From the NCBI GenBank assembly GCA_965237415.1, contig CBDEFM010000002.1:352001-416000 (forward strand): 64,000 bases of DNA, in the 5' to 3' direction. The DNA is from Alphaproteobacteria bacterium (GTDB taxonomy: Bacteria; Pseudomonadota; Alphaproteobacteria; UBA828). Positions 1 to 64,000 of the stretch are shown piece by piece. The position numbers were made by a program, and so were the translations under genes. Every line of letters begins with the position of its first letter. The stretch's first letter is position 1. The notes beneath the pieces were generated by a model. That model did no database searches. It saw only the letters and a list, made by a program, of their open reading frames with translations, and was not told the origin of the DNA.

Positions 1-2
1 TC

Positions 3-218
3 AAAGAAACCGTCATTGCAGTGAGCGTAATCACGATGGCGGCGGGCGCCGCGCTTGCACCCACGGCCGCCTCGGCCGGGGAGCAGCCGCTCGTCGTCGC
101 GGACTCGCACGATGCGTGCAACCCCTGCAACCCGTGCGGCGGGTGCAACCCCTGTGCGGTCGATGAAGAAGACCCGTGCAATCCTTGTGGCGGGTGCAAC
201 CCGTGCGCAAGCAGCTAG
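3..218 (+). CDS. Small secreted Cys-rich peptide with CNPC repeats (start probably upstream of the window)
   Basis: Frame is open from base 3 (KETVIAVSVITMAAGAALAPTAASA, signal-peptide-like), then 9 Cys in a duplicated PCNPCGGCNPCA unit; followed by a terminator. Confidence 0.7.
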   Translation, partial: KETVIAVSVITMAAGAALAPTAASAGEQPLVVADSHDACNPCNPCGGCNPCAVDEEDPCNPCGGCNPCASS

Positions 219-242
219 TTATCTGACACACGATTCTCCCGG

Positions 243-278
243 AGAACGCCGCCCCTGACGGGGCGGCGTTCTTTTCTT
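243..278 (+). terminator. Rho-independent terminator
   Basis: Perfect 13-bp stem agaacgccgcccc / ggggcggcgttct, loop tgac, followed by tttctt. Confidence 0.85.
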
Positions 279-438
279 GTAGACTTTCGGTCGTGCGATT
301 CCAGCGGTGGACGAAGCTAGGCCGGTTGTGTTGGGATTGTACCGCGGCGATTGTCGTCCCTCGTGTTAGCCGCATGGGTACGATGGATGCCGCGCTTGAT
401 AGAGGGCAATTGGCGCCTCACACGAGCGGGAGGATCGG

Positions 439-1452
439 ATGCTGGACAAATTCGAACGCTATCCGCTGACCTTCGGCCCGACGCCCATCGAGAAACTGGA
501 TCGGCTGTCCGAGCATCTCGGCGGCGCGGTCGAGCTCTATGCCAAGCGTGAGGACTGCAATTCGGGCCTCGCCTTAGGCGGCAACAAGATCCGCAAGCTC
601 GAATACATCGTCCCGGACGCCATCGCATCGAACGCCGATACGCTCGTCACGATCGGCGGCGTGCAGTCCAACCACACGCGGCAGGTTGCGGCGGTCGCCG
701 CCAAGCTCGGCATGAAGTGCCGCCTGGTCCAGGAGAGTTGGGTGCCGTTCGAAGACGCTGTCTACGACCGGGTCGGGAACATCCTGATGAGCCGCGTAAT
801 GGGAGCAGAGATTGAACTGGTCAGCGACGGCTTTGACATTGGCATTCGTGAGAGCTGGGTGCGGGCCATCGAAGACGTGAAGGCGAAGGGAGGGAACCCC
901 TATCCCATCCCGGCCGGCGCTTCGGTTCACAAGTTCGGCGGTCTGGGCTATGTCGGCTTCGCTGAAGAGCTGCGGGCGCAGGAGCAAGACCTCGGTGTCA
1001 CATTCGATTACATCGTGGTCTGCACCGTCACCGGCTCGACCCACGCCGGCATGCTCGTCGGCTTCGCCGAGGATGGGCGCGCCGACAGAGTCATCGGAAT
1101 CGACGCGTCGGGGACTCCGGCACAGACCCGCGCCCAGGTCATGGATATAGCCCAGAACACGGCGGATCTCGTGGAACTGGGCCGCGCCATTACCGACGAC
1201 GATCTTGTTCTGTTCGAGGACTACGCCTATCCCAACTACGGCGTGCCCTCGGCGGAAACGAACGAGGCGATCCGCCTCGCGGCCCGCTTGGAAGGGATGA
1301 TGACCGATCCCGTCTACGAGGGGAAATCCATGCAGGGGATGATCGACCTCGTGAGGAAGGGCTATTTCCCGGCAGGGTCGCGCGTTCTATACGCCCACCT
1401 GGGTGGCGTGCCGGCCATCAACGCTTACAGCTACATCTATCGCAGCGGCTAG
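439..1452 (+). CDS. acdS: 1-aminocyclopropane-1-carboxylate deaminase
   Basis: [28 protein letters not shown] (PLP lysine), [10 protein letters not shown]; YEGKSM and HLGG carry the Glu/Leu that distinguish AcdS from D-cysteine desulfhydrase. Confidence 0.95.
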
Positions 1453-1497
1453 CCGCAAGCGGCAGCGCCGCCGATCGGTCTTATGCAGGAGGGTGTC

Positions 1498-2319
1498 ATG
1501 GCCGCTCAACGCATCGGTGCCTACTTCGAGGTCGCGCCAGGCGTCGACATCTACTACGAGGACGAGGGGGAGGGGCCCCCGCTGGTTCTCATACCCGGCT
1601 GGACTTTCACGACCAGAGTCTTCGACCACCAATTCGCCGCGTTCACAGACTCCTATCGGGTCATCTCGTTCGACCCCCGCAGCCACGGCCGTTCCACCGT
1701 GACCAGCGACGGCAACAACTACGCGACCCAAGCCGCCGATCTGGCCAAGCTTCTCGACCATCTGTCCGTGGAAAATCCGGTCCTCGCGGGCTGGTCCGCA
1801 GGATCGCTGACCGCCTGGCACCACGTCCGCAATCGCGGCACGGACGGAATTCGCGCGCTCGTCTCCATCGACATGCCGCCGCTCGGAATGAGCTACGACC
1901 GGAGCGATTGGGTCGAGGGGGCGATTCCCGATCTCGCCGGGTTCTTCCAGGGCGTCCAGACCGCGCAGGGGCAGCGCGGCGTCGTTATCTGGTACGCGGA
2001 CAACGTCATGATCGAAGGGGAGATGACGCCCGAGGTGACGGCGTGGGTGGTCGAGCAGTCGCTCGCGACGCCGCCGATCATCGCCGCCAATCTGATCGCC
2101 GACGTGTGTTTCGCCAACTACCTCGAAGAAGCGAAGCAGGTGGACGCGGCTATTCCGTCGCTCTTCTTCGTCGCCGACCATTGGGCGGAGACCGCCAAGC
2201 CCTTCCTGGCCAAGCACTGCCCCAATTCGCGCGTGGAGACGTTCGGCGGCCACATGATGTTTTGGGAGTATCCCGAGCGGTTCAACGGGGTCCTTGCGGA
2301 GTTCCTTTCCGCGCTCTGA
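1498..2319 (+). CDS. Alpha/beta hydrolase (non-heme haloperoxidase-like fold)
   Basis: DPRSHGRS, GWSAG nucleophile elbow, C-terminal GHMMFWEYPERFN; RBS ggagg before ATG 1498. Confidence 0.85.
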   Translation: MAAQRIGAYFEVAPGVDIYYEDEGEGPPLVLIPGWTFTTRVFDHQFAAFTDSYRVISFDPRSHGRSTVTSDGNNYATQAADLAKLLDHLSVENPVLAGWSAGSLTAWHHVRNRGTDGIRALVSIDMPPLGMSYDRSDWVEGAIPDLAGFFQGVQTAQGQRGVVIWYADNVMIEGEMTPEVTAWVVEQSLATPPIIAANLIADVCFANYLEEAKQVDAAIPSLFFVADHWAETAKPFLAKHCPNSRVETFGGHMMFWEYPERFNGVLAEFLSAL

Positions 2320-2394
2320 CTCGATCGGGTTGTCCGTTCAGCAGGCGGAGCTGGTGCTGGCGGCGGCGTACTTTCTCAAATGCGCTGTCCTCGA

Positions 2395-2850
2395 TTAACC
2401 CTCGACGATGGTGACGTTGGATATCCAGCGCTGCTTGCGCCGGTCCAGCCGTCCGGGGACATCCTCGGCCTCGTAATCCGCGATGGGGACAGACGCCCGG
2501 TCCACGGCGAGCGGCGGCGAAAGCAGGTTCGCGTTCAGGACCGCGTAGAGGCGCCCCTCCATCTCGCATACGGCTGCGGCCTCCACGCCGCAGCGGGTGC
2601 AGATGAGAAATGTCGCGGTCTTGTGGCCGAAGGCATAGCGGCTCACGCGGTCGGGCTCGGCCAACGTGATCGTGAGGCGGCCGGACGGCGCGGAGACGTA
2701 GAGACTGCCATGCTTCTGACAGAAGCTGCAGCCGCAGTGGCGCGGGGAAAGCGCGGCATCGTCCTCTACCTCGAGCGCGACGCCGATCGCGCCGCAATGG
2801 CAGGCACCTTCGAGACTCTTCGTCACCAGCACGTCTCCTCTAGCCCGCAT
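2395..2850 (-). CDS. GFA/CENP-V family Zn-binding protein
   Basis: GACHCGAI, CGCSFCQKHG, FLICTRCG cysteine pattern; exact start uncertain. Confidence 0.85.
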   Translation of the reverse strand: MRARGDVLVTKSLEGACHCGAIGVALEVEDDAALSPRHCGCSFCQKHGSLYVSAPSGRLTITLAEPDRVSRYAFGHKTATFLICTRCGVEAAAVCEMEGRLYAVLNANLLSPPLAVDRASVPIADYEAEDVPGRLDRRKQRWISNVTIVEG

Positions 2851-3329
2851 TTCTCACCAGGGTCATGGTCTGCGCGGCGCTTCCAGGCCGACAGAGCAGG
2901 AAAGCCGCGTCGCGCGATGTGGTGCAACGGGCAAGCGGCTTGACGCACGGTGTCGGCCTGAAGACGCCGCCCTTCGGGTCGCGCCCAGGCGCCCGCCCGC
3001 GTCGCGCGTCCACGCGTGCGGAGCGCACGATGCGAGCCTCAACCGTAGACCGGGCTACGCTTCTCGGCCCGCTCCTGGCGGATCGAATGTCTGGGCGCGA
3101 CGCAGATCGTGTAAAGTTCGTCGCGTATATCACGAGCGCAGTTGGGTATGCTGTGGTGCAATAATGTACTGATATTACTATCATAATTGCTCTCATCGCC
3201 ACGAGAAACCTCTTGCGTCGAAGACACGAGTCCGCTTGAACGAGCCCTGGTTCGAGTACAGTCGTATGCAGATTGATTACATATTTGCGCCGCATGTTGG
3301 ACACGGAACAGAGCCGCCGGAAGGGTGCC

Positions 3330-3790
3330 ATACCGAAGAGCAGCGGCTTCGATATCTCCAAGCGCAGCGTCGACGCCCTCTGCGTGGAGAGCAAGGATGC
3401 CGTCGTCTGGGACCGCGATCTGCGCGGTTTCCGGTGCGGGTCCATCGCACGGGGCGGAAGACCTACGTCGTCCAAACGCGCGGACCGAACGGTCTGAAGC
3501 GTGTGACCATCGGCCGGCACGGCGACACCGCGGCCGAGCAGGCCCGCAAGGAGGCGGCGGCGATCATCGACCGCATCAAGCGCGGCATGGATCCGGTCCC
3601 TTCGGCGCCGGTGCCCGAGCTCACGGTGGCGGACTTGGCGGAGCGCTGCATGAGCGCGCATGCGGAGGTGAACTGCCGTCCGAAGACCGCAGAGCTCTAT
3701 CGTCACGCGATCTACTCCTACATCGTCCGAGCTCGGCTCTCTTGCCATCGGCACGATGGACCGCGCGCAGGTCACAGCCCTGCTTGACCC
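3330..3790 (+). pseudogene. Truncated, frameshifted tyrosine integrase N-terminus (Arm DNA-binding domain)
   Basis: ISKRSVDAL..VVWDRDLRGF in one frame continues as VRVHRTGRKTYVVQTR..RVTIGRHG..EQARKEA..GMDP..TVADLAER in another; no catalytic domain. Confidence 0.8.
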
Positions 3791-3968
3791 ACCTTAATCG
3801 AGCTGTCGGTGCCGCGCTTGATCTGCAGGTGCCCGTCGATCGGGTGATACTACTCTTGCTGCAAACAGTTAGATTGAAATTATCGGTCAATATGACCTGA
3901 GATGCCGCCGAGTTTCTCCCCCAAACAGAATATGGGCAGAATCTGGCCCCCGGTGGTCGAGAAAGCCC

Positions 3969-4810
3969 ATGACCATGAGCAATAAGTTAGCGCGTATTTT
4001 GAGGAGAGATAGCCGCACATGTGGCATTCATCTCGGCGGATGCGGCAAAACAATTGACAAGAAGAAACAAGGCGACGTTAATCATATAAAAGGCTTATCC
4101 CCTTGGCTCCGGGAGCGCATGATGTTGCGTGCCTTCCCACTGCTGGCAGGCCCGGATAAGGCACGGGCTGCACTGTGATTTTCTGAGTCCGCCGGCTGAA
4201 ACCGTTGCATTGCGTAGGTCAATTTCTAGACGAACCGGAAGCAAGGGGATAAGCCTTTCATATAATTCCTCAATCCTTCTTCCGGTAGAGAGAATCAAAC
4301 TTAGGGCGGCTTCGTTACAATGGAGATTGGAACTTCCAGCCTGCACACAAACAGTGCAATCGCGCGCGCAAGGGCCAGATTTGGGGATTTCCTTTGTTTC
4401 GTTGTAGATGCCATTGCATTCAAATTGAGAGGAAGAGTTCAGGAGCGTTCTGTCAATATGTTTATTTTCGGAAAGAACAATCTGTCTTGGCCCAAGAATT
4501 TCTGTTGGTTTCGAATTGTGCGTTTGTTGCCGCTTCACCGCCGGGGATGGATATTACTTTCGTCGGCAGTATGGGCATCGCTAAACGCGGCACAATAGGA
4601 CCCGGATGCGAGGGGCATTTCTTTCCACGACTATCGCCAAGCGAGGTCCAGGAATTCAATAGACTCGAATTCGAGCGCATCATGAAGAGTCCAAATAATC
4701 CTCCAGGACATTCGTCAATAATTGAAAAGTACAACTCAAGAATGATGAAGATGTGGATCAGTCGCGAAACGCTGGATCCAAATTCCAGCGATGGAGATAA
4801 TGAAAGATAG
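3969..4810 (+). pseudogene. HNH endonuclease-like gene interrupted by a MITE and an in-frame TAG
   Basis: Removing 4090-4265 joins RRDSRTCGIHLGGCGK..DVNHI to IPQSFFR*..DWNFQPAHKQCNRARKGQ and on to the stop at 4810; TAG at 4286-4288. Confidence 0.75.
4090..4257. mobile_element. 168-bp MITE, IS1595 family (ISSod11-group-like ends)
   Basis: TIRs aaggcttatccccttg / caaggggataagcctt; 8-bp TSD tcatataa at 4082-4089 and 4258-4265. Confidence 0.85.
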
Positions 4811-5422
4811 ATATACATCGGAACAAGCGACGGCAGATGGATTGCGGTGACTGATCGAATTCTCGGAAGAGCGGCAGCAAGTCGTGTGGTTGATAGGTGG
4901 AGGAGCGGCCGCTAGCCATGGACTTTGCGGCGGAGACCTAGTCAGCAGGGTGGAGCTGCGTGGGATCAGCCCCGGAGAGAGCGAGATTACTGAGCAGCAG
5001 GGAAGGCATTTTCTAAGGGGCATGGAGGTGGCGGAAGTCGCGGCTGCAACAGTACAGACAAGCTAGCTGGCGGAGAGTGCCGACACGATCTTTTGGCCGA
5101 ATAGAAAGGATGTCCGCAAGCTGTGGGCAACGCGAACCTACAGCCCACTGACAGTTCATGGAAATCTTTGATGGACAATATAGCGCCCTGCGCGGCAGGT
5201 ACTTAGGCCTAAGCACGTCGTCAACAGGCCTGTTCTAGCGCTTGCGTATGTAAGCCTATACCTGTCGACTGAGAACGATATCGGTACGCCGGTACTATGC
5301 CTAACCTGAAGGTCGCAGGTTAAAACTCTGCCCCCGCAACCGCTCAACCACCCGGAAACATTGAAGTTTCCGGAGTTTTCGATTCCCATTCTGGCATACC
5401 AAAACGAACTGTCAACACAGAG

Positions 5423-6841
5423 TGTCGCTAGCACATGATGTGTCCGGTTTAGGTAGCACACGAGTTGTCCGGTTTGGTGTCTCCGTGGGGAGGGACCGCG
5501 ATGAGCCGGACGACGTTGCTACAGGAACGCAGGATGCAGACGTTTCAGAATGTGCTGGGGCACTGGCAGGCACGACGCCTGTCTGCGCTGGAGGCGGCGG
5601 AGATGCTGGGGATGAGCGAGCGGAGCTTCCGCCGCTACCGGCGCCGCTACGAGGACGATGGCCTCGACGGATTGTTCGACCGAAGGCTCGACAAGGCGTC
5701 CGCGCGCCGCGTGCCGGCCGACCGGATCGAATGGGTGCTCGAGCAGTACCGAACCCGCCATACGGGCTGGACGGTCAAGCACTTCCACGACCATCTCTGC
5801 GCCCACCATGGCTTCGCCTGGAGCTACACCTGGACCAAGACCACCTTGCAGCGCGCAGGCCTGGTGTCCAAGGCACCCAGGCGCGGCGCCCACCGTCGCC
5901 GGCGCCCGCGCAAGCCCTGCGTCGGCATGAGGCGCGGCGCTGCGTCCATCAGGACGGCTCACGCCATGAGTGGCTGGCCGGCCAGGCGGCGTGCGACCTG
6001 ATCGTCACCATGGACGACGCCACCTCAGAGATCTATTCGGCCTTCCTGGTCGAGGAGGAAGGCACCGCGTCCACCTTCCGGGCGCTGAAGCAGGTGTTCA
6101 CCGACAAGGGGATGCCCAGCAGCCTCTACACCGACCGTGGCAGCCACTACTTCCACACCCCCGAGGCAGGCGGCAAGGTCGCCAAGGATCAACACACCCA
6201 GGTCGGCCGCGCCCTCCATCAGCTCGGCATCGAGCACATCGCTGCCTATTCGCCCGAGGCCCGCGGCCGCTCCGAGCGCGCCTTCGGCACCCTCCAGGAC
6301 CGCCTCGTCAAGGAACTGGCGCTGGCGGGGATCGCGACGGTCAAAGCCGCCGACCGCTTCATCGCAGACACCTACCTGCCCGACCACAATCGCCGCTTCG
6401 CCACCCCGCCCGAACTCGAAGACAGCGCCTTCGTGCCCCTCGAACACCCCGGCCAGATCGACGACATCCTCTGTCGCCGCACAGACCGCACGGTCGCCCG
6501 CGACAACACCGTGCGCTACGAAAGGCGCGTCCTCCAGATCCCCGCTACCCCGGCCAGACACCACTACGTCAAGGCCACGGTCCGGGTCCATGAGTATCCG
6601 GACGGAACCCTCGCCCTCTTCCACGGGCCCCGATGCCTCGCCCGCTACACCGCCAACGGCGAGCCCATCGAAACCCCAACCCGGCAGGCCGCGTGAGACG
6701 CTTCGACGCGACCGGCCGGCGCCCTGTGGACAAGTGGACAGCCGCTCCGCGCCTGACCACTTGTCCACAGGGCAAACCGCAACAACAGAAGCGGACATAT
6801 GATGTGCTACGAAAACCGGACAAATACACTTGCTAGCGACA
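5423..6841 (+). mobile_element. IS1202/ISNCY (IS481-related) insertion sequence, copy 1
   Basis: TGT..ACA ends (tgtcgctagca), repeated tgtccggttt subterminal motifs, 7-bp TSD cacagag (5416-5422, 6842-6848). Confidence 0.9.
5501..6696 (+). pseudogene. ISNCY/IS1202-type DDE transposase, frameshifted
   Basis: Nearly identical to the intact copy at 15450-16634 but with a net 11-nt insertion near 5931-5944. Confidence 0.85.
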
Positions 6842-7231
6842 CACAGAGTCGGCACATGTATGCCGGCCATGAGCTGGGGAAATCAAGATGGCGGCAGCGG
6901 TTCGAGGTGTCCTTCCCGTATCGGGGAGCGGAATTGTTCCTCAATCCGGCCGCCACGGCCGAGGCGTCGACCAGATGGCCGAGTTCCATGTTCCGGACCT
7001 GTGTCGGCTCGGTGAAGTTGGCGTAGGCGGTGGCGGGCATTGACATTGCCGGCCCGAGAGCACATGTAGCCCCTGTAAATCATTTTCCGGGCCCGCGACG
7101 CAACGCGTTTGCGCCGCTTCAGACCCGGAAACAAGCAACCTCACCCGTTCCGGCTGCTCCCGCGGCTGGCATATGCGCCCGAGACCAGCCGTCCCGACGA
7201 TACGGACCGCGCCGGGCAGTCAAGGATCAAT

Positions 7232-8470
7232 GTGACCAAGAAACTGTTTTCCGAACTCGGCCTGGCCGAGACCCTGCAACGCGCGCTGGCCGAGCGCGAA
7301 CACACAACACCGACGCCGATCCAGGCGCAGGCCATCCCGGAGGTTATGGCCGGGCGAGACGTTCTCGCCATCGCCCAGACCGGCACCGGCAAGACGGCGG
7401 CCTTCGCGTTGCCGATCCTGCACCGGCTCGCCGGCGCGAATAGCGGCGGTCGCGGTCGCGCACCGCGCGCCCTCGTCCTCGCGCCGACGCGGGAACTGGC
7501 GATCCAGATCGCCGACGAGTTCCGCGCCTATGGCACCCATCTGCAGCTACGGCTTGCCGTCATCTATGGCGGCGTCGGCCAGAGGCCCCAGGTCGATGCG
7601 CTGGTGCGAGGCGTCGACATCCTCGTCGCCACGCCCGGGCGCCTGCTGGACCTGATGGGACAGCGCCGGGTCAACCTCCACCGGGTCGAGCATCTCGTCC
7701 TCGACGAGGCGGACCGCATGCTCGACATGGGCTTCGTTCGCGATGTGCGCCGCATCCTCGCGGCCCTGCCGGCGGCGCGGCAGTCGTTGCTGTTCTCGGC
7801 CACCATGCCGCGCGATGTGGCGCGTCTGGCGAGCGACTTCCTTCGCGATCCCGTCCGGGTCGCGGTGACGCCGCAGGCGACGCCGGTGGAGCGGATCCAG
7901 CAATGCGTCTTCCACGTCTCGTCCGAGGGCAAGCGGCGCCTGCTGGCCGATATCCTGGATGACCCGGCGCTCTCGCGGGTGCTGGTCTTCGCCCGCACCA
8001 AGCATCGCGCCAACCGGGTGGCGGCCCAGCTGGAGAAGGGCGGTGTCGCCGCCGAGGCGATGCACGGCAACAAGTCCCAGGGCGCTCGGCAGCGGGCCCT
8101 CGAACGTTTCCGGCGGGGCGAGGCCCGCGTCCTGGTCGCGACCGATATCGCGGCGCGCGGCATCGACGTCGACGATATCAGCCACGTCATCAACTACGAG
8201 CTGCCGAACGTTCCGGAAAGCTATGTCCACCGCATCGGGCGCACGGCGCGGGCCGGCGCCGACGGCATCGCCTATTCGTTCTGCGATGCGGGCGAGCGGG
8301 AGTCGCTCGGCCAGATCGAGCGTCTGATCCGGCAACGGCTGACCGTGATCGGGGACGACCCCGCCCCGGCACCCTTCCGCGCCGCGCGAGGTCGCCCGCG
8401 GCGGAAGGGTGCCGGAAACGGCCGCAAGCGCGGAACCCCGAGCCTCGCCGAGGCACGGCCGGCTCACTAA
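7232..8470 (+). CDS. DEAD-box RNA helicase (RhlE-like)
   Basis: [47 protein letters not shown]; basic C-tail; GTG start after aagga. Confidence 0.93.
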
Positions 8471-9105
8471 CCCGAGATTTTTCCGGTTACGCCATTCGTG
8501 AAGAGTGCGCTGACACCCGCCCGCGGCAGCGGTTCGGCGGTGGCCAGCCCCGTCTAGCCGAGGTCTCACGACGTGTGAACGCCGCCACGGAAGAAGTTCC
8601 TACGCGCGCGAATGGCCGATCGTGAAGTCGTTGCCGCCGTGACGACCGGTGCCGCGCGCGAGCCAGATCGGGCGCTCGGCGACGTTGGCGCACCGGGGAT
8701 GAATTGGCTATGGCATGAAGGGGCTGAACGATTGGCTCAGGCTCTCGCAGGTTGCCCCGCCGTCGGACAAGCGCGATACGGCTTTGAGGCTTTGCTAAAC
8801 GTCAGAACCGGCCTTCTTGGCGCTAGGGTTCACAGCGACGGAGCTTGAGAAATTGGGGCATAGCCTGGAGTTCGTAAAACGGAGCCCGAGCGGCGGACGT
8901 CAACAAGGCGGAGACCACTGCCGGCGGGAAGGTGCCGAACGTCATCCAGCTGCAACCGGTTTTCGGCGAACCGCCACCCGCCGGGGCCGGCACGGGAACC
9001 GGAGTCGCTACGTCGCAAGGTCGGGACCATGAAAACGGAATGATAAGTTATGGGCTTGACACGGGATAGGTGAGTGATTACATTGGGTTCATAGGGAGAC
9101 ACACC

Positions 9106-9981
9106 ATGAACCTGATCACCATCTTCCGCCGCTTCCCCGATCAACAGTCCTGCATAGCGCACCTTGAAGCCGTCCGCTGGGGCGACGATCCGCATTGCCC
9201 GAAGTGCGGAAGCGTCAAGGTGGCTCGGAAGTGCGACGGCAACCGCGTGGGCCGCTGGAACTGCCACGGATGCCATGCGAGCTACAACGTCCTGTCTGGC
9301 ACGATCTTCGAAAAGACGCGCATTCCCTTGCAGAAATGGTTCCTCGGTATTGGCCTGATGGTCAATGCCAAAAAGAGCCTGTCGAGCTACCAGCTCACAC
9401 GGGATTGCGATCTGACACAGCCGACCGCGCTCTACATGCAGCAGCGCATCCGAGCCGCGATGGCTGCCGACCAAGCAGACCTGCTGCATGGCATCGTCGA
9501 AATAGACGAGACCTATGTTGGCGGGAAGCCCCGGAAGCGTAACCGCCGCGACGATGACGAGCCCCGCCCGCGCGGCCGTGACACCAAGAAGATGCCGGTT
9601 GTCGGCGCGGTAGAGCGCGGCGGTCAGGTTTCCGCCCGTGTGGCCGATGACCTGACCGGCAAGGGCATCCTGCGGTTCATCAAGGAAACCGTTGATCCGA
9701 GCGGCTCTCTGCTGATCACCGACGAATACGCCGCCTACAACGGGGTTCGGCAGCATATGAACCATGCCGTCATTAACCACTCCGTCGCCTATTCGGACGG
9801 CGCGACGCACACCAATACGATCGAGGGCTTTTGGGCGCTGCTCAAGCGGGCATGGTACGGCTCACACCATCACTACAGTCGGAAGCTGGCACCGCTTTTC
9901 ATCGCCGAGTCGGCTTGGAAGTACAACCACCGTGACGACGAAAACGCCTTCGCCTTGTTCCTGCGGGGAGCGATGGTATGA
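9106..9981 (+). CDS. IS1595-family transposase
   Basis: Zn ribbon CPKC..CHGC, VEIDETYVGG, LITDE, HTNTIEGFWALLKR. Confidence 0.93.
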   Translation: MNLITIFRRFPDQQSCIAHLEAVRWGDDPHCPKCGSVKVARKCDGNRVGRWNCHGCHASYNVLSGTIFEKTRIPLQKWFLGIGLMVNAKKSLSSYQLTRDCDLTQPTALYMQQRIRAAMAADQADLLHGIVEIDETYVGGKPRKRNRRDDDEPRPRGRDTKKMPVVGAVERGGQVSARVADDLTGKGILRFIKETVDPSGSLLITDEYAAYNGVRQHMNHAVINHSVAYSDGATHTNTIEGFWALLKRAWYGSHHHYSRKLAPLFIAESAWKYNHRDDENAFALFLRGAMV

Positions 9982-11600
9982 ACCGGCTCTATTTCGGAGA
10001 TTGCTTGACCATTATGGAAGAAATTCCGCTTGGCAGCGTGGATCTGATTTATCTGGACCCGCCGTTCAACTCTAATCGGGATTACAACGCGATTTACAAG
10101 GATGAGACCGGGCGCCCTCTACCCGATCAGATCGAGGCGTTCGGCGATATGTGGGTGCTAGACGAATCGCGCGAGCGCGAACTCCGCACCATGCCAGTCT
10201 TGATGCGCGAAGCGGGAATCGACGACGATTCGGTAGAGTTTTGGCGCCTATGGATGAACGCGCTCCGCAAGACCAATCCGAACCTGCTGGCCTACCTGTC
10301 CTACATGACGCAACGGCTTCTTCCGATGCGTGGCATCCTGAAACCGACCGGCTCGATCTACCTGCACTGCGACCCGACTGCGAGCCACTACATCAAGGTC
10401 ATGATGGACGCAATTTTCGGACATGAAAATTTCCGAAACGAAATTGTCTGGAAGAGAACCTCTACCCATAGCGATAGCAAGACGTGGAGTCGCGTTTCTG
10501 ACTCCATACTTTTCTATTCGAAGGGCAAGCGGTTTATCTGGAACACTCCCCGAGACCCTCACTCAGAGGAATACGTCGCCAGCAAATACAGACACGAAGA
10601 TGGGGATGGTCGGCTCTATCGTCTAGACAACATGACCAGTCCAAATCCAAGACCAAACATGATGTACGAATGGAGGGGGTTTCCGTTCCCTGCAAAGGGT
10701 TGGCGCTATTCAGAAGACAGAATGGCGGAGCTGGATACAGAAGGTCGCATCTGGTATCCGACATTCAAAGGCGGTGGACATGACACCTCTCGGCGCCCGC
10801 AGTTGAAGCGGTATCTGGACGAAATGAAGGGGGGAGTCATGGGAAATGTCTGGTCCGATATCTCTCCCATAAATAGTCAGGCCAAGGAACGGCTGATGTA
10901 TGCGACCCAGAAACCTATTCCTCTTTTAGAGCGGATCATTGGGGCCAGCAGCAATCCTGGAGACATGGTTTTCGATCCGTTTTGCGGGTGTGCAACCACG
11001 TTGGAAGCAGCTCACCTTATGGGCCGCCAGTGGATTGGGATCGACATAGCCATTCACGCCGTCAAGCGTGTGGCCAGTATCCGACTGCGGGACCGCCTTG
11101 GCCTAAAGGAGGGCGAGGATTTCGAGATTGACGGTGTTCCACGCAATTTGGAAGGCGCTCGCGATCTTTGGATCAAGGACAAGTACCATTTCCAGCGATG
11201 GGCCGTAGAGCAGGTAGATGGCTTCGTGACAACCAAGCGCACCGCCGATGGCGGGATCGACGGGCGGCTCTATTTCGGCCTGCCGGATGCTCGCGACCTG
11301 TCGAGCATGGCAATCGAAGTGAAGGGTGGTAAGAACGTCGGGATCAAGGAAGTGCGCGAGCTTCGCGGCGTTCTCGACAACGATCAGGCCGTAACGGCTG
11401 GGCTAATCGTCCTAGACCCCTTCGGTCCGACCAAGGAGCGGAATATCCGTCGCTTCATGGCCCAAGCCGGCGACATGGATGTGATGGGCGTCAAGTATCC
11501 CCGTATGCAGGTGCTGACCGTCGCGGACATTCTTGAAGGCAAGCGGTTCCATACGCCAGGCGTTGCGGGACGAGGGCTCAAGCAACCCGCCTTGCTATAA
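9978..11600 (+). CDS. N4/N6 DNA methyltransferase (beta class) fused to a C-terminal PD-(D/E)xK Mrr-like nuclease domain
   Basis: LIYLDPPFNS (motif IV), YATQKP, DPFCGCATT (motif I); C-terminal DGGIDG..IEVKGG; ATGA overlap with the transposase. Confidence 0.88.
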   Translation: MNRLYFGDCLTIMEEIPLGSVDLIYLDPPFNSNRDYNAIYKDETGRPLPDQIEAFGDMWVLDESRERELRTMPVLMREAGIDDDSVEFWRLWMNALRKTNPNLLAYLSYMTQRLLPMRGILKPTGSIYLHCDPTASHYIKVMMDAIFGHENFRNEIVWKRTSTHSDSKTWSRVSDSILFYSKGKRFIWNTPRDPHSEEYVASKYRHEDGDGRLYRLDNMTSPNPRPNMMYEWRGFPFPAKGWRYSEDRMAELDTEGRIWYPTFKGGGHDTSRRPQLKRYLDEMKGGVMGNVWSDISPINSQAKERLMYATQKPIPLLERIIGASSNPGDMVFDPFCGCATTLEAAHLMGRQWIGIDIAIHAVKRVASIRLRDRLGLKEGEDFEIDGVPRNLEGARDLWIKDKYHFQRWAVEQVDGFVTTKRTADGGIDGRLYFGLPDARDLSSMAIEVKGGKNVGIKEVRELRGVLDNDQAVTAGLIVLDPFGPTKERNIRRFMAQAGDMDVMGVKYPRMQVLTVADILEGKRFHTPGVAGRGLKQPALL

Positions 11601-11705
11601 GTCAGCCCCAAGCCCATAAATTATCATTCCCCTTGAATGACGCGCGATCGAGCCCCGCGAATGGACTCGGCCATTTCGACGCTGCGGGGGCGATGGTCCG
11701 GCGCC

Positions 11706-12419
11706 TCAGTGGAACGTCATCTCAGCGAGCAGCGCGAGCGCGAACCCCAGCACGGCGCCGAGCGGCGGCGCCCAGTGCCGCTCAAGGCGCGCCTGCGGCG
11801 CGATGTCCTGGAACATGAGATAGAGAATGCCGCCGGACGCGAACAGCATGATCCCCCCCAGGATGGCGTCCTGATCCGCAAGCCAGAACCAGCCGATCAG
11901 GCCGCACACGGGGCCGAGGAACGCGAGCATCACCATCAGGCCGAGCACGGACCTGCGCTTGAGGTGCCCAGCGGCGAGCTCGTGCCACGCATTGAACCCC
12001 TCGGGAAGATTCTGCAGCCCGATGAGCAGCGCCAGCAGCACCCCGCCTTCGGGGTTGGCGGCGAACATGCCGCCGAGCGCGAGCGACTCCGGCAGGAAAT
12101 CGGCCGCCATGGCGGTAAACTGAGGTGTCGCCTGCTTCGCCCTCGCCTGGATGCGGTCGATCATCATGAAGACGCCGCCACCGGCCAGCATCAGGCCGGC
12201 CACAGCCAGCGGCTCCGGCAGGCGCTCGGCCCCTTCGGGGACCAGCACCAGGGCGACCGCGCCGACCAGCACGCCGCCGCCGAAGGCGATCACGAAATGA
12301 CGAAACTCCTGCTCAAGCCACTGGGAGCGGATGTGTTCGATGTGCGCGAGCCCGGCGCCGATCGGTATGCAGGCACCGGCGAGCGTGGTCCACAGCAGCA
12401 TCTCGACGAATGGGTCCAT
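11706..12419 (-). CDS. ZIP-family (ZupT-like) divalent metal transporter
   Basis: IAFGGGVL, DFLPESLALG, IGLQNLPEGF, ASGGILYL; multi-pass hydrophobic. Confidence 0.88.
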   Translation of the reverse strand: MDPFVEMLLWTTLAGACIPIGAGLAHIEHIRSQWLEQEFRHFVIAFGGGVLVGAVALVLVPEGAERLPEPLAVAGLMLAGGGVFMMIDRIQARAKQATPQFTAMAADFLPESLALGGMFAANPEGGVLLALLIGLQNLPEGFNAWHELAAGHLKRRSVLGLMVMLAFLGPVCGLIGWFWLADQDAILGGIMLFASGGILYLMFQDIAPQARLERHWAPPLGAVLGFALALLAEMTFH

Positions 12420-12679
12420 CGCGTGACCAATCGGCATTCGGGAAGATCGCGCAGCATAGACGGAAATAATCGGGACAACGCTGCCACGTCACGGCGACGT
12501 TCTCGAAGGGACGACCGGTCAAGATATCGCCGGCGCCACCCGCCCGCTCTACCCGCCTCTGCGGTCACACTATTCCCGGTACCGCAGATACGCGAGCTAA
12601 TACAAGAGCACGCCGCGGAAAGGGGCGTGCCTTCGTCCCTGCGCCTATACCGGATGGAACGGCGGGATATCGGAGAACG

Positions 12680-15067
12680 CTATGCCTCCGCCCTCGGCCG
12701 CGACATCTGCCAATGGGCCAGCGCCTTCTCCCGAGCCAGGCGGAGCAGGGTGCCCTCGGCGTAGCCGCTTTCCGCATCGTGATCGCCCGCAGGCATTCCC
12801 GTGAAGAGCGTCAGCGCCTCGTGGATGGTCGCCACCGCATAGACGCAGAAGTCTCCCGCCGCGCACGCCTCCGAGACGTCCTCGCTCAGCATCAGGTCCC
12901 CGGCATTCGCGTCAGGGATGATCGCGCCCTGAGTTCCGGTGAGTCCGTCCGCCTTGCAGACCGCGAAGAAGCCCTCGACCTTCTCCGTCACCGCGCCGAT
13001 CGCCTGAACATGCCCGAGCTGGTCGATCGCGCCGGTCATCGCGAGGTCCTGGCGGAGCGGCACGCCCGTGAGCGCGCTCAGGAGGCAGCATATCTCCGCA
13101 CCTGAGGCCGAATCGCCGTCGATCCCGCCGTAGCTCTGCTCGAAGGCGACCGAGGCCGAGAAGGCGAGCGGATGATCGGTCTTGAGCAGGTGGCGCATGA
13201 GGCCGCCCAGGATGTAGAAGCCCTTGGTGTGGATGGCGCCGGAGAGCTCCGCTTCGCGTTCGATGTCGACCATGCCGGCGCTTCCCGGGGCCACGGTCGC
13301 GGTGATCCGCTGCGGAAAGCCGTAGGTCAAGGGGCCCGCGCTGACCACTGCGAGCCCGTTGACCTGGCCAACTTCGGTTCCCGTCGTTCTAACGCCGATC
13401 TTGCCCTCGGCGATCATCTGGCGGAAGCGACGGGCCGGCAGGTCGGCGCGCCGTCGCCCACGGCGGATCGCCTCGCTCACGTCGGTCCCTGCCACTGCGC
13501 TGCGCTTGGCCTTGCCGGCGAGGAACGCGGCCTCCCGGGCAACGTCGGCGAGGCGACCGAAACGCGTCGTCAGCCGGTCGCGCCGGCCAGCGACGCGGGC
13601 ACCGTGATCGGTCAGCGCCACCACGGCATCACGCGCGAACGGCACGAGCGCCTCGTCGCGAGCGATTCGCGAAATCACGCCGGCGTAATAGCCGACCCCC
13701 GCCTCGTCGCGCGGGATGGTGGTCTCGAAATCGGCCAGCACCTTGAACAACTGCCCGAAATCCGGGTCGGTGGCGCTGAGGAGCTCGTAGAGGCCGCCGT
13801 CGCCGATCAGCACCACCTTGACGTTGATCGGGATCGGGTCGGGCTTGAGGAACGGCGCGCCGAAGGGGGAGGCGGCCTCGGCCGGGACGATCTCCAGCAT
13901 GCCCGACCGCAGGCTGCGCAACAGCACCTTCCAGGCGCCGGGCTCGGCAAGCACGTCGCGCGCCTCCAAAATCAGGAAGCCGCCGTCTGCCTGGAGCAGC
14001 GATCCCCCCTGTATCGTCAGGTGGTCTGCGTGCGGGCGGCCCTCGGCCACGAAATCGCGCTCGATCTCGCCGAGGAGATTCCTGAGCGAGGGCGTGCGCT
14101 CGATCACGATCGGACAGCCGGCTGCGGCGTCGTGCTCAAGGATCAGGTTCACCCGATATCTGCGGGTCGCGGCCTTGATCTGGTCGAGGGCACCGAGCCT
14201 TTGCACCAGATCGGCGACCACGTCGGCGAGGAAGTCGCGCACCGCCGGCACGTCGAACGCGGACTCGATCGTATCGATGTGGTGGCCGAGAGCGCGGCGG
14301 GTCTCGGACTCCAGCAGCGCACGCAGCTTCGCCCGATGGTCCGATCGGACTTCGCCGATCTTGTGGCCAAGTTCCTCGAATTCGAGTGCGAACGCACCGA
14401 TACGTTCGCGAACGCGCTCGATCGTTTCAGGTTCGATCTTGCCTTGGGTGCCAAGCGCCTCGAGCTGCTGAAGCGGAACCGCCTCGCCGTCCACGACCGG
14501 CAGGATGTCGGTCTGCACGCCGCCGGTCACCGCGCGCGTGACCAGCGCGAGGCCGTTGGCACGCAGCTCCTCTTCGAACGGTGCGCCGAGCTCTCGCATC
14601 GATTGCTGGGCGCTCTTGTCGAGCGCCGCGCGCCTAGCACGGACGGACTCCGCATTCAGGACCTGGGCCAGTTCCTCTTCGACGAACTCGATCAGACGAT
14701 CGACGCCGCCGCTGAAGTCGCGTCCGCTCCCGCGCGGAAGGGTAATCAGTCGCGGCCGGCCGGGCTGGGCAAAGTTGTGGACATAGCATCGGTCTTCCGC
14801 CAGAGGGCAGCCGGGGCTGATGTCTTCCAGCAATTGGCGAACCAGGCTCTTTCGACCGGTGCCTGCGATGCCGCGCACATAGATATTCTGGCCTGGCGCG
14901 AAGACTTCGAGTCCGTAGCGCAGCGCCTCGATCGCGTCGTCCTGGCCAACGACGCCAGTGATGGGCTCGATCTCGTCGGTGGTCCCGAACTGCGGCAGCA
15001 GCGACTCGCAGCACCAGCGTAGCGCGTCTGCGCCGAGCGGCTTGCCTGTGCTGAATCCAGAAACCAC
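12680..15067 (-). CDS. Lon-like ATP-dependent protease (S16, LonB/AAA_32 type)
   Basis: GIAGTGRKS Walker A-like, DRCYVHNF, GQVNGL, DIEREAELSG, FEQSYGGIDGDSAS (Ser), IGAVTEKVEGF (Lys). Confidence 0.92.
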   Translation of the reverse strand: MVSGFSTGKPLGADALRWCCESLLPQFGTTDEIEPITGVVGQDDAIEALRYGLEVFAPGQNIYVRGIAGTGRKSLVRQLLEDISPGCPLAEDRCYVHNFAQPGRPRLITLPRGSGRDFSGGVDRLIEFVEEELAQVLNAESVRARRAALDKSAQQSMRELGAPFEEELRANGLALVTRAVTGGVQTDILPVVDGEAVPLQQLEALGTQGKIEPETIERVRERIGAFALEFEELGHKIGEVRSDHRAKLRALLESETRRALGHHIDTIESAFDVPAVRDFLADVVADLVQRLGALDQIKAATRRYRVNLILEHDAAAGCPIVIERTPSLRNLLGEIERDFVAEGRPHADHLTIQGGSLLQADGGFLILEARDVLAEPGAWKVLLRSLRSGMLEIVPAEAASPFGAPFLKPDPIPINVKVVLIGDGGLYELLSATDPDFGQLFKVLADFETTIPRDEAGVGYYAGVISRIARDEALVPFARDAVVALTDHGARVAGRRDRLTTRFGRLADVAREAAFLAGKAKRSAVAGTDVSEAIRRGRRRADLPARRFRQMIAEGKIGVRTTGTEVGQVNGLAVVSAGPLTYGFPQRITATVAPGSAGMVDIEREAELSGAIHTKGFYILGGLMRHLLKTDHPLAFSASVAFEQSYGGIDGDSASGAEICCLLSALTGVPLRQDLAMTGAIDQLGHVQAIGAVTEKVEGFFAVCKADGLTGTQGAIIPDANAGDLMLSEDVSEACAAGDFCVYAVATIHEALTLFTGMPAGDHDAESGYAEGTLLRLAREKALAHWQMSRPRAEA

Positions 15068-15159
15068 GGCTCACCTCATTCGCGACCGTTCCATATGGAT
15101 GCTTCCATATGGACGTACGTGGACGCCCCCTTCCGATGCAAGCGATTTTCGGTCAGATA

Positions 15160-15295
15160 GGTTTGGCATAGGGCGCACCTGGCTGTTCGCGGGCTCCAAG
15201 CGCGGCGGCGAGCAGGCCGTTGCAACGTACAGTCTCATCGGCACCGCCAAGCTGAGCGACGTCGACCCGCAGGCGTGGCTCGCCGACGTCCTCCA
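15160..15295 (+). pseudogene. IS66 transposase (TnpC) C-terminal remnant
   Basis: GRTWLFAGSKRGGEQAVATYSLIGTAKLSDVDPQAWLADVL. Confidence 0.8.
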
Positions 15296-15449
15296 CCGGC
15301 GCCCTGTCGCTAGCAAGTGTATTTGTCCGGTTTTCGTAGCACATCATATGTCCGCTTCTGTTGTTGCGGTTGGCCCTGTGGGGAAGTGGTCAGGCGCGGA
15401 GCGGCTGTCCACTTGTCCACAGGGCGCCGGCCGGTCGCGTCGAAGCGTC

Positions 15450-16634
15450 TCACGCGGCCTGCCGGGTTGGGGTTTCGATGGGCTCGCCGTTGGCGGTGTA
15501 GCGGGCGAGGCATCGGGGCCCGTGGAAGAGGGCGAGGGTTCCGTCCGGATACTCGTGGACCCGGACCGTGGCCTTGACGTAGTGGTGTCTGGCCGGGGTG
15601 GCGGGGATCTGGAGGACGCGCCTTTCGTAGCGCACGGTGTTGTCGCGGGCGACCGTGCGGTCTGTGCGGCGACAGAGGATGTCGTCGATCTGGCCGGGGT
15701 GTTCGAGGGGCACGAAGGCGCTGTCTTCGAGTTCGGGCTGGGTGGTGAAGCGGCGATTGTGGTCGGGCAGGTAGGTGTCTGCGATGAAGCGGTCGGCGGC
15801 TTCGACCGTCGCGATCCCCGCCAACGCCAGTTCCTTGACGAGGCGGTCCTGGAGGGTGCCGAAGGCGCGCTCGGAGCGGCCGCGGGCCTCGGGCGAATAG
15901 GCAGCGATGTGCTCGATGCCGAGCTGATGGAGGGCGCGGCCGACCTGGGTGTGTTGATCCTTGGCGACCTTGCCGCCTGCCTCGGGGGTGTGGAAGTAGT
16001 GGCTGCCACGGTCGGTGTAGAGGCTGCTGGGCATCCCCTTGTCGGTGAACACCTGCTTCAGCGCCCGGAAGGTGGACGCGGTGCCTTCCTCCTCGACCAG
16101 GAAGGCCGAATAGATCTCTGAGGTGGCGTCGTCCATGGTGACGATCAGGTCGCACGCCGCCTGGCCGGCCAGCCACTCATGGCGTGAGCCGTCCTGATGG
16201 AGCATCATGCCGACGCAGGGCTTGCGCGGGCGCCGGCGACGGTGGGCGCCGCGCCTGGGTGCCTTGGACACCAGGCCTGCGCGCTGCAAGGTGGTCTTGG
16301 TCCAGGTGTAGCTCCAGGCGAAGCCATGGTGGGCGCAGAGATGGTCGTGGAAGTGCTTGACCGTCCAGCCCGTATGGCGGGTTCGGTACTGCTCGAGCAC
16401 CCATTCGATCCGGTCGGCCGGCACGCGGCGCGCGGACGCCTTGTCGAGCCTTCGGTCGAACAATCCGTCCAGGCCATCGTCCTCGTAGCGGCGCCGGTAG
16501 CGGCGGAAGCTGCGCTCGCTCATCCCCAGCATCTCCGCCGCCTCCAGCGCAGACAGGCGTCGTGCCTGCCAGTGCCCCAGCACATTCTGAAACGTCTGCA
16601 TCCTGCGTTCCTGTAGCAACGTCGTCCGGCTCAT
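15450..16634 (-). CDS. ISNCY/IS1202-type DDE transposase
   Basis: N-terminal HTH; LHQDGSRH, MDDATS, YTDRGSHY, PEARGRSERAFGTLQDRL. Confidence 0.92.
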   Translation of the reverse strand: MSRTTLLQERRMQTFQNVLGHWQARRLSALEAAEMLGMSERSFRRYRRRYEDDGLDGLFDRRLDKASARRVPADRIEWVLEQYRTRHTGWTVKHFHDHLCAHHGFAWSYTWTKTTLQRAGLVSKAPRRGAHRRRRPRKPCVGMMLHQDGSRHEWLAGQAACDLIVTMDDATSEIYSAFLVEEEGTASTFRALKQVFTDKGMPSSLYTDRGSHYFHTPEAGGKVAKDQHTQVGRALHQLGIEHIAAYSPEARGRSERAFGTLQDRLVKELALAGIATVEAADRFIADTYLPDHNRRFTTQPELEDSAFVPLEHPGQIDDILCRRTDRTVARDNTVRYERRVLQIPATPARHHYVKATVRVHEYPDGTLALFHGPRCLARYTANGEPIETPTRQAA

Positions 16635-16707
16635 CGCGGTCCCTCCCCACGGAGAGACCAAACCGGACAACTCGTGTGCTACCTAAACCGGACACATCAT
16701 GTGCTAG

Positions 16708-16832
16708 TCACCTGACACTGAAGTTGAGATCATTTTCAATTGGCAGTGTCGTCACACTAAGTCGCTCTATTGTCGAAGAATGTGGTCGTGCAATATAGTT
16801 GTCTTTATGTGGCGAACTTCAGATTCAGGTGA
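16708..16832. mobile_element. 125-bp MITE inserted at CTAG inside the IS left TIR
   Basis: TIRs tcacctgacactgaagtt / aacttcagattcaggtga (16/18 match); ctag duplicated at 16704-16707 and 16833-16836; removal restores gtgctagcgaca. Confidence 0.85.
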
Positions 16833-17086
16833 CTAGCGACACGTCCTCCACCGGCGCCCTTGCAGGCAGACGCGGACATGCTACGGTCACGGCGTCGCTG
16901 CGGAGGAGCAGCCCTCCCCCTCAGATCCGTCCGCCAGAGCGGGGTCCCGCGCACGTTCCTTGGGCGGGCGCGCACCAAAGCCATGAGGGGCAGAAGAGGA
17001 GGGCTGTCGTCCGAGACAATATCGGCGGACGAGCCGTATGACTCATCAACTTGCGCGAAGGCATCGCACCGAGTGAGCGGCATCAG

Positions 17087-17731
17087 ATGACGTCTTCGTA
17101 TTCATCTGGCGAGAAGATTGCGGACACGGCGGTCCATGCGGCCTCAATCGCCGCAAGCATCGCGGGACTGACGATGCTGGTGATCGTCGGCAGCCGTTAC
17201 GCCGGTGCCCTTCCGGTTACAAGCTATGCGATCTACGGCGGCTCGATGCTCCTGATGATCACGATCTCGGGCCTCTACCATTGGATCACTCACGCGTCCT
17301 TCAAAGCCGTTTTGCGCGTGATGGATCACTGCGCGATCTACTTTCTTATTGCCGGCACCTATACCCCGGTGACGCTGCTCAGCTTGCGAGGCGCCTGGGG
17401 CTGGACACTGTTCGGCGTTGTATGGGGTATCGCCATCGCGGGCGTATTGGTGAAGACGCTTGCCGTCGGCCGTTTTGAACGCTTGTCGATAGGCCTCTAC
17501 ATGCTGCTCGGCTGGGTCGGCCTGATCGGCCTGGGGCCGTTGATCGAGCATCTCTCATGGCCCGCTCTTGCACTATTCGGCAGCGGCGGCGTGCTATTCA
17601 GTATAGGGGTATTGCTATTCTATCGGTGGCGCAGGCTGCCCTATCATAACTTTATATGGCATTTGTTTGTCTTGGCGGGTGCGATGACGCATTACTTCGC
17701 AGTTATCTTCTTCGTGCGCCCCGCAGTCTGA
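17087..17731 (+). CDS. Hemolysin III / PAQR family membrane protein
   Basis: EKIADTAVH, SGLYH, DHCAIYFLIAGTYTP, HNFIWHLFVLAG..HY. Confidence 0.92.
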   Translation: MTSSYSSGEKIADTAVHAASIAASIAGLTMLVIVGSRYAGALPVTSYAIYGGSMLLMITISGLYHWITHASFKAVLRVMDHCAIYFLIAGTYTPVTLLSLRGAWGWTLFGVVWGIAIAGVLVKTLAVGRFERLSIGLYMLLGWVGLIGLGPLIEHLSWPALALFGSGGVLFSIGVLLFYRWRRLPYHNFIWHLFVLAGAMTHYFAVIFFVRPAV

Positions 17732-17944
17732 GTTACGGAACGCGGGTCTCGTCGGGGATACGATATCGAAGCAGTAATCTGGAAAGGTCGCCGTACTCGG
17801 ATGCGCATAGCCAGAAGCGGCGAGCGCAGCGCGGGCAGCGGGAGACGCCCTGAGAAGGTCGCCTATGGCGTTTCTTCATTCCAGCGGTCCAGGGCCATCG
17901 TCGAAGCGGCCCACGAAATGGTGGGCGTGGATTCCACGGGAGAG

Positions 17945-18200
17945 ATGTTCGCTGGAGGAGATCGTCACAAAGCTCCGACACGTCGAATTGACGACGACCG
18001 AGCGCAAGGCGATCGCAGTTGCGGTGAAGACGATCGGCGTCACCGAGACCACGCTCTATCGTTGGCCCTCCGAGTATGGCGGCCTGAACACCGATCGGGT
18101 GACGCGGTTCCGCAGCGCTCAAGAGAGCAAATGCTCGATTTCGCAGCGTGATCATGGAGCTGACATTCTAAAACTGATCTTCAAGGAGGCGGCGGAAGGA
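17945..18200 (+). pseudogene. IS3-family OrfA remnant
   Basis: EEIVTKLRHVE..AVKTIGVTETTLYRW..EYGGL..ILK..EAAEG. Confidence 0.7.
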
Positions 18201-18248
18201 CATACAAGCGATCACATTCAGCCCAATACCTAACTTGATTGTCGGCAT

Positions 18249-19373
18249 TTACGGTTGCTGGGCGTGTTCGTGCCCACACCAGCTTTGTGCTTCAGTAAAT
18301 ATGCGGGTAACTTCCGGATATGCACCCTTTATCTCTGCCTCAAGCTCCGAGATTGTGCGTTCAACACCTGCCGAGTTGAGTCTGTCATGAAAATCCAGGC
18401 TCAAATTCAGCAGCACGTCTTGTGGCCCCAAATGCATCGTCAACAATTCGTTTACGCGCTCAACTCCTCGCTTGTTCTGGACAATCGATTTCCTGCTTAT
18501 CCACGAAAGTCCGCTCACCGATGCCTTGTTCCTGCTCGTGTCTAAGTCCGACGAGGTCACAACGACGTAGGCGGGAGTTGCACGGTGCGGACTCGGTTAT
18601 GGCACAGCGACTGGAAACCGCGATGGCTCATACGTTGCGTCTCGGCAGCCTTGCTGAGCTTCATGGATAAGCAGGATCGATTTTACACCGGCCACGAGTA
18701 CCGGACTAACGGCTTCGCCGATCAACAGGCCCTTGCTTTCGTACGCGAGCAAGACAGCGGTGAGCCCCAGAATGCAACCAATAACGATAGAGGCGACACC
18801 GTCCAACATGGGTATTTGCAGGTAGTCCGATAACGCCACGCCCAGGAAGGCGACCAGAAGACCGAGCATGGCTGCACCGTCCTCAAACAGCACCGTGAAG
18901 ATCGTCGGATCCTTGCTGGCACGAACTGCAGCAAAGTAGCCGAGGGGTCCTTTCAAGCGGCGAAATTCACGAAAGGCGACCCACCAGGCACCACCCTCAA
19001 AAACGAGAGCAAGCCCCAGGACCACGTAGTTGATCTCTGGATTTACGATTGGGTGAGGCTCAATGATCTTCGCAATACCCTCGTACAACGAAAGACCCGC
19101 GCCAACGGCAAAAATGAGAATAGCGACAACAAAGGTCCAAAAATACAGTTCCATACCGTAGCCGAACGGGTGTTCCGCATCAGCCGGCCGACTGGCCTGT
19201 TTCATGCCGTGAAGAAGAAAAACCTGGTTGCCGGTGTCGACAACTGAATGGATTGCCTCGCTGAGCATGGCAGAGCTGCCGGTCATTGCCGCTGCAATGA
19301 ATTTTTTAATGGCTATCAAAGCGTTGCCAGCCAGGGCAGTATAGATCACCTTCTTCGAGGCATGTGTGGCCAT
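18249..19373 (-). pseudogene. Cation diffusion facilitator transporter interrupted by a MITE
   Basis: SSAMLSEAIHSVVDTGNQ, HPFGYG, FEDGAA..GEAVSP then LLTMHLGP..SLDF after the insertion; both parts are in the same frame. Confidence 0.88.
18492..18675. mobile_element. 184-bp MITE, IS1595 family (ISSod11-group-like ends)
   Basis: TIRs cctgcttatccacgaa / ttcatggataagcagg; 8-bp TSD atcgattt (18484-18491, 18676-18683). Confidence 0.88.
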
Positions 19374-20014
19374 AAGGCAGCTCCACACTATTGGGTAGTT
19401 GTTGCCTATCGCGTCAAAATGCGGTCGCTATACTGGGATTAGAGACTCGAATTCCCGAGAAACGGAATGGCCGAATGTGCTTCCAGGAGTCTGTTGGAGT
19501 GAAGAGCATATACGTATCGGTGCAGCCGCTCAGATAGAGCGGAATAGCACTGGTGACGACGAACCCATTGACCCCAGGGCTTTCCTCTCCGGTGTGGTGG
19601 CGTTCGCAAGCGGTGAGATCAGCATCGAGATCGTTAGGGAAGCGTTCGCTACGTCAGGGCTCGCCTGCTCCAGAGCCAGCCGGCGGTTGCCGCGGGTGTG
19701 CAGGCGGTTGTCGTTGAGGATCTGCTCGACCGCTCCTGCCGACCCTCCAAGGCTATCATGGCCTCGAACCGGTTGTAATCGTCAGCTGATGGGGTTCCTG
19801 CCGTGTCGACGGTGCGCCTCAGCAGTATTGCCCGACTCCCGAACCAGCTCGAACACGCTCCTGGCCCGGCCTACTCATGCTGCGTTGCCTTCGGCGGTCA
19901 CGATGGCGCGGCGTGAGTTTTTCCCCTGACGCCGTCTGGCATCTGGTTTGAGTTTTGTTGTGGCAGGTGTTGGTGGTTGAGAGAGTTCGGGTTTGCGGGG
20001 CGCGGGGCGCCCCG

Positions 20015-20240
20015 GCGATCAGGGAGCTGCCGCTGCGAGGCGCCCTGCGAGCAGGCGGAAGAAAGCGGCGTCCGGGCAGGCCGAGGCGAAGTGGATGCGG
20101 ACGCGGGCGGCCCTTTCGACGACGCGGGCGCCGATCTTGAGCAGGCCAGCCTGAGGGTGGCGAACTCGGCCCGGGCGAGAGGCGTGGCACGGGGAATGGC
20201 GTCGCGCAGGGCGAGCATCAGCCAGTAGGCGCCGGTGGCC
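20015..20240 (-). pseudogene. IS1380-family transposase C-terminal remnant
   Basis: AYWLMLALRDAIP..AEFATLRL then LKIGARVVERAARIRIHFASACPD (frameshifted). Confidence 0.7.
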
Positions 20241-20349
20241 GGCGCATCGTCGACATGATCGAAACCACGTCCGGTCGGACGGTTCCGGACGAACTCAAGG
20301 CGCCGTTGCTGCGCGGCACGGAAGAACTCGACCTGGTCCAATCCGGCCT

Positions 20350-20525
20350 TGGACTTGACCCGTATCCGTGGACACCTGCTCAGTTGGGAGAAAGGAGTCC
20401 ACGATGTCGATGACGCGCCCACCCTATCCATCCGGTTTCCGGGAACAGATGGTCGGGCTGGTTCGATCGAGCCGCTCACCGGAGGAGCCGGCTCGGGAGT
20501 TCGAGCCGTCCGCTCAGTCGATCCG
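20350..20525 (+). mobile_element. IS3-family left end and OrfA N-terminal remnant
   Basis: TG-starting IR-like end, RBS aggag, MTRPPYPSGFREQMVGLVRSSRSPEEPAREFEPSAQSIR. Confidence 0.7.
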
Positions 20526-20695
20526 TGTGCGGACGTCCCCGGTGATGCAAGCAATTTTTTCGGACAGCTTGGAGCATGTAATAAGGTGCTGCTGTCGTGT
20601 GTCCGACCTCATCACTGCTGCATGTCACGCGCTATTAACGGCGGCCCAATATGCGCCAGTCATGGCCCTTTGTCTGTTGTGGCGAGGGGCGGGGG

Positions 20696-21465
20696 ATGTA
20701 CGGCGTGGAGCTCTATGGGGCGGTAGGGCTGGCGGTGGTCGACGAGGGTTTGAACCTCCGCGAGTCGGCGCGGCAGTTCAGCATCGACCGGCGGACGGTG
20801 AAGAAGATGCAGAGCTATTCGGCGCCACCGGGCTATCGCCGGACGGCGCCGGTTAGGCGGCCGAAGCTAAGGGGCTTCACCGGCATTATCGACGCGTTCC
20901 TGGAGGCGGACCGGAATGAGCTGCGCAAGCAGCGGCACACAGCAAAGCGGATCTTCGAGCGGCTGCGGGACGAGCACGGCTTTGCCGGCGGCTACACCAT
21001 ACAGACCGTGTGAAAACGTCATTGAATTCAGATTTTCGAGTAAGTCTGCTTGATTTCTGAAAAGTGCAGCCTGCTAAGTCATTGATTTCATTAACACTGA
21101 AAATTCAACCATTGGGCTGAAATCACATTTCGAGCGATTCTCCGACGTTTTGACACAGTCTGCATAGTGAAGGACTATGTGCGCAGTCCACGCGCGAGGC
21201 CTTCGTGCCGCTCCTTCACTCGCAGGGTCGTGCCCAGGTCGAAGTCGATGAGGCGGTGGTGGAGGTCCGGGGCCGGCGCGAGAAGGTCGCCTTCTTATGC
21301 GTGATCTTGCACCATTCCGATGTCTGCTTCGTGAAGGCCTATCCGAGGGAGACGGCCGAGGCCTTCCTCGACGGCCATGTCAGCGCCTTCGCCTTTCTCG
21401 GTGGGGTTCCGCGATCGGTTTTGTACGACAACACGACCCTCACGGTGACGCGGATCTTGGGTGTT
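20696..21465 (+). pseudogene. istA: IS21-family transposase IstA, truncated and MITE-interrupted
   Basis: ARQFSIDRRTVKK, KQRHTAKRIFERLRDEHGFAGGYTI|VKDYVR, AQV, YPRETAEAFLDGH..GGVPRSVLYDN. Confidence 0.85.
21002..21162. mobile_element. 161-bp AT-rich MITE (IS1182-like ends)
   Basis: TIRs cagaccgtgtgaaaacgtc / gacgttttgacacagtctg (17/19 match); 4-bp TSD cata; removal restores GGYTIVKDYVR. Confidence 0.85.
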
Positions 21466-21872
21466 GTGCGGCGCGGTGTCGTGACCCCTCAAATTGGAAC
21501 AAGTTCAATTAGTTGCCGAGCCGATCGGTGTCAAACGGGTACGCCGAATAACAGATACCCTCAGATGCCTAATTTGAAGGCCACGCACAGGGCAGCCGAT
21601 CCCAGAATGCAGGAATCCGGTAAGAATACGGGGAAATTTCAAGGCTGTTGGTACCGTGTCAGCCGCGCATTGTCAGTGCTGGCAAACGATCGGCGGAGCA
21701 CTGGGAATTGAAGCGGCGCGCGGGTCTGACGAGCGTTGACATCCGGATCGCGCCCCACCGCTAACGCTACAGCAACGGGATAACTACGGCCGATCGCCCG
21801 AGTCTTGCAGGCCCGGCTTCTACATAGGAAAGGCGCAGCACGGACTGTGAAACGGGGCCGGTGTGTGCCGCG

Positions 21873-22157
21873 CTACGATTTGGCGTGCTCGACGATGATC
21901 CGGCCGCGCCCGCGCCGGAGCAGGTAGCCACCGCGCGGGATCGCCAGCGTGCCCTCCTGGACCAGGGGCCAGAGCGTGTCGACGATCGTCTGCGCGTTGG
22001 TGTCGGTCTCTGCCTTGGCTCCCGCCGATTGCCCGGAAAGCCACGCGGCGAACGCCTGCTCGCCGATCTCTTCGCCCACGGACTTGCGCAGTGCATTGAG
22101 CTTGCGGCGCTGTCCCTTCGTCAGGGTGGTCTCATCGATCCGGGATGTGTCTGCCAT
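21873..22157 (-). CDS. Hypothetical 94-aa protein, paralog of 27485-27760
   Basis: RBS ggagagg; 69 identical positions with the second copy by manual alignment. Confidence 0.85.
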   Translation of the reverse strand: MADTSRIDETTLTKGQRRKLNALRKSVGEEIGEQAFAAWLSGQSAGAKAETDTNAQTIVDTLWPLVQEGTLAIPRGGYLLRRGRGRIIVEHAKS

Positions 22158-22562
22158 GGACTTGCCTCTCCAGTGCGTCTTGCGTGGCCGGGTCGTCGGC
22201 TCGGGGCCTTATAGCAGACAGTTTGCAGATTGAGAGCAGCGCCGCGCGCGAAGCGTGCTGCAGAGATGCAATCCGTGAGAATTGAAGCGCTTCGGCGGAG
22301 GGATCCGGCGCAGAGCCGTCGGTCCGGCGATCTTCTGGAGCTTCCTGGAATGGCAGGAGGGGGCGCTTGGCGGCCGCTTCCGGATGTAGAGGACGGCTGA
22401 GTGCAGGCGTGACAATATTCCGGTTGAGCATGAAATATCCCGATTAGGGTATTTAGTTTCTGCTATTTGTGTCGCTGGTCGAGTCCGCCGACCACGCGGC
22501 GGAGGGCGGTTCCGCCACATGAGGCGGGACCATGACGGGAAACGGGCGAGACAAGGTCGGCG

Positions 22563-23291
22563 GTGCCGGCGCCCGGGCGGGCGGGCCGGGCCGCGAGGCA
22601 TGTCGTCGTCGAATCGCCGGCCAAGGCGCGCACGATCGGCAAGTGTCTGGGCGCCGGATACCGGGCGATCGCGACCCGGAGACATGTGCGCGACCGGCCG
22701 GCGAAGGTGGGCTCGGTGAAGCCCGACGACGGCTTCGCGATGATCTACGAGACCGGCAGGGGCGCCGCGCGGACCCTGGGCGCGTTGGCCCTCTGTCCGG
22801 TGCCGGCGGCCGCGGAGGGGATGCCGGATGCCGAGGCGGATTGCGCCCCCGAGGTCGAGCAGGCGCTTGTAGAGGGGGCGCGGATCGGCGTCGAGCGGGA
22901 CGCGGCGGTGGTGCGCCATCCCGACCAGGGCATCCGCGATCCCGATTCGATCCTCGACTTCTCGTGTCTCGACGACCTCTTCGACTTCCGCCGCTTCGAC
23001 ACCCTGTTCGATCCGGGACGCAGCTTGGCAGACCTGCTGGGGCTGGTGCAGCGGCGCATCAGCGCCGCGGCGCCGGAGGCCTACCGCTCCTATATCGGCC
23101 GCCCGCTGGACGATGCCGTCTACACGGCCCGTACTGTCCTCCTCCCCGGGCTCGACCCGGTGGGGACGATCGAGAGAGCGGTGCGCGGGGGGAGCGCGGA
23201 GCAGGTCCGAAGCGTCGTCGGAGATCCGGAACTCGCGGACCGCGACTGGCTTGCCCGTCCCCTTACCGACCGAACGGCTGCCATCGTCTGA
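22563..23291 (+). pseudogene. topA: Chimeric ORF: type IA topoisomerase Toprim remnant fused to an unknown protein fragment
   Basis: VVVESPAKARTIGKCLGAGY..HVRD..SVKPDDGFAMIYE (about 22599-22780); the rest is unrelated to TopA. Confidence 0.7.
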
Positions 23292-23629
23292 GCTGGGGAT
23301 TGAGTAACCGTTCGGCCAGGCCGAGATGGCCAGGATCTGCGGAGTCAGTGAACGGCCGCTGTGGTAGGAAACAGGTCGGTTGGGCGCTTCGGGCCACCCG
23401 CCGGCCGAACGATTCCACGGCTTGGTCGAACGGTTACGGGATTGATATGACAAGGGCACGCAGGCATTTGATTGAATCCTCTTGCGCTTTGATTACAGGG
23501 CTGTGGCATAACAATTTGCGAGATTGGGGAAAAAGAGAAATATGGCGCCAGAACAGCGAGTTATAAGTTGTCTAGGGGCGGACTACTGAGTGTGGTGTCA
23601 GAAATGGTGAGAATTGCGGGTTAGGATCG

Positions 23630-23743
23630 CGCGACGGCGCCACTCCGCCATCGGATATCTGTCAGCCATCGATTACGAACGGAGCCAGCGGCCCCCCCCC
23701 GGTCGCCCAAACCCGTAACTGTCCAAGAAACCCGGGCAACTAC
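23630..23743 (+). mobile_element. IS3-family right end remnant
   Basis: RRHSAIGYLSAIDYE followed by IR-like tgtccaagaaacccgggcaactaca ending in CA. Confidence 0.7.
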
Positions 23744-23791
23744 AGCGCCTCGTCATGCACAGATAGTGGTGAGCCTCGGGGAGGCGCCCAT

Positions 23792-24256
23792 TCAGGTGCT
23801 CTTGCCCGCACCCTCGCGCTTCGCACGGCGCGCGGTGAGCCAGCCGTCGACTGACCAGCGGTCGAGATCGCGCAGCAGGTAGAGCGCGAGGAAGCCTGCC
23901 CAGGCGGCGAGCGCGACGGTCTGGTTGCGGTGGGCCGGAAAGCCCTTCTCGATGACGAATGGAGTGACCAGATCGCCGATGACGACCGCGACGGTGATCG
24001 TGTGGATGAGGAGCCCGGCGGCATAGCTCGCCCGGCGCCACAGGCCAAGGATGATCGCGATCGCGACGACGGTCTGGCCGGCACCCATGTAATAGGGGAG
24101 CGAGGCTGCGAGATCGAAGCCGTGGAAATAGGCGTAGAGCTTGACGTAATGCCCCGGCGCCAGGAACTTCGTCACGCCCCAGACGAGCAGGAACCAACCC
24201 AGGCCGAGACGCAGCACAAGCACGGCAAGCGCCCCACGCGCAGCCGGGGTTTGCAT
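23792..24256 (-). CDS. DoxX-family membrane protein
   Basis: LVLRLGLGWFLLVWGVTKF, ILGLWRR, WSVD; about four TM segments. Confidence 0.75.
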   Translation of the reverse strand: MQTPAARGALAVLVLRLGLGWFLLVWGVTKFLAPGHYVKLYAYFHGFDLAASLPYYMGAGQTVVAIAIILGLWRRASYAAGLLIHTITVAVVIGDLVTPFVIEKGFPAHRNQTVALAAWAGFLALYLLRDLDRWSVDGWLTARRAKREGAGKST

Positions 24257-25042
24257 CCTCGCGACAAAGCTGCGTGCACGCGACACGGCGACCGGCCCCC
24301 ACCGAGTAGTCAAGCTTGAACGTTAGTTCATGTTCAATCTTGTCTCCAGTGGGGGCGTGACCGTGCTGTCGAATGCGTTCCGGCCTGCCGTGGGGAGCGT
24401 CAGGGTCATGCGGCGCCTCGCCGGGGATGATGCATCGCGCTGATCGGCGAGCTGCCTGCGTCGCCGAGGTGGGGCTTGTGGCCCGTGGCGGCAAGAGCGG
24501 CCAGCGTCTCCGGTCGTGCGTCCGGGACCAGGACGACCCGCCAATCGATTCCGACCGGGAAACTCCTACGACGAGCCCTGCGAATTCGCCTTCGCCTATC
24601 ACGGAACACCCAGCCTGCATAAGAGCGGCTACGTTGACCACAAGGACGATATTCCGATCGAGACTGTGCCGGTTGCTGGCACGATGAAACTCGATCACGT
24701 GGTGGACAATAGCCCGCTCCACGAAGAGGGACGCGAAACCTGATTTTTGGGGCGTTGGTTTCGCGTGGCTTGTCGTAATCCGGCACGGTCTACCCGATCC
24801 CCTTCCAAGGCAAGTAGCCGCTCTCCGGTGGCCACGGAGAGCGACGCGGGTTGCGTGACGCACCCTCCCGTGGGATCAGAAGCGGGATGGGCAGGGACTC
24901 CGCGGCCGGCGCCAATGCGGCGCGGGAGGCAGACCGAGGGGCCGCGCGCGACGGATAGGCCGATGCCGCCGGATGCCTGCGCGGGTCACGAGCCCAAATC
25001 ACCGTAGAAGACACCCGACAGAGACGCAGGGAGCACCGATCG

Positions 25043-26002
25043 ATGGAGTACGGTTTCAACGTTCCGGTTTCCGGACCGCTGGCGACCCCCGCCGACATCA
25101 CCACGATCGCCCAGCGGGGCGAGCAGCTGGGCTATCGCCTGCTCGCGATCCCGGATCATATCGTCGTGCCGAAGACGATCGGCTCGCGCTACCCCTATTC
25201 GAAGTCGGGCGAGTTCGAGGTCGACGCCAGGGCCGGCGATCATCTGGAGCCGCTGGCGCTGATGGCGCACCTCGCCGGCATCATCACCGAGGCGCGGCTT
25301 CTCACCTCGGTGATGGTGGTGCCCTATCGCCACCCGGTTCTCACGGCGAAACTGGTTTCGACCATCGACCTGCTCTCGCGCGGGCGGGTCGTGCTCGGCG
25401 TGGGCGCGGGCTGGATGGCGGAAGAGTTCCCGCCGGTCGGCGCGCCGGCCTTCGCGGACAGGGGGCGTGCGACGGACGAGTATCTGCGGATCTACAAGAC
25501 ACTGTGGACCGAAGACGACCCGTCATTCGCGGGCGAGTTCGCTTCGTTCAACGACATCATGTTCGAGCCGAAGCCGGTTCAGAAGCCGCATCCCCCCATC
25601 TGGATCGGTGGCGAGAGCCGGCCGGCGAAGCGGCGCGCGGCCCGCTACGGCGACGCCTGGTACCCGATCGGCTGCAACCCGCGGCATCCGCTCGACACGC
25701 TCGAGCGCTTCTCGGCCTCGCTCGGCGAGCTACGCGCCATGGCGGAGGCCGAGGGCCGCGATCCGGCGTCGATCGATGTCGCCTATTGGGCCGTCTGGTA
25801 CGGAGGCGGCGCGCAGCAGACCGATACCGGCGAGCGCATGCTGCTCTCGGGATCGGCCGACGATATCGCGGGCGATATCGGCGCCCTGGCCGTGCTCGGT
25901 GTGCGCCACGTGGTGCTGCAGTTCCTGCGCCCGACACTCGGCGAATCCCTTGACCTCATGACCCGGTTCGCCGAGGAGGTGATCCCGAAGGTCGACGCAT
26001 AG
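25043..26002 (+). CDS. LLM-class (luciferase-like, F420-dependent type) oxidoreductase
   Basis: PDHIVVP, LEPL, PYRHPVLTAK..DLLSRGRVVLGVGAGW..EEF, PKPVQKPHPPIWIGG. Confidence 0.9.
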   Translation: MEYGFNVPVSGPLATPADITTIAQRGEQLGYRLLAIPDHIVVPKTIGSRYPYSKSGEFEVDARAGDHLEPLALMAHLAGIITEARLLTSVMVVPYRHPVLTAKLVSTIDLLSRGRVVLGVGAGWMAEEFPPVGAPAFADRGRATDEYLRIYKTLWTEDDPSFAGEFASFNDIMFEPKPVQKPHPPIWIGGESRPAKRRAARYGDAWYPIGCNPRHPLDTLERFSASLGELRAMAEAEGRDPASIDVAYWAVWYGGGAQQTDTGERMLLSGSADDIAGDIGALAVLGVRHVVLQFLRPTLGESLDLMTRFAEEVIPKVDA

Positions 26003-26452
26003 CGGTTCCCCGTCGCTCTCGGCAACGAACCGCAGGAGCCCCCGATCGCCCGAGGCCCACGAGTTCACCGCGCATGCGCGGCTCGCCGCCGCCGTCCGCA
26101 AGGCGGTTCGCGGTGCGGTGAGTGTGAACGCCGGAACGGCGGGAGCAAGCGCGCCCGTCTCAAGGCCTCAGCCTCGAACGCCTGGAGCCGGGCGATGGTG
26201 TCGTCGAAATCGGCCCGGCCATGCAGGAAATTCTCGGCCCGCGCGCGCTCCAAAATCCGACACTGTTATCCGTGTCCGCTTGATATCGGTGCCGAAACAG
26301 TGTATGGAGTCGCCAGTTTGCGAGGTCGTCGTCGCTCTCGTGATTGACCGTTTCGGCGGTTGGCCAAGATACTTCCACGACATTGTGAACAAGATCCAGG
26401 AGCGCCCGCACCGAGCGGCGCGACGCCCACACGTCGTGAAAGGACACGATCA

Positions 26453-26662
26453 ATGGCTCAAGGTACCGTGAAATGGTTCAATTCGGTCAAGGGTTACGGT
26501 TTCATCACACCCGAGGACGGTTCACAGGATGCATTCGTGCACATCAGCGCCGTTGAGCGCGCTGGCCTGACCGGCCTCAACGAAGGACAGCGGGTTTCCT
26601 TCGAATTGGTTCCGGGTCGAGATGGAAAGAAATCCGCGGAAAACTTGTCTATCGCCGACTAG
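26453..26662 (+). CDS. cspA: Cold-shock protein
   Basis: GTVKWFN..KGYGFI (RNP1), FVHISA (RNP2). Confidence 0.95.
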   Translation: MAQGTVKWFNSVKGYGFITPEDGSQDAFVHISAVERAGLTGLNEGQRVSFELVPGRDGKKSAENLSIAD

Positions 26663-26675
26663 ATATCAGGGCGAG

Positions 26676-26701
26676 GGGGGCGGTTGGCGACCGCCCTCTT
26701 T
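26676..26701 (+). terminator. Probable terminator after csp
   Basis: gggcggt / accgccc stem followed by tcttt. Confidence 0.6.
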
Positions 26702-26955
26702 CGCACTCGCACGCTTGCCGCGAGCTCTACGGAACAGATCACCCTCGGTTCGGTGGTTCGCAGGCGCCGCAATCCCTGAGGTCGCCCCGCCTATTCGGAC
26801 AATCTGGCGGCTTGATTAACGTGTATTATGGTTGTCGTTCATGCGGCTAGAATCGCTTTGAACCGATCTCCTCGCCACTGATCTTGGATCTCGGGATATG
26901 ACGGACAAGAGGATATGGCGATGTCGGCATCTACTCGAAGCCTGAGCCCGATCGG

Positions 26956-27375
26956 GTGGGGACCGCGCTTGGAGAGTCACGGTTCGACATCGAGGGCCAA
27001 CCAAGTGCTGCCCACTTCCGGGCAAACCGCGGGCGGTTCGCGGTTGTAAACAGTTACTTCCCCAAGGGGAGCGGAAAGGACCGGGACGTTGGACCGGGTG
27101 CAGCAGCTGCGACGCCGGTGCTCGTGACCGGAGATTGCAACACGGCGCACAGCGAGATTGACATCGCTCGCCCGAAATCCAATATCGGGAACAGTGGGTT
27201 CTTCCCCGAGGTGCGGGCCGAGCTGGGCCGTTGGCTTGGGGCCGGCTGGGTGGACACCTTTCGCGCTCCGCATGCGGACGAGCCCGACCATTACACCTGG
27301 TGTCGGCAATAGGGCGACACGCGAGAACGGAATGTCGGGTGGCGGGTCGACTACGTCCCCGCGTCGCCGGCTGGG
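26956..27375 (+). pseudogene. xth: Exodeoxyribonuclease III remnant
   Basis: DIEG, NSYFPKG, GDCNTAH..DIARP, SGF.PE.R, WVDTFR, YTW, stop, NVGWRVDY; lacks the N-terminus and has an internal deletion. Confidence 0.8.
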
Positions 27376-27484
27376 TGACAGCATCGGCGCGGTTCTTCTA
27401 GGCGACAAAGCCGGTAACGGCACCAATCGGGCGAGACTGCAATCACGCCGTCGGCGTACCAACCATCCAACGGAGTAGGTTCAT

Positions 27485-27760
27485 ATGTCCCCAACCCAGA
27501 TCGACGAGAACTCACTCACCAAGGGGCAAAGCCGGAAGCTCGACGCGCTGCGCAAGTCTGTCGGCAACGAGATCGGCGAGCAGGCGTTCGTCGCGTGGCT
27601 TACATCGCAGTCGGCGGCGGTGAAGGCGGACGCGAACGCGGCCCTGATCGTCGACACGCTCTGGCCGCTCGTGCAGCAAGGCACGCTGGCGATCCCGCGG
27701 GGCGGCTATCTGGTCAGACGCGGCCGCGGGCGGATCGTCGTCGAGCCGGCGAAGCGGTAG
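27485..27760 (+). CDS. Hypothetical 91-aa protein, paralog of 21873-22157
   Basis: RBS ggagtagg; intact ORF; ends 4 bp before the rpoD-like start. Confidence 0.85.
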
Positions 27761-27764
27761 GGCC

Positions 27765-29723
27765 ATGAGGGGATCGGACTTGGTGCGGGCGAAGCCGGTC
27801 GAGCGGAGCAGGACAACCGAGGGAGACGAGGAGACGGCCGACGGGCCGGTCCTCGATCTCCCGGCCGCACCGGTTACCGAGATGCTCGCGCGCGGCCGGG
27901 AGCGCGGCTACGTCACCCATGACGAGCTGAATAGAGCCCTGCCGCCCGGCGAGACCAGCGCCGATCGGATCGAGGATGCGAAGACGGTGCTGTCCGAGCT
28001 GGGCATCGCCGTCACCGAGGGCGAGGAAGCGGAGGCCGACGCCGCGGACGGACGTCCTGAAGCGGCTCCGGCCGCCACTGCGTCCAGGATCGGCGAAGAC
28101 GATATCGGGCTCCCCAGCGATCCGGTGGGGATGTACCTGCGGGAGATGGGAAGCACGACGCTTCTCACCCGGGAGGGCGAGGTTGCGCTCGCCAAGCGCA
28201 TCGAAGCGGGGCGGCGGATCATGCTCGACGGTCTCCGCGAGAGCCCGCTGACCATGCGAGCCGTGATCGCATGGCGCGACGCGATCCGTGAGGGCTCGAT
28301 GGCGCTGCGCGAGGCGATCGACATCGATGCCACCCACGGCAGCGGCCCGGCGGCGGCGGACGACGAGAGCGACGGCCCTGGACGTCGGAATGGCCGCGCA
28401 GACTCGCGACCGTCGAAAAGCGCCAACGAAAGCGACGATGAAGCCGACGAGGAGAAGCCGCTGCTCTCGACCATGGAGGCGGCAGTCCTTCCTCGTGTCA
28501 TGGAGACCCTCGAAGCGATTGCGGTGGCCCATGGGAAGCTCCAGCGTCTCCAGGAACAGCGCATCGAGCTGGCCCGCAAGAACCGGACGCTGACGGCGTG
28601 GCAGACCAGACGCTGCCGGGAGTTGAAGCACGATCTCGCGGTGTCGATGCAACGCCTTCAGTTCACCGATGCCCGCATCGAAACGCTCGTGGACGAGCTC
28701 CGCAACCTGAACCGCCGCCTGGGCCGCTGCGAAGGCGCGCTTTTGCGTCTGGCCGCCGATTGCGGCGTCGCGCGGGACGCGTTCCTCACGCACCATGAGG
28801 GCCGCGAGCTGGAGTCGGCCTGGCTGTCGCGGGTCGGCCGGCTGCGCGGCGAAGGATGGGAGACTCTCGCCGCGGAGAAGCGCCTTGAGGTCGTCGCGTT
28901 ACGCGGAGACATCCTGGTCTTGGCCCGAGACACCGGCCTGGAGCCGGCTGAGCTCAAGCGGATCGCCGCCACCGTTCTGAGGGGCCAGCGGGAGGCGAGC
29001 CAGGCCAAGGAGGAGATGGTCGAGGCCAACCTGCGGCTCGTTGTCTCGATCGCCAAGAGGTACCGGAACCGGGGCCTCAAGTTCCTGGACCTGATCCAGG
29101 AGGGCAATGTCGGGCTGATGAAGGGCGTGGACAAGTTCGACTATCGCCGGGGCTTCAAGTTCTCGACCTATGCGACCTGGTGGATCCGCCAGTCGATCAC
29201 CCGCGCGATTGCCGACACGGCGCCGACGATCCGCGTTCCGGTGCACATGGTCGAGACGACCACCAGGCTGAGGCGGCTGTCCTGGCAGATGGGGCAGGAG
29301 CTCGGGCGCGAGCCGACCCAGGAGGAGCTTTCGGAGCGCCTCCACGTGCCGCTCGACAAGGTGCGCCAGACGATGAAGGTTGCGAAGGAGCCGATCAGCC
29401 TGGAGACACCGATCGGCGAGGAGGAGGGCGGCCATCTCGGCGACCTGATCGAGGACGAAGACGCGGTCCAGCCTCTGGACGCTGCGATCCAGTCCGATCT
29501 GCGCGATGCCGTGAGCCGTGCTCTGGAGAGCCTGACACCGCGGGAGGAGCGCATCCTGCGCATGCGCTTCGGTATCGGCACGAAAACCGACCACACGCTC
29601 CAGGAGGTCGGCCAGGTATTCTCGGTCACGCGCGAGCGCATCCGCCAAATCGAGGCCAAGGCTCTTCGGAAGCTGAAGCACCCGTCCCGCGCACGCGAGC
29701 TGCGTACCTTCCTGGAAAAGTAG
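27765..29723 (+). CDS. rpoD: RpoD-like group 1 sigma70 factor (divergent paralog)
   Basis: Region 1.1 [10 protein letters not shown], 1.2 [11 protein letters not shown], full NCR, 2 [30 protein letters not shown], 4.2 [22 protein letters not shown]. Confidence 0.92.
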
Positions 29724-30925
29724 GGGCGCCGCGCGCGCGGCCAACTGCGCCCGCCGCCCTCGCAGCATCGACCCTGCCGCTCTTCGTTGGCGGTCGCGAT
29801 ATTGTGCCGTGTACTTGCCAGACGGCGGGAGAGACGGGGCGTCGGCGCTTCCATGACCGGTTGGCCGGCGCCGCGGCCGGCAACGGATGTGGGCGGCGTT
29901 CCGAACGGACGGCATCGCGCACCGGATCGACTTGGGGAGACGAAGGCGATGGACGTGACCGCCGTCCGGCAGGACGACATCTTGTCCGCGGCGCCGTCCT
30001 GCCTGTCGGGCGAACAGTCGGTGAAGCACGATCGAGAAGCGCGGCTGCCGGCGGGCAAAACGGGCACGCGTGGTTCCTCCGACCCCGGTGGCGGAGACCG
30101 TGCTCGCGAGTTGTCTGTGGGTCGGCGCTTGGGGTGGGCGCAGATCGGCACAGTACGTATTTGATCTTCCTTCAATATGCGGGGGCAGAGTTCCACGCCG
30201 AATCACACGTGTCGTGCGGCCCCGTGACATAGTCGCGCCCGGCCATTTCGAGGCGGCGGGCATATGCTAAGATGACCTGCTACTTCGTCCGTCCCGGTTA
30301 TATGACGGTTGGCGCTCGAAAGGGCACGGTCGCACCGGAACATGGAAGGGCATGTCTCAGAGCCAATCGCGACGGAGACACTGTAAGCCTTCCCTCGTCT
30401 GGTGACGACGTCGCCGCAGCCAACGGCGATTCCGTGTTCTGCCCCACCGCGATAGACTCACCTAGACGCTTTCGCTATCGCTGTCATCGCACGACGGACC
30501 GGTCACACGGAATCCGTCCCTCGTACAACGGCTGAAGTTCTCGACGGTCAGGGGCGGGCATGCATTGGAATTGCGGCGCTTGCGGACTGCTTTCGGTGAG
30601 TTTGTGAGCTGCCTGCCGCCGGGAGCATGGGATGGAAAAATGTTACTTGGCGCCAAAAGGTTGGTCGAATCGCTTCCAAGCGCGGGGGCATGGCCACCAC
30701 GAGTAGCGCGAAGACATTTGCCAACTCTGTCCCGAGCCTCGAATCTCCCACATCGTACACTCTCTGAGGACGGGAAAATCAAAACCGCCCACAAGCATCT
30801 CCGTGGAGCCTATCCACATTTCCGTGCCGGCGGGCCGGGTACGGGAAGGTCCCGGATGTGGTTCGACGCGCGCTTCTCGCGGCTGGCGTTTGCCCGCGCT
30901 GGGTGGAGCGTGTGGACCCACCGGG

Positions 30926-31424
30926 TCAAACTGAGACGCGAGCATTTGGATGGGAGCCGGCGTCGATGGCGGCAAGGAACGGCGCGGCGAGTTCCTGCAG
31001 CTTGGCGGCGCCGACACCGTTGATCTCGGCGAGCTCCTCTCTGGTGCGTGGCCGCCGACGTACCATGTCGATCAGGGTGCGATCGTGGAACACGACATAG
31101 GCCGGTACACCGCGCTCTTTGGCCAGTTCCAGCCTTAGCGCCTTGAGCACGGCGAGCAGGCTCGCCTGATCGCCGGTCAAGGTGTCCACAGGTTTCTCTC
31201 GCCGGGTTTCGCCCGGCGCAGGCGAAGGGGGCGCGACCACGGTGTCGGCGCGGTAGTGGAAGGTGCCGTCGCCGCGTAGAAGGTTGAGGCCCTCGTCGGT
31301 GATCGCGAGCCCCCCATAGCCCGCGATGTCGAGCCGCAGGAACTCCGTCGCAACCATCCGGCGGATCAGCGAGCGCCAGTCGTTCTTGCCGCGGCCGGCG
31401 CCAACCCCGAAGACCGGAAGCCGC
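30926..31424 (-). pseudogene. recQ: RecQ C-terminal part (end of RQC plus HRDC)
   Basis: RLPVFGVG..WRSLIRR..YGGLAIT; LKALRLELAKERGVPAYVVFHDRTL..INGVGAAKL. Confidence 0.85.
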
Positions 31425-31819
31425 ATGCTGTGCATCCTCGACGAGTTCAGCCGGGAGGCGCTGGCCATCAAGGTCGGCCGCAGGCTCGCCGCCCTCGGTG
31501 CGCGCACCGTCTACATCGAGAAGGCCAGCCCGTGGGAGAACGGCTATGTCGAGAGCTTTAACGGCAAGTTCAGGGACGAGCTGCTCAACGGCGAGATCTT
31601 CTATACCCTCAGGGAGGCAAGGATCATGATCGAGGCGTGGCGGCGTCACTTACAACACGATCAGGCCGCATTCTACAGGCCGCCCGCTCCCGAGGTCGTG
31701 CCGTGGCCGGCCTCGCCGGCGCTTGAGAGCGCTCGGCCGGCCACACTAACCATGGCCTCGTCGACAACACTCAACTAACATTTCACCTGGACCACTCGGA
31801 GGCCGTGGGGGCCGGTCAG
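31425..31819 (+). mobile_element. IS3-family OrfB fragment with right end
   Basis: MLCILDEFSREALAI, SPWENGYVESFNGKFRDELLN; internal deletion; end ..ggggccggtca. Confidence 0.8.
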
Positions 31820-32092
31820 TCCCCGGTCGCGCCGACGGGCTAGAGGGTGGAGCAAGTTGTTCAATCCGACCCTGCCCGGTATCTGGACTCGGCGGGACCG
31901 GTTCAGGATGCTGCGGCCAGAGTCGCACCTCCGCCAGTTGCAGAAAACCCTCCCTGGTTTGCGCCGGCATCGGATTCCAGTAGGCTGCCCGGCAGACTGG
32001 CATAGACTGGCCGCGAACCGCGCCTGTCCCCTGCCTTCTGCGCCGGCAGGGGATTTGCGCTTCGCAAACCGAAATGGAGGAGGTCGTAGCCC

Positions 32093-33100
32093 ATGTACAA
32101 ATCTGCTCTCGCATTTGTGGCCGCCGCCGTGGCTTTGGCAGGGACTGCTAGCGCCCAGGAAGACATGCCATTCGCGCTTGACTGGAAGTTCGAAGGTCCC
32201 TCCGCGCCGTATTTTGCGGCCATCGACAACGGCCATTTCGAAGCCGCCGGCCTCAACGTCGAGATCTCCGCCGGCCAGGGCTCTCTGGATGCCATCCCCA
32301 AGGTAGCCACCGGTGCCTTCCCGATCGGCTTCGCGGACATCAACTCTCTGGTCAAGTTCCTGGACCAGAATCCCGGTGCACCGGTCATCGCCGTCATGAT
32401 GGTTTATGACAAGCCGCCTTTCGCCGTCGTCGGCCGCAAGAGCCTCGGCGTCATGGTGCCGAAGGATCTCGAGGGGCGGGTGCTCGGAGCGCCTCCGCCG
32501 GATGGTGCCTGGGCCCAATTCCCGGCCTTTGCCACTGCCAACGACCTCGATGTCGACAAGATCACCGTCGAGCCCGTTGGTTTCCCAACCCGCGAGCCGA
32601 TGCTCGCAGAAGGCCATGTGGATGCCGTTACAGGCTTTTCCTTCTCGTCCTTCCTGAATCTCGTCCGCCTCGGCGTACCAGAGGACGACATTTCGACCAT
32701 ACTGATGGCAGATTACGGTCTCGCGCTCTACGGGAACGCGATCATCGTAAACACTGATTATGCGGCAGCCAACGCCGACAAGGTTACAGGTTTCATCACT
32801 GCGGTGGCGAAGGGGTGGAAGGATGCCATCGCCGATCCGGCGAAGGCCATTGAGTCGCTAGTGAAGCGGAACCCCGCCGCCGATGCGGCGCTTGAGACTC
32901 GTCGGCTTCAGCTTTCCATCGACGCCAATGTGCTCACGGACTACACGAGCGCCAACGGAATCGGCGGCATCGATTCTGCGCGCTTCGAGAAGGCGCTGAT
33001 GCAGATCGCGGAGAGCTACGAGTTCCAGAACGAGCCGGACGCTTCGCTCTATTTCACGGATGCATATCTGCCTGCGGCTGAAATGAGAATGCTCCAGTAA
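32093..33100 (+). CDS. ABC transporter substrate-binding protein (NitT/TauT, NMT1/THI5-like)
   Basis: Signal peptide, LDWKFEGPSAPYF, GQGSLD, LYGNAII. Confidence 0.9.
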   Translation: MYKSALAFVAAAVALAGTASAQEDMPFALDWKFEGPSAPYFAAIDNGHFEAAGLNVEISAGQGSLDAIPKVATGAFPIGFADINSLVKFLDQNPGAPVIAVMMVYDKPPFAVVGRKSLGVMVPKDLEGRVLGAPPPDGAWAQFPAFATANDLDVDKITVEPVGFPTREPMLAEGHVDAVTGFSFSSFLNLVRLGVPEDDISTILMADYGLALYGNAIIVNTDYAAANADKVTGFITAVAKGWKDAIADPAKAIESLVKRNPAADAALETRRLQLSIDANVLTDYTSANGIGGIDSARFEKALMQIAESYEFQNEPDASLYFTDAYLPAAEMRMLQ

Positions 33101-33215
33101 CCTGACCGCGGCAGAGTATGCTGCATGCGCCGGCCGGGGAGGCGGATTCGGTGGGAACAACCTCTCCGGCCGGCGGCCAAACGCAGGGTGTCGGCCTGTC
33201 AGCGGGCGGCCTCGT

Positions 33216-34010
33216 ATGGATGCCCTGATCGACATAAGGGACGTCAAGCTTAGCTATGAGACGGAGGGCGGAAGGCTGCCCGTCCTCGATGGCGTCGAGA
33301 TGCAGGTTCCCGAGGGCGGCTTTGTGGCCGTGGTCGGCCCGTCCGGTTGCGGCAAGTCAACCCTCACGCGCTTGATCGCCGGCTTGCTGAAGCCGGATGC
33401 GGGCGAAGTCTGGCTTCACGGGCAGCGGGTTACGGGCCCGAAGTCCTCGGTCGGAATGGCGTTCCAGAACCCGGTCCTGCTTGAATGGCGTTCCGTACTG
33501 CGGAACGTGACACTGCCGCTTGAGCTAGTGGCCCCGCGCATGCCAAAGCGGGAGAAAGAGGAGCGCGCGCGGCAGCTTCTGGCCCTCGTCGGCCTCGAGG
33601 GATTTGAGGACAAGCGACCGAGTGAGCTTTCGGGCGGCATGCGCCAGCGCGCTTCGCTTTGCCGTTCAATCGTGCACAAGCCGGAAGTGCTTATCCTCGA
33701 TGAGCCTTTCGGGGCGCTGGATGCGTTCACGCGCGAAGACCTCTGGCAGACGATGCACAAGGTGAAGTCGGAGGAGCCGTTCACCGGCGTAATGATCACA
33801 CACGATCTTCGGGAATCGATCTTTCTGGCGGATGCGGTGATCGTGCTTTCCGGCCGTCCGGCGGTCACGCAATACACGATGGAGGTCCCGTGGAAGGGTG
33901 AACGGGATCTCGGCCGCCTCTACACCCCGGAGGCGACAGAAATGCTGGGGGAACTTCGGCACCAGATTGAGATTGCGCAGGGCAGGTCCCCACGGGAGGC
34001 GGCCGTATGA
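33216..34010 (+). CDS. ABC transporter ATP-binding protein (NitT/TauT)
   Basis: GPSGCGKST, LSGGMRQR, LDEPFGALDAFTRE. Confidence 0.93.
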   Translation: MDALIDIRDVKLSYETEGGRLPVLDGVEMQVPEGGFVAVVGPSGCGKSTLTRLIAGLLKPDAGEVWLHGQRVTGPKSSVGMAFQNPVLLEWRSVLRNVTLPLELVAPRMPKREKEERARQLLALVGLEGFEDKRPSELSGGMRQRASLCRSIVHKPEVLILDEPFGALDAFTREDLWQTMHKVKSEEPFTGVMITHDLRESIFLADAVIVLSGRPAVTQYTMEVPWKGERDLGRLYTPEATEMLGELRHQIEIAQGRSPREAAV

Positions 34011-34765
34011 ACTGGCGCGTTTTTGCGCCGGTTTTCGCGCTCGTCGTGGTCGGCCTGTTGTGGGAGGCCCTGGTGTGGGTGAATGACTGGCCGAACTACA
34101 AGATGGCCTCACCCTCGGATCTTGGACCTGCCTTCTGGAAGTTCCGCTGGCTATTCCTTGAGTACGGATGGGACACGCTGTGGCGAACCGTGGCGGGGCT
34201 CGTACTGTCCGTGTTCGCCGGCGTGCTTCTCGGCATGATCATGGGACTAAACCGGACCATGCGGGATGCGCTTTACCCGCTGCTTGTTGGCTTCAACGCC
34301 ATACCCAAGGCGACCGTCGTCCCCATCATCGCGCTGCTGTTTGTCGGCCTGCACGATATGAACACGATCCTGATTGCGTTCCTCATTTCCTTCTTTCCAA
34401 TCGCCGTTTCCGTCTCGATCGGCCTGTCCACGCTCGAGCCGGAATACCGTGACATCCTCGCCGCGCTCGGCGCGTCCCGTTTCACGATCTTCTGGAAGAT
34501 CGCGCTTCCGAAGACGCTGCCGGAGTTCTTCGGGGCTCTCAAGGTCGCGGTAACGCTTGCCTTCATTGGCACGAACCTGATGGAGATCGTGGAACCACAT
34601 GGACGCGGACTTGGCCATCTATTCGACAGCGGCAAGATCAGCGCGAACTATCCCCTGATGTTTGCTGTGCTCATTGCGCTCGCGGCCCTTGGTATTGTGC
34701 TCTTCTACGTCGTCGTGGTGCTGGAGCGCATCTTCGCTGGCTGGGCTGAGCGCTCACCGACATGA
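34007..34765 (+). CDS. ABC transporter permease (NitT/TauT)
   Basis: FNAIPKATVVP, FFPI, GASRFTIFWKIALP, GLG; ATGA overlap. Confidence 0.92.
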   Translation: MNWRVFAPVFALVVVGLLWEALVWVNDWPNYKMASPSDLGPAFWKFRWLFLEYGWDTLWRTVAGLVLSVFAGVLLGMIMGLNRTMRDALYPLLVGFNAIPKATVVPIIALLFVGLHDMNTILIAFLISFFPIAVSVSIGLSTLEPEYRDILAALGASRFTIFWKIALPKTLPEFFGALKVAVTLAFIGTNLMEIVEPHGRGLGHLFDSGKISANYPLMFAVLIALAALGIVLFYVVVVLERIFAGWAERSPT

Positions 34766-35107
34766 CTCGCTTTGAAATTCACCGGACTCACGCGGTGTTT
34801 CGCCCGTGTTCAGGCGGCCAATCGCCAGTCGCGATTCCGCTTACTGCTTGAGCGTGGCTGGCTTGACCCGGTGCTGTCGCCACCGCCATCACCCGCTGAC
34901 CGAAGCCTTACGACGGGCTCGCTAACCGTTCCGTCGAGCCGTGGAATGGTTCTGCCGGCCACTGAGTTCGGCGCGTCCAGCCGAACGACTTTCTCTCACA
35001 GCGGCCGTTCGACACCTTCGCCCATCCCAGCCATGATAGGCTGGAAGGGTGGCGAAAGGTTGACGGTCATCAAGGCTTGCCCCAATGGCTACTGCCCATG
35101 CAAAACT

Positions 35108-35225
35108 TGATGACCGAAGCGCACGATCTTCTCGGTCTTGCTTCCCCGCAGGATGTCGATCATATGCGCAGCGCCGAAGCGCTCGCCGGAGCGCTGGACC
35201 GTCGAGAGGACCATCCGTGCCTCCT
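35108..35225 (-). pseudogene. recQ: RecQ RQC-domain fragment (upstream half of the split recQ)
   Basis: Manual translation EARMVLSTVQRSGERFGAAHMIDILRGSKTEKIVRFGH (not in the ORF track). Confidence 0.8.
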
Positions 35226-35644
35226 CGACCCCGTGTGCCTCGCGGTGATCGTCGATGAACCCGATCATGGCTTGAACCGGCGGTCGAGCTCCGCCTGGGC
35301 AAAATAGGCGCTCGCCTTGCGCAGGATCTCGTTGACCTGCCGGAGGTCGCGGTTCTCACGCTCCAGGGCTTTCAACCGCTCGGCGACCTCGCTGGGGACG
35401 CCGGCGCGCACGCCGCTGTCGCGCTCGAACCTCTTCACCCACTCATTGAGCGTCTGCGCCGTGCAGCCGATCTTCCCAGCTATCGAGGAAACAGCCGCCT
35501 AACGCGAGGCGTGTTCGCCCTCGTGATCCACAACCATCCGCACCGCACGGGCGCGAACCTCAGAAGAAAACCTGTTCCTTGTCTTGCTCATAATGGCTCC
35601 ACTTTCTCAAGAGTTGGAGCCACCGCCAAACCCGGAGCGGTTCA
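35226..35644 (-). mobile_element. IS3-family left end, OrfA with a nonsense codon, and start of OrfB
   Basis: IRL tgaaccgctccgggtt; [31 protein letters not shown]; Orf[16 protein letters not shown] truncated. Confidence 0.85.
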
Positions 35645-35754
35645 GTTGCAGCAAAAGACGGTCCCACTATGGCATTTGATTTGAGTGGTGCGGGTGGAGA
35701 GATCACGGCGTGCGAAGAAGACATCTGAATAGGTCAGGAATAGATGTAGGTGGT

Positions 35755-37860
35755 CTATTCCAGCGTCACCCGGTAGTTGCCGAGCGCGTCGATGACGGCC
35801 GTCGCGTCCTCGGGCACGAGGACGGTGGTCGTGGCTTCTTCGACGATGGCGGGGCCGGCGATCTGGGCGCCGGGTGAAAGGTCGTTGCCGCGATAGACCG
35901 AGACCGTCTCCGGGGCGTCGCGGCTGGGCAGGTGAACGAGGCGCCTGCCGTGAGGGCGTGCTTCGTGCGCGGCCGCTGCGCCTTCCGCAGGCGCGAGGTC
36001 GGCGGCAGCGGGCCCGATGGCGCGCACCTTCCAGGTGGTGAACTCGACGAGATCGTCCTCGTTCTTGATCGTGTAGATGCGCTCGTGCATCCGGTGGAAG
36101 CCGTCGGCGAGGCCCGGCACATCGGCGGCGGCAAGCGCGCCGTCACGCGCGCTATTCTCCCGCGCGCCGTCACGCGCGACGAACGGCACCTCGATCTCCC
36201 ACGACTGGTACTGGTAGCGGCCGAGATAGGCGTACTCGAAGCGCTGGTCGGGCTCGGCGATGCCCGCGCGCGCAAGGAAGGCGCGGCCCCGCTCCTCCAG
36301 TTCGGCGAGCACCCCGTTGACACCTTCGAGATCGAAGCGGGCGGCGTCGGTGACGAGCGTCGCCGTCTCCTCCCACACGATATCGGAGATGAGGCCGCCG
36401 AAGGCGCTGAGGCCCGCTGAGAACTTGGGCACCATGTAGCCCTTGATGTCGAGCACCCGCGCCATCTGCCCCATGTGCATGGCGGTGGCGCCGCCGCCGG
36501 CGACGAAGTAGCTCTCGCGCGGGTCGATCCCCTCCTGCACGGTGATGTCCTCGATGGCGGCGATCATGGTGTGATCCACCGTGCTCGCGATGACGCGGGC
36601 CGCGACAGCAAGCTCAATGCCGAGCGCATCCGCGATGGTGCCGACGGCCTTCTCCGCCGCGCCCTTGTCGAGGTGCATCCTGCCGCCGAGGAAGTAGTCG
36701 GGGTCGATGATGCCGAGCACCACATCGGCATCGGTGACGGTCGGCCGCATACCGCCGAGGCCGTAGCAGGCGGGGCCGGGGTCCGCGCCGGCGCTCTCCG
36801 GCCCCACGCGGAGCAGTCCGCCGGCGTCCACATGGGCGATGGAGCCGCCGCCGGCTCCCACTGAGCGCACGTCCACCTTGGGGATGCCCAACATGTCGAA
36901 CTCGGTCAGCATCGCCTCAGGCGAGATGACGAGCTGGCCGTCGCGCACGGCGGAGACGTCGAACGAGGTGCCGCCCATGTCGACCACCACAAGATCGGGC
37001 GCATCCGTGAGCCTTCTGGCGGCGACCGGCGCCAGCGTCGGCCCCGACATCACGCTGTAGATCGGCCGCTCGGCGATTTCGTCCGGCGGCATCATGCCGC
37101 CCAGGCAGTTCGCGATCATCAGCTCGTTGCCGTAGCCGCTCTCCCGCAGGCTCCGGTCGAGCGCGTGGACATAGGCGCTCACCACCGGCCTGAGCGCAGC
37201 GTCGATGACGGCAGAGACCGTACGGCGATATTCGCGGGCAATCGGGTTGAGCCGGTGGCTGAGCGTCACCGGAACTTCGGGCCAGGCGCCCTTGACGATC
37301 TCGCCCACGCGCCGCTCGTGGCTGCCGTTCACCACCGACCACAGCAGGCAGACCGCGACCGCCTCCACGCCCAGCTTCCGAAAATCCTCGACCGCTGCGA
37401 GAACGTCCTCCTCCTCCAGCGGCGTGTGCTCCGCGCCGGTGGCGTCGATCCGCCCGCGCACGCCACGCGTCCTGATCCGGGGCACGAAGGGCGCGGGATA
37501 GGTGAGGCGCCACTGAAACGGCGGCTTTCGGGGCGCTTCGCGCAGCGTGAGTATGTCGCGGAAGCCGTGGGTGCAGATCAGCCCGACGGTCGCGTGCTTG
37601 CCCTCCAGCAGCGCGTTGGTCGACACCGTCGTGCCGTGGACGACGCGCTCTACCCGAGCCATGAAGTCCGGGAGCGCTCGCCCGTAGCCATCGGCCGCCA
37701 GCTTCAGCGCATTCATGAAGCCAAGCTCGAACGCGGCGGGCGTGGACGGCGTCTTGAAAATGCTTAAGTGCTGGCCAGCGTCCGAGACGACGCAGTCGGT
37801 AAAGGTGCCGCCGATATCGATGCAGACCCGGTAATCCCCGGGCGGGGAAGCAGCGGCCAT
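35755..37860 (-). CDS. Hydantoinase/oxoprolinase subunit A family (ATP-dependent)
   Basis: IDIGGTFTD, HGTTVSTNA, EYRRT, SGP, DMGGTSFD, VGAGGGS, PESAGADPGPACY. Confidence 0.93.
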   Translation of the reverse strand: MAAASPPGDYRVCIDIGGTFTDCVVSDAGQHLSIFKTPSTPAAFELGFMNALKLAADGYGRALPDFMARVERVVHGTTVSTNALLEGKHATVGLICTHGFRDILTLREAPRKPPFQWRLTYPAPFVPRIRTRGVRGRIDATGAEHTPLEEEDVLAAVEDFRKLGVEAVAVCLLWSVVNGSHERRVGEIVKGAWPEVPVTLSHRLNPIAREYRRTVSAVIDAALRPVVSAYVHALDRSLRESGYGNELMIANCLGGMMPPDEIAERPIYSVMSGPTLAPVAARRLTDAPDLVVVDMGGTSFDVSAVRDGQLVISPEAMLTEFDMLGIPKVDVRSVGAGGGSIAHVDAGGLLRVGPESAGADPGPACYGLGGMRPTVTDADVVLGIIDPDYFLGGRMHLDKGAAEKAVGTIADALGIELAVAARVIASTVDHTMIAAIEDITVQEGIDPRESYFVAGGGATAMHMGQMARVLDIKGYMVPKFSAGLSAFGGLISDIVWEETATLVTDAARFDLEGVNGVLAELEERGRAFLARAGIAEPDQRFEYAYLGRYQYQSWEIEVPFVARDGARENSARDGALAAADVPGLADGFHRMHERIYTIKNEDDLVEFTTWKVRAIGPAAADLAPAEGAAAAHEARPHGRRLVHLPSRDAPETVSVYRGNDLSPGAQIAGPAIVEEATTTVLVPEDATAVIDALGNYRVTLE

Positions 37861-39708
37861 CTAGTTGCCGGCCCCGCCATTCCGGGCCTGTCTCAGCCGT
37901 GTCGTTTCTTCAGGGTCGACCTCATGCTGGATGCCGTCGGCGGCGTGGCGGAGGGCGACGGCATAAACCTCCGCGGCCTTCTCCAGGCTGAGCCAGCCGT
38001 TGTCGACCGCACGCGCGACTGCCGCCGGATCGCGCCGGGCGGGGGCGCCGTAGCCGCCGCCGGCGGTGGTGACGAAGCGGAACATTTCGCCGGGCGCGCA
38101 ACGCTCCTCGTGGAAGGAGGGGAGGGTGACGAGAGTGCCGCCGGCGGTGCGCTTCTGGTTGATCGAGGGCGCGCCGTCGCTGCCGCCGCGCACGCCCTTC
38201 GACGGATAGGTGTCGCCGTCGCTGCAATAGACCGCGGTCATCTCGCCCGCGACGGGGCCGTAGACGGCGAGCGTACCCGGCGCGCCGTCCCACTCGCCGT
38301 GGCCCAAGGTGTCGATGGCAAGCTCCCGGCACTCGAAGTGGATGGGGAACATGCTCTCGTCCACCTCGGTGGGGGAGAGGATTTGCATGCCGCCGTCCAC
38401 CGGCCCGCCGTAGGTGACCCAGCCGTCGTGCCCCGGCAGCCCCGGCCCGCCGCCGAAGCCGATGAACATCTGGTTGACGTAGGTCTGGCCGTCCCGCCTG
38501 GGGTCCTCGCCCGAGATCACGGCGAGACCCAGCGCCTGCTGATAGCCGCCTTCGGCCATGCCATGCGTCGGCCCGATCTGGGCGAAGCAGCAGGAGACCG
38601 CGTTGACGAGCCGGTCGGTGACGTTGGTCGTGGCGACCGAGGTGCCGACGGGGTAGCGCGGCCGGCCGACGATGCAGTTGTCGCGCAGCAGCACACGGAT
38701 GCGCCGTGCGCTGCCCTCGTTATGGGGGATGGTATGGTCGATGTTGTAGAAGGCGCCGGCGCGACAGGCGGCAATCGAGCAGGTCTCGCTCAGGTTCAGT
38801 CCGCTCGGGATGCAATCGATATTGTCGCGCACATCGACGGTGATCGTCGCCTCGTCGGGATCGACGGTCACGGAAGCCCGGACCGGAATCCCCTCGTCGG
38901 CGACGCCCGGCAACGGATCGTGCCGGTTCTCGTAAGACCAGGTGCCGGCCGGCAGAGTCCTGATGGCGGCGGCGGCGCGGCGCTCGCCATAGGCCATCCA
39001 GGCCTCGACGAATTCGGCGATGGTCTCCGGCCCGTATTTCTCCACCAGCTCCTTGATCCGGCGCTCCGCCGTGCGGCAGGCGCCTACCTGAGCCAGATAG
39101 TCGCCGTACCAGAGATCGGGCACCCGCACCTTGATCCTGGCCATGCGGATAATGTCGCGGAGTTCCTTGTAGCCCCGCTCCACACGGACGCAGGGGAAAT
39201 GCAGACCCTCCTCATAAATCGTCTTGGCGTAGGGCAGGTAGGTCGACGGGATCGGCGCGCCGACATCGGCATGGTGGGCGCGCGAGACGGTCCAGAAGAG
39301 CGGCTTGCCGTTGAAGTACACGGGCACGCAGAGCGTGAGGTCCGCGTGGTGCGTGACTCCCGTGTAGGGGCAGTTGTTGAGGAAGGCGTCGCCCTCTTCG
39401 ATATCGTCGAAGAGCTCGGTGAGCGGCCGGGTCGTGAGGTCGATGGCCGCCGCGTGCACCGGGATGCACTCCTCGATGCAGACCAGCCGGTGATCGTAGG
39501 TGAGGATGGCGCAGGACATGTCGCGCGCGATCTTGATAACGCCCGACTTGCTGGCGCGCAGCACGCAGTTGCTCATCTCGCGCAGGATGGCGCCGAAGCG
39601 GCTGGAGAGAACCGAGAGCAGCATCGGGTCGAAGTCCGGCGCCGCCGCCGTCATCGCGCCGCCGCCGACGGTGATCGTATCGAATTCGGAGAGGGGCTGG
39701 TCTTCCAT
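37861..39708 (-). CDS. Hydantoinase B/oxoprolinase family protein
   Basis: EM..ARDMSCAI, NCPYTGVTHHAD, RAHHADVG, YEEGL, GGGYG; start at 39708 or 39654. Confidence 0.9.
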   Translation of the reverse strand: MEDQPLSEFDTITVGGGAMTAAAPDFDPMLLSVLSSRFGAILREMSNCVLRASKSGVIKIARDMSCAILTYDHRLVCIEECIPVHAAAIDLTTRPLTELFDDIEEGDAFLNNCPYTGVTHHADLTLCVPVYFNGKPLFWTVSRAHHADVGAPIPSTYLPYAKTIYEEGLHFPCVRVERGYKELRDIIRMARIKVRVPDLWYGDYLAQVGACRTAERRIKELVEKYGPETIAEFVEAWMAYGERRAAAAIRTLPAGTWSYENRHDPLPGVADEGIPVRASVTVDPDEATITVDVRDNIDCIPSGLNLSETCSIAACRAGAFYNIDHTIPHNEGSARRIRVLLRDNCIVGRPRYPVGTSVATTNVTDRLVNAVSCCFAQIGPTHGMAEGGYQQALGLAVISGEDPRRDGQTYVNQMFIGFGGGPGLPGHDGWVTYGGPVDGGMQILSPTEVDESMFPIHFECRELAIDTLGHGEWDGAPGTLAVYGPVAGEMTAVYCSDGDTYPSKGVRGGSDGAPSINQKRTAGGTLVTLPSFHEERCAPGEMFRFVTTAGGGYGAPARRDPAAVARAVDNGWLSLEKAAEVYAVALRHAADGIQHEVDPEETTRLRQARNGGAGN

Positions 39709-39713
39709 AGCGG

Positions 39714-41378
39714 CTACACCAGGTTGCGAAGGCTGGCGAGGTCGAAGGCGTCGTCGACGTCGAGCCAGTGGCCGGTGACGTAGTGCACGTCGATGGCAAC
39801 GCCCTGGCGGACGATGTAAGCGAAGACGTCGGGCAGGTCGGCGCGATCGAGGGTGCCGTCCTCGGTCAAGGCGTCGAGCGCGCCTCGCACCAGCGCAGCA
39901 CCGTCTTCGCTCAGCTTGACGAGGCCGATGAACTCGCCGTGAGCGCCGTCGGCCCCGGCCGCATCGCTCCCGATCGCTTCCAGCGTCACGCGGTCGTCGT
40001 CGAGATAGCCGCCGGTGAAGGGCCGGGAGCAGCGCACCCAGTCGACCGCGCGGTCGGGGGCGCGCGAGGAGTCGGGCAGGCGTCGTGCGTCCACCACCGT
40101 AACGATGTCGCCGTCGGCGGCGAGGAGCCCCTCCAGCACATGCCGGCGGAACAGGATATCGCCGTAGGAGACCAGGCACGGCCCGTAAAGCCGATTGTAG
40201 GCGCAGGCGAGGGAAGCGGCCTCGCCAGTCTCGTCGTAGCGATCGTTGTCGACCGCCTCGATGCCGGCGAGATCGATCGCCTCCTTGCGGTAGCCGCGCA
40301 CCACCGTCACGTCGCGCAGGCCGCTCTCGTTGAGCGTTCGGACGAGGCGTTGGAGCAGGGGCTCGCCGCGCACGTCGATCATGCACTTCGGGCGCCGCTC
40401 GGTAAGCGGGCCGAGCTTCTCGCCGCGCGAGGCGGCAAGCAGGATCGCGCGCTGACCGCCGCCCGCGGCGAGATAGCGCGCCTCGGCGGCAGCAAGCTCG
40501 GCCTGGCCGGTGAGCGAAAAGACCTCCCGCACGGGCGCGATCTCCTCCTCGACGGCGACGAGGGATTCGCTCTCCCTGATCGCCTTGCTCACCTGGCGCA
40601 TCGCGGACACCGCAGCCCGCATGTTGTGGTTCGCCCAGATCACCATGGAGACCCCGGCGTCCCGGAACGTCTGTGTCGGCGTGCGGTGATACATGGTCGG
40701 CACGATTACCACCGGCGCCCGGCCGCCCCAGGACTCGCAGAAGCCGGTGATCTCGTCGGCGGTCTCCTTCTTGGAGTGGATCAGCACCGCGTCGGCGCCG
40801 GCCCGGTGATAAGCCTCGGCCCGGCGCAGCGCCTCGTCCATGCCCCAGCCGGCGATCAGCGCCTCGACGCGCGCCACGATCTGGAAGTCGTCGTCGCTTT
40901 GGCTGTCCTTGCCCGCCTTGATACGGCCGCAGAACTCGTCCACGTCCGCCAGCGGCTGGTTCTCGCCGATGAAGGAGTTGGTCTTTGGGAACAACTTGTC
41001 CTCGATGCAGACCCCTGCAATGCCGCGCTGGCAAAGCTTTCTCACCAGGCGCCGCACGTTGTTGAAGTTGCCGTAGCCGGTGTCGCCATCCACGAGGATG
41101 GGGATCGTGGTGGCGTCGGCCATGAACTCCAGCATTTCGAGGACCTGGGTCCAGGAGGCCTCGTTGTTGTCGCGCACGCCGAGTGCGGCCGACATCGAGA
41201 GGCCCGAGGCCCAGATGCCCTCGAACCCGGCCTCTTCCACGATCTTGGCGGAGAGCCCGTTGTGCGCCTCCATGATGAAGGAGAGGGCAGGGGCGTGGAG
41301 CAGGCCGCGCAGCCGCGCGGCCTTGGACATCGTGGCAGCCTGCGCGTCCGCGCTGCCGATAGGAAGCCTTGTCGCCAT
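39714..41378 (-). CDS. pepM: Phosphoenolpyruvate mutase fused to a C-terminal nucleotidyltransferase
   Basis: [30 protein letters not shown] (PepM EDKxxxxxNS signature); C-terminal LAASRG..PKCMI..GY..SYGDI. Confidence 0.93.
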
Positions 41379-41587
41379 GGGGAATCGCCGGTTCGTCGCC
41401 CGTTCGTCCATGAACCTGACGTATCGCGGTGATATAAAAGGTTAACGACAAGCCGGCGCCGATGCAATGCGGCGCCCCGGATTCTTCCCCACCGGGTGCG
41501 TGAAACGTGACAGCGCCGCGCGATGACGTGACGGCGCCGGCACCGCGACGTCTCCCGGCGCGACCCAATATATGTAGTTGGAAACGC

Positions 41588-42742
41588 ATGTCACCGACCG
41601 ACCGAGACACCAACCTCGACCCCGTCGCATTCATCGACCTCGGCGCGCAGTACCGGCGCCTCAAGGCCGATATCGACGCCGCCATCGCCGGTGTCCTGGA
41701 GGATGGCCGCTTCGTCTTGGGGCCGGCGGTGGCCGAGCTTGAGGCGGCGCTCGCCGCGCGGGCCGGTGCCGCCCACGCGGTTACCTGCGCGAGCGGCACC
41801 GATGCCCTGCTGATCGCGTTGATGGCCGAGGGGATCGGGCCGGGCGATGCGGTCTTCGTGCCCGGTTTCACCTTTCCCGCGACCGCCGGCGTCGTGGCGC
41901 TGGTGGGGGCCGCGCCGGTCTTCGTCGATGTGGCGGAAGAAAGCTGCATGATGGACCCCGCCGACCTTGCGATGCGGGCAGACCGCGTGGCGGACGAGGG
42001 ACGGCTCGTGCCACGCGCGGTGATTGCGGCGGACCTCTTCGGCCAAGCGGCAGACTATGACGCGCTCGCGCCGATCGCGGCGGAGCGGGGAATGCTGCTG
42101 ATCGACGATGCGGCCCAGAGCTTCGGCGGGGCAAGCGGCGGCCGGCCGGTCGGGGCGCTCGCGCCGGTCACCTCCACCAGCTTCTACCCGGCCAAGCCGC
42201 TCGGCGGCTATGGGGACGGTGGCGCGCTCTTCACCGACGATGCGGCGCAGGCCGCGCGCTGGCGCTCGATCCGCCAGCACGGCCAGGGCGACGGCAAGTA
42301 CGACATCGTTCGGGTCGGCCTCAACAGCCGTCTCGATACCCTCCAGGCCGCGGTTCTGCTGGTCAAACTGCCCGCCTTCGATGCCGAGATCGACGCCCGT
42401 GAGCGGGTGGCGGCGCTCTACGACTCGGTGCTTGCCGGGGCCGTCGGGCTGCCGGGTCGGCTGCCCGAGCGTCGCTCCACCTGGACGCAGTACACGATCC
42501 GGCTGGATCGGCGCGACGAGGTTCAGGCGGCGCTGGCAGCGCAGGGAATCCCGACCGCGATCCACTATCCGGTGCCGATGCACCTGCAGCCGGTCTACCG
42601 CGGCTGGGGCGAGGGGTCAGGCTCGCTGCCGGTCAGCGAGCGCCTGAGCCGCCAGGTTCTTTGCCTGCCCATGCACGCCGACCTCGACGAGCCGACGGCC
42701 ATGCGAATCGCCCGCGCCGTGCGGGACGCGGTCGGCAGCTGA
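41588..42742 (+). CDS. DegT/DnrJ/EryC1/StrS PLP aminotransferase
   Basis: FIDLGAQY, ASGTDAL, DDAAQSFG, SFYPAKPLGGYGDGG, NSRLDTLQAA. Confidence 0.93.
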   Translation: MSPTDRDTNLDPVAFIDLGAQYRRLKADIDAAIAGVLEDGRFVLGPAVAELEAALAARAGAAHAVTCASGTDALLIALMAEGIGPGDAVFVPGFTFPATAGVVALVGAAPVFVDVAEESCMMDPADLAMRADRVADEGRLVPRAVIAADLFGQAADYDALAPIAAERGMLLIDDAAQSFGGASGGRPVGALAPVTSTSFYPAKPLGGYGDGGALFTDDAAQAARWRSIRQHGQGDGKYDIVRVGLNSRLDTLQAAVLLVKLPAFDAEIDARERVAALYDSVLAGAVGLPGRLPERRSTWTQYTIRLDRRDEVQAALAAQGIPTAIHYPVPMHLQPVYRGWGEGSGSLPVSERLSRQVLCLPMHADLDEPTAMRIARAVRDAVGS

Positions 42743-42752
42743 CGGCGCGCCG

Positions 42753-43616
42753 ATGGGAGGCGAAGGGCCGCACGGCGTCGTCTTCGGTGCGTCCAGCTTC
42801 GTTGGCCGGCACTTGCTCCGGCGCCTCGCGGAGCGCGGGGTCACGGGGCAGTGCCTGAGCCGGTGCTCTTCGCCTGCGCCGCATGAGGAGTCGCAGGGCT
42901 TTTCCTGGCGCGTTCTTTCGGCGGAAGGGGAGCTGCGCGTTCCCGACGCTGCGGACCTGTTCTCTCTCGTGCCCATCGCCGCGCTGCCGCCACTGATCGC
43001 ACGGATGACGGGAGGTAGAAGGCTGGTCGCGTTGAGCACGGCCAGCGTGATATACGCGACGAGCAGTTCCGACCCCGCCGAGCGGGCCGGGTCGGAAGAG
43101 GTCCGGCGAGCCGAGGAAGACGTGGGGCGGCTTTGTCGGGAGAGGGGGATCGTCTGGACGATCTTGAGGCCGACCCTGATTTACGATCCGGGGCGCGACC
43201 GCAATGTCAGCGCTATTGCCGCCGTGGCGCGGCGCTTCGGGTTCGTGCCCGTCGCATGGCCCGCCACCGGGCGCCGCCAGCCGATCCACGCCGATGACGT
43301 GGCGCAGGCCATGGTCGCCGCCCTCGACGCGCCTGGTGCCGCCGATGCGATATTGGGCCTGCCCGGCGGCGAGTCGCTGACATACCGGGACATGGTTCGC
43401 CGGATTTTCCGGTCCCTGGGGCGGCGCCCCATCCTGCTTTACCTGCCGCTCTGGCCCGCGCGGTTGGCCTTCCGCGTATGGCTGCTGCTGACGGGTGCCG
43501 GTTACAGTGCCGCGAGCCTCGAGCGGATGAATATGGACCTGACGCTCGATCCGGATTCGGCGCTGGAGGTGCTCGAACTGACCTTCCGGCCGTTCCGCCC
43601 CGAGTTTTCCGAGTGA
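42753..43616 (+). CDS. NAD-dependent epimerase/dehydratase family protein
   Basis: VFGASSFVG, WTILRPTLIY, RQPIHADD. Confidence 0.85.
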   Translation: MGGEGPHGVVFGASSFVGRHLLRRLAERGVTGQCLSRCSSPAPHEESQGFSWRVLSAEGELRVPDAADLFSLVPIAALPPLIARMTGGRRLVALSTASVIYATSSSDPAERAGSEEVRRAEEDVGRLCRERGIVWTILRPTLIYDPGRDRNVSAIAAVARRFGFVPVAWPATGRRQPIHADDVAQAMVAALDAPGAADAILGLPGGESLTYRDMVRRIFRSLGRRPILLYLPLWPARLAFRVWLLLTGAGYSAASLERMNMDLTLDPDSALEVLELTFRPFRPEFSE

Positions 43617-43665
43617 CCGATCGTCCCAAGCGCGAACGCCGGCGGCAACGAGGCCGACGCGCACC

Positions 43666-44877
43666 GTGAGCCGGGAACCGGCATCGGCGACGGCCACCCG
43701 CTGGGACATCGTGCTGATGGCGCTCGGCGCCGGGATCCTCGCCGGCTTTCAAGTCGGCAAGGTGCCGCCGGCACTGCCGGTGCTGCGCGAAAGCCTCGGG
43801 CTCGATTTCGTCACCGCGGGCTGGCTCACCTCGATCTACTACGCGATCGGCGCCGCCCTCGGCGTCGCCGTCGGGCTGCTTTCCGACCGCGCCGGCCCGC
43901 GCCGCCTGATGCTCTTAGGTGTGGCCTTCCTCGGCGCGGGCAGCCTGCTGGGCGGGCTGGTGAGCGGCAGCACCTGGCTGCTGATCGCGCGCTTCGTCGA
44001 AGGGTTCGGCTTCGTCGGCGTCACGGTGACGGCGCCCAAGCTGATCGCGACCGCGACGCGTCCCCGCGATTACGGCCTCGCCTTCGGCATCTGGGGCGCC
44101 TACATGCCGATCGGTATGGCAATCGCGATGCTGATGGCGCCGGCGCTGCTCGATGCCCTCGGCTGGCGCGGCTTCTGGCTCGTCAGCGCGGCATTGGTGG
44201 CCCTCTTTATGGTGGCGCTGGGCTGGAGCCTGCATCCGCGGCGCTGGCCGGCCACCTTCGACGCCGAGGCGCTCGATTGGTCCGGCGTGCGCGCGACGCT
44301 CGCTCGGGCAGCGCTCTGGCTCTTCGGACTCTCGTTCGCGCTCTACACGCTGCAGTGGTTCGCCATCATGACGTGGCTGCCGACCTTCCTGATCGAGACT
44401 CAAGGGCGCAGCGCGGCCGGCGCGGCCGTCTGGGGCGCGATGGTGGTGGCGAGCAACGCCCTCGGCAACTTTGCCGCCGCTTGGCTGATGCACCGTCACG
44501 TGCGGCGCTGGGTGCTGATCGGGATCGCCTTCTGCGCGATGGGCGGGTCCTCCGCCGGCATCTTCCTGACCGGAACGCCGGCCGACCTCAAGATCGTGCT
44601 TGCCTTCGTGTTCAGCGCTGTCGGCGGCCTGCTGCCGGCGGCGGCGATCGCCGGTGCGGCCGCTCATGCGCCACGGGCTGCCTTCGTCGCCATGGCCAGC
44701 GGCTTCGTGGTGCAGGGCGCCGCGCTCGGCAGCCTTCTCGGGCCACCGGTGATGGCCACCGCGGTCGAAGGCCTCGGCGGCTGGGCCGCGTCCTGGTGGG
44801 TGATGCTCGCGGTCTCGGGCATCGGCCTCGGTCTCGTGGCCGGCCTCATCGTGGCCGAGCGCCCCTCCCGCATCTGA
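43666..44877 (+). CDS. MFS transporter
   Basis: GKVPPALP, GLLSDRAGPRR motif A, about 12 TM segments. Confidence 0.88.
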   Translation: MSREPASATATRWDIVLMALGAGILAGFQVGKVPPALPVLRESLGLDFVTAGWLTSIYYAIGAALGVAVGLLSDRAGPRRLMLLGVAFLGAGSLLGGLVSGSTWLLIARFVEGFGFVGVTVTAPKLIATATRPRDYGLAFGIWGAYMPIGMAIAMLMAPALLDALGWRGFWLVSAALVALFMVALGWSLHPRRWPATFDAEALDWSGVRATLARAALWLFGLSFALYTLQWFAIMTWLPTFLIETQGRSAAGAAVWGAMVVASNALGNFAAAWLMHRHVRRWVLIGIAFCAMGGSSAGIFLTGTPADLKIVLAFVFSAVGGLLPAAAIAGAAAHAPRAAFVAMASGFVVQGAALGSLLGPPVMATAVEGLGGWAASWWVMLAVSGIGLGLVAGLIVAERPSRI

Positions 44878-45012
44878 CGCCGATCGTCCCGGCCGATGTC
44901 GACACGCTGGTGACTGTCAGCCGGTTCCGGGAGGAATGCGTGCGGCCGGCTGCCCGTGCCGATTCCGGCGTGATACCATGCCCCCGCTGCTTCCAACCGG
45001 TGCGGTTGAGTC

Positions 45013-45798
45013 ATGAACCAGAGTAAGGAATTGCTTGCCGGAAGGCGGGCCCTCGTCACGGGTGCGGCCACCGGCATCGGACGCGCCATTGCAGAGGCCT
45101 TCGCTCGCGAGGGCGCGCTGGTCGCCGTCAGCGACATCAGCCTCGACGGGGCTCGCGATGTCGCCGAACGCCTCGGCGACAGCACGCGCGCCTACAGGCT
45201 TGACGTCACCGACGCGGCGGAGACCGCGAGTGTCTTCCGCAGCGCTGCCGACTGGATGGGAGGTCTCGATCTGCTTGCCGCCAACGCGGGCATTTCGACG
45301 ATGAACCCCGTGGCCGACCTCACCGAGGAGGAATGGGACTCCAACATGGCGGTGAATGCCAAGGGCGTTTTCCTCTCCAACCGGGAGGCCGTGCGTCACT
45401 TTCTCGCCGCCGGTGAGAAGGGCGCGATCGTCAACACGGCCTCGCTTGCCGGCAAGATCGGCGCGCCCTACCTCGCGCACTACGCGGCCAGCAAGTTTGC
45501 CGTGATCGGGTTCACGCAATCGCTGGCGCGGGAGGTCGGCGAACACGGCATTCGCGTCAATGCGGTCTGTCCCGGCTATGTGCGCACGTCCATGCAGGAC
45601 CGCGAAGTCGTGTGGGAGGGCAAGCTGCGCAGCATGACTGCGGAGGCCGTCCGCGAAGAGTATGTGGCCGCAACACCCTTGGCCCGGCTCGAGGAGCCCG
45701 AGGACGTTGCTGCGATCGTCGTCTTTCTGGCGAGCGATCTTTCCGGTTTTCTGACTGGCGAGGCGATCAATGCCAGCGGCGGCGTGCTGATGGACTGA
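45013..45798 (+). CDS. Short-chain dehydrogenase/reductase
   Basis: TGAATGIG, ANAG, YAASK, NAVCPG. Confidence 0.93.
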   Translation: MNQSKELLAGRRALVTGAATGIGRAIAEAFAREGALVAVSDISLDGARDVAERLGDSTRAYRLDVTDAAETASVFRSAADWMGGLDLLAANAGISTMNPVADLTEEEWDSNMAVNAKGVFLSNREAVRHFLAAGEKGAIVNTASLAGKIGAPYLAHYAASKFAVIGFTQSLAREVGEHGIRVNAVCPGYVRTSMQDREVVWEGKLRSMTAEAVREEYVAATPLARLEEPEDVAAIVVFLASDLSGFLTGEAINASGGVLMD

Positions 45799-45816
45799 GC
45801 CCGGAGCAGGGACGTC

Positions 45817-46623
45817 ATGGCTTGGTTGAAGGATTGTACGGGCACGGGCAAGCCCGTCATCGCGATGGCCCATTTGTTGCCGCTGCCTGGGGCTCCGCTC
45901 TACGACGCCGGTGGCGGCATGCAGGCCATCGTCGACCATGTCGCACGTGATCTCGAAGCTCTCCAGGCCGGCGGCGTCGATGCCGTCATGTTCGGCAACG
46001 AAGGCGACCGGCCTTACCTGCTGGAGGCCTCGCCGGAAAGCCTCGCGGCCATGGCGGCCGTCATCGCGGCGGTCAAGGGGGCGCTGCACGTTCCGTTCGG
46101 TGTCAACTATCTCTGGGATCCGGTGGCGACCGTGGCGCTGGCTGTCGCGACGGATGCCGTCTTCGCGCGCGAAATCTTCACCGGGGTCTACGATTCCGAC
46201 ATGGGTCTGTGGCAGCCCTCCGCCGCCCGGGCGCTCCGCTTGCGCCACGACCTCGGCCGCGACGATCTCAAGCTCATGTTCAACATCAATGCCGAGTTTG
46301 CCGCGCCGCTGGGAGCCCGTTCCGTTGAGGCGCGGGCCGCAAGCGCCGTCTTTTCGTCGCTCGCCGACGCCGTTCTCGTCTCGGGTCCGATGACCGGCCA
46401 GGCGGTGGACCAGGCAAGCCTCGAGCGTGTTGCGAGCGCCGTCCCCGGCACGCCGGTCCTCGCCAACACCGGCTGCACCGTCGACAACATCGCCGATATT
46501 CTGAAGGTGGCCGATGGCTGCATCGTCGGTACCCATTTCAAGATCGATGGCGATACCTGGAACGCCGTCGACCGGGACCGCGTCGCGCGCTTCATGGAGG
46601 TCGTCTCGAAGGTTCGCGGGTGA
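45817..46623 (+). CDS. BtpA/SgcQ family TIM-barrel protein
   Basis: MAHLLPLPGAP, NEGDRPY, PFGVN, SGPMTG, ADGCIVGTHFK. Confidence 0.9.
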   Translation: MAWLKDCTGTGKPVIAMAHLLPLPGAPLYDAGGGMQAIVDHVARDLEALQAGGVDAVMFGNEGDRPYLLEASPESLAAMAAVIAAVKGALHVPFGVNYLWDPVATVALAVATDAVFAREIFTGVYDSDMGLWQPSAARALRLRHDLGRDDLKLMFNINAEFAAPLGARSVEARAASAVFSSLADAVLVSGPMTGQAVDQASLERVASAVPGTPVLANTGCTVDNIADILKVADGCIVGTHFKIDGDTWNAVDRDRVARFMEVVSKVRG

Positions 46624-48146
46624 TGAGCTGTCTGCTCGGCCTCGATATCGGGACGACATCGACAATCGGTATTCTGATCGATACCGAGGGTGGCGTCCTC
46701 GCCACCGCGTCGCGGCCGAACGCGCTCGTCTCCCGCCACGCCAACTGGGCCGAAGAGGATACCGAGCTCTGGTGGTCCAACGTCTGCGACCTGGTGCCGG
46801 ACCTACTGCGGACCGCTAGGCTCGACGCAGGCGCGATCGCGGCGGTCGGTGTGACCGGGATGGTGCCCACGGTGATCCTTCTCGATGCATCGGGCCGGCC
46901 GCTGCGCCCGTCGATCCAGCAGAACGATGCCCGCGCAGTCGATGAAATCGAGGAGCTGAAGCGGCTCGTCGACGGCGACGACTGGTTCCGGCGCACCGGG
47001 GGCAGCATCAATCAGCAGGTCGTGGCGCCCAAGCTTCTCTGGCTCGCGCGTCACGAGCCCGAATGCTTCCGCCAGGCGAAGACCGTGATGGGGTCCTACG
47101 ACTACATCACGTTCCGGCTGACCGAAGCCGTCTCTATCGAAGGGAACTGGGCGCTCGAGGCGGGGTTCTACAATCTCGCGCGAGGCGGCCTCGACGAGGA
47201 TCTGGTTCGCCTCGGCGGAATATCGCTCGACCGGTTGCCGCCGTTGCGGGCCTCTGGCGAACCCGCAGGCGCGGTCACGCGGCAGGCAGCGGAGGAGACC
47301 GGCCTCGTCCCTGGGACGCCGGTGGTGACCGGTTGCGCCGACCATATCGCGTCGGCGTTCGTCGCCGGTGCCTGCGATCAGGGCGATCTGGTGGTCAAGT
47401 TCGGGGGTGCCGGGGACATCATGCTCACATGTCAGCGTCCGGTGACCGACCCGCGCATGTTCATCGACTTTCACATCGTGCCGGACCTCTACGTCAGCAA
47501 TGGCTGCATGGCCGCGAGCGGAAGTGTGCTGAATTGGGTTGTGGCGCAGCTCGGGCAGGCGGACGCCGAAGCTGCGCGGGCCGCCGGGCAGACGCCTCAC
47601 GCCTGGCTGGATGACCAGGCACATGACCTGCCGCCGGGAGCCGGCGGCCTCGTGCTGCTGCCGTACTTCCTCGGGGAGAAGACGCCCCTGCACGATCCCC
47701 GTGCGAAGGGCACGCTGGTCGGCCTCGGGCTCCACCACGAGTTGCGCCATATCTGGCGTGCCGCGCTCGAATCGGTGGCGTTCGGCTTCCGTCACCACAT
47801 GGATGTGTTCGAGGAGATGGACTGCGGCGTCGGCCGGGTTCTGGCGTGCGACGGCGGTGCAGCCAGCGATCTCTGGATGCAGATTACGGCCGATATCCTC
47901 GAAAGACCGGTGGAACGGCTGCTCGAACATCCCGGCTCCAGCCTCGGTGCGGCCTTCGTGGCGGGCATGGGCACGGGCGCGCTCGACGATTGGTCGGCGA
48001 TCGGTCGCTACGCCCGGTGCGATCGCATCTTCGAACCCGACGACAGCCGGACCGACGCCTACCGCAACGCCTACGGCATCTATCGCGATCTCTACCGCCG
48101 GCTGGAAACGCTCTATCCATCGCTTGCCGACCTGCCCGCCGCCTGA
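46623..48146 (+). CDS. FGGY-family carbohydrate kinase (xylulokinase-like)
   Basis: GLDIGTTS, NDARA, PKLLWL, LPYFLGEKTP, DGGAASDLWMQI. Confidence 0.92.
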   Translation: MSCLLGLDIGTTSTIGILIDTEGGVLATASRPNALVSRHANWAEEDTELWWSNVCDLVPDLLRTARLDAGAIAAVGVTGMVPTVILLDASGRPLRPSIQQNDARAVDEIEELKRLVDGDDWFRRTGGSINQQVVAPKLLWLARHEPECFRQAKTVMGSYDYITFRLTEAVSIEGNWALEAGFYNLARGGLDEDLVRLGGISLDRLPPLRASGEPAGAVTRQAAEETGLVPGTPVVTGCADHIASAFVAGACDQGDLVVKFGGAGDIMLTCQRPVTDPRMFIDFHIVPDLYVSNGCMAASGSVLNWVVAQLGQADAEAARAAGQTPHAWLDDQAHDLPPGAGGLVLLPYFLGEKTPLHDPRAKGTLVGLGLHHELRHIWRAALESVAFGFRHHMDVFEEMDCGVGRVLACDGGAASDLWMQITADILERPVERLLEHPGSSLGAAFVAGMGTGALDDWSAIGRYARCDRIFEPDDSRTDAYRNAYGIYRDLYRRLETLYPSLADLPAA

Positions 48147-48164
48147 CCGTGTGGAGAATCCGGG

Positions 48165-49262
48165 TTACGTCACGGCGCGTCCCGTGTCGGCGTCGAAGAA
48201 ATGCAGGCGTTCGAGATCGACGTGGAGCTCGACTTCGGAGCCTGCCGGCGCTGCGAAGTCGCTCTCGAGCCGGGCCGAGACTTCCTGGCCGCCCGGCAGG
48301 GCTGCCACCAGGATCACTTCTGGCCCGAGCGCCTCCACTGCCACCACAGTGACGATTATCGCGCCATGCTGAGCGGCGGAGGGATGGACGTCGAGATCCT
48401 CGGGCCGGATGCCCAGCGTGATCGTCCTCCCGGCCCGGTCGCGTAGCGCCTCCTTATGGTCCGCAAGCAAGGGCAGGCTGATCGGTGGCAGTTCGACGGC
48501 ATCCAGGCCCGTCGGGCCGCCGAACCGGGCATCGAGCAGGTTCATCGGCGGGCTGGCGAGAAAGCCTGCAACGAAGGTGTCGGCCGGGTTGCGGTAGACC
48601 TCCAGCGGGGGTCCGACCTGGACAATCCGGCCATCGCGCATGATGCAGATCCTCTCGCCCATCGTCATCGCCTCGACCTGGTCGTGCGTGACATGCACGA
48701 TGGTCCTGCCCAGCATGCGGTGAAGCTTGATCAGTTCCGTGCGCATCGCGGCGCGTAGCTTGGCATCCAGATTGGAGAGCGGCTCGTCGAACAGGAACGC
48801 CGCAGGATCGCGGACCAGGGCGCGGCCAAGTGCCACCCTCTGCTGCTGACCGCCGCTCAGTTGCCGCGGGCGGCGTTTCAGCAAGTCCCCGATCCCGAGC
48901 ATGTTTGCCGTCGCGGCAATACGCCGATCGATTTCGTCGCGCGGGAGCTTGCGCAGCTTGAGGCCGAAAGAGAGGTTTCCCGCGACGCTCATATGCGGGT
49001 AAAGCGCATAGTTCTGGAAGACGACGGCGAGGTCGCGCTCCGCGGGATCGACATCGTTGACGACGGCGCCGTCGATCGTGATCTCGCCCGAGGTGATCGC
49101 CTCGAGGCCAGCGATCATTCTCAGGGTTGTGGACTTTCCACACCCCGACGGCCCCAGCAGAACCATGAACTCGCCGTCCCGGACATCGAGGTCGATCCTG
49201 TCGACGGCGGTGACATCCTGTCCGTAAACCTTGGTGAGGTTCCGCAGCCCGATCTCGGCCAC
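48165..49262 (-). CDS. Carbohydrate ABC transporter ATP-binding protein (MalK/UgpC-like)
   Basis: GPSGCGKST, FQNYALYPHM, LSGGQQQR, DEPLSNLDAKLR. Confidence 0.94.
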   Translation of the reverse strand: MAEIGLRNLTKVYGQDVTAVDRIDLDVRDGEFMVLLGPSGCGKSTTLRMIAGLEAITSGEITIDGAVVNDVDPAERDLAVVFQNYALYPHMSVAGNLSFGLKLRKLPRDEIDRRIAATANMLGIGDLLKRRPRQLSGGQQQRVALGRALVRDPAAFLFDEPLSNLDAKLRAAMRTELIKLHRMLGRTIVHVTHDQVEAMTMGERICIMRDGRIVQVGPPLEVYRNPADTFVAGFLASPPMNLLDARFGGPTGLDAVELPPISLPLLADHKEALRDRAGRTITLGIRPEDLDVHPSAAQHGAIIVTVVAVEALGPEVILVAALPGGQEVSARLESDFAAPAGSEVELHVDLERLHFFDADTGRAVT

Positions 49263-49274
49263 CTCGCATCCCTC

Positions 49275-50171
49275 CTACGTCAGCGACCGCATGTAGCGAT
49301 ACAGAAAGACCGTCAGCACGATGATGATGATGAGCAATCCCACCGCCATCGCCGATGCGCGTCCGATATCGAGACCGAAAAAGGCTGCGCGATAAATGAA
49401 ATAGCTGATGAAATCGGTGGCGGTGCCGGGGCCGCCCTTGGTCATGATGAAGACGATATCGAACGTCTTGATCGCGAAAATCATGCGCAGAAGGAGCGCA
49501 ACGGCAATGACCGGCCGCATCAGCGGCAAGGTGATGTAGACGAAGCAGCGCAACGCCGAAGCTCCGTCCATGCGCGCTGCTTCATAGGGCTCGCGGGGCA
49601 GGGCAGAGAGGCCGGCCAGAAGCAGGATCGCCATGAACGATACCTGGTGCCATATGTCGGTCAGCACCACGGTCCAAAATGCCGTCGTGGGATCGCCGAG
49701 CCAGCTCACCGGCCTGATTCCGACGAGGCCGATGGCGTAGTTGACGATACCGAGTTCGGAATGGAGCAGCATGCGCCACAACAGCCCGACCACCACGGGG
49801 TTGATGAGCAGCGGCGCAAGCAGGATCAGGTAGTAGACCGTCTTGAACCGGTCGATGGCGTTGAGCGAGAGCGCCACGACGAAGCCCATGATGAATTCGA
49901 TAACGACCGAGGCCAGAACGAACTTCGTCGTCACCCACAGCGAGCCCGGAAGGTACTCCTCGTCGGCTGCCTCCTGATACTTTTCTCCGCCGACGAACGT
50001 GTCGTGATTGGGGGTGAGCAGGGTGTAGTCGTAAAAGCTCGTGAAGATGGTGAAAATCAGCGGGAAGGTGATGACGACCAGCAACACAGCGAGACCCGGC
50101 GCAGTGAGAAGATACCCAAAGCGCCGGTCCCGCTGTGTCAGCGTCAAATTGCCACCCGTTACAGGTGACAT
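49275..50171 (-). CDS. Carbohydrate ABC transporter permease
   Basis: YEAARMDGA..ITLP, TKGGPG. Confidence 0.92.
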   Translation of the reverse strand: MSPVTGGNLTLTQRDRRFGYLLTAPGLAVLLVVITFPLIFTIFTSFYDYTLLTPNHDTFVGGEKYQEAADEEYLPGSLWVTTKFVLASVVIEFIMGFVVALSLNAIDRFKTVYYLILLAPLLINPVVVGLLWRMLLHSELGIVNYAIGLVGIRPVSWLGDPTTAFWTVVLTDIWHQVSFMAILLLAGLSALPREPYEAARMDGASALRCFVYITLPLMRPVIAVALLLRMIFAIKTFDIVFIMTKGGPGTATDFISYFIYRAAFFGLDIGRASAMAVGLLIIIIVLTVFLYRYMRSLT

Positions 50172-50189
50172 ATGCGTGCGGCTGGCCCG

Positions 50190-51470
50190 CTATTCGGCGA
50201 TCTTGCCGTCCTTGATGAGCAGCTCGCGAAGCTCCCTCTGGGCATCGGCCATGGCCTCGGGAATCGGCTTCTCGCCGATCGCGGCCAGGTTCAGCTCGCG
50301 GCCCACTTCTTCGACAAACTCGGTCGTGTAGGTGAAGACCGGGAAGTCCTGTGTGCCGGCAAGGATCTCGCCGAGGATCGGGTAGTAGGGACGCGCCGCC
50401 ACCACATCGGGATCCGTGAAGATCGGCGCCTGTGTCGGAGCCCCGCCGAGCAGAGCGCGCCGCTTGGCGATCTCAGCCGATTCGGCCCACTTGATGAAGG
50501 TCCATGCGGCTTCCACGTTCGGGCTCGAATTGGGAATGGCCCAGCCCCAGCCGCCGTTCAGGCCACCGCCCGGATTGGGCGCGATGCCGACCTTTCCGGC
50601 CACCGTCGAGGATTCGGGATCCTCGAAACCGGCATAGAGAATATTGAAGGTGACGAAGCTGTAGGCCCTGCCCTGCGCCATGACATTGAAGGCCTCGTCG
50701 AAGCAGTAGGCTTCCGAACCGGCCGGGCTGTAGTTCACCACGGCGTCGCGGTAGTACTCCATGGCCCGAATGGCCTCGGGGCTGTCCAGCAGGGGATTCC
50801 AGTTCTCATCGTGATAGCGGCCTCCCTGGGAATAGAGATAGTTCGCCCACTGCATCGAGATGCAGTCGCCGCGCTGGCCCTGAATGACGGTTCCGTAGAA
50901 GTCGCGCTGGCCGTCGCCGTCGTTGTCGCGCGTGAAGAATTGGACCTGCTTCCAGTATTCGTCCCAGGTCTCGGGGACCCTGAGATCGATTCCGTATTTC
51001 TCCTTGAAGGCCGCCTGTTCCGCGGGATCGTCGATCAGGTCCTGGCGATAGATCACGGCCATCGAATAGTTGTAGAACGGCAGCATGTAGAGCACGCCGT
51101 CGACACGCCCGACCAGATCCATGAGCTTGGGGACGTACACGTCGACATCGACACTGTCGCGGGTGGCGAGATCATCCAGCGGCATCAGCCAGCCCGCCTT
51201 GGTGAATTCACCGACCCAGTAGAAGTCGACGACGATCAGGTCGTAGCTTCCCTGGGGTGAGATAAGCTGCGGCACCAGCTTCGAGTGCATGTCGATATAG
51301 CTGATAGCCTCGATCTCCACATCGATGCCCGATGCTTCCTCGAATTCCGGCAGCAGTTCCTGGATGTAACGCGTGTCCGGCACCGTTTCCATCAGAATGC
51401 GAATGGTTTCCGCCTTTGCCACGCTCGCAAAGAGCATGGTTGCGGCAGCAAACGCGATCAGCAACCTCAT
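50190..51470 (-). CDS. Carbohydrate ABC transporter substrate-binding protein
   Basis: Signal peptide MRLLIAFAAA..AKA, PETWDE, GGWGWAI, AAWTFIKW. Confidence 0.9.
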   Translation of the reverse strand: MRLLIAFAAATMLFASVAKAETIRILMETVPDTRYIQELLPEFEEASGIDVEIEAISYIDMHSKLVPQLISPQGSYDLIVVDFYWVGEFTKAGWLMPLDDLATRDSVDVDVYVPKLMDLVGRVDGVLYMLPFYNYSMAVIYRQDLIDDPAEQAAFKEKYGIDLRVPETWDEYWKQVQFFTRDNDGDGQRDFYGTVIQGQRGDCISMQWANYLYSQGGRYHDENWNPLLDSPEAIRAMEYYRDAVVNYSPAGSEAYCFDEAFNVMAQGRAYSFVTFNILYAGFEDPESSTVAGKVGIAPNPGGGLNGGWGWAIPNSSPNVEAAWTFIKWAESAEIAKRRALLGGAPTQAPIFTDPDVVAARPYYPILGEILAGTQDFPVFTYTTEFVEEVGRELNLAAIGEKPIPEAMADAQRELRELLIKDGKIAE

Positions 51471-51549
51471 GTTGATCCTCCCTTGATGTGGAGCCGTGCT
51501 CCTCCGGTTGTTGCTCCGGGCCAGCGGCTCCGGAGCGCGGGGTGCCGTG

Positions 51550-52464
51550 TTATTTGAGTGCACCCAGTGAAAGTCCCTTGATCAGATACCGCTTCATGAA
51601 GGGCAGTAGAACGAAGACCGGCAGGATCGCGCAAATTGTCGCCGCCGACAAAAGAGAGATGTCGACGCCGCGGTGAGTCTGGAAGGACGACAGCCCGACA
51701 GGAAGGGTATTGGTCTGCGGACCGCTGAGGATCAGCGCGAACAGGAATTCGTTCCAGCTCAGGATGAAGGAGAGAAGGCCGGCGGCCAGAATCCCGGGTG
51801 CCGCCACGGGCAGCGTGATGCGCAAGAAAGTTTGAAGGCGCGTCGCGCCGTCGACACGTGCCGCCTGCTCCACGAGGGCGATGTTCGTGTCGAAGAACGC
51901 CACCAGTAGCCAAGCCAAGAACGGCAGGCTGATGGTCAGGTGCGCGACGATGAGGCCGGGCAAGCTGTTGAGCAGCGAGGCCTTGAGAAACAGCGTGAAC
52001 AGCGGCAGGACCAGAATGACCGGAGGCAGCATCTGGCTCGAAAGCACAACTAGGCGCAGGGTCATGCCGCCGGTATTGTAGCGGGCGAAGGCATAGGCGA
52101 TGGCAGCGGCGAGCGGCAGAGCGACGACGGTCGTGCCGAAGGCCACTGTCACACTGTTGAGGAAATAGTTGAAGAAGGGATATCCGGTAAAGATCTCGAC
52201 AAAGTTTCCGATACTTGCCTGGCCCCATTCCGGTGGAATCTTGTACGCCGTCATCTTGTCGGTGAGCGCCACGCGGAGCAGCCACAGCAGCGGCAGAAGT
52301 ATGGCTGCGCTGAACGTGATGAGAACGGCATGCGGCAGGAACCGGGCGACCAAGCGTTTGACTCGCCGCGACGCCGCGGGCCGACGACGCATCAACGGCA
52401 CCGTCCTTTCGCGGCCTTCGGGCGAGAGCTGTCCGGCGGTCCCTTCATCCTCCCTTACGACCAT
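51550..52464 (-). CDS. Carbohydrate ABC transporter permease
   Basis: EQAARVDGA, SWNEFLFAL, TLPV; start uncertain. Confidence 0.9.
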   Translation of the reverse strand: MVVREDEGTAGQLSPEGRERTVPLMRRRPAASRRVKRLVARFLPHAVLITFSAAILLPLLWLLRVALTDKMTAYKIPPEWGQASIGNFVEIFTGYPFFNYFLNSVTVAFGTTVVALPLAAAIAYAFARYNTGGMTLRLVVLSSQMLPPVILVLPLFTLFLKASLLNSLPGLIVAHLTISLPFLAWLLVAFFDTNIALVEQAARVDGATRLQTFLRITLPVAAPGILAAGLLSFILSWNEFLFALILSGPQTNTLPVGLSSFQTHRGVDISLLSAATICAILPVFVLLPFMKRYLIKGLSLGALK

Positions 52465-52743
52465 CGCCTATTAGCGGCCTGGAATTCCGCCGACGGGGCA
52501 ACCGCGCCTGTCGCGTCAGTTAACAGAATTCGCAATGCCATATCCAGCGGCAATCAACGGCCTGGTGCCCTTGTTGACGGTGGAGCGATCGCGCGCCGCG
52601 CGCGTCGGTCGGGTGATCCGGTCGCGGCGGCGCGCTGAACCCGGTCGACCGCGTTCGCAGGGGACCCTAGAGCGACGCAGGCCGTGACCCAGATCAGAAT
52701 TCCGGGCTAGGCTGTCGGTCACAATTTTGCAGGATCGCGGCCC

Positions 52744-53400
52744 ATGCTGACCTTCACCGAGGAAATTCTTCTCCTGTTGCTGGACGACAAGGACGGCTCG
52801 TTCGTGCCGATCCCGAAGGTCAATCTGGGGTGTGCCATCGGCGGCGCCGTGTTGATGGATCTGGCCTTCGCCTATCGGATCGACACCGACCCTGAATCGC
52901 TTGTGGTCAACGACCGGACACCCACCGGGAATCCCATACTCGACCCCACCCTGGCGAAAATCGCGGCGCAAGAGCAGCCGACGAACACAAGGACCTGGAT
53001 CAGGGAGCTCTCCGTTGAAGATGCGCCCGCCATTCGCGAGCAAGCGCTGCAAAGCCTTGTGGCGCGCGGCATTGTCGTGCAGCGCGAAGCGAGGGTGATG
53101 TGGGCCTTCCGCGCCCGCCGCTATCCCACCATCGACGGCAACGCGGAGCAGGAGGTCAAGCTGCGGATCGGGGACGTCCTGCTCTCGGACGATATTCCCG
53201 ACCCCCGCGATGTCGCCCTGATCGGCCTGGTAGATGCGTGCGACATTCTCCGCGAAATCTTCCCCGACAGGGACATGGAACAGTGCCGCCCGCGCATCGA
53301 CCAGCTGCGCAAGATGGATCTGATCGGCCGCGAGCTGGCCCAGGCGATCGCCGATATCGAGCGCACCGTCATGATGTCCCTCTCGGGAGCACCTTACTGA
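52744..53400 (+). CDS. GPP34/GOLPH3-family protein
   Basis: LTFTEEILLLLLDD..G, GAVLMDLA..RID, PTGNPILD, LVARGI, RYP. Confidence 0.8.
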   Translation: MLTFTEEILLLLLDDKDGSFVPIPKVNLGCAIGGAVLMDLAFAYRIDTDPESLVVNDRTPTGNPILDPTLAKIAAQEQPTNTRTWIRELSVEDAPAIREQALQSLVARGIVVQREARVMWAFRARRYPTIDGNAEQEVKLRIGDVLLSDDIPDPRDVALIGLVDACDILREIFPDRDMEQCRPRIDQLRKMDLIGRELAQAIADIERTVMMSLSGAPY

Positions 53401-53412
53401 GGAAGATCGGCC

Positions 53413-54267
53413 ATGATCCTGTTGACCGGAGCGACCGGGACGACCGGGACCCCCACCGTCGCCCAGCTGCGCGCGATGAACCGGCCCTTCCGCATCATGA
53501 GCCGCGACGTGGCGCGCGCCAGGCGGCAATGCGGCGAGGACCTCGACTATGTCGAGGGCGACTTCGCCGAGCCCCGGAGCCTCGACGCCGCGTTCGAGGG
53601 GATCACCTGCCTCTCGCTGCTCTGTGCCTTCTCCGAATCGATGGTCGAACTCGAGCTCAACGCGGTCGAGGCGGCCAAGCGGGCAGGCGTCCGCCGCATT
53701 GTCAAAATGTCGGCGATCAAGGCCGCGCCCGACGCGCCGACTACGATCCGCCGCTGGCACGGGGAGATCGAGCAGCGCATCAACCGATCGGGCATCGCCT
53801 ACACCCACCTCTGGCCCAACGCCTTCATGCAGAATTTCAGGCGCTTCGCGCCCCTCATCAAGGAGCGGGGAGAGTTCTACGCGCCGGTGGGCGACGCCAG
53901 GATATCGCTGGTGGAGATCGAGGACGTGGCCGCGGTGACGGTCGCGGCGCTGGTCGAGGACGGGCACGAGGGCGAGACCTACGAGATCACGGGGCCGGAG
54001 GCGATCTCCTACGCCGAGTGCGCGGCCATCCTCTCCGACGTCCTGGGCAAGCCCGTGCGCTACGTCTCCGTCAGCGATGACGAGGCTCGGCGCGCGCTAG
54101 GCGCGGCCGGCATCGTGCCCAAGGCGGCGCATGCGCTGGTCGAAATCGACGGCCTGTTCCGCGAGGGCTTCGGCGCGCCGGTGACCGACGTGGTCGAGCG
54201 GCTGACGGGGCGGGCACCCCGCGATTTCCGCACCTTCGCCCGCGAGAATGCGGCACTCTTCGGTTGA
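53413..54267 (+). CDS. NmrA-family NAD(P)-binding oxidoreductase
   Basis: ILLTGATGTTG, FMQN, ISLVEIEDVA, YEITGPEA. Confidence 0.88.
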   Translation: MILLTGATGTTGTPTVAQLRAMNRPFRIMSRDVARARRQCGEDLDYVEGDFAEPRSLDAAFEGITCLSLLCAFSESMVELELNAVEAAKRAGVRRIVKMSAIKAAPDAPTTIRRWHGEIEQRINRSGIAYTHLWPNAFMQNFRRFAPLIKERGEFYAPVGDARISLVEIEDVAAVTVAALVEDGHEGETYEITGPEAISYAECAAILSDVLGKPVRYVSVSDDEARRALGAAGIVPKAAHALVEIDGLFREGFGAPVTDVVERLTGRAPRDFRTFARENAALFG

Positions 54268-54363
54268 GACGGCGGACCCGGCGGCGGGCTTTCTGAGAAC
54301 GGGGCCTATCAGGCAATGGTGATAGCGACGGAGAGGCGGCACGCCGGAGCGCGAAGGGCAACG

Positions 54364-55197
54364 ATGAAGCGACTGGTCCGAAGGGTCTTGCCCACAAGGG
54401 TAGAAAACGCAGCTCGTATCGGACGAGACCGCATGGTTCTGCGCAGAGTGCCGATCGCCGACGCGATTGAAACGACCGCGCTTCCGGAGGCGGCCACCCT
54501 GTCAATTCCGGCGCTGTTGAGCGGCGACGATATCGATCGCGAATGGGACGGAGCGCGGAGGGAGATCGGAGAGGTCTTCGGATACGTGAACAGGGACGGT
54601 GCCTTGAGTCCATTGGGCTGTCGGGCGGTGTGGTATCTGATCCGCCGGCTGGAACCGCGATCGGTTATGGAAATAGGCACCCATGTCGGCGGATCGACGT
54701 TGCATGTCGCGATGGCGCTGAGGGCGCGTTCAACGACGGCTCGCCTGGTCACCGTCGACCGCTACGATGTCAATGACGACGCCGGCCCCTGGAAAGATTG
54801 CGGCCTTGCCAATTCCCCCAAGGATATGATCGCGCGGCTCGGCTGCGCCGATGTGGTCGAGTTCGCTTCCGCGATGTCGCTCGATTATCTCTCCGGCCGC
54901 GAAGCGGAGTTCGACTTCATCTTCCTGGACGGTAGCCACAGGGCGGACATCGTGTATCGCGAGATTCCGCTCGCTCTCCAGGCGCTGCGTCCGGGCGGAC
55001 ATGTGCTGTTGCACGATTACTTCCCCTGCCTAAAGCCGCTCTGGACCAACGGCAGGGTCATCCCCGGACCTTGCCTCGCCGTTGAGCGCCTGCGCCGTGA
55101 GGGCGTCGGCTTGACCGTAGTGCCCTTTGGGGCGTTGCCCTGGCCGACAAAGTCGGGATCGACCGTCACCTCCTTGGCGCTTCTGGCGCGGGAGTAG
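54364..55197 (+). CDS. Class I SAM-dependent methyltransferase
   Basis: VMEIGTHVGGST, FDFIFLDGSH, LRPGGHVLLHD. Confidence 0.85.
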   Translation: MKRLVRRVLPTRVENAARIGRDRMVLRRVPIADAIETTALPEAATLSIPALLSGDDIDREWDGARREIGEVFGYVNRDGALSPLGCRAVWYLIRRLEPRSVMEIGTHVGGSTLHVAMALRARSTTARLVTVDRYDVNDDAGPWKDCGLANSPKDMIARLGCADVVEFASAMSLDYLSGREAEFDFIFLDGSHRADIVYREIPLALQALRPGGHVLLHDYFPCLKPLWTNGRVIPGPCLAVERLRREGVGLTVVPFGALPWPTKSGSTVTSLALLARE

Positions 55198-55267
55198 GGC
55201 CGATGGCTCGGGCTCGCGCGGAGAGGGCACAGAGCGGATCAGCAGCAGGAGAACGGCGGGACGTGCA

Positions 55268-56177
55268 ATGACCGACACCCCCTATCCCCGCGACATGGTG
55301 GGCTATGGCCGCAACCGACCCCATCCCCGCTGGCCGGGCGAGGCGCGCATCGCCGTCCAGTTCGTCATCAATTACGAGGAGGGCGCCGAGAACAGCGTGC
55401 TCCACGGCGATGCGGGCTCGGAGACGCTGCTCACGGAGTTCGGCTTCGTCGAGCCCCGCATCGGCGAGCGCGCTGCCCATCGAATCGATGTACGAGTTCG
55501 GCAGCCGCGTCGGCTTCTGGCGCCTCCATCGCCTGTTCACCGAGCGCGCGGTGCCGGTCACGGTCTTCGGTGTCGCCATGGCGCTCCAACGCAATCCCGA
55601 CGCGGTCGCTGCGATGGTGGAGGCGGAGTGGGAGATCGCGAGCCACGGCTATCGCTGGATCGACTATCACGCCGTGCCCGAGGCCGAGGAGCGCGCCCAT
55701 ATCGAGAAGGTGATCGCGATCCAGACCGCGCTCACGGGCACGCGCCCGCTCGGCTACTTCCTCGGCCGGCGCAGCCCACGCACTGTACGCCTCGTGGCGG
55801 AGGAGGGCGGCTTCCTCTACAGCCAGGATTCCTACGCCGACGAGCTGCCCTACTGGGTCGAGGAGGCCGGCCGGCGCCTGCTGATGATCCCCTACACGGC
55901 GGACCACAACGACCACCGCTTCGCGACCGCGCCGGGCTTCGACTGGGGCGAGCCCTTCTTCGCCTACCTGCGCGATGCCTTCGATGTGCTCTACGAGGAG
56001 GGCGCTTCGCTGCCCGGCATGATGAGCATCGGCCTGCACAGCCGCCTTGTCGGCCGGCCCGGCCGCTTCGCCGCGCTCCGCCGCTTCGTCGACCACGTGC
56101 TCGCCCACGACCGGGTCTGGCTCTGCCGCGGCATCGACATCGCCCGCCACTGGCGGAGCCGGGAGGACGCCCCTTAG
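55268..56177 (+). pseudogene. puuE: Allantoinase PuuE / polysaccharide deacetylase family, frameshifted near 55470
   Basis: YPRDMVGYG..WPGEARIAVQFVINYEEG in one frame; ESMYEFGSRVGFWR, SHGYRW, YADELPYW, SIGLHSRLVGRPGR in another. Confidence 0.85.
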
Positions 56178-56301
56178 GGCACTCGCTCCGGACCATGGTG
56201 TGGTGCACGGCGCGCGGCGGCTGCGTCAGCATCGCGCCATGCGGTGCATCGGATTTCGGACCGCAGCTGGAGGGGGGCCGGAGAGCCCGATGCCTCCATT
56301 G

Positions 56302-56430
56302 CGTCATGGCCGGACTTGTTCCGGCCATCCACGTCGCGCACGCCCGAAGGGTCGCGCGCGTGGAATGTAGCCAGCCACCTACAGGCGGAGCCTGATGAGA
56401 AAGATGCCCGGAACAAGTCCGGGCATGACG
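56302..56430. repeat. Alphaproteobacterial REP-like palindromic element
   Basis: cgtcatggccggacttgttccggccatc .. gatgcccggaacaagtccgggcatgacg inverted pair, each half a hairpin. Confidence 0.75.
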
Positions 56431-56601
56431 GCGTGAGAGAATGACTGGCGCAGAAGGAGCGTGGACCGACCCTATTCGCGCAGCCACGATTTTGTACCGC
56501 CCGCGAGATCGCTCATGCGCCCACGACCTTGTCTACCGCCCGCAGAACCTTATTGCCGCGCCCGCGACCTTTCAGGCGCGGGCGACACGCGCGTGCGGGA
56601 C

Positions 56602-56660
56602 ATCCCACTTATCCCACTTAATCCCACTTTGTCCCGCTTTATCCCGCCGAATCCCAGAAG
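56602..56660. repeat. Six roughly 10-bp tandem units with a TCCC core
   Basis: atcccactt atcccactta atcccacttt gtcccgcttt atcccgccga atcccagaag. Confidence 0.8.
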
Positions 56661-56788
56661 ACATTGAGGCCACCGGTCCCACCGCGCCCGCGCGCGTCGG
56701 CGGAAGGCGCGCAGGCCGTGGTCGCCGCGAGAGTTCCGGGCTAGGATCGCGCGCTTCGGCGATAACCACGATCTCAGGTGCGCGCTCC

Positions 56789-58126
56789 ATGACCCTCGAC
56801 GACATCAACTATCCCGAGAAGCCCAACGATCTGGAAGCCTTCTGGATGCCGTTCACGGCAAACAAGGGCTTCAAGCAGAAGCCGCGCCTGCTGACGCGCG
56901 CCAAGGGCATGCACTACATGACGCCGGACGGCCGCGAGATCCTGGACGGGACCGCGGGGCTCTGGTGCTGCAACGCAGGCCACGGGCACGAGAAGATCGT
57001 GGCAGCGATCAAGGCGCAGGCCGAGCGCATGGACTTCGCGCCCACCTTCCAGCTGGGCCATCCGGCCGCCTTCGAGCTCGCCAACCGGCTGGTCGATCTT
57101 GCGCCCGGCGATCTCGACCACGTGTTCTTCACCAACTCGGGCTCGGAATCGGCCGACACCGCGCTCAAGATCGCGCTCGGCTATCACTATGTGCGGGGCA
57201 AGGGCTCGAAGACCCGGCTGATCGGGCGCGAGCGCGGCTATCACGGCACCAATTTCGGCGGCACCTCCGTGGGCGGGATCGTCAAGAACCGCATGTTCTA
57301 CGGCGGCCTGCTCTCCGGCGTGGATCATATCCGCCACACCCATGACCTGGAGCACCAGGCCTTCAGCCGCGGCGAGCCGGAGTGGGGCGCGCATCTGGCG
57401 GACGACCTGGAGCGGCTGGCGGCGCTGCACGACCCCTCCACCATCGCCGCGGTGATCGTGGAACCCGTGGCGGGCTCCACCGGCGTCCTCGTGCCGCCCA
57501 AGGGCTACCTGCGTCGGCTCCGCGAGATCTGCGACAAGCACGACATCCTGCTCATCTTCGATGAGGTGATCACCGGCTTCGGGCGTCTCGGTGCGAACTT
57601 TGCGGCCGACTACTTCGACGTGCAGCCGGACATCCTCACCACCGCCAAGGCGCTCACCAACGCGACCGTCCCCATGGGCGCGGTGTTCTGCCGGGGCAAG
57701 ATCTACGACGCCTTCCTCGAGAACACGGCGCAGGGGATCGAGCTCTTCCACGGCTATACCTATTCCGGCCATCCGCTGGCGTCGGCGGCCGGGATCGCGA
57801 CGCTCGATGTCTACCGCGAGGAGGGGCTGTTCGAGCGCGCGGCGGAACTCGCGCCCTATTGGGAGAATGCGCTCTGGTCGCTTAGGGGTGGCCACCACGT
57901 GATCGACCTGCGCAATCTCGGGATCGTCGCCGGTATCGAGCTGGAGCCCCGCCCCGGCGCGCCCACCGCGCGCGCCACCGAGACTTTCCACAAGTGTTTC
58001 GACGAGGGCGTGCTCATCAGGGTCACGGCCGACACGATCGCGCTTTCGCCGCCGCTCATCGTGGAGAAGAACCAGATCGACCGGATCTTCGACACCATCG
58101 GCGGTGTGCTGAAGACGGTGGACTGA
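56789..58126 (+). CDS. Omega-amino acid (beta-alanine)--pyruvate aminotransferase, class III
   Basis: [52 protein letters not shown]. Confidence 0.92.
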
Positions 58127-58157
58127 GCGCACAGGCGGAACACGCGGGGGAAGCAGA

Positions 58158-59363
58158 ATGGCGCAGGCGAAGGCCTATATCGTCGGTACGCTGGACACCA
58201 AGGGCGAGGAGCTTCTCTACATCCGCGATCTGCTGGCGGCGGACGGAGTGCAGTCTTGCGTCGTGGATGTCGGAACCGGCAGCGCCGCCCGGCCGCCCGG
58301 CGTGGACGTGAGCGCGGCCGAGGTCGCCGCCCGCCATCCAGATGGCGCCGATGCGGTGCTCACCCTCGAGGATCGCGGCCAGGCGGTCGCTGCCATGGGC
58401 GAGGCGTTGGCACGCTTCCTGCCGACGTGCGCGGACATCGGCGGCGTGATCGGGGCAGGGGGGTCCGGCAACACCGCGCTCGTCGCCCAGGGGATGCGGT
58501 CGCTCCCCATCGGCGTGCCGAGGGTGCTGGTCTCCACCGTCGCCTCGGGCGACGTCGCCCCCTATGTCGGGCCCAACGACATCACGATGATGTACTCGGT
58601 GGTGGACGTCGCCGGCCTCAATCGCATCTCCCGCGTCGTGCTCGCCAATGCGGCCCATGCGCTCGCCGGCATGATGCAGGGCGCGACACCGGCGGGAGAA
58701 GACAAGCCCGCCATCGGCTTGACCATGTTCGGCGTCACCACGCCCTGCGTCGATCAGGTCCGCGCCGGGCTTGAGGCGCGCTACGACTGCCTGGTGTTCC
58801 ACGCGACCGGCACCGGCGGCCGCTCGATGGAGAAGCTGGTGGATTCCGGCATGGTGCTGGGCTGCATCGACAGCACCACCACCGAGGTGTGCGACCACCT
58901 CATGGGCGGCGTCTTCAGCGCCGGCGAAGACCGGCTCGGCGCCTTCGCGCGCACGGGTCTGCCCTATGTCGGCTCCTGCGGCGCGCTCGACATGGTGAAC
59001 TTTGGCGCGGTCGAGACTGTGCCAGCGCAATACAGCGACCGGACCTTCCATGTGCACAATCCCAATGTCACGCTCATGCGCACGAGCGCGGAAGAGAACG
59101 CGGCGATGGGCGAGTGGATCGGCGGCAAGCTCAACGCCTGCCAGGGGCCGGTGCGCTTCCTGATCCCGGAGAAGGGGGTCTCGCTCATCGACGCGCCGGG
59201 CATGCCGTTCCACGACCCGGACGCCGACGCGGCCCTCTTCGAGGCGCTGGAGCGGACGGTCGAGCAGACCGAGCGCCGCCGCCTGATCCGGCTGCCGCTC
59301 CACATCAACGACGCCGATTTCGCCCAGGCTCTCGTGGAGAGCTGGAACGAGATCGCCGCCTGA
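58158..59363 (+). CDS. Tm-1-like ATP-binding domain protein (UPF0261)
   Basis: [50 protein letters not shown]. Confidence 0.9.
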
Positions 59364-59385
59364 TCCAAACCGAGGGAGACCGCCG

Positions 59386-60216
59386 GTGCCAGGCATCGAC
59401 CGCCGAGCGCTATTGGATAAGTTTCACGGCATGGTCGCCCGCCGCCAGCCGATCATCGGCGGTGGCGCGGGCACCGGGCTCTCGGCCAAGTGCGAGGAAG
59501 CCGGCGGCATCGACCTCATCGTGATCTACAACTCGGGCCGCTACCGCATGGCCGGCCGGGGCTCGCTCGCCGGCCTGCTGGCCTACGGCAACGCCAACGA
59601 GATCGTGAAGGAGATGGCGCACGAGGTGATCCCCGTGGTCAGCCACACGCCGGTGCTCGCCGGCGTCAACGGGACTGACCCCTTCATGGTGCTCGACCGC
59701 TTCTTGGGCGAGCTCAAGTCGCTGGGCTTCTCAGGCGTGCAGAACTTCCCGACCGTCGGGCTGATAGACGGCGTCTTCCGCGCCAACCTCGAAGAGACGG
59801 GCATGGGCTACGGCCTAGAGGTCGACATGATCCGGGCGGCGCACGAGGCCGACCTGCTCACCACGCCCTATGTCTTCTCCGAGGCCGACGCGGTCGCCAT
59901 GGCACACGCCGGCGCCGACATCATCGTCTGCCACATGGGGCTCACGACCAGCGGCACCATCGGCGCGCAGACCGCGAAGTCGCTGGAGGAGTGTGTGCCG
60001 CTCATCGACGCGTGGGCGATGGCGGCCAAGTGGGTGCGCGAGGACGTGATCGTGCTCTGCCACGGCGGGCCCATCGCCTCGCCAGAAGACGCGACCTATG
60101 TCCTGAAGAACGCAAAGCATGTGCACGGCTTCTACGGCGCGAGCAGCATGGAGCGCCTGCCCACCGAGTTCGCCATGACCGCGCAGACAAAGGCCTTCAA
60201 GGCGGTCAGCTTCTGA
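59386..60216 (+). CDS. PEP-hydrolase-family TIM-barrel protein
   Basis: [55 protein letters not shown]. Confidence 0.9.
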
Positions 60217-60237
60217 CGCGTCTGTGGGGTAGGGGCC

Positions 60238-60927
60238 TCACACCCCCAGGTATCGGTCCGTGAGTGCCGGCGTGAGGTCCGCGCTCGCGCCGGACCAGCA
60301 GGTCGCCCCTTTCTCCAGAATGACGCAGCGCTCGGCGACGGCCGTGAGTTCCTTGAGCGACTTGTCGACGACGAGGATGGAGAGGCCGGCATCCTTGAGC
60401 CTGGCAATCACCGACCAGATTTCCCGCCGCACGAGGGGGCCGAGCCCCTCCGTCGCCTCGTCCAGGATGAGCAGCCGGGGATTGGTCATCAGCGCCCTGC
60501 CGATGGCGAGCATCTGCTGCTCGCCGCCTGACAGCGTGTTGGCCTTCTGATTGCGGCGCCCCGCGAGCTGCGGGAAGAGCGCCGCTACGCGGTCCGCGTT
60601 CCAGTGGCCGGCGCGGGCGGCGGCGATGAGGTTCTCGCGTACCGTCAGCGTCGGGAAGCAGCGCCGGCCTTCGGGCACCAGCCCGAGGCCGAGCCACGCC
60701 GCCTTGTGGGAGGGCAGTCGCGCGAGGTCGTGGCCGGCGAAGGCGATGCGGCCGTCGCGGTGGGGCATCATGCGGCAGATCGTCCTGATGGTGGTCGTCT
60801 TGCCCATGCCGTTCCGGCCCATCAGCGCTACCGCCTCGCCTTCGCCGACGGCGAGATCGACGCCGAAGAGCGCCTGCGACGCGCCGTAGAAGGCGGTGAC
60901 GCCGGCGACCTCAAGCAGCGCCGTCAT
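60238..60927 (-). CDS. Branched-chain amino acid ABC ATP-binding protein (LivF-like)
   Basis: GRNGMGKTT, VPEGRR, LSGGEQQMLAIGRAL. Confidence 0.92.
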   Translation of the reverse strand: MTALLEVAGVTAFYGASQALFGVDLAVGEGEAVALMGRNGMGKTTTIRTICRMMPHRDGRIAFAGHDLARLPSHKAAWLGLGLVPEGRRCFPTLTVRENLIAAARAGHWNADRVAALFPQLAGRRNQKANTLSGGEQQMLAIGRALMTNPRLLILDEATEGLGPLVRREIWSVIARLKDAGLSILVVDKSLKELTAVAERCVILEKGATCWSGASADLTPALTDRYLGV

Positions 60928-61687
60928 GCCCCCCTCCATGCGCTTCATCCCCGAGGTAGGCTCGCCGCACCTCCTCGTTGGCGCGAATGTCGTTCGGGGT
61001 GCCGCTCGCGATGATGCGACCGTAGACGATGACGGAAATGCGGTCCGCGAGCGCGAAGACCGCATCCATGTCGTGCTCGACGAGCAGGATCGGGGCTTCG
61101 GCGCGCAGCCCGTCTAGAATTTCAACCAGCTTCTCCGTGTTCTCCGGCCCCATGCCCGCCATGGGTTCGTCGAGCAGAAAGGCCTTGGGCCTGAGCGCAA
61201 GCGCTATGGCGATTTCGAGCGCCCGCCGCTCGCCGTGCGAAAGATTGGCTGCCGGAACATCGGCCCTGTCGTCCAGCACGAGGCGCTCGAGATAGGACAT
61301 CGCCGCCTCGACCAGCGAGGCGTCGCGCAGCGCCGGCTTGAAGAATCGGAAGGTCTTACGCTCGACCGATTGGACCGCCAGCATGACATTCTGCAGGGTG
61401 GAGAACTCGGGCGCGACGGACGACACCTGAAACGTTCGCGCCAGCCCCAGCTGCGCCCGTGCCACCACATCGAGGCGGCCGATGTCGCGGCCGGCGAAGC
61501 GGATCGATCCCTTGTCTTGCCGGACTTCGCCTGCGATCTGCTTGATGACCGTGGACTTGCCGGCGCCGTTGGGCCCGATCAGCGCATGGATCTCGCCGGG
61601 CACGAGGTCGAGCGTGACCTCGTCGCTCGCGACCACCGCGCCGAAGCGCTTGGAGAGGCCCTCAAGCTCCAGGATCGGCTCAGGCAT
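60911..61687 (-). CDS. Branched-chain amino acid ABC ATP-binding protein (LivG-like)
   Basis: GPNGAGKST, ARTFQ, LSHGERR, VEHDMD. Confidence 0.92.
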   Translation of the reverse strand: MPEPILELEGLSKRFGAVVASDEVTLDLVPGEIHALIGPNGAGKSTVIKQIAGEVRQDKGSIRFAGRDIGRLDVVARAQLGLARTFQVSSVAPEFSTLQNVMLAVQSVERKTFRFFKPALRDASLVEAAMSYLERLVLDDRADVPAANLSHGERRALEIAIALALRPKAFLLDEPMAGMGPENTEKLVEILDGLRAEAPILLVEHDMDAVFALADRISVIVYGRIIASGTPNDIRANEEVRRAYLGDEAHGGGHDGAA

Positions 61688-62660
61688 GACGGGGCTCCCC
61701 CGCCAGAATGCCGATGACCCCGCCGCGCGCGAACAGCACCAGCCCGACCAGGAGCGCGCCCAGCAGCAGCAACCAGTGCTCGCTCACGTCGCCGAGCGTG
61801 TGCTCCAGCACGATGTAGAGCGCGGCCCCCGCGGCGGGGCCGAACAGCCGTCTCGTGCCGCCCAGGATCACGAACACCATGATCTCGCCCGAGGTGTGCC
61901 AGGAGAGCATCGAGGGGCTGACGAAGCGGTTGAGGTCGGCGTAGAGCGCGCCGGCGAGCCCTGCCATCATGCCCGAGATCACGAAGGCGGTGAGCTTCAC
62001 GCGGAAGGGGCTGATGCCGACGGTGGCGAGCCGCTGCGTGTTCTGCCGCGCGCCGCTGAGCGCGAGCCCGAAGCGCGAGTGCGAAAGCAGGAACGAGAAG
62101 GCGATCGCAAGGCCGAGCAGCACGTAGCAGATGGCGAAGAAGCTCAAGGGATCGAGCGTGTTGAGCCCCGGAAACTCGTTCCTGATGTAGATCGAGAGTC
62201 CGTCCTCGCCGCCGTAGGCCGGCCACGAGATGGCGAAGTAGTAGACCATCTGGGCGAAGGCCAACGTGATCATGATGAAGAAGACGCCTGTGGTGCGCAG
62301 GCTGAGCGCGCCGATCACCAGCGCCGCGAGCCCGCTGACGGCGATGGCGACCGGCCAGATGATCAGCATCTGCGTCGTGCCGTTTATCAGCAGCGGCGCG
62401 GTGAAGAGCGGCTCGTAGTTGAGCGCGTGGCTTGCGAGGATGCCGGCCGCGTAGCCGCCCAGGCCGAAGAACGCCGCGTGGCCGAGCGAGACCATCCCGC
62501 CGAAGCCGAGCGCGATGTTGAGCCCGGTTCCGGCGAGCCCCAGGATCGCCACCTTCGTCGCCAGCGTGATGACGAAGGGCTCGTCGAAGGCGTTGCCGAG
62601 CAGCGGCGCGGCAAGCAGCCCCGCCGCGATCAGAAGACTGATGGCCGCTTCGCGGGTCAT
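61680..62660 (-). CDS. Branched-chain amino acid ABC permease (LivM-like)
   Basis: SLGHAAFFG, FIMITLAF, GGEDG, VILGG. Confidence 0.9.
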   Translation of the reverse strand: MTREAAISLLIAAGLLAAPLLGNAFDEPFVITLATKVAILGLAGTGLNIALGFGGMVSLGHAAFFGLGGYAAGILASHALNYEPLFTAPLLINGTTQMLIIWPVAIAVSGLAALVIGALSLRTTGVFFIMITLAFAQMVYYFAISWPAYGGEDGLSIYIRNEFPGLNTLDPLSFFAICYVLLGLAIAFSFLLSHSRFGLALSGARQNTQRLATVGISPFRVKLTAFVISGMMAGLAGALYADLNRFVSPSMLSWHTSGEIMVFVILGGTRRLFGPAAGAALYIVLEHTLGDVSEHWLLLLGALLVGLVLFARGGVIGILAGEPRHA

Positions 62661-63583
62661 CAGTGTGTCCTCGTGCCGAACAGGCCGGTCGGGCGCAGGA
62701 ACAGCACGAGCGCCATCAGGATATAGATGAGCATGGACGCGAGCGCCGAGCCGACGTTGTTGGCGCTCGACGAGTCCATGAACGTGTCGAAGAGGGCCGG
62801 CAGCAGGAAGCGCCCGAGCGTGTCGGCGAGTCCCACCAGAAGCGCGCCCACCAGCGCGCCGCCGATGGAGCCGAGCCCGCCGATGATGATGACGACGAAG
62901 GCGAGGATCAGCACCGGCTCGCCCATGCCCACCTGCACCGACTGGATCGTGCCCACCAGCGCTCCTGCGAAACCGGCCAGCGCCGCGCCGAGCGCGAACA
63001 CCGTGGTGTAGAGCTTCCTGATGTCGACGCCGAGGGCGGCGATCATCTCCCGGTCGGATTCGCCGGCCCGGATGCGGATGCCGAGGCGGGTCCGCGCGAT
63101 CAGGAGAAAGAGCCCGGCGGCGATCAGCAGCCCGATCAGGATGATCGCAAAGCGGAAGAGGGGGTAGTCGATGCCGCCGGGGAGCGCGACCGGGCCTGAG
63201 AAAACTTCGGGCACGGTGAGATAGAGCGGGAAGGAGCCGAACACCCAGCGGGTGCCCTCCGAGAACACCAGGATCAGCGCGAATGTCGCGAGCACCTGAT
63301 CGAGATGATCGCGGCGGTAGAGGCGGCGGATGACGGCGATCTCCACGATGGCGCCCGCTGCGGCGGCGGCGGCGAGGCTCGCCACGAGCCCCACCCAGTA
63401 GGAGCCGGTCGCGGCGGCGACGACGGCGCAGACGAAGGCGCCGATCATGTAGAACGAGCCGTGGGCGAGGTTGATAAGGCCCATGACGCCGAAGATCAGC
63501 GTCAACCCGGCCGCCATCAGAAAAAGCATGACGCCGAACTGCAGGCCGTTCAGCAGCTGCTCGACGATGAGCGAGACCGTCAA
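62660..63583 (-). CDS. Branched-chain amino acid ABC permease (LivH-like)
   Basis: GLTLIFGVMGLINLAHG, TRLG..IRA, IIGGLGS. Confidence 0.92.
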   Translation of the reverse strand: MTVSLIVEQLLNGLQFGVMLFLMAAGLTLIFGVMGLINLAHGSFYMIGAFVCAVVAAATGSYWVGLVASLAAAAAAGAIVEIAVIRRLYRRDHLDQVLATFALILVFSEGTRWVFGSFPLYLTVPEVFSGPVALPGGIDYPLFRFAIILIGLLIAAGLFLLIARTRLGIRIRAGESDREMIAALGVDIRKLYTTVFALGAALAGFAGALVGTIQSVQVGMGEPVLILAFVVIIIGGLGSIGGALVGALLVGLADTLGRFLLPALFDTFMDSSSANNVGSALASMLIYILMALVLFLRPTGLFGTRTH

Positions 63584-63663
63584 ATCGGCGACCCGGTCAC
63601 ACTAAGGGCCCGGTAGGAAAGGACGGGCCGCGCCAAACGGCCCGCTTCTCGTGTCGATGCAGG

Positions 63664-64000
63664 CTACATCTGGCAGTCGTCGATGTAGGCGTTGGCGTGG
63701 TCGGTCATGGCCACGCCGACGATCTTGTTGGTGAAGATATCGCCTTCCTTGATCACCTCGCGGACGTAGATGTCCTGCACCGGGTGATGGTTAGGCGCGA
63801 ACTTGAAGGCGCCGCGGGTGGACTTGAAGTCAGCCGCCTCCAGCGCCGCGCGGAAGGCATCGGCATCCGACACGCTCGCCTTGCCCATGGCCGAAATCAG
63901 CAGGTTCGCCGTGTCGAAGCCCTGGCTCGCATAGAGTGAGGGCAGGCGGCCGTATTCGGCCTGGAAGCTCTCGACGAAGGCCTTGTTGGTCGGATTGTCG
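63664..64000 (-). CDS. Branched-chain amino acid ABC substrate-binding protein, C-terminal part (runs off the window)
   Basis: NPTNKAFVESFQAEYGRLPSLYASQGFDTA..STRGAFKF..HPVQD. Confidence 0.85.
   Translation of the reverse strand, partial: DNPTNKAFVESFQAEYGRLPSLYASQGFDTANLLISAMGKASVSDADAFRAALEAADFKSTRGAFKFAPNHHPVQDIYVREVIKEGDIFTNKIVGVAMTDHANAYIDDCQM

What the first reader, a model, noticed from the sequence alone, without database searches (positions are those of the whole stretch)
21873..27760. Two intact paralogs of an unknown ~92-aa protein with an RGRGR motif: candidate new nucleoid-associated or silencer family
Seen: two ORFs with good RBSs and 69 identical residues. Both are intact although neighbouring topA, xth, recQ and IS genes are broken. 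The layout is a conserved basic helical N-block (LTKGQxRKLxALRKSVGxEIGEQAFxAWL), a variable Ala/Lys linker that absorbs the internal indel, and a conserved C-block ([30 protein letters not shown]). One copy is divergent from a topA remnant and the other abuts an rpoD paralog. Known: H-NS and Lsr2 have an oligomerisation domain, a linker and a C-terminal Q/RGR AT-hook-like motif, and mobile elements carry such proteins. Inference: an analogous DNA-binding protein, or a partner of the sigma factor. I do not recognise the family.
Basis: partly seen in the sequence, partly recalled or inferred. Interest (0 to 1): 0.7.

Follow-up and report, generated by a model that had tools for sequence, protein, structure and literature searches.

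The report
New multicopy basic DNA-binding protein family
The two genes are real, conserved members of an unnamed family of small basic proteins that has 12 copies in this genome and multiplies alongside HU/IHF genes on mobile DNA in uncultured marine Alphaproteobacteria; it is likely a new kind of chromosome-coating DNA-binding protein, not an H-NS or Lsr2 homologue.

Summary
Observation confirmed. Both ORFs are intact (94 and 91 aa, 70 identical residues) and under purifying selection (dN/dS 0.29). They are not a local pair. The genome holds 12 copies and all 20 congeneric genomes hold 1-19. The family spans 476 clusters at 50% identity, with no Pfam, NCBIfam, PHROG or PDB match. AlphaFold predicts a basic helical hairpin, a variable linker, then a helix plus beta-hairpin tipped by RGRGR (RAKGKG in a second subtype). 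Copy number tracks HU/IHF copy number (rho 0.90, 40 genomes). An IHF-like gene lies 83-104 bp upstream in 21 of 129 copies, including on TrwC-relaxase elements. An extended -10-like motif precedes 47 of 125 copies (controls 1-2). Best reading (0.55): a new nucleoid-associated protein with resident and mobile copies. It fails the H-NS/Lsr2 sequence and charge tests, so silencing is only an analogy (0.18). The rpoD link is lineage-limited (9 of 122), so a sigma partner is unlikely (0.07). DNA binding and oligomerisation are untested. No earlier finding of this scan that I retrieved described the family; one note on another gene (e1-707641) shares a look-alike stretch.

The parts
21873..22157 (-). 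Family gene, copy A (94 aa, pI 9.7)
22165..22171 (-). Shine-Dalgarno-like site of copy A
22208..22216 (-). Extended -10-like promoter motif of copy A, 50 nt before the ATG; the motif recurs across the family (promoter function inferred)
21680..22361 (.). 682-bp segment holding copy A, duplicated at G000:C2:3369544-3370224 (98.5% identical)
27485..27760 (+). Family gene, copy B (91 aa, pI 10.3)
27438..27446 (+). Degenerate version of the extended -10 motif before copy B (5 of 9 consensus positions; close relatives have 6-7)
27472..27475 (+). Shine-Dalgarno-like site of copy B
22599..22784 (+). Context: topA N-terminal (Toprim) remnant, divergent from copy A
26453..26662 (+). Context: cold-shock gene, upstream of copy B across the B clade
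26956..27312 (+). Context: exonuclease III (xth) fragment
27765..29723 (+). Context: intact accessory RpoD paralogue directly after copy B
30926..31507 (-). Context: recQ C-terminal remnant (RQC, HRDC) beside a transposase fragment
20651..21711 (+). Context: transposase fragments downstream of copy A

Best explanation
The two ORFs encode members of an unnamed family of small basic two-domain proteins that likely act as nucleoid-associated DNA-binding proteins, kept as a resident gene and carried as extra copies beside IHF-like genes on mobile elements. Shown: the genes, their selection, copy numbers, neighbours and charge. Predicted: a helical hairpin (residues 14-46), a 4-13 residue linker, and a helix plus beta-hairpin with R82-G-R84-G-R86 at the tip. 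Inferred mechanism, in four steps. (1) The Gly/Arg hairpin tip would enter the DNA minor groove with little sequence specificity. (2) The conserved K14, R18, K19, R24 and K25 would grip the phosphate backbone. (3) The conserved hydrophobic face (L12, L20, L23, F36, W39) would let subunits associate and coat or bend DNA. (4) Mobilisable elements would bring their own dose, expressed from the gene's own extended -10 promoter, to package incoming DNA together with their IHF-like protein, so copies pile up in genomes that have gathered many such elements.
For: Basic: pI above 9 in 73 of 83 members, beta-region net charge +6. Basic and Gly positions are at least 90% conserved over 83 diverse members: K14, R18, K19, G77, R82. 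26 of 83 members carry an N-terminal tail with 3 or more K/R, and 3 of 83 an AT-hook-like GRP/RPKG (the histone-H1/AT-hook likeness is recalled). Copy number follows HU/IHF: rho 0.90 in 40 family-positive genomes, 0.87 in the 21 of the genus, 0.74 in 19 of other genera, 0.82 after removing genome size. An IHF-like gene is co-oriented 83-104 bp upstream in 21 of 129 de-duplicated copies, and an HU/IHF gene is within 3 kb in 34 of 138. L097 and L098 place SSB, the IHF-like gene and this gene on TrwC-relaxase elements. Low-copy genomes and several metagenome contigs carry it alone among metabolic genes. An extended -10-like motif is in 47 of 125 copies versus 1, 2 and 2 of 125 in control windows. 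The same expansion of HU/IHF with relaxases is reported for known NAPs (PMC10561277, passages read).
Against: No DNA-binding assay exists, and no sequence match links it to a known DNA-binding family. Co-variation with HU/IHF could reflect mobile-element load alone; kin are not independent, and match counts include fragments. The IHF link is confined to one large clade, and the commonest state is no conserved neighbour. It is patchy: 18 of 401 genomes of the class and 1 of 401 of the phylum sample, so it is dispensable, unlike core NAPs. There is no match in 72,556 plasmids or 50,697 phages. RGG/RGR tracts also bind RNA (recalled).
Confidence: 0.55

Rival explanations
1. It would be a true xenogeneic silencer that works like Lsr2/H-NS: the RGR tip reads AT-rich minor grooves, the N-domain polymerises, and mobile copies are stealth silencers like Sfh or Pmr.
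For: RGR is in 68 of 83 members, and x-G-R-G-R matches 4 of 5 positions of the Lsr2 SGRGR motif (PMC8476142, passages). The layout is two domains and a flexible linker. No H-NS match in 0 of 56 genomes searched. PMC8476142 states that most Alphaproteobacteria have no known silencer. Resident plus mobile copies is the H-NS/Sfh pattern (PMC6936261, PMC7074111; passages).
Against: The N-domain is net +2 and the linker neutral, where H-NS/MvaT/Lsr2 have an acidic N-domain and a basic linker (against PMC6936261). A whole subtype lacks RGR. MucR is present in all 40 family-positive genomes. DNA around the 12 copies is 60-69% GC against a genome median of 67%, so these are mostly not AT-rich islands.
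Confidence: 0.18
2. It would be an RNA-binding or ribosome-associated small protein that uses its RGG/RGRGR tract on RNA.
For: PRGGY and RRGRGR tracts. Cold-shock genes lie upstream in 5 of 110 copies, and a CsrA gene sits beside one copy. RGG motifs as RNA binders is recalled knowledge.
Against: The commonest neighbours are DNA-binding or DNA-metabolism genes (IHF/HU, SSB, integrases). AT-hook-like and Lys/Ala-rich tails in distant members point to DNA.
Confidence: 0.12
3. It would be a partner of the adjacent sigma factor or of RNA polymerase.
For: rpoD follows within 10-130 bp in 9 of 122 copies and an RsbW-like (HATPase_c_2) gene within 65-105 bp in 10 of 122. 2 of 12 copies in this genome abut rpoD paralogues.
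Against: Both links are confined to a few related clades; 113 of 122 copies have no rpoD behind them. The genome has 12 copies but 3 rpoD-like loci.
Confidence: 0.07
4. It would be an element-specific accessory factor (recombination directionality factor, relaxosome helper or sequence-specific regulator) rather than a general chromatin protein.
For: 7 of 12 copies lie within 2 kb of a transposase or integrase, against 13.6% of random positions (the queries came from loci near copies, so this is inflated). It sits on TrwC elements beside IHF.
Against: Single stand-alone copies occur among metabolic genes far from any detected mobile gene (L006, 104 kb away; L058, L060 and others). There is no fixed linkage to one integrase or relaxase type.
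Confidence: 0.08

Closest known systems
Lsr2 (PF11774) and H-NS/StpA/Bv3F (PF00816), with mobile homologues Sfh and Pmr
   Same: Small; two domains joined by a variable linker; a C-terminal G-R-G-R; resident plus mobile copies (PMC6936261, PMC7074111, PMC8476142; passages read).
   Different: No Pfam or profile similarity. The motif is predicted at a beta-hairpin tip, not in a loop between helices as in Lsr2. The N-domain is basic and the linker neutral. It is about 92 aa, against 137 for E. coli H-NS. A second subtype lacks RGR.
HU/IHF (PF00216)
   Same: About 90 aa and basic; expands on mobile elements, with closely matching copy numbers; frequent direct neighbour; a helix followed by a Gly-containing turn and beta-strands.
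   Different: No PF00216 hit. Profile-profile probability is 0.5%, E 0.12 over 34 columns. It lacks the GRNP beta-arm seen in the IHF/HU alignment.
MucR/Ros (PF05443) and GapR (PF10073), the alphaproteobacterial chromatin proteins
   Same: Small basic proteins of the same class of bacteria, proposed as H-NS analogues (PMC8476142).
   Different: No sequence match and no zinc-finger residues. MucR coexists in all 40 positive genomes. GapR is found in 9 of 18 family-positive versus 291 of 383 family-negative genomes, but family-negative close relatives lack it too.

Membership tests
H-NS family | Sequence match to Histone_HNS (PF00816) or to H-NS itself | tested here: not met
   No hit for either copy at E<=0.1; not among the 25 of 40 families shown for 83 members; hhalign with E. 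coli H-NS 0.2%
H-NS family | Q/RGR inside the TGQGR-type motif (PMC8476142; the wider TWxGxGRxP pattern is recalled) | tested here: not met
   RGR in 68 of 83, but TW[TS]GxGRxP and [QR]GRxP in 0 of 83
H-NS/MvaT/Lsr2 bridgers | Acidic N-domain, basic linker, basic DNA-binding domain (PMC6936261) | tested here: not met
   Median net charge: N-domain +2, linker 0, C-helix -1, beta region +6
H-NS/MvaT/Lsr2 bridgers | Two domains joined by a flexible linker | tested here: met
   pLDDT dips to 61 at residues 41-50, pTM 0.43; linker 4-13 residues
H-NS/MvaT/Lsr2 bridgers | N-terminal dimerisation and oligomerisation | not testable with these tools
   Needs SEC-MALS or cross-linking
H-NS/MvaT/Lsr2 bridgers | AT-rich DNA preference, bridging, hns complementation | not testable with these tools
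   Bench work needed
H-NS/MvaT/Lsr2 bridgers | Fold of the C-terminal domain matches a solved silencer domain | tested here: inconclusive
   47-residue model searched; small domains are often missed
Lsr2 | C-domain of two helices with RGR in the loop between them (PMC8476142) | tested here: not met
   Predicted one helix plus a beta-hairpin with RGR at the turn, pLDDT 90.7; no Lsr2 Pfam hit
HU/IHF | PF00216 match and GRNP beta-arm | tested here: not met
HU/IHF | Remote homology of the helix-beta core | tested here: inconclusive
   hhalign 0.5%, E 0.12, 34 columns
MucR/Ros; GapR | PF05443 or PF10073 match | tested here: not met
   No Pfam hit for either copy
Nucleoid-associated proteins (functional class) | Small and basic | tested here: met
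   About 85-125 aa; pI above 9 in 73 of 83
Nucleoid-associated proteins (functional class) | Abundant expression | tested here: inconclusive
   RNA-library contigs cover the genes but cannot give level or strand
Nucleoid-associated proteins (functional class) | Sequence-tolerant DNA binding and nucleoid localisation | not testable with these tools
   Bench work needed

The most novel reading that the evidence does not exclude
A new class of bacterial xenogeneic silencer or chromatin protein with its own fold, which evolved the RGR minor-groove probe independently on a beta-hairpin. It serves H-NS-less, often GapR-less marine and sponge-associated Alphaproteobacteria, and mobilisable elements amplify it up to 19-fold as a stealth factor together with IHF.
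Probability: 0.2. Interest if true: 0.8.

Novelty: new variant of a known kind. Interest (0 to 1): 0.52.

Why it matters
PMC8476142 (passages read) leaves open whether most Alphaproteobacteria have silencers unrelated to the known ones. This family gives a concrete, cheap candidate: about 92 aa, with a testable motif, two natural subtypes (RGRGR and RAKGKG) and no known relative. Even as a plain nucleoid protein, it would add a new DNA-binding domain. It would also be a marker for the mobilisable elements that fill these genomes, because its copy number follows HU/IHF so closely.

Full report
OBSERVATION. Copy A (21873-22157, minus, 94 aa) and copy B (27485-27760, plus, 91 aa) translate as described. 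They share 70 identical residues in 94 columns, and the DNA match stops at the ORF ends. Nei-Gojobori gives dN 0.188 and dS 0.655, ratio 0.29, and 0.19 over the conserved blocks. The whole-gene median is 0.22 for the 597 of 703 pairs (38 genes) with dS 0.1-1.5. Six loci were left out of that set as duplicates, truncated or without a clear start: L002, L003, L033, L039, L040, L041. The broken topA, xth, recQ and transposase neighbours and the intact RpoD are confirmed.

THE FAMILY. The genome G000 (4.75 Mb, 67% GC) holds 12 matches: 11 full or nearly full and one C-terminal half. A and B are not sisters. B lies in a starred clade whose members sit between a cold-shock gene and an rpoD paralogue; A has a recent duplicate elsewhere in the genome. 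The word-index search found 2012 relatives among 2016 candidates. None of the 120 listed has a Pfam domain, and the two names given are 'hypothetical protein'. The full HMM scan found 476 clusters at 50% identity. A second subtype has a longer RA[KR]GKG hairpin.

DISTRIBUTION. All 20 congeneric genomes have 1-19 matches; 24 of 41 relatives overall. It is in 18 of 401 genomes of the class (15 of 308 genera) and only in G000 among 401 of the phylum sample. The class tallies include G069, flagged unpublished; no single claim rests on it. Of 32 GTDB loci, 30 are from records titled Alphaproteobacteria or Rhodospirillales MAG, one Gemmatimonas and one Bryobacterales. There is no match in the plasmid or phage collections, and 2 IMG/VR contigs. 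A run labelled sponge metagenome holds a contig across cspA to copy B at roughly 94% identity.

ANATOMY. AlphaFold2 with 83 sequences gives mean pLDDT 86 and pTM 0.43: helices 14-27 and 29-46, a low-confidence linker, helix 53-67, and strands 78-83 and 86-91. The C-domain alone gives pLDDT 90.7 with the same elements. RGRGR therefore sits at a predicted beta-hairpin turn. Nearly invariant positions are L12, K14, R18, K19, L20, L23, S26, G28, F36, W39, D52, G77 and R82. Median pI is 10.3. Net charge is +2 in the N-domain, 0 in the linker, -1 in the C-helix and +6 in the beta region. RGR is in 68 of 83 members; 26 of 83 have basic N-terminal tails and 3 of 83 an AT-hook-like motif. A TGnTAYR motif lies 20-80 nt upstream in 47 of 125 copies against 1, 2 and 2 in control windows. 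The pattern was chosen, and no -35 is conserved. Copy A has a good version and copy B a degenerate one.

CONTEXT. 185 full hits were reduced to 138 at under 97% identity. An IHF-like gene is co-oriented 83-104 bp upstream in 21 of 129, rpoD downstream in 9 of 122, an RsbW-like gene downstream in 10 of 122, SSB in 7 of 110, cold-shock in 5 of 110 and topA in 2 of 110. Each link follows a clade, and many deep-branching copies have none of these neighbours. L097 and L098 show the gene as cargo of TrwC-relaxase elements with SSB and an IHF-like gene; L097 also has a coupling protein. In G000, 7 of 12 copies are within 2 kb of a transposase or integrase against 13.6% of random positions. This is inflated because the queries came from these loci, and 4 of 12 are over 13 kb away. 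One copy (L006) keeps its peptidase and P450 neighbours in 5 of the first 74 loci analysed and looks resident. The counts come from two profiles, include fragments, and kin are not independent. H-NS was found in 0 of 56 genomes, MucR in all 40 positive ones, and GapR in 9 of 18 positive against 291 of 383 negative.

EXPRESSION. Contigs from RNA libraries cover both window copies and the resident copy in related strains. One begins about 8 nt after the expected start of the resident copy, where a contig from a run of unrecorded kind continues. Contigs give neither strand nor level, so this is a weak hint.

MECHANISM. I commit to a nucleoid-associated DNA-binding protein (0.55). Shown: genes, selection, charge, copy pattern and neighbours. 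Predicted: the fold. Inferred: minor-groove insertion of the Gly/Arg hairpin, backbone contact by the basic N-helix, self-association through the conserved hydrophobic face, and a role in packaging newly arrived element DNA alongside IHF. The rivals are a true Lsr2-like silencer (0.18), an RNA binder (0.12), an element-specific accessory factor (0.08) and a sigma partner (0.07).

COMPARISON. It may work like H-NS/Lsr2 but is not a member. There is no Pfam or profile similarity, no H-NS motif context, and the charge pattern differs from that described in PMC6936261 (passages read). The motif also sits in a different predicted setting from the inter-helix loop of Lsr2 (PMC8476142, passages read). 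It is not HU/IHF, MucR or GapR. Mobile NAP copies as such are known: PMC7074111 (passages) and PMC10561277 (passages), the latter reporting HU/IHF counts co-varying with relaxases. Other papers were seen only as listings with the start of the abstract; no supplements were read.

NOVELTY AND VERDICT. The family is real, sizeable and unnamed, and I found no description of it in six searches of the held library. Earlier scan notes gave one look-alike stretch inside a finding about a different gene on an integrase-IHF islet (e1-707641; not checked here). Searches showed none on this family among the notes displayed. Its likely job belongs to a known kind, so I file it as a new variant of a known kind, interest 0.52. 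If it proves to be an independent RGR silencer of Alphaproteobacteria (probability 0.2), interest would be 0.8.

Noticed in passing
window 27765-29723; G000:C2:1911776-1913776 and 3088057-3089410: Three rpoD-like loci in one genome: an intact accessory RpoD in this island, a full-length one elsewhere (probably the primary), and an apparently broken one that also follows a family gene.
   Followed up: partly
G000 whole genome; genus g1: No GapR match in G000, and only 2 partial matches in 20 congeneric genomes, although 300 of 401 genomes of the class have it.
   Followed up: partly
G000 and relatives: HU/IHF matches are expanded to 12 in G000 and up to 25 in a relative; G000 has 9 TrwC relaxase matches.
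   Followed up: partly
L097:2135-19447; L098:1202-11772: TrwC mobilisable element with coupling protein, AlpA, PIN/Phd pair, SSB, IHF-like gene, this family and two unannotated conserved ORFs (105 and 271 aa) that recur in 5 loci each.
   Followed up: partly
L043-L056 (G035, G027, G028), L057, L076-L078, L082: Second subtype with a longer RA[KR]GKG hairpin, 10-12 matches per genome in G035, G184 and G220 (most of this subtype by score), often beside umuDC, an ATP synthase zeta gene or bactofilin.
   Followed up: partly
L001 and L002 (G000:C2 about 18-25 kb and 1133-1139 kb): A chromosomal block of several kb, including an identical family copy, occurs twice, each time next to phage head or tail genes; it may be a real duplication or an assembly repeat.
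   Followed up: no
L006:6014-7637: RNA-library contigs from three studies cover the resident copy and run 0.4-1.3 kb into the gene-poor stretch behind it. One starts about 8 nt after the expected start site. No Rfam match.
   Followed up: partly
window 26335-27809: Single RNA-library contigs span cspA, the xth fragment and copy B, whose own -10 motif is degenerate; read-through from cspA is possible but not shown.
   Followed up: no
P0175, P0224, P0281: Proteins with two or three tandem family units in one chain.
   Followed up: no
window 36219-36316: The ARAGORN tRNA-Gly call lies inside a hydantoinase ORF and has no Rfam support, so it is probably spurious.
   Followed up: no
window 35187-35310: ALIL pseudoknot (RF01497) in an IS fragment.
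   Followed up: no
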